Shown here: positions 1-64,000 of the stretch, piece after piece
How the letters are laid out: the number at the start of each line of letters is the position of its first letter
Position numbering within the stretch: the stretch's first letter is position 1
NCBI GenBank assembly: GCA_963707025.1
Contig: CAVPOM010000006.1
Span: 416,001-480,000 of the forward strand
Direction of reading: 5' to 3'
DNA from: an uncultured Verrucomicrobiae bacterium
GTDB taxonomy: Bacteria; Verrucomicrobiota; Verrucomicrobiia; Limisphaerales; Palsa-1400
Length of the DNA: 64,000 nucleotides
The notes under the pieces: generated by a model
Databases searched by the model: none
Seen by the model: the letters and a program-made list of their open reading frames with translations, nothing else
What the model was told of the DNA's origin: nothing
Translations under genes and position numbers: made by a program

Positions 1-1
1 A

Positions 2-64
2 ACCCCGGAGGCCAAACCCGCCGCCGAAGCGCCCGCCCCCTCCAGCCCGGAGGCCCAAGCCTAA
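2..64 (+). CDS. rplX: 3' end of probable 50S ribosomal protein L24 (low-complexity tail)
   Basis: Reads TPEAKPAAEAPAPSSPEAQA-stop just upstream of rplE; identity from spc operon synteny only. Confidence 0.6.
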   Translation, partial: TPEAKPAAEAPAPSSPEAQA

Positions 65-73
65 AGGCCAGCC

Positions 74-727
74 ATGAAACCCAGACTTTACGACAAGTAC
101 GTCAACGAGGTGCGGCCCGCCTTGCGCGAGAAGCGGCAGTACCAAAACATCCACCAGGTTCCACGCCTGGAGAAAATCGTGGTCAACATGGGAGTGAGCG
201 CGTCGCTGGAAAAAGGGGCGGTGGAAGACGCCGTGCGCGACATGACCCTCATCACCGGGCGCAAGCCGGTCGTCTGCAAATCGCGCCACAGCATCGCCAA
301 TTTCAAGCTGCGCGAAGGCCAGTCCATCGGCTGCCGCGTCACCTTGCGCCGCGAGCAGATGTACGAGTTCTTTGACCGCCTGGTCGCGGCCGCCTTGCCG
401 CGCATTCGTGACTTTCGCGGCCTTTCGCCCCGCTCCTTTGACGGGCGGGGCAATTACACCCTGGGCGTTTCGGAGCAGACCATCTTTCCCGAAGTCGAAC
501 TGGACAAGATCAAACGCAACCAGGGCATGGACATCACCATCGTCACCACCGCGCCGACGGACGGGGAGGCGATGGACCTGCTCAAGTTGATGGGCTTGCC
601 GTTTGCCGAGGCAAAAGTGGAGCACAAGCCGGCCGAGCACGCCGCCGCGCCACCCGCCCCGGCGGAGCAGGCGCCGGCGGAGCACCCGGCGGCAGAGCCA
701 AAGACCGCGGAACACAACGCACCCTAA
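74..727 (+). CDS. rplE: 50S ribosomal protein L5 with Ala/Pro/Glu/His C-terminal extension
   Basis: [41 protein letters not shown] motifs. Confidence 0.98.
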
Positions 728-734
728 ACCGTAT

Positions 735-1004
735 ATGGCCAAAATAGCCTGGATAGAACGCAACAAGAGGAAAGCCGCCACCGTGAAGAAATTCGCGGCT
801 CTGCGGGCCGAGTTGAAGGCGCGCCGCGATTACGCCGGCCTGAGCAAACTGCCGCGCGACGCCAGCCCAAGCCGCCTGGTCAACCGCTGTTCCATGACCG
901 GCCGCCGCCACGGCTATTTGCGCAAGTTCGCCTGCTCCCGCCTGACGTTCCGCGAGGCGGCCTTGAACGGGTTGATTCCGGGCGTGACCAAGGCAAGCTG
1001 GTAA
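735..1004 (+). CDS. rpsN: 30S ribosomal protein S14 (89-aa form without full Zn ribbon)
   Basis: MAK...[14 protein letters not shown]...[12 protein letters not shown] at 735. Confidence 0.97.
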
Positions 1005-1010
1005 AAATTT

Positions 1011-1397
1011 ATGAGCGATCCCATTTCAGACATGCTGACGCGCCTGCGCAATGCCGGCCGGGCTTTCCTGCCGGAGATCCTGCTGCCCCATTCCAAATTG
1101 AAGGAGGGCATTGCCCAATTGCTGAAAAAGGAGGGCTACTTGTCGGAGGTCGTGGTGGAAGGCCAGCCCATCAAGAAGCTCAAAATCAAGCTCAAGTACA
1201 ACGGGCGCAAGCCCGTGCTGGAAGGCTCCCGGCGCGTCAGTTCGCCCGGCTTGCGCCGCTATGTCGGCGCGACCAGCGTGCCGCGGGTGCGGGGCGGGAT
1301 GGGGACCTCCATTCTGTCCACCCCGGAGGGCATCATGACCGGCGTGCAGGCCCGCAAGAAGAATGTGGGCGGTGAATTGCTTTGTGAAGTTTGGTAG
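1011..1397 (+). CDS. rpsH: 30S ribosomal protein S8
   Basis: DPISDMLTRLRNA, SSPGLRRY, GGELLCEVW. Confidence 0.98.
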   Translation: MSDPISDMLTRLRNAGRAFLPEILLPHSKLKEGIAQLLKKEGYLSEVVVEGQPIKKLKIKLKYNGRKPVLEGSRRVSSPGLRRYVGATSVPRVRGGMGTSILSTPEGIMTGVQARKKNVGGELLCEVW

Positions 1398-1455
1398 CAG
1401 CAATCAGTCCAATCCGTCCAACCCGGCGGATCGGTCCGATAATCAAAAATAATTT

Positions 1456-1992
1456 ATGTCGCGAATTGGAAAAATGCCGGTGGCCGTCCCGCCAAAGGTC
1501 AAGGTGGAAATTAAAGGCCAGCAGGTCTCGGTGGAAGGGCCCAAAGGCAAGCTCGATTTCGAGCTGCCCCACCGCACCTCGGCCAAACTGGACGGGAGCA
1601 ACGTGGTCGTCAGCCGGGCCGGGGAGGATGCCCAAGCCAAGGCGCTCCACGGCCTCAGCCGCGCCCTGGTCCAAAATATGGTCAAGGGTGTGAGCGAGGG
1701 GTTTGTCAAGAAGCTGGAGATCCAGGGCGTCGGCTTCAAGGCCGCCGTGCAGGGCAACAAGGTCAATCTTGTCCTCGGTTATTCCCACCCGATCCTTTAT
1801 CTCATTCCGCGCCAGATCAAAGTGACGGTGGAGGAAAACACCAAGCTGACCATCGAAGGCCCGGACAAGCAATTGGTCGGGCAGGTCGCGGCCGAGATCC
1901 GCAGCTATTATCCGCCCGAGCCTTACAAGGGCAAGGGCGTGCGTTACGTGGGCGAGAAGGTCGTCCGCAAGGAAGGCAAAACGGTCCAATAA
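1456..1992 (+). CDS. rplF: 50S ribosomal protein L6
   Basis: MSRIGK, GPKGKL, PEPYKGKGVRY. Confidence 0.98.
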   Translation: MSRIGKMPVAVPPKVKVEIKGQQVSVEGPKGKLDFELPHRTSAKLDGSNVVVSRAGEDAQAKALHGLSRALVQNMVKGVSEGFVKKLEIQGVGFKAAVQGNKVNLVLGYSHPILYLIPRQIKVTVEENTKLTIEGPDKQLVGQVAAEIRSYYPPEPYKGKGVRYVGEKVVRKEGKTVQ

Positions 1993-2027
1993 CTAAACGG
2001 CGGCGGCTTCCTCCGCCGCCCCATGCC

Positions 2028-2393
2028 ATGAGAAGCGATAAAAAACAAAAGCTGGCCAGGCTGCGACACTTTCGCATCCGGCAAAAGGTCACCGGCACGC
2101 GCCAGCGTCCGCGCATGAGCGTGCGCTTCACCAACGAGAACATTTACGTCCAGTTTATTGACGACGCCGCGGGAGCCACGCTGGCCTGCGCCTCGACCCT
2201 GGACAAGGCCCTGCCGGAGCGCGCCACCCTGGCCGCCAACACGGCCAGCGCGAAAAAGATCGGAGCCAGGGCGGCGGAGGCCGCCAAAAGCAAAGGGATC
2301 ACCAGCGTCGTTTTTGATCGCAGCGGGGCGCGTTATCATGGCAAGGTAAAGGCCCTGGCCGACGCGGCGCGCGAAGGCGGATTGAAGTTTTAA
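2028..2393 (+). CDS. rplR: 50S ribosomal protein L18
   Basis: [34 protein letters not shown]. Confidence 0.98.
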
Positions 2394-2412
2394 CATTAAG
2401 AACCCAAATATT

Positions 2413-3201
2413 GTGGCTGAATTACATAAAACATCCAGTGGACCCGCCCGAGGCGGGAGCGGAGGCGGCCGCGGTCCCGGCCGCAGCCCGCGCCGCAGCC
2501 GTGCCACCACGCCGGAAGGCGACGGTTCCGCGGGCGGGGCGGAAGGCGGCAAGGAATTGAGCGAGAAGGTCGTCTTCATCAACCGTTCCGCCAAGGTGGT
2601 CAAAGGCGGCCGCCGTTTCAGCTTCAGCGCCTTGGTCGTGGCCGGGGACAAGCAGGGGCGGGTCGGCATCGGTTTGGGCAAGGCGGTGGAGGTCAGCGAG
2701 GCCATCCGCAAGGGCGGCGACATGGCCAAGCAGCAGATGGTTTCCGTTTCCCTGAAGGATGCCACCATTCCCCACGAGATTTTATGCCGCTATGGCGGGG
2801 CCAAGGTGATGTTGCGTCCCGCCTCGCCCGGCACGGGCATCATTGCCGGCAAAACCGTGCGCGCGGTGGTCGAGTCGGCCGGCGTCAAAGACATTTTGAC
2901 CAAGTCCCTCGGTTCCAACAATCCGTCCAACGTGGTCAAGGCCACCCTGGCCGGATTGCAGCAGCTTCGCTTGCGGGAAGATATTTATCGCGACCGGGGA
3001 ATTGAAATAAAGAAAAAGCCGGTGGCCGCTCCCCTGGCCCCGGCCGCAGCGGCGCCCGCGGCCCCGGCGGCAACGCCAGCGCCTGTGGCTCCCGCGGCGC
3101 AGCCGGCCATCACTCCAGCACTCCAACACTCCGCCGCTCCCGCGGCACCCCCCGTGGCAGAGCCAGCCCCAACAGTCGTGCCCCCGCCCGCCACTATTTG
3201 A
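2413..3201 (+). CDS. rpsE: 30S ribosomal protein S5 with Gly/Arg N-terminal and Ala/Pro C-terminal extensions
   Basis: [41 protein letters not shown]. Confidence 0.97.
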
Positions 3202-3205
3202 TCTT

Positions 3206-3679
3206 ATGCGTTTACACGATCTCAAACCTCGTCCCGGCGCCAAACACCGTCGCAAACGGCTCGGCCAGGGGGAATCCAGCGGCCACGGCAAAACCAGCGG
3301 TCGCGGCGGCAAGGGCCAGACGGCCCGGTCGGGCAGTTCGATTCGCATTGGGTTTGAAGGCGGCCAGATGCCCTTGATCCGGCGGCTGCCCAAGCGGGGA
3401 TTTAACAACGCCAACTTCACCACCCGCTATGTGCCGGTCAACCTGGCGGCGCTCAACCGGTTTGAGGACGGGGCCACGGTGGACGAGACGGCCTTGCGCG
3501 GGGCCGGGCTGGCCAACGGGGGCAAGCGGATCAAGATCCTGGGCGATGGCGAATTGAAAAAGAAACTGACCGTCAAAATTCATTCCTTCAGCGCGTCGGC
3601 GCGGGCCAAGATTGAGAAACTGGGCGGCACCTGCCAGGTGGTCGCCCTCGCGCCAAAAAAGGCGGCGGCCGCAGCCTGA
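3206..3679 (+). CDS. rplO: 50S ribosomal protein L15
   Basis: GKTSGRGGKGQ, GFEGGQMPLIRRLPKRGF. Confidence 0.98.
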   Translation: MRLHDLKPRPGAKHRRKRLGQGESSGHGKTSGRGGKGQTARSGSSIRIGFEGGQMPLIRRLPKRGFNNANFTTRYVPVNLAALNRFEDGATVDETALRGAGLANGGKRIKILGDGELKKKLTVKIHSFSASARAKIEKLGGTCQVVALAPKKAAAAA

Positions 3680-3694
3680 TTCCCGGATCATTCG

Positions 3695-5098
3695 ATGTTC
3701 TCCTCCATTTTCACCACCTTCGGCAACTGCCTCAAGATTCCCGAGCTCAAGTCGCGCATCGGCTTCACCCTGTGGATGCTCTTCTTCTGCCGCCTGGCCT
3801 CGCTCATTCCCACCCCCGGGCTGAACAGCAAGGCGCTGGTTGACTATTTTCAGTCCGCCGCCGGCAAGGGCGGCATGGGCGGAGGTCTGATGGGGATGTA
3901 CAGCATGTTCACCGGCGGCGGTTTTGAACGCTGCGCCGTGGGCAGCCTGGGCATCATGCCCTACATCAGCGCCACCATTATCCTGCAACTCCTCCAGGCC
4001 GTGGTCCCCACCCTGAGCAAATTGGCCCGGGAAGAAGGGGGCCGGGCCAAACTGATCCAGAAGGGACGTTACCTGACGGTGGGCCTGTGCTTGATCCAGG
4101 GACTGGTCATGGCGATCAGTTGGGAGCATCCGACCAGCGTGTTCACCAATTTCAAGGACGTCCTGGTGACCATGCATCCCATGTGGTGGTATCGCATTCA
4201 AACCACCCTCATCCTGACCACCGGCACGGTGCTGCTCATGTGGCTGGGCGAACAGATTACTGACCGGGGCATCGGCAACGGCATTTCCCTCATCATCACC
4301 ATCGGCATTTTGGCGCGCCTGCCGCAAATGGTGCTGGGTTTGAAGGACATGTTCCTGACGAAGGACCCCACCACCGGCGAGGCTCAATATAATATGTTTC
4401 ATTTCGCCGCCATGATGATGCTGCTCGCCGCCGTCATCGCCGGCATCGTCGCCGTCACCCAGGCCCAGCGGAAAATCCCCGTGCAATACGCCCAGCGCGT
4501 GGTGGGGCGCAAAACCTATTCCGGCGGCAGTTCCTTCATGCCCCTGCGCGTCAACTACGCGGGGGTCATGCCGGTCATTTTTGCCGCCGCCATTCTCATG
4601 TTTATCACCTTTATCCCGACGCAACTGGGCAAGTATTTCTCCGATCACGCTTTCGGGGCGCTGCTCACCCAGCTTGGGGACAGCCTCAATCGCGGCTCCG
4701 TGCTCTATTTGATTTTATACGGCTTGATGATCCTGTTTTTCTCCTATTTCTGGGTGGCCACACAGTTCAATGAAATCCAAATCGCCGACGATATGAAAAA
4801 GGGCGGCGGCTATGTGCCGGGCGTGCGCCCGGGGCAGGCGACCAGTGATTTCCTCCACAAAACGATGAGCCGCATCACCCTGGCCGGGGCCATCTTTCTC
4901 ACCATCATCGCCGTGGTGCCCATTATCATGAGCCCCTGGATGAGCATCCCCACCCAGGTCTCCCAGTTTTTTGGCGGCACCAGCCTGCTCATCATGGTGG
5001 GGGTGATGCTCGACACCATGCGCCAGATGGAGGCGCAATTGTTGACCCGGCAATACCCGGGCTTTTTGAAGAAGGGCCGGGTCAAGGGGCGGTTTTAG
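3695..5098 (+). CDS. secY: Preprotein translocase subunit SecY
   Basis: LGIMPYISATII, WLGEQIT.RGIGNGISL, GVRPG, FGGTSLLIMVGV. Confidence 0.98.
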   Translation: MFSSIFTTFGNCLKIPELKSRIGFTLWMLFFCRLASLIPTPGLNSKALVDYFQSAAGKGGMGGGLMGMYSMFTGGGFERCAVGSLGIMPYISATIILQLLQAVVPTLSKLAREEGGRAKLIQKGRYLTVGLCLIQGLVMAISWEHPTSVFTNFKDVLVTMHPMWWYRIQTTLILTTGTVLLMWLGEQITDRGIGNGISLIITIGILARLPQMVLGLKDMFLTKDPTTGEAQYNMFHFAAMMMLLAAVIAGIVAVTQAQRKIPVQYAQRVVGRKTYSGGSSFMPLRVNYAGVMPVIFAAAILMFITFIPTQLGKYFSDHAFGALLTQLGDSLNRGSVLYLILYGLMILFFSYFWVATQFNEIQIADDMKKGGGYVPGVRPGQATSDFLHKTMSRITLAGAIFLTIIAVVPIIMSPWMSIPTQVSQFFGGTSLLIMVGVMLDTMRQMEAQLLTRQYPGFLKKGRVKGRF

Positions 5099-5142
5099 CG
5101 GACGGTCTTGCCCCCGGCCAGCCCGAACCCCGCGGCCATAAG

Positions 5143-5922
5143 ATGATCATTTTAAAAAGCGAGCGAGACTTGGAAGTGATGCGTCCGGCCGGAGTGGTGG
5201 CGGCGACGGTGCTGGAGGAGGTCGCCTCGTTTATCCAGCCGGGGGTGAGCACCCGCGAAGTGGATGAGTTCGCGGCGGAGCGGATCAAGTTTTACGAGGG
5301 CAAGAGCGCCTTTTTGGGGTATCGGAAGTTTCCGTGCCATATTTGCATCTCGGTCAATGAGCAGGTCGTGCATGGGCTGGCCGGTGCCAGGCGGCTGGAG
5401 TTCGGCGAAATAGTCAGCCTGGACATCGGGGTGCTTTATCGCGGCTTTATCGGCGACACCGCCCGCACGGTGGCGGTGGGGGGCTGCGACGTGGCGGCGC
5501 AACGCCTGATGGACGTGACCGAGCAGGCCTTGCATTGGGGGATTGGGCAGGCCCTGGCCGGCAAGCGGGTGGTGGACATCTCGCGCACCATCCAGGAATT
5601 TGTCGAGTCCAACGGCTACAGCGTGGTGCGGGAGTTTGTCGGGCACGGGGTGGGGCGCTCCATGCATGAGGAGCCGCAGGTGCCCAATTTTGTGGAGAAG
5701 GACAAGCCCTCGCCCAAATTGCGGCCGGGCATGACCATTGCCATCGAGCCGATGGTCAACGGCGGCCGGCCCGAAGTCATGGTCTTGAATGATGGCTGGA
5801 CAGTCGTCACCAGAGATGGTCAACTGTCCGCTCATTTTGAGCACACGGTCTTGATTACCGAGGGTGAACCGGAGATTCTGACATGGCCAGCCAAGGTGCC
5901 TTCCAGGTTGAGGGCCGGGTAG
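5143..5922 (+). CDS. map: Methionine aminopeptidase type I
   Basis: CISVNEQVVHG, GDTART, GHGVG..MHEEP, AIEPM, SAHFEHTV. Confidence 0.97.
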   Translation: MIILKSERDLEVMRPAGVVAATVLEEVASFIQPGVSTREVDEFAAERIKFYEGKSAFLGYRKFPCHICISVNEQVVHGLAGARRLEFGEIVSLDIGVLYRGFIGDTARTVAVGGCDVAAQRLMDVTEQALHWGIGQALAGKRVVDISRTIQEFVESNGYSVVREFVGHGVGRSMHEEPQVPNFVEKDKPSPKLRPGMTIAIEPMVNGGRPEVMVLNDGWTVVTRDGQLSAHFEHTVLITEGEPEILTWPAKVPSRLRAG

Positions 5923-6092
5923 TGCAGGCGCTGCCCAAAATGCGGTTTTGGGTCGAGCTGCCCAACGGGCATCGCTTGCTGGCCCACGTCTCGGCCAAAA
6001 ACCGCCGTTTGGCGGAAGGTTTGGCGGCGGGCGACAGGGTGAAATTGGAAGTCTCGCCTTTCGATTTGTCGAAAGGCAGCATAACGCGATAG
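5883..6092 (+). CDS. infA: Translation initiation factor IF-1 (divergent)
   Basis: VEGRVVQALP...VELPNGH...GDRVKLEVSPFDLSKG; position between map and rpmJ. Confidence 0.88.
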   Translation: MASQGAFQVEGRVVQALPKMRFWVELPNGHRLLAHVSAKNRRLAEGLAAGDRVKLEVSPFDLSKGSITR

Positions 6093-6105
6093 ATTGGCTT
6101 AATTT

Positions 6106-6219
6106 ATGAAAGTACGGGCCTCAGTCAAAAAACTTTGCGAGAACTGCAAAATCGTCAAACGCAAGGGCGTGATTCGTGTCATCTGCACCAATCCGCGCCA
6201 CAAACAAAGACAAGGATAA
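6106..6219 (+). CDS. rpmJ: 50S ribosomal protein L36 (Zn-ribbon type); too short for the ORF track
   Basis: Hand translation [37 protein letters not shown]. Confidence 0.98.
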
Positions 6220-6225
6220 AAAACT

Positions 6226-6621
6226 ATGGCACGAGTCGTCGGAGTTGAAATTCCCGGGGAGAAGCGCATTGATGTTGCCTTGCGCTACATCTTCGGCATT
6301 GGGCCTTCCAATGCCACCGTCATCCTGGCCAAGGCGGGCATTGACCCCGCCCTGCGCGCCAAGAACCTGGACGAGTCGCAGTTGTCCCAGATTGTCCATG
6401 CCATCCAGGACGGCAAGTACGTCATTGAAGGGGACCTGCGGCGCGAACTGGGCATCAACCTCAAACGCCTCCAAGGCATCAAATGTTATCGCGGCATCCG
6501 CCATTTGCGCGGCCTGCCGGTGCGCGGCCAGCGCACTTCCACCAACGCCCGCACCCGCAAAGGCCCGCGCAAGACCGTCGGCGTGCAGCGCAATCCCAAC
6601 GCCAAGACCGGCATCCACTAA
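6226..6621 (+). CDS. rpsM: 30S ribosomal protein S13
   Basis: [33 protein letters not shown]. Confidence 0.98.
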
Positions 6622-6630
6622 TTCTCTCCT

Positions 6631-7316
6631 ATGGCTGACGATCCCAAACAAAAAACGCCCGCCCCCAAAAAGGAGGGCAAACCGGAAGGCGAAACGCCCA
6701 AAGGTTCCCATCCGCCCAAAAGGCCGGCCACCAGGCTGCCGCTGACGCCAAGGGCAAACCCGCCGCCGCCCCTGCCACCGCCGGCGCCGTCCCCGCCGCC
6801 CCTGGCGCCGCTCCCGGCGCCGCTCCCGGTGCCGCTCCCGGCGCCGCTCCCGGCGCCGCCCCCGCCGCCCCCGGCGGTATGGTGGCGGCCGCTTCGGCCC
6901 CGACGGCGGCTGAATTGCTGGGCGAAGATGCCAATGCCCGCAAGATCATCAAAGCCAAGGGCGCGAAAAACATTTCGGTGGGCATCGCCAACATCCTGGC
7001 CACCTTTAACAACACCAACGTCACCATCACCGACATGCAGGGCAACGTGCTGGGCTGGTCCAGCGCCGGGCGGGTCGGCTTTAAAGGCTCGCGCAAAAGC
7101 ACGGCCTTTGCCGCCCAGCAGGTGGCGCAGGACGCCGCCCGCCAGGCCATGTCCCACGGCATGAGGGAAATTGAAGTCCGCGTCAAAGGCCCCGGCTCGG
7201 GGCGGGAATCGGCCATTCGCGCCCTGCAAGCCATCGGCCTGGAAATCAGCGCGATCAAGGACGTCACCCCCGTTCCCCACAACGGCTGCCGTCCGCGCAA
7301 GAAACGCCGCGTCTAA
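6631..7316 (+). CDS. rpsK: 30S ribosomal protein S11 with long N-terminal extension; apparent 1-nt frameshift near 6718-6721 (core intact from 6879)
   Basis: Core [39 protein letters not shown] 6631 (MADDPKQK...) joins the APGA-repeat frame if A4 at 6718-6721 is A5. Confidence 0.93.
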
Positions 7317-7334
7317 GTTGTCTTGGGAGATTTG

Positions 7335-7376
7335 AGATTAAGATTAAGATTAAGATTAAGAGTAAGACTCAGAATA
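7335..7376 (+). repeat. AGATTA hexamer tandem repeat (4 perfect plus degenerate units) directly before rpsD
   Basis: agatta agatta agatta agatta agagta agactc agaata. Confidence 0.9.
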
Positions 7377-7380
7377 TATT

Positions 7381-7989
7381 ATGGCTCGTTACACTGGACC
7401 CCGCACCCGCATCAGCCGCCGCTTCGGCATCCCCATGTTCGGCCCGGACAAATATCTGGAACGCCGCAACTACGGTCCCGGCGTGCATGGACCAAAGTCC
7501 CGGCGCAAGCACACCGAATACGGCCTGGGCCTGATCGAGAAGCAGAAACTGCGCTATTTTTACGGCCTGATGGAACGGCAGTTTCGCGGCGTCTATGAGC
7601 GCGCCCTCAAGCGCCGCGGCGTCACCGGCGAGCAGATGCTGCAAATCCTGGAAACCCGCCTGGACAATGTGGTTTACCACCTGGGCTTTGCCGCCACCCG
7701 CGCCGCCGCCCGCCAGATGGTCAGCCACGGCCACATCAAGGTCAACGGCCGCAAGGTCAACATCCCCTCTTACGGCTTGAAGATCAATGACATCGTGGAG
7801 GTCAAGGATACCAGCGTCTCCCGCCAGTTGGCCTCCAAAAATTTGGAAATGGCCACCAGCCGGGTCGTGCCCGATTGGATGTCCCTGGCCAAGGAAGCCT
7901 GCAAAGGCACCATCCTGCGCATCCCGACCCGGGCCGAAATCCAGCCCATCGCCAATGAGCAGGCCGTCGTCGAATTCTATTCCCGCTAG
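7381..7989 (+). CDS. rpsD: 30S ribosomal protein S4
   Basis: MARYTGP, EKQKLR, LETRLDNVVY, ARQMVSHGH, VVEFYSR. Confidence 0.98.
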   Translation: MARYTGPRTRISRRFGIPMFGPDKYLERRNYGPGVHGPKSRRKHTEYGLGLIEKQKLRYFYGLMERQFRGVYERALKRRGVTGEQMLQILETRLDNVVYHLGFAATRAAARQMVSHGHIKVNGRKVNIPSYGLKINDIVEVKDTSVSRQLASKNLEMATSRVVPDWMSLAKEACKGTILRIPTRAEIQPIANEQAVVEFYSR

Positions 7990-8090
7990 ACAACAAACCG
8001 TCCCGCCCGCGCGGGACAAAAACAATTACACGGGCTTCGCCGCGGCGGGAACCGGCGCCGAAGCCAGATTAAAATTGTGGAAAGGAAACT

Positions 8091-9107
8091 ATGCCAGTTC
8101 GTCTAGGACGTTTTGAAATGCCCAAGCGGTTGACCAAGGAGGACGCCTCCGCCACCGACACCTACGCCAAGTTCTTCGCCGAGCCTTTTGAAACCGGCTA
8201 CGGCCATACCATCGGCAACTCCCTGCGCCGCGTCCTGCTCTCCTCCCTGGAAGGCGCCGCCATCTCCTCCATCAAGGTCGAAGGCGCCCAGCACGAATTC
8301 GCCACCATTGACGGCGTGGTCGAGGATGTGACCGACGTGGTCTTGAACCTCAAAAAAGTCCTCCTCAAGGCCCACAGCCGCGACACCCAGACCCTCCTCC
8401 TCTCCGTCAACAAGGAGGGCGAAGTCACCGCCGGCGACATCGAACTCAACCAGAACGTCGAACTGGTCAATCCCGAACAGCATATCTGCACCCTTGACAA
8501 GAAGAAAAAATTCGAGATGGAGCTGGAGGTCAAGGTCGGCCGCGGCTTTTGCCCGGGCGACGAAAACAAAAAGCCCGACCAGGCCATCGGCGTCATCGCC
8601 ATTGATTCCCTGTTCTCTCCCGTCACCCGCGTCCGTTACGCCGTGGAAAACGCCCGCGTCGGCCAGCGCACCGATTACGACCGCCTCATCCTGGAGATTT
8701 GGACCGACGGCCGCATCACCCCCGACGACGCCCTGGTCCAGTCCTCCGCCATCCTCCAGCATCATCTGGACGTCTTCATCGGCTACGACAAGAACGCCGT
8801 CGAATTCGAGGAGACCGAAACCAAGCAGGACGACGAGAAGGCCAAGCTGAAGAAGCTGCTCAACATGAGCGTCAACGAAATCGAGTTGAGCGTGCGCGCG
8901 GCCAACTGCCTCAACAACGCCAACATCACCTCCGTCGGCCAGCTCTCCATGAAAACCGAGGCCGAGATGTTGAAATACCGCAACTTCGGCAAAAAGTCCC
9001 TCAACGAAATCAAGGAGAAACTGGCCAGCTTGGGCCTTTCCTTGGGCATGAACATTGACCAGAGTTTGCTCGAAGCCCCCAAGGAAGAAGTCAAGCTCAC
9101 CGAATAA
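8091..9107 (+). CDS. rpoA: RNA polymerase subunit alpha
   Basis: EPFETGYGHTIGNSLRRVLLSS, ELSVRAANCL, RNFGKKSLNEI. Confidence 0.99.
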   Translation: MPVRLGRFEMPKRLTKEDASATDTYAKFFAEPFETGYGHTIGNSLRRVLLSSLEGAAISSIKVEGAQHEFATIDGVVEDVTDVVLNLKKVLLKAHSRDTQTLLLSVNKEGEVTAGDIELNQNVELVNPEQHICTLDKKKKFEMELEVKVGRGFCPGDENKKPDQAIGVIAIDSLFSPVTRVRYAVENARVGQRTDYDRLILEIWTDGRITPDDALVQSSAILQHHLDVFIGYDKNAVEFEETETKQDDEKAKLKKLLNMSVNEIELSVRAANCLNNANITSVGQLSMKTEAEMLKYRNFGKKSLNEIKEKLASLGLSLGMNIDQSLLEAPKEEVKLTE

Positions 9108-9117
9108 TTTTCCTCTT

Positions 9118-9654
9118 ATGCGCCATTTAAAACGCACCGCCAAGCTCGGACGCACCGGCACCCACCGCAACCGCATGCTGGCCAGCATGGTTTGCAGCCT
9201 GATCAAACATCGCCGCATCACCACCACCCTGGCCAAAGCCAGGGCCGCCCGGTCCATCGCCGACAAGATGATCACCCTGGGCAAGTCCGGCACGCTTCAC
9301 CACCGCCGCCTGGCCTCCGCCCGCCTGCATCAGGACGAGGAGGCCATCAAAATCCTCTTCAACGTCATCGCCCCGACCCAGAAGGAGCGCCGCGGCGGCT
9401 ACACCCGCATTGTCCGTCTCGGCGGCCCCAGTGGCAAGCACCGCGCCTTCCGCCAGGGCGACGCCGCCGAAATGGTGCTCCTGGAATTTGTGGACGTGCC
9501 CGTTTCCGAAGAAACCGCTCCCGAAGCCGGGACCGGCGAAGCCGCGAAAAAGTCCGACCAAGCCGCCAAGCTCGCCGAAGCCAAGAAGGACAAGGACGAC
9601 AAAAAGGAAAAAGAAGCCAAGCCGGAAAAGGAAGCCGCCGCCGCCCCCGCCTAA
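9118..9654 (+). CDS. rplQ: 50S ribosomal protein L17 with Lys/Glu/Ala C-terminal extension
   Basis: MRHLKRTAKLGR, ITTTLAKAR, RRGGYTRI, GDAAEM; ATG at 9118. Confidence 0.97.
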   Translation: MRHLKRTAKLGRTGTHRNRMLASMVCSLIKHRRITTTLAKARAARSIADKMITLGKSGTLHHRRLASARLHQDEEAIKILFNVIAPTQKERRGGYTRIVRLGGPSGKHRAFRQGDAAEMVLLEFVDVPVSEETAPEAGTGEAAKKSDQAAKLAEAKKDKDDKKEKEAKPEKEAAAAPA

Positions 9655-9678
9655 CCGTTGCCAGTTTGCTTTTGCACT

Positions 9679-9810
9679 GTAGCGGCGGTCTGCGACCGCC
9701 GCCATAACACTCCTTTCCGCCGGTGCCCGCCGCCCAGCGCCGTGGGCGCGACATCTTTGTAGAACCCCGGAACCAAAAATCCTCAAGCCCGGTAGGCGGC
9801 GGCATATTCG
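9679..9810 (+). repeat. GTAG-type REP hairpin (9679-9702) followed by a second REP-like repeat at the end of the alpha operon
   Basis: GTA-GCGGCGGTC-tgc-GACCGCCGC; same REP as inside the MITEs at 38754 and 43938. Confidence 0.7.
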
Positions 9811-10008
9811 GCCACCCATTCCTCGCGTCCCGCATCACCCCCCGTCAATTTAGCCGTTATGCCCGGCGAAATGCAGTTGCAACTCCGGCGCACAATGTCG
9901 CACTGGAACCGCGCCGACTGGGTTTTTTGTTTTCCATCCTCGCCGTGTTGCCGGATTATCCCCAAAAAGACTGTCACACTTTCACTTTGGCGCAAATGTA
10001 TATGTAGG

Positions 10009-12069
10009 ATGAAGAACGATGACATGGCCCTGGTGCGCGCATACGCCCGGAACAGTTCCGAGGAGGCATTTGCCACCCTGGTCTCCCGGCACATCAACCT
10101 GGTCTATTCCGTCGCCTTGCGCCAGCTCCATGACGCGCCACTGGCCGAGGAAGTCACCCAGGTCGTGTTCATCATCCTGGCGCGCAAGGCAGCCTCGCTC
10201 GGTCCGAAGACCATCCTGTCCGGCTGGCTCTGCCGCACGGCCCGCTACACTTCCGCCAACGCCCTCACCGCCCAACGCCGCCGCCAACATCGCGAACAAC
10301 AGGCCCACATGCAATCCATCCTCAACCCAACCGAACCCGACGCCTGGACGCACATCGCTCCGTTCTTGGACGACGCCCTGGCGCAGCTCTCCGCCAAAGA
10401 CCACGACGCCATCGTGCTCCGTTTTTTCGAGGGAAAAAACATGCAGGAAGTCGGCGCGAGTCTCGGCACGAACGAAGTCTCCGCCCGCAAGCGTGTCAGC
10501 CGCGCCGTCGAGAAGATGCGGGCCTTTTTCGCCAAACGCGGCGTCAGCTTGTCGGCCGCGGTGATTGCCGGGGCCGTTTCAGCCCAGTCCATTCAAGCCG
10601 CCCCTGTCGGCCTGGCCGTGACTGTCGCCGCCACTGCCCTTAAAGCAACGACCTGCACCGGCTCTACTTTAACCCTTCTCAAAGGAACCTTGAAACTTAT
10701 GGCCTGGGCAAAGGCAAAAACCGCAATCGTAGCGGGCACGGTCGCCCTCCTGGCCGCCGGCACCGCCACCCTGCTGGTTCACGCCGTCGAACCGCCGCCT
10801 TCCGTGGATCACACAAAAGATTCCGATTCATCGGAACCGACCTTTGAAGCTCTTCTCGAACATCCTGCCATGATAGAGCAGGCCACCTGGGAATGGGGTG
10901 CTGGTTACAGCACGCCCGAGTTGGCGTTTATGAGGTCAAACACCCTTATAGGGGGGCGAACGCGGCGGGGAGAACAGGGCGGCCAAATTACCGAAATGAC
11001 GCCGGCAGGTGCTAGCGTGGCTTTCATGACAAATGCTTTCGTTAAGCTTCTTAAATGGGACGGCACGAATTATATCGTGTTCAACAAGGTTGAGCAAGAT
11101 GAAGCACCCCGTGGTAGAATTACAAATGGCGTATATTGGGGCAAGTTCAACGGAATCTATTGGAAGGGAGCAGTATTTCCGACCAGACGGGCGGGAGAGG
11201 GAATCGGAGGAGGAGCAATCGCTGCCTCGGTCATTGATCCCAAAATCAATCCTCCGGGTTTTCGCCAGGCGGAATTGGCGGCTGGTTTGACTATCATCAA
11301 GGAGGGCGTCAATTTCGGTTTTCCAGCAATGGTCCCCGGCAGCCTTGTTTGGGACAGGAAAAACCACCGTTTGTCTGCTTCTCTGCGTCAATACTGGGAT
11401 AGAGTGAGCCGCAAGGTTGTCACCGACAGCGGCAACGGCATGATTACCAATATCGTGGAGAAGCCGGCTGAGGAAGCGGACGGAACCATGACTGCTGAAC
11501 TGACATATGAGGACCAACTCCCGGTGATAGCTGTGGTGCATGAAACCTATGAAGATGGTTTCATCAATTATACAAACACGGTAACTTACAAATACAGCCC
11601 CGATTTTCACCACGGCCGGCTGCCAATTGAGTACGCTGTATCACGAGGAGACACCGTCCGCTATCATGAGCTGATTCTTGCCTCGGGGCCGATCCCCATG
11701 GCCCAATTCGATCCCCTTATTGCGCTCAAAGGGCAAGTCCTTGAGATAGACGGGAAATGGTCAGGCCAGTTGGTTTGGTCCAACGGTCTGCCTTATGTTA
11801 ACGATTCAGCGCTGGGATTGATTAGCCAGCAAGACTCCAGGGCGATTTCCATGGTTAGCATCGGGCAGGAAATGACGGAGGAAAATGTGGCACTGTTTGA
11901 GAAGTGGAAGGCGGCCGCGGCGGCGCAAGAAAAGGCGGCCAGGCTGGCAAAGGCACGTCCGACGGCTGTGGTTGTTGGGATTGCGGTTCTCCTCTGCCTC
12001 TTCGCCGCCGCGTCTTATTGGTTCTATCGGTTTCGCACGGCCAAGCCTCCATCAAGAGGGAACGGGTAA
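10009..12069 (+). CDS. ECF sigma-70 factor fused to TM, extracytoplasmic domain of unknown function, and second TM
   Basis: AFATLVSRH..LVYSVALR, AEEVTQVVF, LDDALAQL...AIVLRFFE; hydrophobic AIVAGTVALLAAG and AVVVGIAVLLCLF. Confidence 0.88.
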   Translation: MKNDDMALVRAYARNSSEEAFATLVSRHINLVYSVALRQLHDAPLAEEVTQVVFIILARKAASLGPKTILSGWLCRTARYTSANALTAQRRRQHREQQAHMQSILNPTEPDAWTHIAPFLDDALAQLSAKDHDAIVLRFFEGKNMQEVGASLGTNEVSARKRVSRAVEKMRAFFAKRGVSLSAAVIAGAVSAQSIQAAPVGLAVTVAATALKATTCTGSTLTLLKGTLKLMAWAKAKTAIVAGTVALLAAGTATLLVHAVEPPPSVDHTKDSDSSEPTFEALLEHPAMIEQATWEWGAGYSTPELAFMRSNTLIGGRTRRGEQGGQITEMTPAGASVAFMTNAFVKLLKWDGTNYIVFNKVEQDEAPRGRITNGVYWGKFNGIYWKGAVFPTRRAGEGIGGGAIAASVIDPKINPPGFRQAELAAGLTIIKEGVNFGFPAMVPGSLVWDRKNHRLSASLRQYWDRVSRKVVTDSGNGMITNIVEKPAEEADGTMTAELTYEDQLPVIAVVHETYEDGFINYTNTVTYKYSPDFHHGRLPIEYAVSRGDTVRYHELILASGPIPMAQFDPLIALKGQVLEIDGKWSGQLVWSNGLPYVNDSALGLISQQDSRAISMVSIGQEMTEENVALFEKWKAAAAAQEKAARLAKARPTAVVVGIAVLLCLFAAASYWFYRFRTAKPPSRGNG

Positions 12070-12076
12070 AATGCTT

Positions 12077-12204
12077 TCAAACGGGTCAGACCAGAGCTTT
12101 TTCCAATAAGATCTGTAATCGCCTGTATATCATTGAGTTATAGACCGATCTCCCCATGAATGCCGGGCGGTGAAAGGCTGGGAAGTCAGTTCGTGGCATT
12201 GTCA
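12077..12204 (+). repeat. Dispersed ~130-bp element, copy A (GGGTCAGACC end)
   Basis: Aligns by eye with 25990-26116 (+) and 21932-22036 (-). Confidence 0.85.
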
Positions 12205-12301
12205 GATTCCACTGCAACTTGCCGCCCCTCCCCGTCCTCCGTAGGCTTGGCGAAGGGGGATGCGTTCATCTGCGTCCTCCGTTTGCTCGTGTTCAAACTG
12301 C

Positions 12302-12340
12302 TTCTTCATTCTGCATTTTGCATTCTTCATTCTTCATTTT
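12302..12340 (+). repeat. Heptamer tandem repeat (TTCTTCA/TTCTGCA)
   Basis: ttcttca ttctgca ttttgca ttcttca ttcttca. Confidence 0.8.
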
Positions 12341-12523
12341 CTTCAACCCTGGCCTTGACAAAAATTAGAACCTATGGTTGAATCATCAGCGTGAGACACG
12401 GAGGCACAGGCCGGCGTCGCATCCGGGCGGATGCAGCCAGCACCGGCGCGGAGGGCGGGGAGAAATACCCGGCGCCTTGTCAGGCGTGCCGGCACCGAAA
12501 TGGATGGCCGCCCATTCGAGTTG

Positions 12524-12572
12524 TTTTCACCTGGTTTCACCTAATTTCACCTGGTTTCACCTGGTTTCACTT
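12524..12572 (+). repeat. Decamer tandem repeat TTTCACCTGG (about 5 units)
   Basis: tttcacctgg tttcacctaa tttcacctgg tttcacctgg tttcactt. Confidence 0.88.
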
Positions 12573-12578
12573 CCCGAC

Positions 12579-13152
12579 CATGGGACATCACGCCGTCGGT
12601 TACGGCGACCTGGTCAACGACGAACATCTTTGGCTCGGCCGGACGCTGGACGCGACGGGGATCAAGACGTTCAATCCACTGATGGAGCATCCTGTGGGCG
12701 AGCCTTACTTCCAATACGACAGCCACCAGTCCTGGAACAACGCCCGGCCTGACCAGCCGGTTCCCATCCTCATCGCCACCTACCACCTCCAGGAGACGGC
12801 CGACCCGAAGTGCGCCTGGGGTGACGAGATCATCGCGCTGGCCACCGACGGAAGCATGAAGGTCTGGCGGTTTTGCCACCACCGCAGCGCGGTCCATGCG
12901 CCGGTGCGCTCCGCCGACGGGCAGAGGGCGATGCCACAGGACCGGACCAATCTGGCCGCCGAGCAGCCTTACAACTTCTGGGACACCCCGCGCGGCAACG
13001 TCTCCCAGGACGGACGGTTCTTCATGTTCACCTCCAACTGGGAGGACACCGTTGGCAAGGACCGCGCCGGGCGTTTCCGCGAGGACGTCTTCATCGTCAA
13101 ACTCGAACGCGAGACCGCCGCGCCATCGAACCGGGGAGATTCTCCAAATTGA
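12579..13152 (+). pseudogene. C-terminal fragment of a beta-propeller (oligogalacturonate lyase/TolB-like) protein
   Basis: VWRFCHHRS...PRGNVSQDGRFFMFTSNW...DVFIVKL; upstream in-frame sequence is repeat-derived. Confidence 0.6.
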
Positions 13153-13237
13153 TCGCAAGCTCTTTTGGCCGGATTCTTAGCCCAAACCCGCCGCGTGGTT
13201 GCTTCGATGGGGGCTCTGCCCTAAGCTCTGCGCGGAT

Positions 13238-16027
13238 ATGACGTTGTTGGAAAAAATTGAGGCGCACGCCAGGGCGCGGCTGACCCTGCCGCCCGGCGTG
13301 CTGCCCCGGCAGGAATTGGGACGGTACAAGCATTTTCTCAAGGTCGAACACCACCGCCTTAAAATGCTGCATCGCGCCGGCGGATCGGGCCGCGAGATTT
13401 GCCGGGCGCGCTCGGCCATCCTTGATTTGCTGCTCCAGCATATTTTGCACGGGATTAAAAATGGCTCGCCGGCCATGACCGGGACGGCGCCGCCGGTTTT
13501 TGGCCTTGTGGCCATCGGCGGCTACGGCCGGGCGGAGTTGAATCCCTATAGCGATATTGACATGATGTTCCTGCACGACGGCGAAGGGGTGGTCCGGGGC
13601 AAGGCCCGGCCGGCCCTGGCGGCGCTGGTGGACGGGCTGCTTTATACCTTGTGGGATCTGGGCCTCAAGGTCGGCCATTCGGTGCGCTCGGTCGAGGATT
13701 GCGTGAGCGTGGCCAATGGGGACATGCAGTCCAAAACCTCGCTGATCGAAGCCCGCTTGATTTTGGGCGACGCGGTTTTGTTCGGGCGGTTTGACAAGGC
13801 GCTCCTGGCCAAGTGCGTGCGCGGTTATGAGAATGAATATATCCAGGCGCGCCTGCTGGACCAGGAGGCGCGGCGAACCAAATACGGCAATTCGGCCTGC
13901 ATGCAGGAACCGAACATCAAGAATGGCTGCGGCGGCCTGCGCGATTATCAGAACCTGCTCTGGATGGCGTTTTTCAAGGACCGCACCCGCACGCCGGAGG
14001 AACTGGAGAAAAAGGAAATGATCAGCGCCGCCGAACGCAAACAACTGGAAAACGCCTACGACTTCCTCCTCCGCACCCGCAATGAACTGCAGTATCTCCT
14101 GGACCGCCCCTCCGATGTCCTGAACAAAATCGTCCAGCCGGCGGTGGCCGCCAACCTGGGCTGGCATGACCGTTCGCCCAGTGAGCGGCTGGAGAAATTC
14201 ATGAAGGTCTATTACACCCACGGGCGGAACATTGACCTCATCACTCGCACGGTGGAGCAGCGCCTGGCGCTGGTGCCCGCTCCCCGCCGGCTGCTGCGGC
14301 TGCCCGGCTTTCTCCGGTCCAAGGGAGCGCCCGAACCGACGGCCGACGGCTTGAAGTTTGTGGACGGGGAGATACGGCCCATTTCCTCCAGTATTTTTCG
14401 CGACAGTCCCCGCCGCCTCATGCGCGTCTTCCTGCACGCCCAGCAGCGCGGCCTGAAATTGCACCCCGATCTGGCCCAACTGCTCCGGCAGAACCTCCGC
14501 CTGGTGGACAACGCCTTTTTGCGGGACGGCCATGTGCGGGAAACGTTTTTGGAAATCCTGGACCAGCGCGGCAACGTCGCCCCGCCTCTGCGCTTGATGC
14601 ACGAAGTCGGGCTGCTGGGCAAATTCCTGCCCGAGTTCGGCCGCCTCACCTGCCTGGTGCAACACGAGTTCTATCACCAATACACCGCCGACGAACACAC
14701 CCTGGTCTGCCTGGAGAAACTGGACCGCGTTTGGGAGGCCAAGACGCCGCTCCTGGCCGAGTACGCCGAGATTTTTCGCGGGCTGGAACAGCCCTTCCTC
14801 CTCTACCTGGCCTTGTTGTTGCACGATTCCGGCAAGGCCTTCCGCTCCGGCCGCCACGCCCTCATCGGCGCCCAGCAGGCCCTGCGCGTGGCCCGCCGCC
14901 TCGGTTTGGACGGCGCCAAAACCCATGCCCTCAGACTCCTCATCGAAAACCATCTGGCCATGGCCCAGATTTCACAGCGGCGCGACCTGGACGACGAGTC
15001 GGTCATCCGCCATTTTGCCCGCCAGATTCAGACGGCGGAGAACCTGGCCATGCTGACGCTGCACACCCTGGCGGATTCGATGGCAACGAGCGACCAACTG
15101 TGGAACGGCTTCAAAGACGCCGGACTGTGGCGGCTCTACCGCAAGGCGATGGAACTGCTCTCCGGGGCCACGGAGTTTCGAGTGGCGGAGGAGCGCCAGC
15201 GCGAATTGCTGGTGGAGGAGGTGCAGCGGATGGCCCCGCCCACCTTCGATCCGGCGGAAGTGCAGGCCCATTTCCAAAATTTGCCGGCCCGCTATTGCCA
15301 GGTCAATGACGCCCGCGAGATTCTGCGCGACGTGACCCAGGTGCATCGTTTCATCCACCTGCAACTGGCCGCGGCCGACGAGAACGCGCTGGCGCCGATC
15401 ATCTCCTGGCACAACGAGCCGGACCGCGGCTACAGCACGGTCACGCTCTGCACCTGGGACCGGGACCGGCTCTTCAGCAACATCACCGGCTGCCTGACCG
15501 CCGCCGGGTTCAACATCCTGAGCGCGGAAATCCTGACGCGCGCGGATGGCATTATTATTGACACATTTTTCGTGACCGACGCCAAAACCGGCCTGCTGGC
15601 CAACCGGGAGGAGCGCGAGAAGTTCGAGAGCCTGGCCCACAAGGTCCTGACCGATGTGCCGGTGGACCTGCCGGCCCTCATCGCCCGCACCAAGGCCGCC
15701 CCCTCCATTTACAAATCCATCGAGGGCGAGCGCATCCCCACCCTGATCGAGGTGGACAACGACAGCTCGGAAACCCGCAGCGTCATTGACCTGCAGGCCG
15801 AAGACCGGGTCGGGCTGTTGTATGACATCTCGCGGGCGCTGGCCGACCTGGAGGTGGACCTGTCCCTGGCGAAAATCCTGACGGAAAAAGGGGCGGCGGT
15901 GGACAGCTTCTACGCCACGGAACAAGACGGCGGAAAGATTCTTGACGCCGAGCGCATCAAAGCCGTCAAAACTAAATTACGCCAGGCGGTGATGCAAAGC
16001 GCCCCGGCCCCTGCGCATGGCCGTTGA
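13238..16027 (+). CDS. glnD: PII uridylyltransferase/uridylyl-removing enzyme
   Basis: [47 protein letters not shown], two ACT domains ([15 protein letters not shown]). Confidence 0.96.
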
Positions 16028-18284
16028 TCCTGTCTGCGGGATGCAGGTGGAGGAAGCCCGCGCCTTGCGCGCCGAACGCGACGGGCAAACGTGGTTTTTT
16101 TGTTGCGACCATTGCCGCCAGAAATTCCTCGCCCAGCCTTCGGCGGCGCCGCCCGTCACAGCGGACCGCTACACCTGCCCGATGCACCCGGAGGTGGAGC
16201 AGGACCTCCCGGGCGGCTGTCCGATATGCGGGATGGATTTGGAGCCAAAGACCCCCGGGGCCGGGGACGACGCGGAAACGGCCGGGACGCGGGATCTGGC
16301 GCGGCGGTTTTGGACCGGGCTGGCCCTTTCCATTCCCGTCATGATTCTGGCGATGCGCGACATGCTGGGTTATCGCGTCTTCGAGGAGACCCGCTTCGAG
16401 GTCAATTACTTGATTCAACTTCTCCTGGGCACGGCGGTGGTTTTTTGGGCGGGGCGTCCCATCCTGGAACGGGCCTGGCGTTCCGTGCGGGCGCGCCGTG
16501 CCAACATGTTCACCCTGATCGCCATGGGGGTGCTGGCGGCTTATCTGTTCAGTCTGGCGGGTTTGGCCCTGACGCCCAGAATTTCCCATCACACCATCGA
16601 GGCCATCCCGGTTTATTTTGACAGCGCGGCCATGATCACCTTGCTGGCCTTGCTGGGCCAGATGCTGGAAGCCAAGGCCCGCCGCCGCACCGGGCAGGCC
16701 ATCCAGGCCCTGCTCCATCAGGCCGCCAAAAGCGCGCGCGTGGTGCGCTTTGACCAGGAATTGGAACTCCCCATCACGCTGTTGCGCAAAGGAGACATCC
16801 TGCGGGTGCGGCCCGGCGAAAAAATACCGGTGGATGGCGTGCTGCTGGAAGGCGCCAGCAGCGTGGACGAGGCCATGATCACCGGGGAGCCAATGCCGGT
16901 GGCCAAGGCCGCCGGGGACTGGCTCACCGGGGCCACGCTGAATCAAACCGGCGCCTTCCTGATGCGGGCCGAACGCGTCGGCAGGGAAACATTGCTGGCC
17001 CAGATCATTGCCATGGTCGCGGCCGCCCAGCGGAGCCGCGCGCCGGTGCAGCGGCTGGCGGACGTGGTGGCGGGCTGGTTTGTGCCGGCGGTGATGGGCG
17101 CGGCCGTTTTGACCCTGGCCCTCTGGCTGGGGCTGGGGACCAATCCCAGTCTGGCCACCGCGCCGGAAAAGGCCGCCGCCCGCGCCCTGGCCAACGCGGT
17201 GGCGGTCTTGATCATCGCCTGTCCTTGCGCCCTCGGTTTGGCCACGCCCATGTCCATCATGGTGGGGGTGGGGCGCGGCGCGCGCGAAGGGGTGCTCGTG
17301 AAAAACGCCGAGTCCCTCGAAACGCTGGAAAAAGTGGACACCATCGTGCTGGACAAAACGGGCACCCTGACCGAAGGGCGCCCGCGCGTGGTCCGCATTC
17401 TTCCCCGGCCGGGACTGGATGAAGCGGGCTTGCTCCAGTTGGCGGCGGCGGTGGAGGCGCAGAGCGAACATCCGCTGGGCGCGGCCATCGTGCGGGCGGC
17501 GCGGGAACGCGGGTTGGAGCCGGCGCCGGCGGAACAATTTAGTTCACACACCGGCGGAGGCGTGACCGGGCGCGTCGGCGGCCGGCCGGTCGCGGTGGGC
17601 CATGCCGCCTTTCTGGAAGAGCAAGGCGCGCGCGACCTGGCCGGGGCGCGCCAGGAGGCCGCGGAGTGTCAAGCATTGGGACAAACCGTGGTGTTTGTGG
17701 CGCAGGATGGAAACATCGCCGGGGCGCTGGCCGTGGCGGATCCGATCAAGCCCACCAGCGCGGCCGCCATCCAGCGCCTCCATCAGATGGGCTTGAAAAT
17801 CGTCATGTTGACCGGGGACAACGAGCAGACCGCGCGCCGCGTGGCCCAACAACTGCAAATGGACGACGTGCGCGCCCAGGCCGGCCCGCGGCAGAAAATC
17901 GAAGAAGTGCGGCGCTTGCGGGAGGCTGGGCGGATGGTGGCGATGGCCGGGGACGGGATCAACGACGCCCCCGCCCTGGCGGCGGCCCAGGTCGGCATCG
18001 CCATGGGCACGGGCACCGACGTGGCCATGGCCAGCGCCGGCATCACCCTGCTCACAGGCGACTTGCAAGGCGTGGTCAAGGCCATTCAATTGAGCCGGAA
18101 AGTGATGAGAAACATCCGGCAAAATCTTTTTTTTGCGTTTGTCTATAATGCGGCGGGCATTCCCATCGCGGCGGGATTGCTTTACCCGTTTTTTGGAATT
18201 CTGCTCAGCCCGATGCTGGCCGCCGCCGCCATGAGCCTCAGTTCGGTCTGTGTCATCGGCAACGCGCTGCGTTTGCGCAAATGA
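16017..18284 (+). CDS. copA: Copper-translocating P1B-type ATPase with YHS and heavy-metal-binding N-terminal domains
   Basis: [49 protein letters not shown]. Confidence 0.95.
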
Positions 18285-18438
18285 AGCGCGGGTGGAGGAT
18301 TGAGAATGCAGAATCGCAAAGGGCCGATGGAAGCCGGGGAATGATGCTCAGATCCAGCCAAGTTGCCGGATAACACTGCTTGCGCATTTTTTGTTATTTT
18401 GATATATTGAGCACAGAAAGATTTAACCACAGAACACC

Positions 18439-18711
18439 ATGAACGTATCGCTGGGAGAGAAATGGGAGCAATTCGTGGAAGGCAAAGTCAAGAGCGGCGA
18501 TTACCGGACCGCGAGCGAAGTGTTGCGTGACGGGCTGCGACTGCTCGAAAAGGAAGAATTGCTGAAACGCATTTCCGCGGGGTCGCTGCCGGAACTTGAA
18601 GCGAAAATGTTGGCGGCGGCGGAATCGCTCGACGCCGGCAAGGGCGTGGATGGGGAAGAAGTGTTTGCGCGGTTGCGGAAGCGGATTAAAGCACGCCGCC
18701 AGAATGCCTAG
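18439..18711 (+). CDS. ParD-family antitoxin (ribbon-helix-helix)
   Basis: MNVSL...VKSGDY.TASEVLRDGLRLL. Confidence 0.88.
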   Translation: MNVSLGEKWEQFVEGKVKSGDYRTASEVLRDGLRLLEKEELLKRISAGSLPELEAKMLAAAESLDAGKGVDGEEVFARLRKRIKARRQNA

Positions 18712-19027
18712 ATTCATCCTCTCGGAATACGTCGAGCCTGAACTGGAGGCGATTTGGGAATACATCGCCATGGACAACATGGATGTGGCCGACCGCTTCG
18801 TGGACGCGGCTTTCGCTGCTTTTCAGGAACTGGCACGAATGCCGGGCATGGGTCGCCTCCGGCATTGCCCGCAAGCGCGCTTGCGCGAGTTGCGGTCATT
18901 CCGTGTCAAAGGATTCGAAAACTATCTGATCTTTTATGGCCCGATTTCACGCGGCATTGAGGTCTTTCATATCCTTCACGGGGCCAGAGACCTTGAAACA
19001 TTTTGGGAAAGGCCATCCATGCCATAA
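18704..19027 (+). CDS. ParE/RelE-family toxin
   Basis: LEAIWEYIA.DN, LARMPGMG, LRSFRV..FENYLIFY, ILHGARD; overlaps antitoxin. Confidence 0.88.
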   Translation: MPRFILSEYVEPELEAIWEYIAMDNMDVADRFVDAAFAAFQELARMPGMGRLRHCPQARLRELRSFRVKGFENYLIFYGPISRGIEVFHILHGARDLETFWERPSMP

Positions 19028-19195
19028 TTCCCTTCAAATCTTCCCGAATCAAGCGCGGATGCGCCCCCGGCAGCAAGATGGTTCTCACTTTTTAAACCGG
19101 TTGACAGCGGCAGGTTTTCCGGCAGGCTGTGCTCACACTCCGCCAATCGGGCAGCGAATTTGCAGGAGCGAAGAGAAAACAAGAAAGGTTGAAAA

Positions 19196-21329
19196 GTGAG
19201 AACTGAATCTTGCCTGAAACGGCGTCCGCTGCTGCCGCTGGCCACCGCGCTCCTCGCCTCCGCGGTCTCGCTGGCCGGCGCGGCTCCTGCGGCCCACCCC
19301 AATGTCATTTTTATTTTGACGGATGATCTGGGGTGGGGTGACGTTGGCGTGTTCTTTCAGAAGAGCCGCCAGATGGCCAACGTGCGGAGCAAGCCCTGGC
19401 AATTGACGCCCAACCTGGACCAACGCGCCGCGGAAGGCGCGCTGCTTCACGACCATTATTGCCCGGTGCCCGTCTGTGCTCCTTCGCGCGCCTCCCTCCT
19501 GCTCGGCGTCAGCCAGGGGCATGCCAATGTGCGCGACAACCAGTTCGACAAATCGCTGGAGAACAATCACACCCTGGCCACCGTGCTGCGCCAGGCCGGG
19601 CTACACGACCATTGCCGTCGGCAAGTGGGGATTGCAGGGGGAAGGTCCGGGCTTGGACAGCCCGGCCACTTGGCCGGCCTTTCCTACCAAACGCGGCTTT
19701 GACAATTTTTTTGGTTACGCCCGCCACGCGGATGGCCATGAGCACTACCCCAAGGAAGCGCCTTACACCCAAGGCAGGATACCCAAGCAAGTCTGGGATG
19801 GCACAAACGATCTGACGCCGCAATTGGACAAGTGTTACACATGCGACTTGTGGACGGCGTGGGCCAAGCACTGGATCGCGGACCATCAACGAACCAATTC
19901 CGCCCAGCCGTTCTTCATCTATCTGGCTTACGACACGCCGCACGCCGTCCAGGAACTGCCCACCCAGCCCTATCCAGCCGGCGGCGGTCTTCACGGCGGC
20001 CTGCAATGGTTGGGGACTCCAGGCCATGTCATCAACACCGCTTCCGGCACGGTGGATTCGTGGATTCATCCTGACTATCGCTCCGCCACTTTCGATGATG
20101 ACAACAACCCGGCCACTCCCGAAGTGCCCTGGCCGGACGTTTACAAACGCTACGCCACCGCCATTCGCCGCCTGGATGATGCCGTGGGCGACCTGAAAAA
20201 GTTGCTGCACGACCTCAAGATTGACCAGGACACGCTGGTGGTTTTCTCCTCAAACAACGGTCCGAGCATCGAATCCTACGTTCCGCGCGAACCGTTGCGC
20301 GCGGATTTCTTCGGCAGCTATGGGCCTTTCGACGGGATCAAGCGGGATTGCTGGGAAGGCGGCCTGCGCGTGCCAACGCTGGCCTGGTGGCCGGGGCACA
20401 TCCCCGCCGGACGGGTGGTCAACCGTCCGAGCATCTCTTACGACTGGCTGCGCACTTTCGCCGACGTGGCGGGAGTGCCCGCGCCGGCGCGGGCCGACGG
20501 CGTTTCGCTGCTTCCCGAACTGACAGGCTGGGGAGTCCAGCGCGACCGGGGCTACATTTACGTTGAGTATTATGAGCCGGGCAGGACCCCGGACTATAAG
20601 GATTTCGCGCCGAGCCATCGCGGGCGCCAGCGCAACCAAATGCAACTTATCCGCATGGGTGATTTTTTGGGCGTGCGCTACAACATCAAATCGCAGGCCG
20701 ATCCTTTTGAAATCTATAATGCGACTTTGGATACCCATGAAACGAACGATCTCGCGCCCGCGATGCCCGACTTGCAACAGCGCATGAAAGCCGCGACCCT
20801 GCAAGTGCGCCGTCCGAATACCAGCGCGCTGCGCCCGTACGACAATGAATGGATTCCCGCGCTGGCAGCCATGCCCGTCTCCAGCGGCGTCGAGTGGAAA
20901 GCTTTTGAAGGCGACTATCCGTGGGTGCCGGATTTTGAGACTCTTCAACCGGCGGCCGGCGGCACGGCGGAGCGGCCGGACCTGGCCAAGCGCACCCGCG
21001 ACAACAACATCGGCCTGTTGTTCTCCGGTTGTCTGCGCATTCCCAAGGACGGCGACTACACATTTTATCTCGAAGCCGACAGCGGCGCTTTGCTGCGCAT
21101 CCACGACGCCACAGTGATTGACGCCGACTTCGGCTACGTTGCCGGCCAGGAAGCCAGCGGCGCTATCAAGCTCCAGGCCGGCCTGCATCCGTTCCGTTTG
21201 TTCTACGCCCGGCGAGCCAGCGGCCGGCCCGCCCTGCAACTATCCTGGAGCGGACCCGGCGTGGCGAAGGCACTTATTCCAAGTGGCGTCTTTCAACGCA
21301 TGGCCAATACGCAGTCCCGGCCAAAGTGA
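19196..21329 (+). CDS. Secreted Cys-type sulfatase with C-terminal PA14-like domain; 1-nt frameshift near 19598-19600
   Basis: Signal peptide, PNVIFILTDDLGWGD, CAPSRASLL, then after the frame change GYTTIAVGKW, KR..WEGG.RVP, GDYTFYLEADSGA; has SSNNG where SSDNG is usual. Confidence 0.85.
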
Positions 21330-21562
21330 TTGCCCGACGATTAAGAATGGGGGCGGCGTGTTCCTTGGGGAACTTGCCGACCTTTACTTGGAGAAAGCAA
21401 TATTACGCTATATGCGCGGCTGACCTCTTTCGCTTTCCGGTGTCGTTGGGTCAATCCGGAATGGCGCTTAGTAAGGAATTCGGGTTCTTCGCTGTTTTCG
21501 GTGGATTTCTTCCGCCAGGACAACCGCTGGACGTAGCGCAGGGTGCGCTCCCGAGCATTGCT

Positions 21563-21650
21563 CCGTTACAGCCGTTACATCGTTACACCTGTTGCACCAC
21601 AAGCACTTAGGCATTTTAGAGCCGTTACACCCCCGTTACATGCCGTTACA
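21563..21650 (+). repeat. Cluster of CGTTACA direct repeats (3+3 around a spacer)
   Basis: ccgttaca gccgttacat cgttacac ... gccgttacac ccccgttaca tgccgttaca. Confidence 0.85.
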
Positions 21651-21931
21651 TCTTCGGAGGTGTTAAAACTCCCGTGCTTTGCACAATATTATCGGTAACC
21701 CATTCCAGCGCAGCCGTTTCCATGTTGACGGCCATGCGGCGCTCGTGCGGCACGGCCTCCAGTTCAGCCCTCGCCTCACCTCCACGCCGTCGCCCGCCAT
21801 CGCGGCCAGGACCATCAGCGGCTCGAAGGTGTGGCTCGCCCCATCACCGAGGGTTTCTGTTGGCGGCCTCGGCCACAGGCGGGAAGTGCGGCTGAGGGCC
21901 GTTGGGGCGCGGTTTCTCAGGGCGCTGGCAT

Positions 21932-22036
21932 CGCCCGTGCGTCATGGTGAGAGGGTATATTGGACCCATCTATAACTCAATGATTTACAGACTGTTACGC
22001 ATTTTATTGGACAAAGCTATGGTCTGATCCCTTTGA
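21932..22036 (-). repeat. Dispersed element, copy C (inverted)
   Basis: Reverse complement tcaaagggatcagaccatagctttgtccaataaaatgcgtaacagtctgtaaatcattgagttatagat matches copies A and B. Confidence 0.85.
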
Positions 22037-22038
22037 CA

Positions 22039-22305
22039 AACCACTCCGGAAGGCTGCGCCAGGAGGCGGGCCAAGCGGGCGCGGAGGCGCTTATCGCCAA
22101 AGCGCTGAGGCGGCTGGGATGGAAAGAGGACGAATTGGGCAAGCGGGCCAAAAGCGATCCGGGCAAAGTGCGGTTGGCGGCCCAATTGCGCCAGGAGACG
22201 ACCCTGACCATCGGGCAGATCGCGCAGAGGTTGCACATGGGAACCCGCAACACTTTGGCGACAAACCTGCAAGGAAGAAAAGGCACCAACGGAGGAACGG
22301 GATAG
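22039..22305 (+). pseudogene. C-terminal HTH fragment of a RAYT/Y1-type (IS200-like) transposase
   Basis: LRRLGW.EDEL..RAKSDPGKVRLAAQLRQETTLTIGQIAQRLHMGT resembles the tail of verrucomicrobial Y1 transposases (from memory); no HUH catalytic domain present. Confidence 0.65.
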
Positions 22306-22329
22306 TGCAAATATGCGGTTTGACCCCTC

Positions 22330-23731
22330 CCCCCCCCGCGGCATGCTCACAACCAACGGGGCCGGCAGCACCAATTACGCGAACTACGGGTATGACCCTG
22401 TCGGGCAGCTCACCAGCGATTTGGCGGCAGAGCTGATCGGGAGCACCAACCGGATGAACGAGCAGCTTCGTTACGCCTATGACGCGGCGGGAAACCTGAA
22501 TTACCGGACGAACAACACCTTGGTGGAGAATTTCCAGGTCAACAGCGTGAACGAGTTGACGACCGGGACAAATGAGGGCAGATTGACGGTCATGGGAACG
22601 ACCTCATCCCAGGCGACCAACGTGACGGTGAACGGAACGAACGCGCTGCTCTACAGCGACGCGACGTTCGCGGCGACAAACATGCCGCTGACGACCGCCT
22701 ACACCGCCATTGCCAAAGACGCCTACGGCCGGATCAACACCAACACCGCCACGGTGAGCCTGGCGACCAACTCCTCTTTTCAATACGACCTGAACGGGTA
22801 CCTGACGAACGACGGGACGATGAGCTTTGGTTACGACGATGAGAACCAGTTGACGCAGGTGTGGGTGCCGAACCAGTGGTTTTCGCAATTCACCTACGAC
22901 GGCAAAATGCGCCGCCGCATCCGGCAGGAGTACACCTGGTCCGGTGGCTGGGTGCAGACGAACATCGTGTATTACGTCTATGACGGCAACGTGGTCATCC
23001 AGGAACGGGACATCAATAACCTGCCGACGGTCACTTACACGCGCGGAAAGGACCTGAGCGGGAGCTTGGAGGGCGCTGGCGGGATTGGCGGACTGCTGGC
23101 GAGAACAGACAATGATGCGCAACAAACGGCCTTTTATCACGCTGACGGCAATGGCAATGTAACGATGTTGGTCAACTCCTACCAAGCCGTTGTTGCGAAA
23201 TACCTGTATGATGCCTTTGGGAACACGCTGTCTTTGTCCGGTCCGGCTGCCTATGCCAACCTCTACCGCTTTTCGAGCAAGGAAGCGCATCAGAATTCGG
23301 GCTTGGTTTATTACCTATACCGGTACTATGATCCGAATTTGCAGCGATGGCCAAATAGCGAGCCGTTGGGAGATCGAGGTTGGGTGTTTCGTCTAACTGC
23401 GATTACGTCGAAACGCACACTTGATTTAATTGTGGCAAATGGTGGTTTTCTTGGAAGCATCGAAGGCTGGGGTGAAGTTGACTTATATTCATTTTCAAAG
23501 AACAACCCTGTTAACCGAATGGATTCCTTCGGGCTTTCCTCCGGGCAAAATATAGCGCGTGCCATAGCTTGTGGTGCCGCATGCAATTGGTGTTTGTTGT
23601 TACCAGGTGAACACGCCAAGTATTGGTGCGGCATTCTATGTGTCGCGCCATGCATGGAATACTGCACTGGACCTGGAAATTGTGATGGACATTACCACCC
23701 GCCGCCTCCTGGTATCTTTCATGGCAAGTAA
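22330..23731 (+). pseudogene. 5'-truncated (orphan) Rhs core with Cys-rich C-terminal tip
   Basis: YD repeats (YGYDPVGQL, YAYDAAGNL, FGYDDENQL), YHADGNGNV, YLYDAFGN, YYLYRYYDPNLQRW, NPVNRMDSFG; no credible start. Confidence 0.88.
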
Positions 23732-23802
23732 GGAACTTTAAAATCTGAGAATAAGAGCGTTTCATTCATTACAATCCGAACAATTCAATCATAATTACAG
23801 AA

Positions 23803-25253
23803 CACACCCGTCTCATAAGGGGAAAAGTCTGGTGCTGACCTGTTCATTTGCAAGGGTTTAATTGGTCTTCGGGGTAAAATGAGATTTTGATTTTTCCGAG
23901 TTTGGCTTTTGGGTGTGGTATGCGCCTGTTTGGGCGCGTGTGCTGTCCCATAGCTTTATTGGAAGCCGGGGAAATACGCCTGCTCGGGCCGCGCCAAGTG
24001 GCGAAAGCTGCCGCCTGCTGTCCCATAGCACGCCAGCAAATTGAGCAGATCATATTTCTCCCAGAGCGCCGCCCGCAAAATCGTGAACAGCCGGGTGAAG
24101 CTGTGCGCCCAGTTGGAGAGGTGACTGAGGTAGCGCAACAGCACGTAGGTCAACAGCGCCGTCCACACCTGCCAGCGCACGGCGTTGGCGTTGTGGCCCA
24201 GAAAATCCGCCAACTGCAAGGTCTGCTTGATTTGTTTGAAGAAGACTTCGATCTGCCAGCGGCAGCGGTAAAGGTCGGCCACGCTGCGCGGACTCCACTC
24301 CAGGTTGTTGGTCAGGAAGGTCATTTCCCGTTCCTCTCCATCAATCTCGACCAGCGCCACCACCCGGCGCATCAACTCCGGCGCGGGTTTGTTCTCGTTG
24401 CTCAGGACGATCACTTCGTCGCGCAAAATCTTCGGGTCTCTGGAGGCGGGCATTTTCCGCACCACCTCATAGCCCATGTTCTCCTTGGCCCGCGTCACCC
24501 AAAAGACCCCGCGCCCGTCCAAATCCCGCAAGTGGCCGAAGTCCACATAACCCTTGTCGAACAAGGCGATTTCGCCGCTCTTCAAGTCGGCGCACAGTTC
24601 CCGCGCCCGTCGGTTGTCGTGCTCGGCGGCAGTGTCCACAATGACAAAACCGGGCAAAAGATTCTGCAGATTCAACCGCATATGGGTTTTGGCGGCGGCC
24701 TTGCGCCGGCGGTGCTTGGCCCAGTCCAGGCAGTTGGCCACCAGTTCCATGGTCGTGCTATCAATCACATGGATGGGCATCTTGAAACGGAAGGCGGGGC
24801 CACGGCGCTGGCCCGCGGCAAAGCCGGGCGTCTGTGCTTTCAAATGCTCCAGGACCCGCCAGAAGAGTTGTTCGGCCATCTGGGCCGGACGCTCCCGGTT
24901 GGCGTGGGAGAGGCCGTTGCGGCTGGGGGCGCTGGCGCCGCGCAAAGTGGACAGCGGCCCGGAATGCAATTGCAGCGAGTCGCACAGATCGTTGAGTCCG
25001 ATGCAATGGGTGAGTTGCGCGTCCAGCAAACTGACCGTGTGACTCCACGGACTGAAGGTGCGCGACTTATCCAGAGCCCCGGTCTCCCGCGCTATTTTGG
25101 AGACTTCATGCGCAGGAATGAGATTGCAAATCTGGCGCAAAACGTTAAACCGGGACCGTGTTGGTTTGATTTTTTTGTTTTTCATGCCTGCCTTGTGGCA
25201 GGTTCAAATGGTCAAGCCAACACTTTTTTCCAATTTCCTGTGGGTTGGCTGTG
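23803..25253 (-). mobile_element. IS4-family insertion sequence, 1451 bp, 9-bp target duplication ATTACAGAA
   Basis: ATTACAGAA at 23794-23802 and 25254-25262; imperfect terminal IRs CACACCCGTCTCATA / CACAGCCAACCCACA. Confidence 0.9.
23956..25185 (-). CDS. IS4-family DDE transposase
   Basis: IDSTT, FDKGY, YRCRWQIEVFFKQIKQ (YREK motif). Confidence 0.95.
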   Translation of the reverse strand: MKNKKIKPTRSRFNVLRQICNLIPAHEVSKIARETGALDKSRTFSPWSHTVSLLDAQLTHCIGLNDLCDSLQLHSGPLSTLRGASAPSRNGLSHANRERPAQMAEQLFWRVLEHLKAQTPGFAAGQRRGPAFRFKMPIHVIDSTTMELVANCLDWAKHRRRKAAAKTHMRLNLQNLLPGFVIVDTAAEHDNRRARELCADLKSGEIALFDKGYVDFGHLRDLDGRGVFWVTRAKENMGYEVVRKMPASRDPKILRDEVIVLSNENKPAPELMRRVVALVEIDGEEREMTFLTNNLEWSPRSVADLYRCRWQIEVFFKQIKQTLQLADFLGHNANAVRWQVWTALLTYVLLRYLSHLSNWAHSFTRLFTILRAALWEKYDLLNLLACYGTAGGSFRHLARPEQAYFPGFQ

Positions 25254-25310
25254 ATTACAGAAGGCATGTGTGCGATTAAATATCCGATTCATTGTAATCA
25301 TATTAAAGCT

Positions 25311-25520
25311 ATGACTAAAAAACTCTTCGCTATAAGATACTGCATTTTTGTAATCTCTATTATACTCGCTTGGACTTTGTTTTCGGTAATAATTCGGCTA
25401 CAAAATCCTAAATGGCGCGATACCATTACGCTGATGCTAGTCCTTTATTGTACATACAGCACATTGGATGGCATCCTCTCGATGATCGTGAAATGGAGGG
25501 CCAAAAATGGAGCCCCATGA
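25311..25520 (+). CDS. Small AT-rich two-TM protein, candidate Rhs immunity protein
   Basis: MTKKLFAIRYCIFVISIILAWTLFSVII...ITLMLVLYCTYSTLDGILSMIV; follows the Rhs tip once the IS is removed. Confidence 0.5.
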   Translation: MTKKLFAIRYCIFVISIILAWTLFSVIIRLQNPKWRDTITLMLVLYCTYSTLDGILSMIVKWRAKNGAP

Positions 25521-25989
25521 AAGGGTCACCGATAATCCACTAGGCAACCAATAGCATGGCGCGTGCCACCTATTGGAACGGTGCCAAATGAGCTTCACGT
25601 TACTTACCTGCCTCGCCTCGATGGGGAGAGTTTTCACTTATCATTCCGAACGCCTCAACACAAGTGCAAGGGGTAACCCATTAGGGCGGGTGTCAACAGG
25701 CAAAACGCTTCTGTCCCCAATTTTCTTTATTGGGTTCTTCCCGGGCCGCCAAACTCTTCTTTACAGGCCGCATCCGATCCCTTCATTTCGCTCGCGTGAT
25801 TCGGTCCGCTTCCGGTGAAGCGATCCGTTCAGTCACCCATCAGGTTCTAGCGCGGGTTTGACAGCCTGGCCTGTTTTGGCCTTTTCTCTAAAAGCTGTCT
25901 TTGTCTTTTCTTCCCTCTTGGCCTTCGCGCCCAACTCGGTTTTCCGAGTCCAGAAAACGTCCAGTGCCGGGCCGTGTTCATTCAATTTA

Positions 25990-26116
25990 TCAAAGGGGTC
26001 AGACCAGATGTTTGCCCAATAAAATGTGTAATCGCCTGTAAATCATTGGTTTATAGATTGCTCTCCGCATGAATGGCGGGCGGTCAAGGGCCTGGAGGCT
26101 TTTCGTGGCATTGTCA
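25990..26116 (+). repeat. Dispersed element, copy B
   Basis: tcaaaggggtcagaccagatgtttgcccaataaaatgtgtaatcgcctgtaaatcattggtttatag...ttcgtggcattgtca. Confidence 0.85.
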
Positions 26117-26177
26117 TAACCATAATCGCAAACACTCAACCTCATTCCGCCCGGCGGCGAAAAGGCCTTTTCCCGAA

Positions 26178-26612
26178 TCACGCGACGCACAAATTTGCGG
26201 CCTTGGCATTGCTCACGGCAGAAAGGGGAATGCCCTGGTCGAAGGTCACCAATCGCCCCTGATGTTGTGCCGCCAGCGCCAACAAATAGAGATCGGTCAA
26301 TTGGCGCGAACTGTGGATGCGTTCCGCGGCGAAGATCTTGTCGTCACGCAGCGAAATCTCATCCGGCCAGAATTCGTGGTTGCTTTGCCCGGTGAATTTC
26401 CGCAACCGGCCAATCAAATCGCACGGCGCGAACCGCATTTTCCCGCTGTAATTCGGATTGGACATGATGCGGACGACGCCGTTTTCCGTGATCGGACAAC
26501 TGGCCCAGCCGTGTTTGGCATTCGTCGCCCACCAGTCATGAGCGCGTTCGTGAAACGCATGATCGGGGTCGAGCAACGCGATGATGACATTCACGTCCAG
26601 CAGGGCGCGCAT
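26178..26612 (-). CDS. VapC-family PIN toxin
   Basis: LLDVNVIIALLD..H..H, ITENGVVRI, QLTDLYLLALA, LVTFD. Confidence 0.92.
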   Translation of the reverse strand: MRALLDVNVIIALLDPDHAFHERAHDWWATNAKHGWASCPITENGVVRIMSNPNYSGKMRFAPCDLIGRLRKFTGQSNHEFWPDEISLRDDKIFAAERIHSSRQLTDLYLLALAAQHQGRLVTFDQGIPLSAVSNAKAANLCVA

Positions 26613-26615
26613 CGC

Positions 26616-26855
26616 TCAGACTCCTTCCTCGTCCATCAAATTCCGAACACGTTCCAGCGTCACCACTTCGCCGCGCGAGGGCAGCAACGGCACCCCGCCG
26701 CGCGAGCCGGAAATCTTTCTTAATTTCGCGGTCGAACCGGCCAGACCGCGCCGCGCCAAAGTGGAAATGATTTGTCCCGCCGTGCCGCCGTCGCGCTGCG
26801 CCAGTTCCTTGGCCGCTTGCAGCACGTCATCTTCAATGTCTAAAGTTGTTCTCAC
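26616..26855 (-). CDS. VapB-like antitoxin
   Basis: MRTTLDIEDDVLQAAKELA...GQIISTLARRGL. Confidence 0.9.
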   Translation of the reverse strand: MRTTLDIEDDVLQAAKELAQRDGGTAGQIISTLARRGLAGSTAKLRKISGSRGGVPLLPSRGEVVTLERVRNLMDEEGV

Positions 26856-26891
26856 GCATCTGACGCTACTGCATCACCGCATCAAAGTCAA
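26856..26891 (-). promoter_or_regulatory. Predicted sigma70 promoter for leaderless vapBC transcript, overlapped by GATGC repeats (possible operator)
   Basis: TTGACT-N17-TAGCGT-N7-GTG on the minus strand. Confidence 0.6.
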
Positions 26892-26954
26892 TTCCTGCGT
26901 TTCTGCTTTCGGCATCAAGGTGAATCAAGGTATTCTTTAAGAATACGTTGTCGC

Positions 26955-28247
26955 ATGAATCCGGCTCCTGACCGCCCCGTTGACAAGCATGACGCGCCCC
27001 CGCTGATGGGGGATCGCGGGCAAAGAGGATTCCACGCCATGGCCAAGCCGGTCGGTTCCACCTGCAACCTGGATTGCACTTATTGCTATTACTTGAGCAA
27101 GGAGAATCTCTCCAAAGGCCCGGGCGCCGGACGAATGTCGGACGAGACGCTGGAGCTGTTTATCAAACAATACATCGCCGGGGTGACGGGAGACGAGGTG
27201 ATCTTTTCCTGGCAGGGCGGCGAACCCACGCTGCTGGGTCTGGAGTTCTTCCGCAAAGTGGTCGCTTTGGAGAAGAAACACGCCCGGCCGGGCCAGCGGA
27301 TTGAAAACGATTTGCAGACCAACGGAACGCTGCTCAACGCGGAGTGGTGCGAGTTCCTCAAAGCCCATCGTTTCCTGGTGGGGCTGAGCATAGATGGCCC
27401 CCGTGACATCCATGACCATTACCGGGTGACCAAGGGTGGCCGCCCCACCTTTGACCAGGTTTTTGCCGCCGCCAAACTGCTCCGGCGCCAAGGCGTGCCC
27501 TTTAACACGCTGACCTGCGTCCATCGCTTCAACGGGCGGCGCCCGGTGGATGTGTACCGCTTTCTCCGGGATGAACTCAACTCCACCTATATCCAGTTCA
27601 TTCCCATCGTCGAACACAAGAGCTTCGAGCGGACCGCGCCGCAGACCTGGAACCAGGCCGAGCTGCCCAGAGACGGTGAGCCGGAGGCGCGGCCGGGCCA
27701 TCCCAACTCGATTGTCACCGACTGGTCGGTGGATCCGGAGGACTGGGGGTATTTTCTCTGTCGTGTGTTTGACAGGTGGCTGGATCGGGACGTGGGCAAG
27801 GTGATGGTCAATCATTTTGAGACGCTGGTGGCCCAGCACCTCGGACTGCCCTCCCAAATGTGCATTTACAGCGAAGTCTGCGGCAGGGCTGTGGCGGTGG
27901 AAAATGACGGCAGCGTCTATGCCTGCGACCATTATGTTTACCCGGAGTACCGCCTGGGCAACCTCAAGTCCGAACCTCTCGGCCAGATGGTTTTCTCGCC
28001 GGGCCAGGCCCAATTCGGTCACGCCAAGAGCGCGAGCCTGCCGCGGTATTGCCGCCAGTGCGCCTACCTGACGGACTGTTGGGGGGAATGTCCGAAAAAC
28101 CGGCTCATCCGCACGCCTGAGGGCGAGCCGGGGCTGAACTACCTGTGCCGCGGGTTCAAGAAATTCTTTGGGCACGCCCTGCCTGAAGTCGAGCGCATCG
28201 CCGCCCGGTTGCGCCAGGAACCGCTCCACCCCCGCCCGCGCATGTAG
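26955..28247 (+). CDS. Anaerobic sulfatase-maturating radical SAM/SPASM enzyme
   Basis: CNLDCTYCYY, WQGGEPTL, LQTNGTLL, YACDHYV, C..C.....CWGECPKNR, NYLC. Confidence 0.95.
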   Translation: MNPAPDRPVDKHDAPPLMGDRGQRGFHAMAKPVGSTCNLDCTYCYYLSKENLSKGPGAGRMSDETLELFIKQYIAGVTGDEVIFSWQGGEPTLLGLEFFRKVVALEKKHARPGQRIENDLQTNGTLLNAEWCEFLKAHRFLVGLSIDGPRDIHDHYRVTKGGRPTFDQVFAAAKLLRRQGVPFNTLTCVHRFNGRRPVDVYRFLRDELNSTYIQFIPIVEHKSFERTAPQTWNQAELPRDGEPEARPGHPNSIVTDWSVDPEDWGYFLCRVFDRWLDRDVGKVMVNHFETLVAQHLGLPSQMCIYSEVCGRAVAVENDGSVYACDHYVYPEYRLGNLKSEPLGQMVFSPGQAQFGHAKSASLPRYCRQCAYLTDCWGECPKNRLIRTPEGEPGLNYLCRGFKKFFGHALPEVERIAARLRQEPLHPRPRM

Positions 28248-28324
28248 GCGAATTTAAGCCATTTTGAATCCGTCGCGAAGCAGGAACAGCGTTCACTTCT
28301 TTGCGCTCCTTGAGCAAGGTCCAT

Positions 28325-28918
28325 TCACCGGTTTCCCAGCGCGATGGATTTCAGTGTGGTATAAGCGGCCCCTTGTGGGGAAAGCACGCTCTGCATCAGA
28401 TCCACTCTTCCCGCCTCCCACTCCCCAAAGGCGCGCTCCTGTGCTCTGGCCAGGGCCTCGGCCAGCTCTCTCCGCCCCGCGGCATTCAATTCCGCAACGC
28501 GGCCGATCGTCAAATGCGCGTGGAATGGGCGGTCCTCGCCAGCGCAACCGCGGGCCAGGAAACCGGCCGCAATCGCCTTTTGCAGGTTTTCCAACGGCCG
28601 CAAATCGCCCGTCAAGCCGGCCCAGATGATGCGCGGCCGGCTCTGATTGGGAAAACATCCCAACCCCGCGACGCCGACTTGGTGCCGGCGGTGTCCCTCG
28701 CAGGCCGCCTGCAGAGCGGATTCCATTTCGGGGAGGCGCGCGCTGGCAATCGGCCCAAGGAAATGCAACGTCAGATGGATTTGTTCGGGCCGGGTCCAGC
28801 GAACCGCCCGCGCCGGCATTCCCTTGCCCAATCCTGCGGCCTCAGCTTGCAGGCCGGCGACGATGTGGGCCGGCGGAAAGATGGCGATGAACAGTCGTTT
28901 TGTTTCGGTTTCGGGCAT
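28325..28918 (-). CDS. thpR: RNA 2',3'-cyclic phosphodiesterase (2H family)
   Basis: RLFIAI, HLTLHFLG, PRIIWAG, HAHLTIGR. Confidence 0.9.
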   Translation of the reverse strand: MPETETKRLFIAIFPPAHIVAGLQAEAAGLGKGMPARAVRWTRPEQIHLTLHFLGPIASARLPEMESALQAACEGHRRHQVGVAGLGCFPNQSRPRIIWAGLTGDLRPLENLQKAIAAGFLARGCAGEDRPFHAHLTIGRVAELNAAGRRELAEALARAQERAFGEWEAGRVDLMQSVLSPQGAAYTTLKSIALGNR

Positions 28919-29134
28919 AAGCACCGAAAGATGGCAGGCGTGACGTTGGCCCTGACCCATCCTGCGGAATGAGCGCGAGTGATTCAAGCGCAAAATTGGG
29001 GCTTCGCAGCAGAAGAATCGCCGGCTGGTTTCCAAATTGTTCTTGTGAAGATAGAGAACCAGGCTTAGAATCCTTCTTAGGTTTCCCGGCGGGCAGTCGG
29101 GATTCCTTCAGGCATGCTTGGCCTGTCGCAAACC

Positions 29135-30652
29135 ATGAGCAATCAAAGTCACTTGAAGACCGTCCGGTTCTGTTCCTGCCTCTGTTGTCTATTGTGGTTG
29201 GCTGGCATCGCCCCCGTGCGGGCGGCCAACTGGCCCGGCTTCCGCGGGCCTGCGGGGGACGGGACGGCGGAAAAGGAAACGGCGCCGGCGCAGTTTGGCC
29301 CGACCAGCAACCTGCTCTGGAAAACCGAAATCCTTCGCGGCCATTCTTCGCCGGTAATCTGGAACGGCCAATTGTTTCTGACGGGCGAAGATGGGAATAA
29401 GCTGAGTACGATCTGCCTGGACTGCCTGTCGGGCAAGACGCGCTGGGAACAAAGCATCGAGGTGGAGAAACTGGAGAAGATTCATCAAGCCAACTCCCAT
29501 GCGACTTCCACGCCCGTGACGGAAGGAAAGAGGCTCTACGTTTATTTTGGATCCTTTGGGCTGCTGGCCTATGACCTGGCAGGCCAGGAACTCTGGCGCA
29601 AACCTTTGCCGATGGCCAAAACCTTCAACAATCAGGGCACCGGCACCTCTCCCATCCTCGCGGACAACAAGCTCCTGGTTTTCGTTCAAGTTGGGAAAGA
29701 TTCCCACCTCCTGGCGGTGAACCCGGCCGATGGCGGGGTCATCTGGAAGGCGCCCATGCCGGTTTACAACAACAGTTACTCCACCCCCGTTAGCTGGACG
29801 GAAGAAGGCCAGGCCGTGGTGGGCCTGGAGTGCGCCGATCGGTTCACGGCCTTCCATCTGGCCGACGGCACGGAGGCCTGGTGGGTCAATGGTGTCGCTT
29901 TCCAAGCCTGCAGCACACCCGTCCTGGCGCGCGACCGTTTGGTCATCGCCGCCGCGGGCGCGCAAGGAGAGCTGTCCAACATGACGCCCCCGCCCGCTTT
30001 TGAAGAAGCGCTCAAAAAGTATGGCCGGGCCGGGGAGGCGGCGATTGCCTTCGAGGACATTCCCGACGATGTGCTGTTTACAGACCGCCAGAATTCGGGC
30101 GGCCAGGGAAACATGAGCCTCAAGCAGGCCTTCGGCTTGTTTGGCGGTGTCAAAAAAGGCGACAAGGTCAACCGCGAGACCTGGGAGCAGATTTGCGGGA
30201 GGCTGACCGCCTTTCGCACCGGTCCTTATAACCGAACGGTCGTGATGTCCGTGCGCACCGGCGGCCGGCAGGACGTGACGGGGTCGCATATCCAATGGCA
30301 GGAAACCAAGGGAGTGCCGGAAGTGCCTTCCCCCCTGGTCTGGCACGGACGGCTCTATCTGATCCGCAGCGGCGGGCTGCTGGTTTGCCGCGATCTGGAA
30401 AACGGGACGCTCATCTATGAAGAGAGGCTCGATTCCCCGGGTGGTTATTTCGCTTCGCCCCTCCTGGCCGATGGCCGGATTTATCTCGCCTCGGATCGCG
30501 GAACGGTCACCGTCGTCAAGGCGGGGGATTCGTGTGAAGTGCTGGCGCGGAACGAGCTGGGCGAACCGGTCATCGCCTCGCCCGCCATCAGCAACCACAC
30601 CCTCTACATTCGTTCCAGCGGTCAACTTTGGGCCTTTGCAGAGAAGAGATAG
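29135..30652 (+). CDS. Secreted PQQ-like beta-propeller repeat protein
   Basis: Signal peptide, ANWPGFRGP, GHSSPVIW, STPVT, PEVPSPL, YFASP. Confidence 0.85.
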   Translation: MSNQSHLKTVRFCSCLCCLLWLAGIAPVRAANWPGFRGPAGDGTAEKETAPAQFGPTSNLLWKTEILRGHSSPVIWNGQLFLTGEDGNKLSTICLDCLSGKTRWEQSIEVEKLEKIHQANSHATSTPVTEGKRLYVYFGSFGLLAYDLAGQELWRKPLPMAKTFNNQGTGTSPILADNKLLVFVQVGKDSHLLAVNPADGGVIWKAPMPVYNNSYSTPVSWTEEGQAVVGLECADRFTAFHLADGTEAWWVNGVAFQACSTPVLARDRLVIAAAGAQGELSNMTPPPAFEEALKKYGRAGEAAIAFEDIPDDVLFTDRQNSGGQGNMSLKQAFGLFGGVKKGDKVNRETWEQICGRLTAFRTGPYNRTVVMSVRTGGRQDVTGSHIQWQETKGVPEVPSPLVWHGRLYLIRSGGLLVCRDLENGTLIYEERLDSPGGYFASPLLADGRIYLASDRGTVTVVKAGDSCEVLARNELGEPVIASPAISNHTLYIRSSGQLWAFAEKR

Positions 30653-30788
30653 CTATGGCGCTTCACGCCGCCGCCAGCAAAATGCATGCGGCGGAGGCGG
30701 CGCATATTTGGCGGCGCGCTCCCCCGACCGCATACGCATCGCCGGCTGCGAAAGCCCGTAATGCGTCAGTGACAGCAGGGACACCGTC

Positions 30789-30898
30789 GGAATGCGCCCG
30801 TCCCCGGGCGCAGCAACGCCCGGACTTCCGCCGCGCCCGACAAATCCCGAAGCCGCCGTGTCTGCGCCGGATGCTGCGCCCGGGGACGGGCGCACTCC
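30789..30898. repeat. Inverted REP doublet (REPIN-like), 27-bp arms
   Basis: ggaatgcgcccgtccccgggcgcagca ... tgctgcgcccggggacgggcgcactcc (1 mismatch). Confidence 0.85.
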
Positions 30899-30969
30899 TT
30901 CACCGACGCAGTACGAAAGCGCGCGTTTTGCCTTTGAGTTTGGCGGGCGACAGCGGTTAAGCTGGCTTG

Positions 30970-31677
30970 ATGAATCATAGAGGGATAGCGCGCCGCGCCG
31001 CCATCAGAATAATCTTTGCCTCGTTGGTGTTCACGATGGGGGCCTGTTGCATTGCCGCCGCCTTGCGCGCGCTGGAGCGCGAGTCGCACCTTCTGTCCAC
31101 GATTTGCATTGTGGTTTCGTTGGTCCTGGGCGCGGTTTGGATGCTCTTCGCCGTCTTCACGATTTATTTCTTCCGCGACCCGGAGCCGAATCCTCCCTCC
31201 GGCCCCGGTCTGGTGGTCTCGCCGGGCCACGGGAAAGTGGATGCCATCGAGAAAATCATTGAAACGCAATTCATGGGCGGGCCGTGCCACCGGGTTTCCA
31301 CCTTTTTGTCCGTGATTGATGTTCATGTGCAGAATGCGCCCGTGGCGGGGAAGATCGTCTTTTTCCAACAGACCGCCGGCCAGTTCCTGAGCGCGCTCAA
31401 GGGGGAATCGGCCCTGCACAATGAGAATGTGCTGCTCGGTTTTGCCTCCGCGGAAACGCCGGGAGAAAAAATCGGGGTGCGGCTGATCGCCGGGGTTTTG
31501 GCGCGGCGCATCGTGCCCTTTGTGCAGATGGGCGACGAGGTCAGGCGGGGGGATCGCCTGAGCCTGATTCAATTCGGTTCGCGCTGCGATCTCTACCTGC
31601 CGCTGCATTACAAAATCATGGTCAAGCCGGGTGATAAAGTTGTTGGCAGCCAGACGGTGATGGCGGCAAAATCCTGA
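30970..31677 (+). CDS. psd: Phosphatidylserine decarboxylase proenzyme
   Basis: YFFRDPE, FLSVIDVHVQNAP, NE, IQFGSRCD self-cleavage motif. Confidence 0.93.
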   Translation: MNHRGIARRAAIRIIFASLVFTMGACCIAAALRALERESHLLSTICIVVSLVLGAVWMLFAVFTIYFFRDPEPNPPSGPGLVVSPGHGKVDAIEKIIETQFMGGPCHRVSTFLSVIDVHVQNAPVAGKIVFFQQTAGQFLSALKGESALHNENVLLGFASAETPGEKIGVRLIAGVLARRIVPFVQMGDEVRRGDRLSLIQFGSRCDLYLPLHYKIMVKPGDKVVGSQTVMAAKS

Positions 31678-31680
31678 ATC

Positions 31681-32562
31681 ATGGAAAAACATCCTCCAAG
31701 CGCGGAAAGCGAACGGCCCCAGGCGAAGCTCAGGATTTATTTTCTGCCCAACCTGATGACGGCGGGAAATCTGTTTTGCGGTTTTGTCGCGCTGACCAAG
31801 ATCGTGGAGGCGAAGATCGGGGCCGATGGCAAGATGGATGCCAGCGCGTTTTTGGAAATCAAATTGGCCCTGGCGTTTATCCTGCTGGCCTGCATTTTTG
31901 ACCTGCTGGACGGCCGCCTGGCGCGCATGGGCGGGGTGGAGAGCGACTTTGGCCGCGAATTTGATTCGCTAGCGGACCTGATTTCATTCGGGGCGGCGCC
32001 GGCCTTCCTGGTTCACCGGGTGGTGCTGCGGGATGTTTTTAAATACACGCCGGAGGTCGGCTGGTTTATCGCCTCCATCTATTTGATCTGCGGCGCCTTG
32101 CGCTTGGCGCGCTTCAATTGTCTGGCGGCGATGCCGGGCGGCAGCGGCGGCAAGGAATTTCTGGGCTTTCCCATCCCGTCGGCGGCGGGGCTGGTGGCGT
32201 CGGTCACGCTTTTCCTGATGTGGGGTGAGAAAGATGAACGGGATTTTGCCACCGGTTTGTGGCGCTACGTTCTGCCGGGCCTGATGTTGTTTCTCTCCTT
32301 CATGATGGTGAGCGAAGTCAAATATCCCTCCTTCAAAACCCTCGATCTGCGCGCGCGGCGCAGCTTTACCAAGATGGTGGTGACGGTGCTGTTCATCGGT
32401 TGCCTGATTATTCTGCGGAATCACATTTTGCAATTTGTGCTCCCGCTCATGTTCACCGCCTATCTGCTCTACGGATTCGTCCGGCCGCGGATTTCGCGCA
32501 AAGTGCGGGAGGACATCGAGGAGGAGACCGAAGACGACGACGAGCCGACGCTCACCCCTTGA
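31681..32562 (+). CDS. pssA: CDP-diacylglycerol-serine O-phosphatidyltransferase
   Basis: LPNLMTAGNLFCG, DLLDGRLAR, FGREFDSLADLISFG, LRLARFN. Confidence 0.93.
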   Translation: MEKHPPSAESERPQAKLRIYFLPNLMTAGNLFCGFVALTKIVEAKIGADGKMDASAFLEIKLALAFILLACIFDLLDGRLARMGGVESDFGREFDSLADLISFGAAPAFLVHRVVLRDVFKYTPEVGWFIASIYLICGALRLARFNCLAAMPGGSGGKEFLGFPIPSAAGLVASVTLFLMWGEKDERDFATGLWRYVLPGLMLFLSFMMVSEVKYPSFKTLDLRARRSFTKMVVTVLFIGCLIILRNHILQFVLPLMFTAYLLYGFVRPRISRKVREDIEEETEDDDEPTLTP

Positions 32563-32563
32563 C

Positions 32564-33235
32564 ATGTTGTTCAATCTTCCTCCCTCGCTCGTCGCGGCCT
32601 TGACCGGTTTTCTCAGCGGATTTCTTCTCTCCGTGCCGGTGGGGCCGGTCAACCTGACCATCATGAACGAAGGGGCGCGGCGCGGCCTGCTCTGGGCTAT
32701 GTTGATCGGTTTGGGCGCCGTCGTCATGGAGGTGATTTACTGCGCCCTGGCCTTCACCGGATTCGCCGCCTTCTTCACCGGGCCGATCATGAAGGCGGGG
32801 ATGGAGCTGGTCAGCTTTGTCTTCATGCTCTATCTGGGCGTCCGCTTTTTGAGCGTGCGCAAGGTCGAAATGCCCGGCGAGGTGGAAGAGCGGATCGAAG
32901 GCAAATTAAATCCCCGCTCGGCCTTCGCCATCGGTTTTGTGCGCGTGATGGCCAACCTGGGCGTGTTCGCTTTTTGGATTGTCCTGGCGGCCAATTTTAT
33001 CTCCCACGGGTGGGTGCAGCCGACCTGGCCCGGCAAGCTCTTCTGTGTCGCCGGCGTGGCGGCCGGCACCGGCCTTTGGTTCAGCGGACTGAGTTATGCC
33101 GCCTCGCGCGGCCACAAGAAATTCACGGAAAAAACGTTGCTGCGCATGGAACACTTTTCCGGGCTTTGCATGCTGATCCTGGCCACGGTCCACGGCGGCT
33201 ACATGGCCTGGCAAATGGCAAAACATAAAATCTAA
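32564..33235 (+). CDS. LysE-family translocator
   Basis: SVPVGPVNL, multiple TM segments. Confidence 0.85.
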   Translation: MLFNLPPSLVAALTGFLSGFLLSVPVGPVNLTIMNEGARRGLLWAMLIGLGAVVMEVIYCALAFTGFAAFFTGPIMKAGMELVSFVFMLYLGVRFLSVRKVEMPGEVEERIEGKLNPRSAFAIGFVRVMANLGVFAFWIVLAANFISHGWVQPTWPGKLFCVAGVAAGTGLWFSGLSYAASRGHKKFTEKTLLRMEHFSGLCMLILATVHGGYMAWQMAKHKI

Positions 33236-33253
33236 ACCGGCGGTTTAAACCCC

Positions 33254-33934
33254 ATGAATGTCACCTATTACGGTCACGCCTGTTTCGCGGTTGAGCTGGA
33301 GGGCCGCACCCTCCTTTTCGATCCCTTCATCTCGGCCAATCCGCTGGCCGCCGCCATTGACCTCAAATCGGTGCCGGCCGATTTTATCCTGGTTTCCCAC
33401 GGCCACCAAGACCATCTGGCCAACGCCGTCGCCGTGGCCCAACGGACCGGCGGAACCGTCATTGCCAATTATGAGGTGGCGACGTGGCTGGGCAAAAATG
33501 GCGCGGGCAAAATCCATCCGCTCAACCACGGCGGCGCCTGCAGTTTTGATTTCGGACGCGTCAAGTTCGTCAACGCCATTCACTCCAGCAGTTTGCCGGA
33601 CGGCTCCTACGGAGGCAATCCGGGCGGATTTGTGGTGGAGAGCGCCCAGGGAAATTTCTATTACTCCGGAGACACGGCGCTGACCCTGGACATGAAATTA
33701 ATCGGCGAGTCCACCCGCCTGGCCTTTGCCGTCTTGTGCGTGGGCGGCAATTTCACCATGGACGCGGAGGACGCCGTCAAAGCCGCCCAGTTGCTCAACT
33801 GCGACCAGATTGTGGGGGTGCATTACGACACCTTCCCGCCCATCAAAATTGATCACGAGGCGGCGCGCAAAAAATTTCAGGCCGCCGGCAAAAAGCTGCA
33901 TCTTTTGAAGATCGGCGCCAGCCGCAAGTTTTAA
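33254..33934 (+). CDS. Metallo-beta-lactamase-fold hydrolase (UPF0173-like)
   Basis: YYGHACF, SHGHQDH, HSSS, SGDT, HYDTFP. Confidence 0.92.
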   Translation: MNVTYYGHACFAVELEGRTLLFDPFISANPLAAAIDLKSVPADFILVSHGHQDHLANAVAVAQRTGGTVIANYEVATWLGKNGAGKIHPLNHGGACSFDFGRVKFVNAIHSSSLPDGSYGGNPGGFVVESAQGNFYYSGDTALTLDMKLIGESTRLAFAVLCVGGNFTMDAEDAVKAAQLLNCDQIVGVHYDTFPPIKIDHEAARKKFQAAGKKLHLLKIGASRKF

Positions 33935-33938
33935 GGAT

Positions 33939-34454
33939 GTGGAAGCCAAACAGCCCAAATCACTCTGGTGGTTTGAGCCGCGATGGTCTTACTGGCCGCG
34001 GCTGATAAAGGAAGTATCCACGATACTTCAGCTCAAAACGTGGCTGCGAATTGTCGCCATCGTCATCTTGTTGACTGTCCTCCTCGCCTCCGCGGTGAAG
34101 CGGGCGCTGCCTGATTTTCAATTCGACTGGGCAGGCCGTCTCGCAATGAGTATCGGGGGTCTTGTTCTCGGGCTGGCTGGTTGTCTTGGCGCCTATTGGC
34201 TGATACCTCCGATCATTCGGGTCCACGCCAAAGGGATCTCGCGACAGCAAGGCCAGGGCGCTTCTTGGCGCCTCCGTGCTGATATTCGACGCCTCACCAT
34301 TGACACCACCGACCCGGGGCGGCCCCGCCTTAGCATAGAAGCAACGGGCAAGAAACCCTTTGAGTGCGGCATCGCCACGAAAGTGAGCGTTGCGGCGCTG
34401 GCGGCATTTCTGCGCGCGACCTTCCCGGAATTGGCGGTGGAGGAGAAGAAATGA
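33939..34454 (+). CDS. Hypothetical membrane protein (two TM plus soluble domain)
   Basis: Co-oriented ORF just after the hydrolase stop; two hydrophobic segments. Confidence 0.6.
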   Translation: MEAKQPKSLWWFEPRWSYWPRLIKEVSTILQLKTWLRIVAIVILLTVLLASAVKRALPDFQFDWAGRLAMSIGGLVLGLAGCLGAYWLIPPIIRVHAKGISRQQGQGASWRLRADIRRLTIDTTDPGRPRLSIEATGKKPFECGIATKVSVAALAAFLRATFPELAVEEKK

Positions 34455-34695
34455 AGCCAGCTTTTTTCAAGAACATTCGGGCCAGCCGGAATGCGCCTCA
34501 CCACCCCGGCCCCAACCTGGCCTCGACAGCGCTTGTCACCCGTTCGTAACCTTTTGTGGTTAAGGTTTTTGCCTGAAATTCCGATGATAATGGATAAATG
34601 GACAACCTTGCGCCGCAGAGTATGCTGCTTTGCCAGCCGGCACGACCGACCTCACCTTCAGGCCGTGCCATGCCTAAGCCGGGTCCATCCTTCCC

Positions 34696-36927
34696 GTGAA
34701 CGCGCTGGCCAATCATGGAGTGGACTTCTACGTGGCCCATGAATCTCTCAAGGCCACCATTCTCACGTCGCTGCTGACGGTGTGGGTGTTGATTGGCGTC
34801 TTTGTATATCTCAACCGCTATACCAAACGGCGCTACTTCACCGTTTGGACGGCGGCCTGGATGTTTTACGTCCTGTGGCTGACCTTGAACCTGGGCGATG
34901 TGACGGGGGAAAACGCGCCCCTCATTATCATGGCCGAGCAATGGTGTGTGGCCACCACGGCCGTCTTCCTGATGTGGGGCAGCTTTCGTTTTTTGGGGTT
35001 GCGGGTGCGGGAGACCGCCTTCGGCTTGTTCATGGCCTTCTTGTTTTTGTGGAGTTATCTGGGGGTCTATCAATTGGGGCGGCCCTTCCCGGCCGTGGTC
35101 GCTTTGTTCGCGCTGATCGGCCTGGCGGGGATGGTCACCGCCGTGGCCTTCGCGCGCCATCGTTGCCTGCGGGGCTACATCGGCGCCAGCATGCTCTCGC
35201 TGGGATTTTTCCTGTGGGGCCTTTATTTTATCGGCTACCCCTTTGTCGCGCGCGTCCCTGATTTGCTGGCCACAGGCTTTTTCCTCTCGGCGGTGCTGCA
35301 GTTGTTCATCGCCGTCGCCATGATCATCCTGGTGCTGGAGGAAGTGCGCACGACCAACCACGCCGCGCTGCAGAATCTGCGCTCCGAGAAAATCAGGACG
35401 GGCCAATGGCGCAGCGCGGCCGCTTCCGCCGAGCAACAATACCGCTGCCTCTTTAACAAGGCGGACGAAGCCATCATTATCACCGCCGCCGGCGATCTGC
35501 GCATTCTTGACTTGAACCAAACCGCCGTCCATCTGCTCGGCCTGAGCCAGGAGGAGGCGCGGGAGCAGTTTCTGCCTTCCTTCTGCCCGGCCTCCGGGCG
35601 CCCCGCCCCGGTCCCGGGCGACAGCGTGGCCTGGGTCAACCGTTTATGCGCCCAGCGCACCCTGCGGGTGTTGAAGAAAGACGGCGGCGCCACCCTCTCC
35701 CAGGTCGAAAGCTCCCGGCTGGATTACAAGGGACAGGACGCCTTCCAATTCTTCTTCCGCGAAGTCACCGACCGCGGCCGCCTGGAACAGCAGTTGCGCC
35801 AGGCCGAAAAACTTTCCAGCCTGGGCCAGATGATCTCCGGCGTCGCCCACGAATTGAACAACCCCCTTGCCGTCATCAAAGGCTATCTGGATTTGGTCAT
35901 GGCCCACCACGACATCAACCCCCGGACCCGCGCCGACCTGGAGAAAGTCGTCCAGGAATGCGACCGCGCCGGCAAACTGGTGCGCCATTTCCTCTCCTTT
36001 GCCCACGAGCAGCGGCCCCGGCGGGAAATGGTTCATGTCAATACTTTGATTGAGCGCGTGGCCGATCTGCGCCGCGCCGACCTCACCGCCGCCGGGATTG
36101 AGTTGTTCCTGGATTTGGCCGCCGATCTGCCTGCCACCTCGGCGGATCCCGACCAGATCCAGCAGTTGATGATCAACCTCCTCAATAATGCCATTCAAGC
36201 CATGGCCGCCTCCCCTCCGCCGCGCACCCTGAGAATCACCACCCGGATGAAGACCCCCGCCGCCCTGCTCATTTCGATGGAAGACAGCGGTCCGGGCGTG
36301 CCGCCGGACCTGCAAACCCGCATCTTCGAGCCGTTCTTCACCACCAAACCCGACGGCGCCGGCACCGGCCTGGGACTTTCCATTGCGCACAGCATCATGC
36401 TGGAACACCGCGGGCGCATTAGTTGCGATCGCTCCACCTTGGGCGGGGCGGCCTTCCACCTCGAATTCCCCATCGTCAGTCTGGCGGCGGCCGCGCCTAT
36501 CCGGCAGATCACGCCGCTGCCCGCGCCCCCCTCGCCCCGGTTTTCCGCGCGCGTGCTCGTGCTCGACGATGAACAATTCATCGCCGAACTGCTCTCCGAA
36601 ATGCTCGGCGTGCTGGGGCACCGGCCCGTCGTTTGCCTCTCCCCCGTCGGCGCCTTGGACCTCCTGCAATCCTCCCCATTCGATCTGGTCATCTCCGACT
36701 TCCGCATGCCCGTGATGAACGGCGAACAATTCTACCATGCCTTGGCCAAAATAAATCAGGACCTGGCCCGGCGCGTCATCTTTCTCACCGGCGACGTGGT
36801 CAACGAAGAAACCCAGCAGTTCCTGACCTCCACCGGCAATCCGCATTTGGACAAGCCCTTCCAACTGACCCGTCTGGAGGCCGTCATCGCCGAAGTCCTC
36901 TCCGCCCCGACAACTGTGGCAGTCTGA
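34696..36927 (+). CDS. Hybrid sensor histidine kinase (multi-TM, PAS, HisKA, HATPase, receiver)
   Basis: GVAHELNNPL, NLLNNAIQA, DSGPG, FEPFFTTK, GTGLGL, VLDDE...DLVISDFRMP. Confidence 0.93.
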   Translation: MNALANHGVDFYVAHESLKATILTSLLTVWVLIGVFVYLNRYTKRRYFTVWTAAWMFYVLWLTLNLGDVTGENAPLIIMAEQWCVATTAVFLMWGSFRFLGLRVRETAFGLFMAFLFLWSYLGVYQLGRPFPAVVALFALIGLAGMVTAVAFARHRCLRGYIGASMLSLGFFLWGLYFIGYPFVARVPDLLATGFFLSAVLQLFIAVAMIILVLEEVRTTNHAALQNLRSEKIRTGQWRSAAASAEQQYRCLFNKADEAIIITAAGDLRILDLNQTAVHLLGLSQEEAREQFLPSFCPASGRPAPVPGDSVAWVNRLCAQRTLRVLKKDGGATLSQVESSRLDYKGQDAFQFFFREVTDRGRLEQQLRQAEKLSSLGQMISGVAHELNNPLAVIKGYLDLVMAHHDINPRTRADLEKVVQECDRAGKLVRHFLSFAHEQRPRREMVHVNTLIERVADLRRADLTAAGIELFLDLAADLPATSADPDQIQQLMINLLNNAIQAMAASPPPRTLRITTRMKTPAALLISMEDSGPGVPPDLQTRIFEPFFTTKPDGAGTGLGLSIAHSIMLEHRGRISCDRSTLGGAAFHLEFPIVSLAAAAPIRQITPLPAPPSPRFSARVLVLDDEQFIAELLSEMLGVLGHRPVVCLSPVGALDLLQSSPFDLVISDFRMPVMNGEQFYHALAKINQDLARRVIFLTGDVVNEETQQFLTSTGNPHLDKPFQLTRLEAVIAEVLSAPTTVAV

Positions 36928-36998
36928 TCCCCGCCGGCCTGTTCATCAGAATTTAAGGAACTTGCGCAGTTTCGGTGACGGGATTACTTTTCATTGAC

Positions 36999-37234
36999 AT
37001 GAACCGGACTCAAATCGAAGCCGCTCTGGAGCGGAACATGCCGTTCACCCTGCGGATGGCGGATGGCAGGGATACCCCGTCCCGCACCGCGATTACATCA
37101 GCTTGCCGCCACGGGGTGCATTCGTCGTTGTTTTCGATGACCGGGAGCATGTTTTTGTCCTCCCACTGCTGACCATGACTGGATTGAGCTATCAATCCGA
37201 CGGGACGAGCGCCCCCGAGCCACGCGGCAGCTAA
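36999..37234 (+). CDS. Small hypothetical protein with 1-nt frameshift near 37069-37072
   Basis: Joined reading MNRTQIEAALERNMPFTLRMADGR-x-YPVPHRDYISLPPRGAFVVVFDDREHVFVLPLLTMTGL; leaderless-type promoter upstream. Confidence 0.65.
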
Positions 37235-37379
37235 CCAATCATGGGGGATTGTCTGGACCGCAAGGGCTAATGTCTTTTTGAGGCCGCGCGGGTTTTTTCG
37301 GCGGCGGAAAAAGTATGGAAAGTGAGGGATCCGGTCAGCCGATTTGGATGTCGAATTGTCCGCGAAAAAAACGGAGCCG

Positions 37380-38654
37380 CTAGCGGCCGCTTTTGGTTTC
37401 TGCTCCGGCCGCCTTCTGCAATTCGACGGCATAGACTTGGTTGGCGCCGGAGAGGTTGGAACGGAAGACCAGCCATTTCATGTCGGGCGTGAAGATGGCG
37501 TTGGGTTCGAGGGTGTAGTTGTGCCGGGCCATGTTGACCAGACGCTCGGAATGGAACACGCCGGGGCTGATGAAGCCGGTTTGGTTCAGGTTGGTTCCAG
37601 TGTTGTCCGGCAGGAGTTCGGGATGAAAGAGATATAACCACTGGCCATGGGCGGCGTGGGCCACCATGCCGGGACTGCCACCGTCCCCGCTGAACAGCTT
37701 GCCGTCGGGGGAGACGTTGAAATGGACGGACCATTCGTCGCGCTGGAGATGATACCAGGTCCGCTGGCCGGAGGTGACGTTGTAGCCCGCCACCCAGAAA
37801 TCCTCCCCGCGCGGCGTCTGGAGATCGTACCAGATCGTCCGGCCGTCGGCGCTCCAGAATTCATGGCCGGCGATTTCCATGGCCATGCTGCGGGTGTGGA
37901 CCTTGGTCAGTTGCGTGCCGTCGCTGCGGATGGTCCAGATGCGGTCCACTTTGTGCCAGGGACCTTCGTGGCAGAACAGCAGCAGGCCGGGATCGGTCGG
38001 GGAAAATTGCAGGTGGTTGAGCCAGTCGTTGCAGCGGTTGCACTTTGTTACTTCGCTCGTCTGGAGGTTGAGGAAAAAAAGCTCCATCGTCAGGTGCTGG
38101 TTGAAACGGTCTTCGATGTTTCTGGCCTTGGACCCGGTGCGGGCGTTGGTTTGCTCAATGGGAGCGGGCGGAGCCTGGCCGGGCTCAGTGATGGTGCCGG
38201 CCAGCATGGTTTCGTCGGCGTTGACGCTGATGACGGCGCCGTTGGGCGGGACTTTGGCGATTTCCAGCGGGTTCCTCGTTTCGGGGTCCACGGCAAAAAC
38301 CGATTGGTCGCGCGTGTAAAAAATCCGGCCGGTTTTGCGGCCCGTCATGAGGAGGCGGACGCGGCCGGAAACGATCTGCTCGATGGCGCGGGTCTGCAGG
38401 TTGACCGCGGAAATCCCGCTGGGTGTGGTGATGATGAGTTTGCGGCCATCGGGCGTGAAGGGGTTAAGGTTGAAATACAGGCTCTCGCTGCCCGGTTCCC
38501 GGGAGAGGCGGATGACACGGTGGCCGGTGTCCGCATCAATCCATTCGGCCGGCGCTTCGTTGGTGTCCGCCCCGGCCCGGCCGTGAGCGGCCGGAAGAAA
38601 CAGGCACGACAGCAGAATGGCTTTGGCTGTGGTGCGACAAAATCTGGTCTTCAT
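37380..38654 (-). CDS. Oligogalacturonate lyase-family secreted beta-propeller
   Basis: D.DTGHRVIRLS, LYFN.NPFTPDG, WLNHLQFSPTDP, FCHEGPW..VDRIW, GHEFW. Confidence 0.88.
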   Translation of the reverse strand: MKTRFCRTTAKAILLSCLFLPAAHGRAGADTNEAPAEWIDADTGHRVIRLSREPGSESLYFNLNPFTPDGRKLIITTPSGISAVNLQTRAIEQIVSGRVRLLMTGRKTGRIFYTRDQSVFAVDPETRNPLEIAKVPPNGAVISVNADETMLAGTITEPGQAPPAPIEQTNARTGSKARNIEDRFNQHLTMELFFLNLQTSEVTKCNRCNDWLNHLQFSPTDPGLLLFCHEGPWHKVDRIWTIRSDGTQLTKVHTRSMAMEIAGHEFWSADGRTIWYDLQTPRGEDFWVAGYNVTSGQRTWYHLQRDEWSVHFNVSPDGKLFSGDGGSPGMVAHAAHGQWLYLFHPELLPDNTGTNLNQTGFISPGVFHSERLVNMARHNYTLEPNAIFTPDMKWLVFRSNLSGANQVYAVELQKAAGAETKSGR

Positions 38655-38753
38655 GGATGAGCGGCATATTCCCGCAATGCCGGGGTGGTTTCAAATCAAT
38701 TGTCCGGAGATTTCGCCGGATTTCGCCCGACGGCAAATGGATAACCCTGGAAA

Positions 38754-38874
38754 GAGACCTCTGCAAAACGCGCGTCCACGATTGTAACGGCGGTTTATGA
38801 CCGCCGCAAACCAGGGGAAATAACGGCATGGCGACGGTCATAGACCGCCGCTACAGGCGTTTTGCAGAAGTCCC
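38754..38874. mobile_element. 121-bp MITE, copy 1 (18-bp TIRs, internal REP doublet)
   Basis: GAGACCTCTGCAAAACGC...GCGTTTTGCAGAAGTCCC; flanks TGGAAA/TGGGAA. Confidence 0.82.
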
Positions 38875-38940
38875 TGGGAATGAAGGGATGGGCCAGATGC
38901 TGCTTGACCGGCCTGGCCAACTTGACTAAGTTAGTTCATT

Positions 38941-39180
38941 ATGATGACGGTCAATACGCACGAAGCCAAGACCCAGCTTTCAGCCCTGCTGGCGCTGGTG
39001 GAGCAAAAAGGGGAGAAAATCCTGATCTGCCGGCATGGACGCCCGGTGGCGGAACTTTCCAGGGCCAAAGCCAGGAAGCGCCGCAACCGGCTTGCGGTGG
39101 ACCCTTCCTTGCGGGTGCAACTGCGCTATGACCCGGTCGAACCGCTGTCGGAGGAAGAGTTTCCCGCGCAATTCCGGTGA
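38941..39180 (+). CDS. Phd/YefM-family antitoxin
   Basis: VNTHEAKTQLSALL..VE..GE.ILICRHGRPVAEL. Confidence 0.92.
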   Translation: MMTVNTHEAKTQLSALLALVEQKGEKILICRHGRPVAELSRAKARKRRNRLAVDPSLRVQLRYDPVEPLSEEEFPAQFR

Positions 39181-39566
39181 AATACATATTGGACACATGC
39201 GCTCTGATTTGGCTCGTCAATGGCGACCGCCAGCTCAGTCCGGAGGCCACCCGCATCTGCGGCCTGCCGGAGAGCCAGTTGTACGTTTCGGCGGTCAGCG
39301 CCTGGGAGATCGCGCTCAAGGCGGCGCGCCGCAAACTTTCCCTTCGCACTTCGCCGGAAGCCTGGTGGCGGCGCGCTTTGGACCAGCACGAATTGGAGGA
39401 ACTGCCCATGACCTCCCGCATTGCAATCGCCGCGGCAGCTCTTGAGGCGATTCACAACGACCCATTTGATCGCGTGCTCATCGCGACCGCGGCCGAACAT
39501 GGTTTGAGGATTCTCAGCCCGGATCGCCTGATTTCCCGGTATCGAAATGTGGGCGTGGTCTGGTAA
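39177..39566 (+). CDS. VapC-family PIN toxin
   Basis: [34 protein letters not shown] overlap with antitoxin. Confidence 0.92.
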
Positions 39567-39577
39567 CATCCCCGCGC

Positions 39578-41110
39578 ATGGCTCAGATCGTTCTCACCAC
39601 TCTCAACGCCCGCTACATTCACGCGGCCTTTGGATTGCGCTATTTGCTGGCCAATCTCGGTCCGCTGCGCGCCCAAGCCTCCCTCTTGGAGTTTGACCTT
39701 CAGCAGCGCCCGCTGGAGATCGTGGAAACTATTCTCGCCCAGGATCCTCAGATTGTCGGACTCGGCGTTTATATCTGGAATGTCACGCAAGCAACCGAAG
39801 TGGTGGCGGCGCTGAAACGGGTGCGCCCGGACCTGACCGTGGTGCTGGGCGGGCCGGAGGTCAGCTACGAAATGGCGGAACTGGAAATTGTCCGGCTGGC
39901 GGATTACGTCATCACCGGGGAGGCGGATTTGAAATTTGCGGAGGTTTGCGCGGAACTTCTGCAGGGCACGCGTCCGCCCGCAAAGATAATCGCGGCGGAC
40001 ATCCCCGATCTGGCGCGCCTGCAACTGCCTTACGATTTCTACAATGACGATGATGTGGCCCACCGCGTCATCTATATCGAAGCCTCGCGCGGCTGTCCCT
40101 TTACCTGCGAATTTTGCCTCTCCTCCCTGGACGTGCCGGTGCGCCAGTTTCCGCTGGCCCCCCTTCTGGCCGCGGCGGACCGGCTCCTTGAGCGCGGGGT
40201 GCGGCAGTTTAAATTTGTTGACAGAACCTTCAACTTGAACATCGCCGCCAGCCGGCGCGTTCTGGAATTCTTCCTCCAGCGGCAGCGCCCGGGTTTGTTT
40301 GTGCATTTTGAGATGATCCCGGACCGCCTGCCCGAGGCCTTGCGGGAGGTGATCGCGCAATTTCCGGCCGGCGCCCTCCAGTTTGAAGTGGGCATCCAGA
40401 CCTTCGATGAAACGGTTTCCAAAAACATCAGCCGGCGGCAGGATTACGGCCGGCTGGCCGATAATTTGCGGTTTTTGCGCCGGGAGACCGGCGTCCATGT
40501 TCACGCCGATTTGATCGCGGGGCTGCCGGGCGAGACGCTGGAAAGTTTTGCGGCGGGCTTTGACCGGCTGGTGGCGATGGGGCCGCAGGAAATCCAGGTG
40601 GGCATTTTGAAGCGGCTGCGCGGAACGCCCATTGGGCGGCACGATCAGGCCTGGGAAATGGTTTACAGCGCCCATCCGCCTTATGAGATCTTGCGCAACA
40701 AGCTGCTGGATTTCGCGACCCTACAGCGGCTGCGGCGCTTCGCCCGCTACTGGGATTTGACGGCGAACAGCGGCAATTTTGTGGAAACAACCCCGTTGAT
40801 CTGGAGCCGCGGGTTGCCGCCTTTCGCGGCGTTTCTCGATTTCAGCGCGTGGATTTACGGGCGGGTCGGCCGCCAGCACAGCATCGCCCTGGCCAGTTTG
40901 GCCGAACTGCTTTTCCGCTACTTGACCAGCCGGGCCGGGGTCGCGGCGGAGACGGCGGCGCAAACGCTCTGGCGGGACTGGCAGCGGGCGGGCCGCCACG
41001 AAAAGCCCGCCTTCCTGGCGGAGCACATTGCGGATGACGGGGTGAGGCTGACGCCACGGCCGGCGCTGGCCCCCAAACGGCAGGCGCGGCGTTTAAGCGC
41101 GCGGGAGTGA
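39578..41110 (+). CDS. B12-binding radical SAM protein (DUF4080-type)
   Basis: [51 protein letters not shown]. Confidence 0.9.
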
Positions 41111-41132
41111 GCGCTTTTTTGCGGAAAACGGC

Positions 41133-41819
41133 ATGAGCTTTCAATTTCGAAATCGCGCGCAAGCCGGGCGCCTCCTGGCCGCGAAGTTGGAAAGTTACGC
41201 CGGGCGGGACGGCCTGCTGGTCCTGGGGCTGCCGCGCGGCGGTGTGCCGGTGGCCTTCGAGGTGGCCGCGAAATTGAAGGCCCCGTTGGGTGTTTTCGTG
41301 GCCCGCAAACTGGGTGTGCCCGGCCATGAGGAACTGGCCCTGGGGGCGGTGGCCAGCGGCGGGGTTTGTTTCCTCAACGATTCCCTGGTCCAGTCGTGTC
41401 ACATTCCCCGGCGGATTTTGGATGAACTCATTGAGCGGGAACGCCGCGAGTTGGAAAGAAGGGAACAAGCCTATCGCCCAGGCGGGCCGCCCGCCTTGCG
41501 GGGCCGCACCATCATCCTGGTGGACGACGGCCTGGCCACGGGGGCCTCGATGCGCGCCGCCGTGCGGGCCGCCCGCCCACAGCAGCCGGCCCAAATCGTG
41601 GCCGCCGTGCCGGTGGCGGCGCGCGACATCCTGGAGCAATTGCGCCAGGAAGTGGACGCGGCCGAGTGTGTTCAGGCGCCGGAAGATTTCTCCTCCGTCG
41701 GCGAATGGTATGAGGATTTCAAGCAGACCACAGACGAAGAAGTGCGCGAGTTGCTGGAGAAGGCGGCTCGCAGATTTTCCAATCGCCTTTCAAAGAAATC
41801 CGGGAGCGATAAAAATTGA
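41133..41819 (+). CDS. Phosphoribosyltransferase-family protein
   Basis: FRNRAQAGRLLA, LGLPRGGVPVA, ILVDDGLATG, WYEDF.Q. Confidence 0.9.
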   Translation: MSFQFRNRAQAGRLLAAKLESYAGRDGLLVLGLPRGGVPVAFEVAAKLKAPLGVFVARKLGVPGHEELALGAVASGGVCFLNDSLVQSCHIPRRILDELIERERRELERREQAYRPGGPPALRGRTIILVDDGLATGASMRAAVRAARPQQPAQIVAAVPVAARDILEQLRQEVDAAECVQAPEDFSSVGEWYEDFKQTTDEEVRELLEKAARRFSNRLSKKSGSDKN

Positions 41820-41836
41820 GGGCCGCCTTTCTCCGT

Positions 41837-42220
41837 TCAAAGCAAGGAGACCGGATATTGTCTAACGAGGGCGTCGGACGACGCGAGCGTCAACCCATGA
41901 GCTTGTGCCTGACAGACCAACATGCGGTCGAAGGGATCGCGATGCAGCCCCGGCAATCCGCTCAACCGCGCCACGGCAGCTTCATCCAACGCCAGTGGCG
42001 CGATAAGATGCTTTGCACGTTGCAGCGGGATAAACTGCGCGGGTGGCTGCGGCAACGGAAGTTTGCCGAGGCTGTGTTTCAGGGAAATCTCCCAGAACGA
42101 AACCGCGCTCAAGAAAACCTCGTTCCGCGGGTCGCGCACCGCGGAGGCGACTCGCCCAGGTAATTTGGCATCGCCGGCCACGAGCCAAAGAAACTCGCAG
42201 GTATCCAGCAGAATCCTCAT
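41837..42220 (-). CDS. VapC-family PIN toxin
   Basis: LLDTCEFLW, SAVSFWEI..K, HRDPFDRMLVCQA. Confidence 0.92.
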   Translation of the reverse strand: MRILLDTCEFLWLVAGDAKLPGRVASAVRDPRNEVFLSAVSFWEISLKHSLGKLPLPQPPAQFIPLQRAKHLIAPLALDEAAVARLSGLPGLHRDPFDRMLVCQAQAHGLTLASSDALVRQYPVSLL

Positions 42221-42438
42221 TTGCCTTCAAACGTCTGTAATACGTCTTCCGACAAAGGGGCGTTGAAGTCGTCCGGAACTGTAAACTGGCCCTTGGCCAA
42301 ACCGATTGGCCGCGGCTGGGCAGATGTCGGCGGATTGAGAATGGTGAGCAGGCCGGATGCCTTTTCCGGCAGCGCCTCCGCGCCTTTCGGCAGGACCCGC
42401 CCGTGGTCAATATCCACTTCAAATGTGAGATAGCTCAT
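42217..42438 (-). CDS. Putative antitoxin
   Basis: RPIGLAKGQFTVPDDFNAPL tail typical of VapC partners; ATGA overlap with toxin. Confidence 0.82.
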   Translation of the reverse strand: MSYLTFEVDIDHGRVLPKGAEALPEKASGLLTILNPPTSAQPRPIGLAKGQFTVPDDFNAPLSEDVLQTFEGK

Positions 42439-42560
42439 GGCAAGACCTTACACTGGAACGCGAATGGGGGCAAGAAGTCAAGGCTCGCATTGGATTTGCA
42501 CCACCGGTCCCGTTTCTTTCAGTCCGGCCTGCCGCAGCAATAATGTCTTCCGCCGCAATA

Positions 42561-43886
42561 TCACCGAAGAACATGTCGTGGATTGCTGCAAGTCGGTTTC
42601 TCGCCAAGGGAGCCTAACGTGTACTCACCCCCATCAGGACAGATCGGCAGAACAAATCCTTCACCACCATGGCCAAAGTAGGGCAACAAATCCTTCCACG
42701 TTGGCGTGTCGGTGACTTGTTTTCCAGCTTCCAGCCCCCATTGTGCTTTGGCCGAGTTAATGGCCCGGAGATTCATGATGCACAAATCCACCCTCCTGTT
42801 CTCGTTGGGGATCACCCCGGAAAGATCGCCCAGGCCGGCCGCGGACGACGCGCTTTGCCTGTTCCGGTTACCGAGTGCCGCCATGCGTTGATTGAGCGCC
42901 TGAATTTCCTGCCGCGCTTTGGCCAGTTCGTTCGTCTGTCCGCGTAATTGCGATACTTCATTGCGCAATCGCGCCAAGTCGCGCACTTGCGCCTGCGAGA
43001 GCGCCCCGCCGCCGGCATTGGCCGCCTCTTGCGCAGCGCGCGCCAGTTGCTCCTGCAATGGCGCGACCTGCGCCACCTGTTGCTCCAACGCAGCAGTCTG
43101 CTGGTGCAATCCTTTGATGGTTTGGTGCTGCACAGCATCTGTCGCCACAGCGGCGACTGCGACGGCACTGACGATTGCGATTTTTATTTTAGTCATGGTC
43201 ATAAAGTTTAAGAGCGTGGCGGTGGCGCCGCCGGCGGCCCCGCCGGCGAGGGCAGTCCCGGCGACGGTGGCCGCCAGACCGAGCGGGGCCGCCGACACGA
43301 ACCCGGCGGCCAGCGCGGTGCCGAGGGCCGCGGCGGAAAAGGCCACGCCGCGATTTTTCAGCAGCACCTGCAATTTGTCCAAGGCGCGGTTGACTCTCAT
43401 GCGGGCGGCGTCCTCATTGCTGCCCAGCGCTTCCCCCACGGCGCGAAATTCAAGCTGCTCAAAAAAGCGCAGCAGGATGGCCGTGCGGTCATCCGGTTCC
43501 AATTGGTTGATCGCTTCATCCAAAATCGGCCCCACCAACGCAAGGTTGGCCGCCGTGTGATCCTCCGGGTTATTCATGGCCACAGCCTGCCTTTCTCTGA
43601 AATGACGCCGCCGTTCGCCTCGCATGATGGTTCCGGCTGCGAAACAAGTGTCGCGATGCAGCCATCCCCCGATCATGACTTGCGGGGGCAGGGTGCGGGC
43701 CTTGCGGGCCAGGTTCACAAACACAGTTTGGGTAATATCCTCCGCCAAATGGGTATCGCCATTGACTAGCCGGAGCGCGGTTGAATGAACGGAGTTGATG
43801 TAACGCGCGACCAGATCCCGAAAGGCTGATTCCGAGCCGTTCTTCACATAATCGGCGAGCAATTGCTGGCTCTCATCCATCTTCAT
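42561..43886 (-). CDS. ECF sigma-70 factor fused to TM, coiled coil and pilin-head-like Cys domain
   Basis: SESAFRDLVARY, AEDITQTVF, LDEAINQL...AILLRFFE; C-terminus CIMNLRAINSAKAQW...CPDGGEYTLG...PTCS. Confidence 0.88.
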   Translation of the reverse strand: MKMDESQQLLADYVKNGSESAFRDLVARYINSVHSTALRLVNGDTHLAEDITQTVFVNLARKARTLPPQVMIGGWLHRDTCFAAGTIMRGERRRHFRERQAVAMNNPEDHTAANLALVGPILDEAINQLEPDDRTAILLRFFEQLEFRAVGEALGSNEDAARMRVNRALDKLQVLLKNRGVAFSAAALGTALAAGFVSAAPLGLAATVAGTALAGGAAGGATATLLNFMTMTKIKIAIVSAVAVAAVATDAVQHQTIKGLHQQTAALEQQVAQVAPLQEQLARAAQEAANAGGGALSQAQVRDLARLRNEVSQLRGQTNELAKARQEIQALNQRMAALGNRNRQSASSAAGLGDLSGVIPNENRRVDLCIMNLRAINSAKAQWGLEAGKQVTDTPTWKDLLPYFGHGGEGFVLPICPDGGEYTLGSLGEKPTCSNPRHVLR

Positions 43887-43937
43887 CTACTATATAAAGG
43901 CCGCCCAGCCCAAATTCCGAACAATTATCTTTGTATC

Positions 43938-44058
43938 GAGAGCTCTGCAAAACGCGCGTCCACGATTGGAGCGGCGGTCTGTGACCGCCGCAAACCAGGG
44001 GAAATAAACGCATGGCGACGGTCATAGACCGCCGCTACAGGCGTTTTGCAACGGTCTC
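43938..44058. mobile_element. 121-bp MITE, copy 2, with perfect 6-bp target duplication TGTATC
   Basis: TGTATC at 43932-43937 and 44059-44064; TIRs GAGAGCTCTGCAAAACGC / GCGTTTTGCAACGGTCTC. Confidence 0.87.
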
Positions 44059-44170
44059 TGTATCCGGTTGGAAGCCGGGGAGGCCCGGATCACAACTTCA
44101 ATTTCCCTTGCCAGCGAGGCAAAGCAAGCCCATTTATGGCTGTGTTTCAACTTCATTGGAAGGCAACCGG

Positions 44171-45211
44171 ATGCGTGTGGCGGTAACAGGTGCTTTTGGC
44201 TATTCCGGCCGCTACGTGGCTAGGCGGTTGCTCGAAGCGGGCCATCAGGTCATCACCCTGACCAACTCCTTGCATCGCCCCAATCCTTTCGGCGATCAGG
44301 TGCGGGCGTTTCCCTTGCAGTTTGACCAGCCCAATGGTCTCACCGATTCTTTGCGCGGATCGGACGTGCTCATTAACACCTATTGGGTCCGGTTTGATCA
44401 CCGGCTCTTTACCCACAAGCAGGCGGTCGCCAACACCAAAGTTTTGTTCCAAGCCGCCAAAGACGCCGCGGTCAGGCGCATTGTGCATGTCAGCATCACC
44501 AACCCGGACCTGCGCTCCGATCTGTCCTATTTCCGCGGCAAGGCCGAACTGGAAACGGCTTTGACTTCCGTCGGTCTTTCTTTCTGCATTCTGCGCCCGG
44601 CGGTTTTGTTCGGGAAAGAGGACGTGCTCATCAATAACATCGCCTGGTCACTGCGCCGCTTTCCCATTTTCGCCGTGTTCGGCGCTGGACAATACAAACT
44701 CCAGCCCATTTATGTGGACGACCTGGCCGGCGCTGCCGTCGCCAAGGCGGCCGGTGACCAAAATGAGATCATCAACGCCATCGGACCGGAAACCTTCACC
44801 TATCGCGAACTGGTCGGGACGGTGCAACGATCACTGGGGTTGAAGCGGTTGGTGCTGAGCGTTCCGCCGGAGCTGGGCTACTGGGCCGGCCGGGCCATCG
44901 GTTGGATGGTTCGCGATGTCGTCATCACAAGGCAGGAGATACGCGGGTTGATGGAAGGCCGGCTGGCGGTGGACGCGCCCCCATTGGGCGCGACCAAACT
45001 GACCGATTGGATCCAGCGCCACCGCGACACTCTGGGCCGCCATTACACCAGTGAAATGGCCCGCCGGGTGGACCGCTTTTCCGAGTACCCGCTCGAATTG
45101 ATTTTCCCGATGCCAACTCCAGCCGGCCTTGGCCTCGCCGAGGCGTCCGGGCGGCGGTCCGTTGCGCCGCTCGACGCGGCGCGGACAGCGCGGCGTGCTG
45201 TCCCTGCCTGA
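44171..45211 (+). CDS. NAD(P)-binding atypical SDR/epimerase-family protein
   Basis: VAVTGAFGYSG, IVHVS, YFRGK, ILRPAVLFG, QPIYVDD; last ~45 aa look repeat-derived. Confidence 0.88.
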   Translation: MRVAVTGAFGYSGRYVARRLLEAGHQVITLTNSLHRPNPFGDQVRAFPLQFDQPNGLTDSLRGSDVLINTYWVRFDHRLFTHKQAVANTKVLFQAAKDAAVRRIVHVSITNPDLRSDLSYFRGKAELETALTSVGLSFCILRPAVLFGKEDVLINNIAWSLRRFPIFAVFGAGQYKLQPIYVDDLAGAAVAKAAGDQNEIINAIGPETFTYRELVGTVQRSLGLKRLVLSVPPELGYWAGRAIGWMVRDVVITRQEIRGLMEGRLAVDAPPLGATKLTDWIQRHRDTLGRHYTSEMARRVDRFSEYPLELIFPMPTPAGLGLAEASGRRSVAPLDAARTARRAVPA

Positions 45212-45370
45212 ATAGTTACGGCCCATTGGCGCGGAGTCATCCCTCCGGCCATGTAATAAGAAAGCTAACATCAAATGTCAACGCCTCTTATACTTGCGCG
45301 CCGCGGTCGCAAATCGCCCCCGCCCGGCACTTATCATTGACGATGCGAATTCATCTGAACAGGACATGGC

Positions 45371-45934
45371 ATGGACTTAACTGACAAAGAATACGTCGAG
45401 CGCTGTCGCGACGGCCATCCGGAGGACTTCGGTTTGCTGGTGGATCGCTACCAGAAATCGGTCTTCGCTTATGTGGCCTCGCGCGTGGGAAACTTCCCGC
45501 AAGCGGAGGAAGCGGCCCAGGAATCCTTCGTGAGAGCTTTTCTCTCCTTGGGCAAGCTGCGCAAGCCGGAGTCCTTTTACTCCTGGCTTCTGGGCATCGC
45601 GAGTCGGGTGGCCAAGGAACAATTCCGCGCCGAGCTGCATCGCCGGCGGGATTGCCAGGCCGCCGAGACGATGATGACCAGCGCCACCGGGCCCGCCGAA
45701 GATTATCCGTTGGAAGAAGCCCTGGCCGTCCTGCCGGAAAACCATCGCCAGGTGATCCTGCTGCGTTATTACGAGGGGCTTTCCTGTCAGGAAGTGGCCA
45801 CACGCCTCGCCATGCCGCTGGGCACCGTCACCAAAACCCTCTCGCGCGCTTATCTCCTGCTTCGCCACGAACTCGAAGCCCGGGATTTCCGCGAAAACGG
45901 GGAACAAATAGTCAACCAGAAAGAACAACCATGA
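45371..45934 (+). CDS. ECF sigma-70 factor
   Basis: FGLLVDRYQ, AEEAAQESFVRAF, FYSWLLGIA, LP..HRQVILLRYYEGLS, GTV...LSRA. Confidence 0.92.
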   Translation: MDLTDKEYVERCRDGHPEDFGLLVDRYQKSVFAYVASRVGNFPQAEEAAQESFVRAFLSLGKLRKPESFYSWLLGIASRVAKEQFRAELHRRRDCQAAETMMTSATGPAEDYPLEEALAVLPENHRQVILLRYYEGLSCQEVATRLAMPLGTVTKTLSRAYLLLRHELEARDFRENGEQIVNQKEQP

Positions 45935-47256
45935 ACTGCGCCGATTGCCGGGACAATATTATCGCCTCCGTGGAAGGGTTGCTCGACCACGACCAATCGC
46001 TCCAATGCCGGGCACACCTGGAATCCTGTCCTCAGTGCCGGGCCGAATACGAAGCCATGTCGGGTCTGCAAGGCCGCCTGCTCGCGCGCGGCCAGGCCGC
46101 CGCCGGGGTGCGCCTGGTCGAACCGGTCATGCGGCGCGTTCGTGCCGAACAGTTCAAACCAGAAAGAGAAACACTTATGAGCAAATTATTGCAACATCGT
46201 TGGGGATTCGGCTTGGGCGCCACCGCGGGCGCGGCCGCCATTTTGGCAGTCATCCTTTTCTCCATGCCCAAGGCGCAAGCCCAGGCCCTGGCCGTCATGA
46301 CCAAAGGCGCCCAGGCCGTCGCCAAACTCACCAGCATTCACCTGCGCGGCCAGCTCCGCACCGCACCGCAGGATAACTTTTCCGCCATCATGCCCGATCA
46401 GGACTTTGTCACCATCGAACTGTGGAAGCAGTTCGAGCCGGACCTCAAGTGGCGCGTGGAGAAGCCGGGACGTGTCGCCGTCATGGACGGCCAGTCCACC
46501 CTGCTTTTCATCAAACCTGACTTTGGCTACAAAGTGCCGCAACCCAGCGCCAGCGCGTTCGACACGCAATGGTTGCACGAGTTGGCCAACCTCAACAAGA
46601 CCCTCGAAACCGAGCTCGCCGCCATCAAAGCCCGCGGCTGGACCATCACCCTCGCCCAGGAGCAAGGCGCTGACGGCAAGGCCAAATCCGTCATCAGCGT
46701 CGAAGCCAAGTCGGTTATTGGGGCGGGCGATTATTTGCATAACAAGTTCTTCTCCACCGCCGACACCCGCCACGTTTACGTGTTCGACGATCAGTCCGAA
46801 CTTTTGGAATCGGTGCAAATCTACCTGCACGCCCCCGCCGGCGAGCAACTGGTTTTTAAGCTCGATGAAATTGACTGCAACCCGACGATTGACCCCGCCG
46901 TCTTTCAACTGCAATTGCCCGCCAACCTCAGCATGGGCGGCGCCATGCCCATCCTGCCGGACAACGAGAAATACGCCGCCATGACTTCCGAGCAGGCCGC
47001 CCGCGCCTTGTTCGACACTTGCGCCCGCGAGGATTGGACGGAGGCGGCAAAATTCTTCAATCCCCTGACCGACAGCATGAAGCAGTATCTCGGCGGTCTC
47101 CAGATCGTCAGCATCGGCACGCACACCACCCTCTCCAATGGCGCGGAGATCGTGCCTTATGAAATCACCCTCAAAGGCGGCCAGGCCAAAAAATGGAATC
47201 TGGCGCTCAAACGCGACCCCACCACCCGCCGTTGGTTTGTAGATGGCGGCATTTGA
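45931..47256 (+). CDS. Zinc-finger (HxxxCxxC) anti-sigma factor with TM and periplasmic domain
   Basis: MNCADCRD...HLESCPQC; ATGA overlap with sigma; one TM segment. Confidence 0.87.
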   Translation: MNCADCRDNIIASVEGLLDHDQSLQCRAHLESCPQCRAEYEAMSGLQGRLLARGQAAAGVRLVEPVMRRVRAEQFKPERETLMSKLLQHRWGFGLGATAGAAAILAVILFSMPKAQAQALAVMTKGAQAVAKLTSIHLRGQLRTAPQDNFSAIMPDQDFVTIELWKQFEPDLKWRVEKPGRVAVMDGQSTLLFIKPDFGYKVPQPSASAFDTQWLHELANLNKTLETELAAIKARGWTITLAQEQGADGKAKSVISVEAKSVIGAGDYLHNKFFSTADTRHVYVFDDQSELLESVQIYLHAPAGEQLVFKLDEIDCNPTIDPAVFQLQLPANLSMGGAMPILPDNEKYAAMTSEQAARALFDTCAREDWTEAAKFFNPLTDSMKQYLGGLQIVSIGTHTTLSNGAEIVPYEITLKGGQAKKWNLALKRDPTTRRWFVDGGI

Positions 47257-47380
47257 ACGCCTTGGCGCACGAATCGTCAAACCCATCAAAATCGCAACGG
47301 AACTCGCAAGGGTTCTGTTGCTTTGTCGTAACGCGTGAGTCTTGGCCTGGCAGGGCGGGTCCCAAATTATCGGGACCCGC

Positions 47381-47429
47381 CGCGCGCGCTTCTTCTCCCT
47401 CTCCTCGGAGGAGAGGGCTGGGGTGAGGA
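47381..47429 (+). repeat. CCCTCTCC/GGAGAGGG hairpin repeat, copy 1
   Basis: gcgcgcttcttctccctctcctcggaggagagggctggggtgagga; second copy at 49996-50052. Confidence 0.8.
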
Positions 47430-47472
47430 CGAGCTTTCTTATCTCCGCGTAGCGCTGATTCCACCTGCTCGA

Positions 47473-49936
47473 TCACCGCGGCGAATTCGTCCCCCTCCCT
47501 GCCGCCGCCTGGGCCGCCTTCAATTCCGCCTCGCGCACCTCCACTTCGGCTTGGGCCACCGCCACATCCGGACCAGAAACAAACCCTGCCCGTGCCTGTT
47601 GCGAAAGGAGCCGCCAGGTGCGCTGCGCCGCCGCCAGCCTCACTTGCGCAACCTTCACGTCGTCCCCATCCAATTCCGCCTTCAAAATCTCCACCTTGGC
47701 CTGCGCCGCATCGAGGTCGGTCGGGGAACCCAGACCCGCGTTGTACAACGTTTTCTGCTGGGCGGCTTCCAACTCCGCCTGGTGGATTTTGGCACGAATG
47801 ACATCCCGGTTGCGCTCCATCGCCAGTCCCCCGGCGGCGGGCGCAACCAAAACGTTGCTTGCGGCCGGCTGCGCCGCCGGCATTTGCTTGATCTTTGGTT
47901 GGCTCTCCTCCCGGTACAGGTACCAATCCCCTGCCGAACTTCCCGCGGCCGGTGCCGCTTGCACCATCTTTCCTTTGCTCTCTTCCATCGCTTCGGACTT
48001 GGTTCCAAAATAGAGCGCCGCGAACTGCCTGCCATCGGCAGACATGGACACATAAGGCAACCCGGGTGCCAGGTGGGGATGAATTAATTTAAAGTCGCCC
48101 CGCCCGCCGGATATCCGCATCCGCTGCAGCGGGCTTGGTAAAACCTCACTATTTGTCGGAGTATTTGTCAGATCAATGCCAAGTGCCAGCATGGCGCTGC
48201 TGGCGCTGACCAGATTGTAATGGCCTTCGACCACCAATCGGTCCTGCGTTCGGACCGCCATCGTGATGTCAATCGAATCGCCTTCGGGAAACCAACTCTT
48301 GCCGATATAATCCGAGTTCACCCACGGACTCCCTCTGAAGAAGTTGAAATGGATGGCCGTCGCCAGCATGCACACGAAGGCCGCGGCCGCCAGCACCCGG
48401 TAGAACTGGAAATCCCGGCCGCGGAAACGGAAAAACAATTCCACCGATGCCACAATCCCAAAAATGAAAAAACCCAGACTATAATAATGCATAAACTCGC
48501 TCCCCATCGGATAACCGAAATGACCCGAGAGCATGAGCAGAAACCAGGAGCCGATCAGTATCAGCGCCGTCCAATTTATCACCCGGCCGAAACGGGTGGC
48601 CTGGCTTTTCCCTGGCGGTCGGGGCGCCTTGCTGGAGACGCCGCGCCACTCCTTTTTCCAGCGAGCGGACATACACCTCATACAGCGTCAAATTCGCCTT
48701 GCGCAGCCGGAAAAACTGGTCCACCGCGCTCACCGCCCCCAAAAAAAGCATGCCGATGCTGAAATAAAGCGGCGCCTTGCTGTCGGGATGGCCCAGATAA
48801 TCCAAAGGAACGCGCAGCAACCAGTAGCTGAGAAATCCGCCCGCGGCCAGAACCACTAGGTTAAAAAAGATTTCCGCCGCCAGCTCGAGGATCTTGCTGA
48901 AACGAGTGGCGGGTAATCGGATGATGGATGGCGCGGGCGCGCCCGGATTTTCCGAGGGAGCCGAGGCCCCTCCGCCGCCACCGGGCGTGGTCGCAATCGT
49001 CTCCACCCGCGTTTTGACTTCGCTGACCTGCTGATAGCGCCGCTCCGGCTCCTTTTCCAGCGCGTGCAACACCACTTCGTCCAGCCGCACGTCCACCTGG
49101 ACTTTGTGCGACGGCGGCTGAAATTTTCCCAGGGGCAATTCGCCCGTCAGCATTTCGTAAAAGACCACGCCCAGCGAAAAAATGTCCGCCCGATGGTCCA
49201 CCAGGGCCGCATGTTCAATTTGTTCCGGCGCCATGTAATGCGGCGTGCCCACCACGTCCTTGGCCCCGGTCAGCGATACCTTGCCCGAGGCCTGCCCGAG
49301 GATCTTGGCGATGCCGAAGTCGGCGATTTTCACCCGCCCTTTCTTGTCCAGCAGGATGTTCTCCGGTTTGATGTCCCGATGGACGATGCCTTCGTTGTGC
49401 GCGAATTGCAGCGCATCGCAAATCTGCGGCACGATGGCCAGGGCTTGTTCGGGCGCCAGCCGTCCCGCCTGCTCCACCTGGCGCAGATTGGCCCCATCCA
49501 CAAATTCCATGATCAGATAGTGCAGTCCGCCGGCTTGTCCAAAATCATGCACCGCCACGATGTTCGGATGCACCAGCCGGGCCAGCGCGCGCGCTTCGCG
49601 GTTGAACCGCTCGGCAAATCCCGCCGCCCCCGCCGCGCGCGGCGGCAGGATTTTCAGCGCCACCAACCGGTCCAGCCCCGCTTGCCGCGCTTGATAGACC
49701 GCCCCCATGCCGCCCTGGCCAATCAACCCGATGATTTCCAGTTGCGGAAAAAGTTTCGCGATTTGCGCCACTGGCGGAGGAAGGAAGCCCGCGCCTTCTC
49801 CCCCCGCGTCGCTTCCGGTCTTGACCCCGGCCTGGATCAGGCATTCCGGGCACAATCCCAACGGCGTCTCGGGCGGCAGCGGTTTCCGGCAGCCGGGGCA
49901 AATTGGTTTCGCATCCATAAAAATGTTTCCTTCCAC
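47473..49936 (-). CDS. Membrane Ser/Thr protein kinase; 1-nt frameshift near 48653-48657 joins ORFs 48479-49936 and 47473-48681
   Basis: CPGC..LCPEC, IGQGGMGAVY, VALK, HRDIKPEN, DFGIAK, GTPHYMAPE; removing one A gives ...SLEKEWRG... in frame with the TM/periplasmic part. Confidence 0.88.
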
Positions 49937-49995
49937 CCTTTACTTGGGAAACGGCCGGGCAAGGTTGCGCAAAAAAATCGAAAATAACCGGCCCG

Positions 49996-50052
49996 GCGCG
50001 CTTCTTCTCCCTCTCCTCCACACTCTTGTGGAGGAGAGGGCCGGGGTGAGGA
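49996..50052 (+). repeat. CCCTCTCC/GGAGAGGG hairpin repeat, copy 2
   Basis: gcgcgcttcttctccctctcctcca-cactctt-gtggaggagagggccggggtgagga. Confidence 0.8.
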
Positions 50053-50093
50053 GGCTTCACACGCTCTCATCCTGCCTTTCCCGCGCCAAATAA

Positions 50094-50873
50094 TCACCCG
50101 GTTTTGCCCAGCACGGCAAACAGATGCCGCAACTCCTCATCCACTTCACCCGGCGCGGCCACCGTCTGGGCGATTTCAGCCCGCAGCAACTTCCGGTAGC
50201 GCCGGCGCAACCGATGCACCGCCGATTTCACCCCGCTTTCGCTCAAGGCCAGCTTGCCGGCCAGTTGCGCGTAAGGCAGCGAGGCGCGCTCCCCCACCAG
50301 GCATGGATTTATTTCCGAAAACAATCCGGCGTTTCCTTCCTGCTCGTATTCCTTCCGCAGCCGTTTGACCACTTCCTCCAGCAGCGTCAGGACCCAGCGT
50401 TTTTCGAAACTTTCTTCCGGCGTGACCTGATCGGCAGGTTTACGGCTCAATCGTGATTCCGCCGCATCGAATGGCAGCGGGAGCAGCGGCGCGCCGCCAC
50501 CGCGCTTTTGGGCGCGCGCCTTGTCCCATTCGCCGGCCATGAACCGTTTCATGGCCGTGAGAAGAAAGGACCGAAACCGGCCCTTCGACCGGTCCGCCCT
50601 TCCCACCCAATCATGCGCCAATAAGCGGGCGAAAAATTCCTGCGTGAGATCCTGGGCGTCTTCCCGCGAATGGCCCCGTCCGCGCGCGTAGGCGTAAAGC
50701 GGATACCAATACGTCTGGCAAAGTTGGGCCAGGGCGTTTTGCGCGCGGGTGCCGTCGTGATCTCCAGCCGAGAGCACCAGGGACCAATGGGTGGTGACAA
50801 AAACGCCGCCGCGCCCGGCGTCGCCTGATGGTGATGCGGTGGAAGGATCAGTCGTGGCGCCGCTGCTGCTCAC
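50094..50873 (-). CDS. ECF sigma factor of the Ser/Thr-kinase-associated type
   Basis: FVTTHWSLV, LCQTYWYPLYAY, AQDLTQEFF, GRFRSFLL, VHRLRRRY, VDEELRHL; upstream of the kinase. Confidence 0.88.
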   Translation of the reverse strand: MSSSGATTDPSTASPSGDAGRGGVFVTTHWSLVLSAGDHDGTRAQNALAQLCQTYWYPLYAYARGRGHSREDAQDLTQEFFARLLAHDWVGRADRSKGRFRSFLLTAMKRFMAGEWDKARAQKRGGGAPLLPLPFDAAESRLSRKPADQVTPEESFEKRWVLTLLEEVVKRLRKEYEQEGNAGLFSEINPCLVGERASLPYAQLAGKLALSESGVKSAVHRLRRRYRKLLRAEIAQTVAAPGEVDEELRHLFAVLGKTG

Positions 50874-51031
50874 ACCCTGACTTTAGCCATCACCCCAAAA
50901 TAAGCAACCACAGAAGCCCTATGGCCCCCCGCTCGCGGCGCGCCTCGACACCGCCCCAAGAACATGGGCGGGCGGTGTAGCGTCGAGCCTGTGGCTTGAC
51001 ACTATTCCCAATTGCCATTGGCCCGCCCTCC

Positions 51032-51910
51032 TCAAAGCGTCAGCCCCGACTTCGGTTTCTCCGAAACCGCCCGCCTTTTGTACTTGTCAGAAGTTTCGCG
51101 CAAGACCGCCGCTTCCTCCGGCGTCAGGCTCTGTAGGCCTTTTTCCGAAATCTTCGCCAGGATGGCGTCAATCTGCCCCTCCGTTCGCTGGTGCTCCGGC
51201 AGTGCGGATGGCCTGGGCTTTTTGGCCATCCTGGGAAAGGGCAGGCGGCCCGCCGGCAGGAACAGCGGATTCCTGGCCAGATACAGGAAGAGCAAAATCG
51301 TCCCAATCGAGATCGCGGCAAAAAGCCGCGGGCTGGCCGTGATGATGGAGGGATGCAACCCCGCCGCCGTGTATAATCCCACCAGCGCGCCCCCCAAATG
51401 AGCGTCGTGCCCCACATGGCCGATCTGGTTTTTCATCATATAAATGGAAGCGCCCAGATAAAGGATGGCGAACAACCAGCCTGGAATGTAAATCGGTATC
51501 GGGATGAGTCCAATGCGGATCCCTGGAAACAGAAAAATGCACGCCAGCACGATGCCCGACACCCCGCCCGAAGCCCCATAGGCCCGGTAATCATGGTGCC
51601 GGTGCAGCAGCAGCGAGAGCAAGCTCCCTCCCACAATGGCGGCGAAATAAATGACCAGAAACTCCAGCCCGCCGTAACTCAATTCGATCCTCGGCCCGAA
51701 GAAATACAAACTGAGCATGTTCATCCCCAAATGGTACCCGTTGGCGTGCAAAAACCCCGAGGTCAAAAGCCGGTAATACTGCCGCCTTCCCAGGATGGCC
51801 TCCGGCCAAAAAATGTATTTCTCCTCAAAACCCGCGCTGCGGAATCCCGCGTAGGAGAAACCGCAGGTGAACAGAATCACCAGCCAGTTGCAGAGGGCGA
51901 TGCCTTCCAT
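51032..51910 (-). CDS. Rhomboid intramembrane serine protease
   Basis: YRLLTSGFLH, HLGMNM, GASG, HDAHLGGA; C-terminal IDAILAKISEKGLQSLT. Confidence 0.92.
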   Translation of the reverse strand: MEGIALCNWLVILFTCGFSYAGFRSAGFEEKYIFWPEAILGRRQYYRLLTSGFLHANGYHLGMNMLSLYFFGPRIELSYGGLEFLVIYFAAIVGGSLLSLLLHRHHDYRAYGASGGVSGIVLACIFLFPGIRIGLIPIPIYIPGWLFAILYLGASIYMMKNQIGHVGHDAHLGGALVGLYTAAGLHPSIITASPRLFAAISIGTILLFLYLARNPLFLPAGRLPFPRMAKKPRPSALPEHQRTEGQIDAILAKISEKGLQSLTPEEAAVLRETSDKYKRRAVSEKPKSGLTL

Positions 51911-51936
51911 GTCAACAAGATTGCGTGCGGCGCTGG

Positions 51937-52680
51937 TTATGGCTCGTCATCCGCCGCTTCTTCCGCCCCGTCAGGCCGGCCCGACTGCGCCGGAGGAGCG
52001 GGGGCCTGCCCGCCCGGGCTTTCCCCGGCCGCGCCTGGCGCGGAGGCCGGAGCAGCGCCCTGCGCCGCAATCCCCGCCGCGGCCACCAGGCGGGTCAGGT
52101 TGTCCGGAAGGGGCACGACCGGTTTCACCGTCTGCTTCCGGCGCGGTTTCGCTTTTGGCGCCGCTTGGATCTTTCCAGGAATGGCAGGCTTCACCCGATC
52201 CGTTCTGACCGCGGCCTCCGCGCTCGCCTGCACCGCCGCCTTCCTGATGGGCCGGCGCGGCTTCCGCACCGCCACTTTCCTCATGGGCCGGCGCGCTTGC
52301 TGGACCGCCGCCTTCTTCATGGGCCGGCGCGGTTTTTTCGACGCCGGCTTCCGCGGCACCACCGGCTTCCGTGCCACCGCCGCTTGCTTCCGGCTTGCCG
52401 CCAATCTTCTGGAGCTGCGCTTGCGCCGTCTCAAATACGCCGCCTTCCGCGCCGCCGCCAAAGCCGCTGCCTGCAACTCCTCCGCCTCCTGGCGCGCCTT
52501 CTTGGAGGCCTTGCGCGCCTGCTTAAAGTCGCGCCGCGCCTGCTTGAGCCGTTTCTTCGACAGACGCGCCAGAACTTTGGCGTCCCTGGCTTGCTCCGCC
52601 GCCGCTCTGGCCTTCGCCGCCAGCGCGCGCGCCTCCCCGGCGGCCGTCCGCGCCGGGTTGACCGGAATGGGGTTTTTCAT
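51937..52680 (-). CDS. Lys/Arg/Ala-rich basic protein, histone H1-like
   Basis: KKARQ..., repeated KPRRPMKKAAVQ / QARRPMRKVAVR / KPRRPIRKAAVQ. Confidence 0.65.
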   Translation of the reverse strand: MKNPIPVNPARTAAGEARALAAKARAAAEQARDAKVLARLSKKRLKQARRDFKQARKASKKARQEAEELQAAALAAARKAAYLRRRKRSSRRLAASRKQAAVARKPVVPRKPASKKPRRPMKKAAVQQARRPMRKVAVRKPRRPIRKAAVQASAEAAVRTDRVKPAIPGKIQAAPKAKPRRKQTVKPVVPLPDNLTRLVAAAGIAAQGAAPASAPGAAGESPGGQAPAPPAQSGRPDGAEEAADDEP

Positions 52681-52795
52681 GATTTTCACGGAACAACCAA
52701 TAAACCCGGCGAAACACCAACCTCAAGACAATTATCATGCCCGGAACCGCCGCCTCCTTGACATCCGCCGCTGCTTCAAGAAAGCTATTACCCCT

Positions 52796-54615
<1,820 letters not shown>

Positions 54616-54616
<1 letters not shown>

Positions 54617-55203
54617 TGTCATCCGAACAGAAAGAGCCCGGGGAAATCCCCGCCGCCGTGGCCGTGGAACCGCCGTTGAAAAAGCGCGCCGTCACGCTTT
54701 ACGCCATCATTATTTTCAAGCTGGTCAAAGGCCTGCTCTGCGTGGCGCTGGCCCTGGTCATCTACCACGAGGCCAAAAAGGACATGTCGCGGGACTTCCA
54801 AAGCTTCCTGCAATCGCCTTTTGTCAAAACCGTGTTTGGCGAACTGAGGATCCATCCGGAGAGCAAGTTCTTCATCGGTCTGGCTAAAAGCATTGGCGAG
54901 TTGACCGCGGCCAAAGTGCATCGGGCGGCGTGGGGCGCCCTGGTTTTGAGCCTTTTTCCGCTGGTGGAGGGGATCGGCCTCCTCTTTCGCGCCCCTTGGG
55001 CTGGCTGGCTGGCCATAGGCGAATCGGCCTTCTTCCTCCCCATCGAGTTTTACGAGATGCTGAACCAGGAAGTGGCAAATCCGGCCAAATTTCCGTGGTC
55101 CATTTTCGTGGTCACCATCTTCAACATCATCATCGTCTGGTATCTCTACGACAATCGCGAGGTCCTCTTCCACCACCATCATCGCCGTCCGCGAGGCGGT
55201 TGA
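54616..55203 (+). CDS. DUF2127-like membrane protein
   Basis: IIIFKLVKG, LVEGIGL...WAGWL, FLPIEFYE, NIIIVWYL. Confidence 0.8.
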
Positions 55204-55283
55204 TGAGCCGGTTTGGAGAGGCGGTTGCTTGCCCCTACCGGGTGCGGATGACCGGAAGAATTCTGTCCCGCGCCTGGCGGGGG

Positions 55284-56663
55284 TTACAGGCTGGCGGCGC
55301 GGTCCACGTCGAAGCCGCGTTCGCGCATGCGTTGGAGTTTGTAGATCAAAGCGCGGCGGCTGATGCCCAGGGCCTTGGCGGTGGTGGTGCGGTTAAAATC
55401 CTGCTTGCGCAGGGTCTGAAGAACTGCCTGGTATTCGATTTCCTCCAGGCGGTGGACGGCGGCTTCGTCCACGTTGACAGGGGAGCCGGCAACGGGACGG
55501 ATGCGGGCGGGAAGGTGCTCGGGCATGATGAGTTCGCCGCGGGAGAGAAGGGAGGCGCGCTCCATGGCGTTGCGGAGTTCGCGGACGTTGCCAGGCCACG
55601 AATAGCGCGATAAACATGAGGTGGCGGCGGAGGAGAGTTTGGCGCGGCCCTGGGTGAATTCGTTGAGGAATTGATGGGCGAGGGGGAGGATGTCTTCGGG
55701 GCGCTCGCGGAGGGGAGGGACATTCAATTCGACGACGTTGAGGCGGTAGAAGAGGTCTTCGCGGAAGCGGCCGTTTTTGACTTCCTCCTCGAGATTGCGG
55801 TTGGTGGCGGCGAGGATGCGGGCGTTGACGCGGACTTCGGCGTTGGAGCCGATGCGCTGGAAGCGGCCATCCTGGGCGACGTGGAGGAGTTTGGCCTGGA
55901 GGGGAGGGGTCAGCTCGGCGATTTCATCCAGAAAAATGGTGCCGCCGTCAGCCATCTCGAAACGGCCAATGCGCTGGGCGACGGCGCCGGTGAAGGCGCC
56001 CTTTTGATGGCCGAAGAGTTCGCTTTCCAGCAAATTTTCCGGGATGGCGGCGCAGTTGAGTTTGACGAGCGGGCCGGCGGCGCGGGGGCTCCAGGCGTGG
56101 ATGACATCGGCCACGGCTTCCTTGCCCACGCCGCTCTCGCCGGTGATGAGGACCCGGCTTTCGGAAGCGGCAATGAGGGCGCAGTCGCGGAAGAGGGCGT
56201 CCATGAGCGGGCTGGCGGCGATGATGTGAGGGGGCAGTTTTTTTTGATCGGAAAACTTGACCGGGGCGGATGTGGAAAGGCCGGCGGCCTGGCGGACGGA
56301 GGAGAGCAGTTCGTCCAGGTCAATCGGTTTGGCCAGATAGTTGACGGCGCCGTCGCGCATGGCCACGACGGCATCGCGGATGTCGGCATGGGCGGTGACC
56401 AGGAGAATGGGGAGGCCGCCGCGGAGCTGGCGGGCGCGGCGCAAGGTTTCCAGGCCGGAAAGGCCGGGCATGCGGACGTCGGAAATCATCATGTCCACGT
56501 TTTGGGAGCGGAGGACTTCCAGGGCGCGCTCGCCGGAGGGGACGGCGACAGTTTGGAAGCCCTGGCTGGCCAGGAACGAGTCCAGAAGGCTGCGCTGGGC
56601 CGGATCGTCATCCACAATGAGGATGGCCGGCCCGGCGTCGTTGTTGGAGGCATCCGGGGGCAA
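55284..56663 (-). CDS. Sigma54-dependent response regulator (NtrC/AtoC family)
   Basis: ILIVDDD, DVRMP, GESGVGKE, ESELFGH.KGAFTGA, FLDEI, WPGNVREL, HTH. Confidence 0.96.
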   Translation of the reverse strand: MPPDASNNDAGPAILIVDDDPAQRSLLDSFLASQGFQTVAVPSGERALEVLRSQNVDMMISDVRMPGLSGLETLRRARQLRGGLPILLVTAHADIRDAVVAMRDGAVNYLAKPIDLDELLSSVRQAAGLSTSAPVKFSDQKKLPPHIIAASPLMDALFRDCALIAASESRVLITGESGVGKEAVADVIHAWSPRAAGPLVKLNCAAIPENLLESELFGHQKGAFTGAVAQRIGRFEMADGGTIFLDEIAELTPPLQAKLLHVAQDGRFQRIGSNAEVRVNARILAATNRNLEEEVKNGRFREDLFYRLNVVELNVPPLRERPEDILPLAHQFLNEFTQGRAKLSSAATSCLSRYSWPGNVRELRNAMERASLLSRGELIMPEHLPARIRPVAGSPVNVDEAAVHRLEEIEYQAVLQTLRKQDFNRTTTAKALGISRRALIYKLQRMRERGFDVDRAASL

Positions 56664-56669
56664 TGTTCT

Positions 56670-58160
56670 CTAATCTTTGCCGCAAAGCTTGATGTGGGCA
56701 ATGCGAAAAAGAGCGCCGGCGGGGTCGTTGGGCAGGCATTCGATGTCCCAGCCGTGGGCCTGGACGATTTGCTGGACGACGGAAAGGCCCAGGCCGGTGC
56801 CTTCGGGATGAGTGGTGAAGTAGGGTTTGAAAATCTCGGCGCGATTGGCTTGGGGGACGCCCGGGCCGTTGTCGGAGATTTCGATGAAGGCCTCCTCGTT
56901 GTTGCGCTTGCTGGCGCGGATGCGGATTTCGCCCTTGGCGGGCACGGCCTGGACGGCGTTGAGGACGAGGTTGAACAGGGCCTGGCGGAGGAGCTGTTCA
57001 TCGGCCTCGATGGTGAGCGGCTCCATGACGATCTGCAACTGGATGCTCTTTTCCTCGATGTCGTAATTCAAGGTGCGGGCGACTTCGCCGACGACGGCGC
57101 CCAGATCGGTGGGGGCGCGGCGGACTTCGCGCGGGCGGGAGTAGTTGATGAATTCGTTCAACTGGGCGGTGACGCGGTCGGTTTCATCAATCATGTCGCG
57201 GGTCTTGGCGCGGATTTCGGGGGTGGCGTCCTGCTGTTTGGAAATCATCTGGGCCAGGCCGCGGATGATGTTGAGGGGGTTGCGGGTTTCGTGGGCCAGG
57301 CCGGCGGCGGCGAGGTTCATTTCCTTGAGGTGCAGGTTCATTTCACTGGCGCGGACCAGGCGGAGCTGGAGATCGCTAGTTTTGACAAGGCTTTGCCAGG
57401 CCAGACCGTAGCCGACGACGCCGGCGGTGCCGAGCAGGCCGATGATGAGGCGGATGAGGAAGTCGGCGCGGTCGGCGTCGTGAACAGGCTGGGTGGACAT
57501 GCCGACGAAGAAATTATGGGCGCCCAGCTTCTGGCTCATGGTTTTGTATTCCTCCTGGGTCATGAAGGAGGGCTGGACGAATTCGGGGCGGCCTCTTCGC
57601 CCGCGGAGTCTGGGTGGGGTGTTTGTGGCTGGGGCATTGGCCAGGCCCGTGGCGGAATTAGTGGTGGCGGCGGTGGGGTTGCCGTTGGTGGCAGAGCCGG
57701 CGGAGCGGACCATGTTGGTGATGGTTTCAAAGGGGAGAACGATCAGGTCTTCGCTGAGGTTGGTTCCCAAATCCACCAAATTGGGGAGCCAGACGATGGG
57801 GCCGTCCCAGTGGGGGCCGCTCTGCATTTCGTCGCGGGGAAAATCCACATTGGTGGGGGCGGCGGCGGCAATGTCCCCGTCCCGGTTGACCAGCACCACC
57901 GAGCGCAGTTCGCCGGAATTGGTTTCGCCGGGCCTGACCAGTTGGCTGATGGTGGACTCCAGGTAGCCCTTGGAAACGACCAGTCTGCCCGGCGCGCGGA
58001 GAATGCGGCCGCAGGTCATGGCGACATAGCGGGCGCGCTCCTGGAGCAAGGCGCGCGCGGCGTTCTTGACACGGGCATGCTCAGCCACCTGCCAGGCGAT
58101 CAAGGCGGCCCAGATGGCGAAGAGCATGCCATAAACCAGGGCATTGCGGCGCGAGGTCAT
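56670..58160 (-). CDS. Sensor histidine kinase (two TM)
   Basis: LAHETRNPL, NLVLNAVQA, DNGPG, GTGLGL. Confidence 0.94.
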   Translation of the reverse strand: MTSRRNALVYGMLFAIWAALIAWQVAEHARVKNAARALLQERARYVAMTCGRILRAPGRLVVSKGYLESTISQLVRPGETNSGELRSVVLVNRDGDIAAAAPTNVDFPRDEMQSGPHWDGPIVWLPNLVDLGTNLSEDLIVLPFETITNMVRSAGSATNGNPTAATTNSATGLANAPATNTPPRLRGRRGRPEFVQPSFMTQEEYKTMSQKLGAHNFFVGMSTQPVHDADRADFLIRLIIGLLGTAGVVGYGLAWQSLVKTSDLQLRLVRASEMNLHLKEMNLAAAGLAHETRNPLNIIRGLAQMISKQQDATPEIRAKTRDMIDETDRVTAQLNEFINYSRPREVRRAPTDLGAVVGEVARTLNYDIEEKSIQLQIVMEPLTIEADEQLLRQALFNLVLNAVQAVPAKGEIRIRASKRNNEEAFIEISDNGPGVPQANRAEIFKPYFTTHPEGTGLGLSVVQQIVQAHGWDIECLPNDPAGALFRIAHIKLCGKD

Positions 58161-58168
58161 GCGGGTCC

Positions 58169-59416
58169 TCAGTGTTGACGAACCGGGGCGGGTTGGGCCA
58201 GCCCCGAAGAGACGCCGCCCGGCGGGTTGGGCGATTGCGGATCAATGTAGGTGTCGCGCTCTTTTTGGTCAAACGCCTTGGCGGAGATGCCGGTGCGGCT
58301 GGTTTCATCCACGGACATTCTGGCCAGGTCCTCCGGCGTCTTGATGACGGTAGGCGTGATAAAAATGATCAACTCGGTTTTGGCGTCGCTCTTTTGCTTG
58401 TGTTTGAAGAGGTTGCCCAGAAGCGGGATGCTTTGCAGGACGGGGATGCCGCTGTCGGTGACGGTCTTGCTGTCCTGCATCAGGCCGCCGATGACGACGG
58501 TCTGGCCGGAGGGGGTGAGGACGACGGTGTTGGCCGAACGGGTGTTGATATACGGGGTGCTGAAATTGCCGTTGGTGCCGCCGGAGATCTGGGTGGATTG
58601 CGGCGCCACCTCGGAAATCTGGGGCGCCAGGATCATTTCCACGTCGCCATTGGGGTAGATAAAGGGCGTGACATTCAAAATAATGCCGACTGGGATGTAG
58701 GAGATGGAACTGGTTTCCTGGCCCAGGGCGCTGAAGGTGACGCCGTTGATGATGGGGACGGACTGGCCGATGACAATTTGGGCCGGCTGGGCGTGGCGTG
58801 CCAGAATGGTGGGTCGGGAGAGGACTTCCACTTTCCCCTTCTCTTGAATGGCGCGCAAGAGGAGGGAGTAATCATTGCCAGTGAAGGAGAGCAAAGACGC
58901 GCCCGGCAGGGTGTTGAGGCCGGCGGTCGGGGTGATGCCCTGGGCCGCCAGGCCAAACAGATTGCTGTAGCTCAACAACTGGGAGCCGTTCTGGAGATTG
59001 TGGGAGATGCCTCCTTCCAGGCCAACGTCCAGGCCGTTATTATAGGTGACCTCCAAAAAGACGCATTTGATGAAGACCTGGGGCTTGGGCCGATCCAAAC
59101 CTTTGAGGGCGGCGAGGACGGCCTCGTTGTTCAGATCGCTGGTGATGTAGATGACCGAGCCGGTGATCGGGTCAATGGTAAAGGTCACAGGAGCCACCTG
59201 GCCCTGGGCCGGGTAAGTGGCCGAGCCGGCCGCGCCGGCACCGGCCCCGCCGCCGCCGAAGCCGCCGCCGCCGCCGCCGAAGCCGCCGCCGCCGCCGCCG
59301 CGTCCGCCGCCGCCGCCGCCGCCGCCCCCTCCTGCCAGAGCGGGCAGGACCATGGAGAAGCAGACCAAGGCTGTGAGCCACTGAGTAACCGGGAGTTTTG
59401 GAGTGGTTGTCATCAT
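58169..59416 (-). CDS. Secretin (GspD-like) barrel protein with its own signal peptide and one N-type domain
   Basis: LDRPKPQVFI...EV, VLSRPTIL, VGIILNVTP, TVVIGGL, GIPVLQSIPLLGNLF, TELIIFITP. Confidence 0.9.
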   Translation of the reverse strand: MMTTTPKLPVTQWLTALVCFSMVLPALAGGGGGGGGGGRGGGGGGFGGGGGGFGGGGAGAGAAGSATYPAQGQVAPVTFTIDPITGSVIYITSDLNNEAVLAALKGLDRPKPQVFIKCVFLEVTYNNGLDVGLEGGISHNLQNGSQLLSYSNLFGLAAQGITPTAGLNTLPGASLLSFTGNDYSLLLRAIQEKGKVEVLSRPTILARHAQPAQIVIGQSVPIINGVTFSALGQETSSISYIPVGIILNVTPFIYPNGDVEMILAPQISEVAPQSTQISGGTNGNFSTPYINTRSANTVVLTPSGQTVVIGGLMQDSKTVTDSGIPVLQSIPLLGNLFKHKQKSDAKTELIIFITPTVIKTPEDLARMSVDETSRTGISAKAFDQKERDTYIDPQSPNPPGGVSSGLAQPAPVRQH

Positions 59417-59435
59417 ATAATAATTAGTCAAAGGA

Positions 59436-61135
59436 TTATGGGGAACGCAGTGCCGAGGTGCCGCCGCCGCCCGTGCTCACGGCGCTGCTCAGGGAGGTGG
59501 AGGAGGACATGGAGGAGGACATGGCTTGGGCGCCGGATTGCATGCGCATCAACAGGGCATTCTGCTGAGTGGTCGTGCTGGAGGTCTTGCCAGTGGCCAT
59601 GAACAAGTCCTGCAGGGGACCCTGCAGGTCCAGGACGTCGGCAAACATCGGTTGGAAAACGTGAACGCTGACATGGCCGGCCGAGTTGCCGTCCAATTCA
59701 TCAATCATTTTCTCGATTTGCGTCATGGTATCTTTGGAGGCGGTGACCAGGACCGATTGGGTGCGCGGATCAGGCACGGCATTGACGGTGACTTGCTTTT
59801 TCAGGCGGTCGCTCATGCCCTGCGCGGCAGACGCCGCCGTGCCGCCACCCCGGCCAAATCCACCGCCGAGGAAATTCGCGGCGCCCCGGCGGCCGCCGGT
59901 TTGATTCTGGCTGGCCTGGAGGTTGGGATCGGGGAACAGGGCGAGGAGTTCGTTGGCCACATCGGTGCAATCGGCATTATGGAGGCCGAAGAGGCGGATC
60001 TGGACGGTGTCTTCCTGGGGAATGTCCAGCTTGTCAATAATGTTGGAGATGCCGGGCATGAAGTCCGACGGGGCGCTGACCAGGACGGCGTTGTTCTGGT
60101 CATCGGAGACGGCGTTGACGTGAACGGCGGCACGCTTGGAGCTTTCGTCGGCGCCGGCGGCGGCGCCGCCACCACCGCCACGACCCCGGCCGAAGAGGGC
60201 GAAGGGGTTGACCCCGGGAGTAGTGTCCTGACTGGTGAAAACATCCTTCAATTCAGAGGCGATGGCCTTGGAATCGGCGTACCTGAGCAAGAAGACTTGG
60301 AGGTCGCCATTGCCGGTGCTGTCAATCGCGGCGATGATTTGGGCAAAGCGCCGGATGTCCGACCGTTTGGCGGTCATGATGATGGCATTGCCGGCTTCGT
60401 TGGAATTCATTCTGGCGCCGGGAGGAATGAGGGTGTAGAGATCCTTGACGGCCTGGGTGGGATTGAGGCTGTGAACCGGAATAACCTCGGTGACAAACTC
60501 TGCATCTTGCGGAACCTGATCCCATTTCGTCAGCACGTCAACCGGCACCCCCGCGTTGGAGGCGGCATCGTCCAGGGTCATGATGGTCAGGGTCTTCTTG
60601 TCCTGGATGGCCGTTAAGCCGTGATCGGCCAGCACCTTGTTGAACAGGGGAACGAGCTCCTCCTTGCTGATGGGCTGTTCGCTCACCAGATCCACCGTGC
60701 CATCAACGCGGGTGCTGGCCTGGCGGTTGATGGTAAAGCCCGCTGACTCGGTCAGGAAAGCCAAAGCCCTGTCCACGCTGACGCCGCGCAAATTCAGGGT
60801 CAAGCCCTGATCGGCCGTGCCGGCGGTCAAGTCGGCATTGGGGCCGCGCTCCGGAGACGCCGCCGGCGCGGCGTTGGTCTGATTGGCGGCCGGCGTGGCG
60901 GCCGGCGGTGTGTTGGTGTCCGGGCTGGCCGGCTGGGCCGTTTGTCCGGCCGGCGGCTGCGGGGCGGCGTCTTGCGGCGCGGCGGGCGCGGTGGCGGCAA
61001 ACCATCCGGCGATCAAGCCGGCCAATAATAGAGGTGACATGTTTTTCATAGTTTTGGAATCTCCTGGGCGCGCCTGGATTTTGGCCGGAACGCCTTGTGC
61101 GAAGGTGGTGGAATTTAAATTGGTGAAGAAGTTTT

Positions 61136-61139
<4 letters not shown>
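59436..61139 (-). CDS. Stand-alone secretin N-domain protein (N0 plus NolW-like repeats, no barrel)
   Basis: LTLNLRGVSVD, FLLRYADSK.IA.EL, DDQNNAVLV, LHNADC, PDPRTQSVLV..IEKMIDELD. Confidence 0.85.
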
Positions 61140-62335
<1,196 letters not shown>

Positions 62336-62341
62336 GGCACG

Positions 62342-62895
62342 CTATTGTTGAACGCTATTGGTTGGAGGGTTGAGGATCAAGCCGCTGACCGTCAGGCCAA
62401 GGGCCAGTTGGAATCCCCGGTCGTCCCGGGAGGACAGTTCGATGGAATCCACTTTCAAGCCCATCGGGCTGGTTTCCACGAAATAGAGAAATTTGAAGAT
62501 ATTGTCCAGACTGCCGGTCACGTCGGCGTGCCATTCCTCGTTTTTATAAGTCGCGGCCGGGTCGTCGGCTTCCTTGGCCTGCGGTTGTTGGCGGACCAGA
62601 TTGACCGGGCTGGCCAGCGCCCAGGTCTGGAAGGCCTTGAACAACCGGCTTTCCGCCCGGTGGGGTCCAGGGGGAGAGTGTTGGTGGACATTCGGTTCCA
62701 CTCGTTCTGGATGGTGGTGGCGTTCTGCAGGAGGTTGTGCCCGGTGGCGATGGCATTTTTTCTGTCTTGAATTTTGTCCTGGCGGCCGGACCAGCTATTG
62801 TAGAGCGGGGTGATGACCAGATAATTGAGCAGGAGCAGTCCCCCGGCGACGAGGGTGATAATGAGCAGCATTTTTTCGCGTTTTTTAGTTTCCAT
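62342..62895 (-). CDS. PilO/GspM-like protein; 1-nt frameshift near 62656-62658
   Basis: KKREKMLLII TM start; second frame GSLDNIFKFLYFVE...LKVDSIEL...LALGLTVSGL. Confidence 0.7.
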
Positions 62896-64000
62896 TGGTT
62901 GATTCCTCTCCGGCTCTGGGTTTCCATTGATAGGTCAAATTGTATTGGATCTGGGGCGGGGTGCCGGCGGTATCGGCATGGAGATCGGTCACGCCCGGAG
63001 TTTTGCCCAAAGTTTCCCGCATGATATTAAAATCGCCGATGCTGGTGGCCATGCCGTGAACGGAAACAGTGGACAGGTCGCGGATTTCCATGTTCTTGAC
63101 GGTCACGCTGCCCAGGACGGGCAGGGCGGAGGTCAATTTGGCCCAGATGGTCAAAGCGCGGCAGGAAGGGTCGAACCACGGGCGGTATTTCTCAATGTTG
63201 TCGTTGTCTCTTTGCAGTTCAGTGACTGTGCCCTCGATGGCTTTCCACTGTTTGTTCAAGCTGTAAAGCCGGATTTGCTGCCAGCCAAACAAGCCGCCCA
63301 CCATCACCACCACGACCGCCGCGGCGCCGCCGGCGTAGGCCAGCTTCTGGGTGGACAGCTTGGTGGAGACAAACTGCCGCCAGGGGGAGATTTTTGGGGG
63401 AAGAAAATCAGGGCCGACATCGCCGCTCTGGACGTAAGCGGCGGCCAAGGCGAGGACGGGCGAGGCCGCGATCTCGGGTTTGGGCGCCTGGTCAAAGGTG
63501 ACGGAGGCCGGGCGGTCCATCGGCTCGACTCTCAATCCCAGCGCGCTCAGGCGGGGCGCAATGTCGGTGATGAATTGCCGGGTCACGTCCCCTTCGCCAA
63601 AAACTTTGATGGGGCCCGGCCCGTCGGAAAACCCGCCGGGCAACTGGCCCAGGGTGATGCGCAGTTCGCGCGCCACCAAATCGGCCGAAACCCTGCGGCG
63701 CGCCCCTTCTGTTTCCATGGCCGCATCCAGGGAGCGCAAGGCGATGATGCCGCCGCCGCCGGTGACCTGCAATTCCAGGCCGTGATTGCTCAGGGCCATG
63801 GTGAGGACGCGCTGACTGGCCTGCTGGGTGGGGCTTTGGGCGGCGCTGATGCCCAGGGCAAAGGCCAGCGGCTTGAGTTTGGCGGCGCGCAAGGCCCGCT
63901 CCAGCAAATCCAGATGGTTGCGGGGCACGGCCAGGAGCGTGGCATACTCATCCTTGTTGGGCGCCTTAAAGCGGGAACGGGTGATGAAGAGCGATTCGTA
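62885..64000 (-). CDS. PilM/PilN (GspL-like) fusion protein, 5' part outside the window
   Basis: ARELRITLGQL, DFLP motif, TM, coiled coil, PilN-like VTVKNMEI...VSVHGMA. Confidence 0.7.
   Translation of the reverse strand, partial: YESLFITRSRFKAPNKDEYATLLAVPRNHLDLLERALRAAKLKPLAFALGISAAQSPTQQASQRVLTMALSNHGLELQVTGGGGIIALRSLDAAMETEGARRRVSADLVARELRITLGQLPGGFSDGPGPIKVFGEGDVTRQFITDIAPRLSALGLRVEPMDRPASVTFDQAPKPEIAASPVLALAAAYVQSGDVGPDFLPPKISPWRQFVSTKLSTQKLAYAGGAAAVVVVMVGGLFGWQQIRLYSLNKQWKAIEGTVTELQRDNDNIEKYRPWFDPSCRALTIWAKLTSALPVLGSVTVKNMEIRDLSTVSVHGMATSIGDFNIMRETLGKTPGVTDLHADTAGTPPQIQYNLTYQWKPRAGEESTNGN

What the first reader, a model, noticed from the sequence alone, without database searches (positions are those of the whole stretch)
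21932..26116. Candidate RAYT-linked gene-fragment capture/shuffling island with junctions at GGTYTGAYCCC
Seen: inverted copies of a dispersed element (21932-22036 and 25990-26116) bracket ~3.95 kb, with their GGTCTGAYCCCTTTGA ends facing inward. Three 5'-truncated coding pieces each begin immediately after such a motif: (1) the Y1-transposase tail after 22021-22036; (2) the Rhs core, starting mid-YD-repeat after GGTTTGACCCC (22317-22327); (3) on the minus strand after copy B, an open stretch DKLNEHGPALDVFWTRKTELG...ALEPDG-stop (25991-25833). A related CTGTCCCC motif lies at 25711-25718. Known: RAYTs are HUH enzymes that cut ssDNA at short motif-associated sites, and orphan Rhs tips are a reservoir for toxin switching. 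Inference: a trans-acting RAYT joins DNA at this motif and builds an integron-like store of 3' gene ends, including toxin tips.
Basis: partly seen in the sequence, partly recalled or inferred. Interest (0 to 1): 0.82.

Follow-up and report, generated by a model that had tools for sequence, protein, structure and literature searches.

The report
Transposase end-tips cut toxin genes short
The repeated motif is the end-repeat of a catalogued but untested family of single-strand transposases; foreign DNA is joined about five bases beyond it throughout this genome and its relatives, which likely explains how many headless Rhs toxin genes arose in this bacterial family, but the island is a pile of such joints rather than an integron-like gene store.

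Summary
The motif is the terminal inverted repeat (TIR) of TIRYT/TnpA-Y1 subclass 2.1 elements; the genome holds 102 TIR sites (6 in a reversed control) and intact enzymes elsewhere. The transposase tail and the headless Rhs are real and start just past TIRs. The third 'coding piece' is not coding: it is the right end of an IS1111-type element that had inserted into another TIR; an IS4 copy was missed. Homology breaks sit +1..+12 nt outside TIRs at 16/89 sites (controls 43/1679) and at 19/151 in relatives (11/568), peaking at +5..+7. Ten of 63 orphan Rhs pieces in this family start at a TIR tip (controls 0.28%; 0/13 full genes; 0/44 in other families). One relative carries eight copies of a TIR-headed Rhs module with three different toxin tips, each joined to a different flank. 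Against an integron: no polarity, genes cut at both ends, mostly non-coding partners, no selection for frame. The scan noted TIRYT junctions before on other DNA; the Rhs link and an IS1111 clade whose guide RNAs covary with TIR cores were not found in earlier notes or papers.

The parts
21459..21841 (.). Dispersed non-coding module rich in GTTACA, present at about ten other places in the genome; often joined to TIR tips elsewhere
21878..22036 (+). Arm A: non-autonomous TIR module. IHF-like site 21975-21987 (consensus recalled), TIR 22007-22031, five-base tip TTTGA 22032-22036. Its TIR matches that of a full TIRYT in a relative (L103)
22037..22327 (+). 3' end of a TIRYT gene (residues 228-315, the predicted helical C-terminal domain; stop 22303-22305) with the element's own right TIR 22303-22327
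22328..22336 (+). Tip of the right TIR with a stuttered C run; the joint to Rhs is at 22336/22337. An ATG inside the TIR (22313) is in frame with Rhs
22337..23731 (+). 5'-truncated Rhs core plus a 65-aa Cys-rich C-terminal tip (23534-23728) with no homologue found; candidate interbacterial toxin tip
23803..25253 (-). Complete IS4-family element (45 full copies in the genome), target duplication ATTACAGAA at 23794-23802 and 25254-25262
25311..25520 (+). 69-aa low-GC hydrophobic ORF; candidate immunity gene by position only
   Evidence: (no Pfam match); inference
25534..25663 (.). Recurrent non-coding fragment, also joined to a TIR tip at G000:C6:62530 and in L208, L209
   Evidence: fold z -1.4, not significant
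25664..25675 (-). Outer half of a TIR with its tip (ACCCC-TTGCAC on the minus strand) that was the IS1111 target
25676..25989 (-). Non-coding right end of an IS1111-type (IS110 family) element with its subterminal repeat; lacks the guide stretch; cut at B's tip.
25990..26118 (-). Arm B: TIR module (tip 25990-25994, TIR 25995-26019, IHF-like site); the joint at 25990 is spanned by a read contig
12077..12200 (-). Third arm (B-type) in the window, outside the island

Best explanation
The island is a chain of TIRYT end-modules whose tips lie joined to unrelated DNA about five bases outside the repeat, and a TIRYT enzyme encoded elsewhere in the genome likely made these joints by one-ended single-strand cutting and rejoining. 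Shown: the TIR identity, the joint geometry (+5 to +7, partner often starting with C), the Rhs enrichment, and the later IS4 and IS1111 insertions. Inferred: the enzyme binds one TIR (no hairpin, so probably through its C-terminal helical domain), nicks at the tip, and joins it to a loosely chosen site nearby. This would give TIR-adjacent deletions, tandem duplications, stuttered tips and hopping TIR-plus-neighbour modules. Here such events would have removed the 5' parts of a TIRYT gene, an Rhs gene and an IS1111 element. In this family they account for a minority of orphan Rhs tips and can likely move TIR-headed tip modules, but they do not build an ordered cassette array.
For: TIR pairs flank full TIRYT genes in relatives and the intact copy at G000:C16:111532-112476; motifs NHFH and YTHLNP, fold like TnpA-REP 4ER8. 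Breaks at +1..+12: 16/89 vs 43/1679 and 19/151 vs 11/568, p 8e-9 and 3e-7; partner begins with C in 18 of 34. Several partners are local copies, including the element's own interior. Orphan Rhs starts at a tip: 10/63 vs 0.28% and 0/13 full genes, at many different core positions. Eight copies of one TIR-Rhs junction with flanks that change 9-10 nt outside the TIR in G020. TnpA-REP cuts at a dinucleotide far from its binding site and does strand transfer (PMC3333891, passages).
Against: No biochemistry exists for any TIRYT. No clean empty site or whole-element insertion was found in the closest relatives, whose slots are rearranged. Only 16 of 89 own sites have an identifiable partner. The A-type TIR has no exactly matching enzyme in this 88%-complete assembly. 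Reads do not cover 22037 or 22327. Host repair acting on TIRYT nicks, rather than TIRYT strand transfer, would leave similar traces. Kin are not independent, so p-values overstate.
Confidence: 0.6

Rival explanations
1. A host-retained capture system: TIRYT creates and mobilises Rhs tip-immunity modules (and other surface or defence genes) as a reservoir for toxin switching, working like a loose integron.
For: TIRYT matches in 31 of 31 family genomes searched. Rhs loci with a TIR: 4/5 here, 9/12 in G020, 2/8 in G019; TIR sites near Rhs 13/89 against IS4 copies 2/45. In G020 the inward TIR gives an in-frame ATG to two independent Rhs families, and three different full tips ride on one junction. 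All four T3-type outward joints keep one frame.
Against: No polarity; 3' cuts as well as 5' cuts; 76 of 89 TIR sites here are not near Rhs; 8/10 open frames against 6.7 expected; 0/44 Rhs starts at a TIR in other families, whose classic orphan arrays lack TIRs.
Confidence: 0.22
2. Ordinary transposon graveyard: TIRtrons insert as whole units into genes in neutral islands, and unrelated host deletions later remove one side, leaving fragments that abut an end.
For: TIR sites cluster (73/102 within 8 kb of another, simulated mean 21); IS4 and IS1111 pile in at the same slots; any IS end abuts the gene it broke.
Against: No target duplication and no matching other half of the gene was seen beside complete TIRtrons; joints to the element's own interior and tandem copies of TIR plus 72-370 nt need breaks at the tip itself; stuttered tips recur.
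Confidence: 0.13
3. The joints were made by the IS1111 RNA-guided recombinase (or by assembly error), not by TIRYT.
For: An IS1111 clade targets the TIR core; two of the three joints are not covered by reads.
Against: IS1111 recombines inside the core (TGA|C), whereas the joints lie 5-9 nt outside it and their partners share no guide-length word; the tail is a third distinct allele, not a collapsed copy; the 25990 joint is spanned by a contig; the same geometry occurs in other assemblies.
Confidence: 0.05

Closest known systems
TIRtron / TIRYT (Di Nocera et al. 2013, PMC3733652, passages read) = TnpA-Y1 subclass 2.1 (Quentin et al. 2018, PMC6006769, abstract, section 11 and part 1 of section 15 read)
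   Same: Y1/HUH gene of about 310 aa with NH[YF]H and Y.HLNP, C-terminal extension, flanked by TIRs with GGGGWSAS-type core; dispersed TIR family; no REP hairpins.
   Different: The passages read describe no tip joints, no cut genes, no link to Rhs and no mechanism; both call for further work.
REPtron / TnpA-REP and BIME diversification (Ton-Hoang et al. 2012, PMC3333891, passages; PDB 4ER8)
   Same: Same fold; enzyme acts in trans on dispersed repeats; low-specificity cut sites; excision/insertion and amplification model fits the tandem TIR modules.
   Different: TIRs here form no hairpin and have no GTAG foot; NCBIfam NF047646 scores below its cut-off; partners include kilobase gene pieces.
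Rhs C-terminal displacement (Jackson et al. 2009, PMC2935791, passages)
   Same: Core fragments of variable length with distinct tips lie apart from full genes.
   Different: There two homologous crossovers through an unexplained circle are proposed; here 10 of 63 pieces begin at a transposase end and most have no parent gene beside them.
IS1111 elements with seekRNA/bridge RNA that target other elements' ends: IS4321/IS5075 (Tn21 TIR), ISPa11 (REP), ISKpn4 (attC) (PMC11187229, passages)
   Same: Subterminal repeats, non-coding region downstream of the transposase, two short guides matching the two target strands, natural reprogramming.
   Different: The target is the TIRYT TIR core, which was not seen in the passages or listings read.
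Integron (IntI/attI/attC; recalled)
   Same: Repeated site at module joints; promoterless or headless cargo.
   Different: No tyrosine recombinase, no polarity, no site-to-site recombination, cargo broken at arbitrary positions.

Membership tests
TIRYT / TnpA-Y1 subclass 2.1 | Y1 core with NH[YF]H and Y[IV]HLNP motifs | tested here: met
   NHFH with YTHLNP or YVHLNP in three intact genes; H60, H62, H123, L124, N125 invariant in 32 sequences; PF01797 above cut-off
TIRYT / TnpA-Y1 subclass 2.1 | Gene flanked by TIRs with GGGGWSAS-like core | tested here: met
   24-nt TIR pair at G000:C16; TIR pairs at 31 of 41 full-length loci of relatives, some fetched twice
TIRYT / TnpA-Y1 subclass 2.1 | C-terminal helix-turn-helix extension | tested here: inconclusive
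   Helical domain 233-311 predicted with high confidence; HTH_31 only 14 bits against cut-off 27; no HTH match in the fold search of the whole chain
TIRYT / TnpA-Y1 subclass 2.1 | No REP hairpins at the ends | tested here: met
   z-scores -0.07, 1.18 and 0.81 for three end stretches
REPtron (RAYT with REP/REPIN) | GTAG-type hairpin REPs flanking the gene | tested here: not met
   NF047646 55 bits against cut-off 80
REPtron (RAYT with REP/REPIN) | ssDNA cleavage and strand transfer by the enzyme | not testable with these tools
   needs purified protein
Integron | Cassettes in one orientation separated by direct sites | tested here: not met
   neighbour orientations 17/12/11/11 of 51 pairs
Integron | Recombination between two copies of the site, leaving whole ORFs | tested here: not met
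   partners lack a TIR and are cut mid-gene at either end
Integron | IntI tyrosine recombinase with attI and Pc | not tested
   none among the island ORFs scanned; the genome was not searched for IntI
IS1111 group of IS110 (for 25676-25989) | DEDD transposase of about 340 aa | tested here: met
   parent at G000:C1: NF033542 184 bits against cut-off 140; PF01548 and PF02371; absent from the window remnant
IS1111 group of IS110 (for 25676-25989) | Subterminal inverted repeats and downstream non-coding region with two target-matching guides | tested here: met
   left guide matches the flank at 5-7 of 7 bases in 9 of 9 loci that hold a left end (five read by eye)
IS1111 group of IS110 (for 25676-25989) | RNA is expressed and needed for targeting | not testable with these tools
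   no RNA data laid; no Rfam match
Orphan Rhs toxin-immunity module | Truncated core with RHS core signature followed by a variable tip | tested here: met
   TIGR03696 56.7 bits against cut-off 32.5
Orphan Rhs toxin-immunity module | Tip is toxic and the next gene protects | not testable with these tools
   no homologue of the tip found; no Pfam match for either

The most novel reading that the evidence does not exclude
TIRYTs are host-retained one-ended DNA joiners that cut toxin-immunity tips out of Rhs genes, cap them with a start-codon-bearing TIR and re-insert them at new sites, supplying the circular intermediates for Rhs C-terminal displacement; their ends are so constant that a clade of RNA-guided IS1111 recombinases has been reprogrammed to each TIR variant.
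Probability: 0.22. Interest if true: 0.8.

Novelty: new variant of a known kind. Interest (0 to 1): 0.55.

Why it matters
Subclass 2.1 is the second-largest group of Y1/HUH enzymes (14.9% of species in PMC6006769) and has no known activity. The joint geometry found here gives a precise cut-site prediction (about five bases outside the TIR, partner ending in G on the strand that carries the tip first) and so makes the family directly testable in vitro. It also offers a concrete source for orphan Rhs tips and for the unexplained circles in the C-terminal displacement model, at least in this Verrucomicrobiota family. The IS1111 clade is a natural series of reprogrammed guide RNAs on one target type.

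Tried and rejected
Piece 3 as a coding remnant: rejected. CTGTCCCC as a joint: rejected. A-B as a composite element: no support (different sub-families, random orientation). A fixed TIR-like site inside Rhs genes: rejected; breaks fall at many core positions and no TIR was seen at those positions in 14 full-gene loci. Selection for in-frame joints: not shown (8/10 against 6.7). Preferential retention of the C-terminal domain in TIRYT tails: 7 tails start at 118-283, too few to tell. Empty-site comparison in congeners: uninformative, slots rearranged. Parent gene of arm A: not found; 5 metagenome matches show the same non-coding mosaic. Hairpin structure of the ends and of 25536-25600: not significant. 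Rfam: none. Single-sequence fold: poor (pLDDT 39), replaced by the alignment-based model. Plasmid collection: one weak hit, not followed. Reads: runs X5-X20 hold small shares and say nothing on habitat; X1-X4 are one study and may be the source; no cover at 22037 or 22327. The first exact-pattern search fixed one spacing and under-counted (complemented). The script stopped before its last four loci.
Full report
Observation. The window is G000:C6:416001-480000; its closest TIRYT relatives lie in Verrucomicrobiota records. The inverted arms are real (78 nt, 82%) and belong to a family found at 20 places in the genome. Exact GGTYTGACCCC occurs 36 times against 7.3 expected. 22037-22327 is the 3' end of a Y1 transposase gene: 280/291 and 278/291 nt identical to copies on C16 and C6, which are 281/291 identical to each other, so it is a third allele. 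22337-23731 is an Rhs core entered mid-repeat. The third 'coding piece' is the non-coding right end of an IS1111-type element: it follows the transposase in G000:C1 and in relatives and has no Pfam match. CTGTCCCC lies inside that end and is absent from 4 of 6 distinct copies. One read contig spans the 25990 joint without a difference; none covers 22037 or 22327; these runs may be the source study.

What the motif is. The intact gene at G000:C16:111532-112476 is flanked by a 24-nt inverted repeat ending in this motif; two more intact genes have a related TIR. TIR pairs were found at 31 of 41 full-length loci of relatives, some fetched twice. The proteins carry NHFH and Y(T/V)HLNP, fold like TnpA-REP 4ER8 (pLDDT 86.5; E 1.2e-6) and have a helical C-terminal domain whose HTH call is weak. 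This is the TIRYT/TIRtron of PMC3733652 (passages) and subclass 2.1 of PMC6006769 (abstract, section 11, part 1 of section 15). The motif at 22317 is therefore the element's own right end. The ends form no hairpin. A- and B-type arms carry an IHF-like word (recalled consensus, one mismatch allowed) in 14 of the 21 sites picked by a loose filter; the other 7 belong to another family.

Genome-wide test. A profile trained on 51 TIRs of other genomes' TIRYT loci finds 102 sites at 18 bits, against 6 in the reversed genome. They cluster (73/102 within 8 kb of another; simulated mean 21, maximum 38), and neighbouring sites have no preferred orientation (17, 12, 11, 11 of 51). Homology to TIR-less DNA begins +1..+12 nt outside the repeat at 16 of 89 sites (20 bits) against 43 of 1679 shifted controls, and at 19 of 151 distinct sites in other genomes against 11 of 568; p 8e-9 and 3e-7 (kin are not independent). 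The peak is +5 to +7; the partner begins with C in 18 of 34 joints (one duplicate dropped). Tips are often stuttered. Partners include the elements' own interiors, giving tandem copies of TIR plus 72-370 nt. Of 93 tip-abutting ORFs at the 73 of 89 sites that lay in fetched loci I scanned 57, plus two island ORFs: 12 had a Pfam family; 6 are cut at the 5' end (Rhs three times, IS1595 transposase, ApbE, exosortase), 4 at the 3' end (Rhs, LRR, TIRYT, MazF-like), 2 look whole.

Rhs link. Among Rhs pieces in loci chosen (plus five own loci; contig-edge pieces set aside), 10 of 63 orphan pieces start 1-27 nt after an outward TIR (3/7 here, 7/56 in relatives), against 0.28% of 8235 control windows and 0 of 13 full genes. 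One of the ten (L157) had its TIR in the training set. Break points range from residue 1082 to 1648 of the reference proteins, so Rhs holds no fixed site. Four pieces are cut at their 3' end by a tip. Ten more start just inside an inward TIR, but those words were read from the same loci. In G020 a 30-nt word gave 12 matches: 8 share one TIR-Rhs junction while their upstream flanks change 9-10 nt outside the TIR, and three carry different full tips (513, 500, 494 aa); 2 head a second Rhs family; 2 head no Rhs. The TIR supplies an in-frame ATG in both families. TIR sites within 3.5 kb of an Rhs core: 13/89 here (0.6% of the genome; IS4 copies 2/45), 17/75 in G020, 2/23 in G019; Rhs loci with a TIR: 4/5, 9/12, 2/8. 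Against a dedicated system: frames stay open across outward TIRs in 8 of 10 cases (6.7 expected), and in other families of the class 0 of 44 Rhs starts lie at a TIR, classic orphan arrays included, though the profile could miss other TIR types there.

IS1111 side finding. All right-end remnants in this genome sit in TIR cores. In 13 loci (3 from this family, 10), the element has subterminal repeats and, behind the transposase, a stem-loop with two short guides. The left guide matches the left flank at 5-7 of 7 bases in 9 of 9 loci with a left end and varies with it (GGTTTGA, GGACTGA, GAACTGA, GGGCTGA); five were read by eye where the script failed. Right flanks read GAC in 10 of 10 and GAC(C/A)C in 8. 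This fits the seekRNA layout of PMC11187229 (passages). The window remnant lacks the guides.

Mechanism. Shown: identity of the ends, joint geometry, enrichment, later insertions. Inferred: TIRYT binds one TIR, nicks at the tip, holds the tip-first strand as a phosphotyrosine, and joins it to a nearby loosely chosen 3' end, as TnpA-REP cuts at a dinucleotide far from its binding site and transfers strands (PMC3333891, passages). A second cut outside the element deletes flank; one inside frees a TIR-plus-neighbour module that can be duplicated or reinserted. In the window the A, tail and B tips each ate into their neighbour, leaving the Rhs tip between two outward-pointing chains; it is left-over flank, not cargo inside a unit. 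In G020 the tip is inside the module and appears to have moved. No clean empty site was found in congeners.

Novelty. The family and the motif are known. 'TIRYT' returned two relevant works and 'TIRtron' one; searches joining Y1/RAYT terms with Rhs listed nothing on this link, and the one paper holding all terms treats them apart (passages). The library lacks most subscription journals, and supplements were not read. PMC2935791 (passages) leaves open how tip-carrying circles arise. Earlier AI notes of this scan report TIRYT ends at module joints in six other genomes and at another locus of this one; I had reached the TIRYT reading before seeing them and tested the joints myself. A look-up for the Rhs and IS1111 links showed nothing. 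Verdict: new variant of a known kind, interest 0.55.

Noticed in passing
G000:C1:77075-80170 (L016, L232) and L203, L205, L233-L242, L271: IS1111-type clade inserted in TIRYT TIR cores; predicted seekRNA guides covary with the TIR variant across the order. The C1 copy is itself interrupted by IS4.
   Followed up: partly
G020: L256-L267: Eight copies of one TIR-headed Rhs module with three different tips, flanks changing 9-10 nt outside the TIR; the TIR gives an in-frame ATG.
   Followed up: partly
window 22033-22305 and 22313: A TTG in A's tip is in frame with the TIRYT tail, which begins at the linker before the C-terminal domain; an ATG in the right TIR is in frame with Rhs here and with a PEP-CTERM-type gene at G000:C6:60844.
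   Followed up: partly
G000:C12:98500-102060 (L014): Nest of a 125-nt mini-element, a duplicated TIRYT 5' part, an intact TIRYT and an Rhs tip, all joined at tips.
   Followed up: yes
window 21461; G000:C10:140007, C3:112621; L115, L196, L250: A module starting AATGGCGCTTA often begins right at a TIR edge or replaces its inner part; it may be the end of another element that targets TIRs.
   Followed up: no
G000:C18:669036, C12:136665, C12:279479, C7:125775, C5:319098, C18:116489: TIR tips abut a cut MazF-like toxin, ApbE, exosortase, a prepilin-like ORF (by eye) and an IS1595 transposase, and a whole AbiGi gene.
   Followed up: partly
window 26178-26855: VapBC-type pair (PIN domain; weak antitoxin match) just outside arm B, not found in the five relatives searched.
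   Followed up: partly
window 18439-19027: Small gene pair that looks like a ParD/ParE-type toxin-antitoxin module (by eye, recalled; not scanned).
   Followed up: no
G000:C14:199524, C3:101946, C10:162608, C3:324218, C6:93941: Other Y1 transposase classes without these TIRs, one in frame inside alanyl-tRNA synthetase (already noted by the scan).
   Followed up: no
G000:C9:23153-31700: Full 2060-aa Rhs-type gene followed by a classic orphan tip with no TIR.
   Followed up: partly
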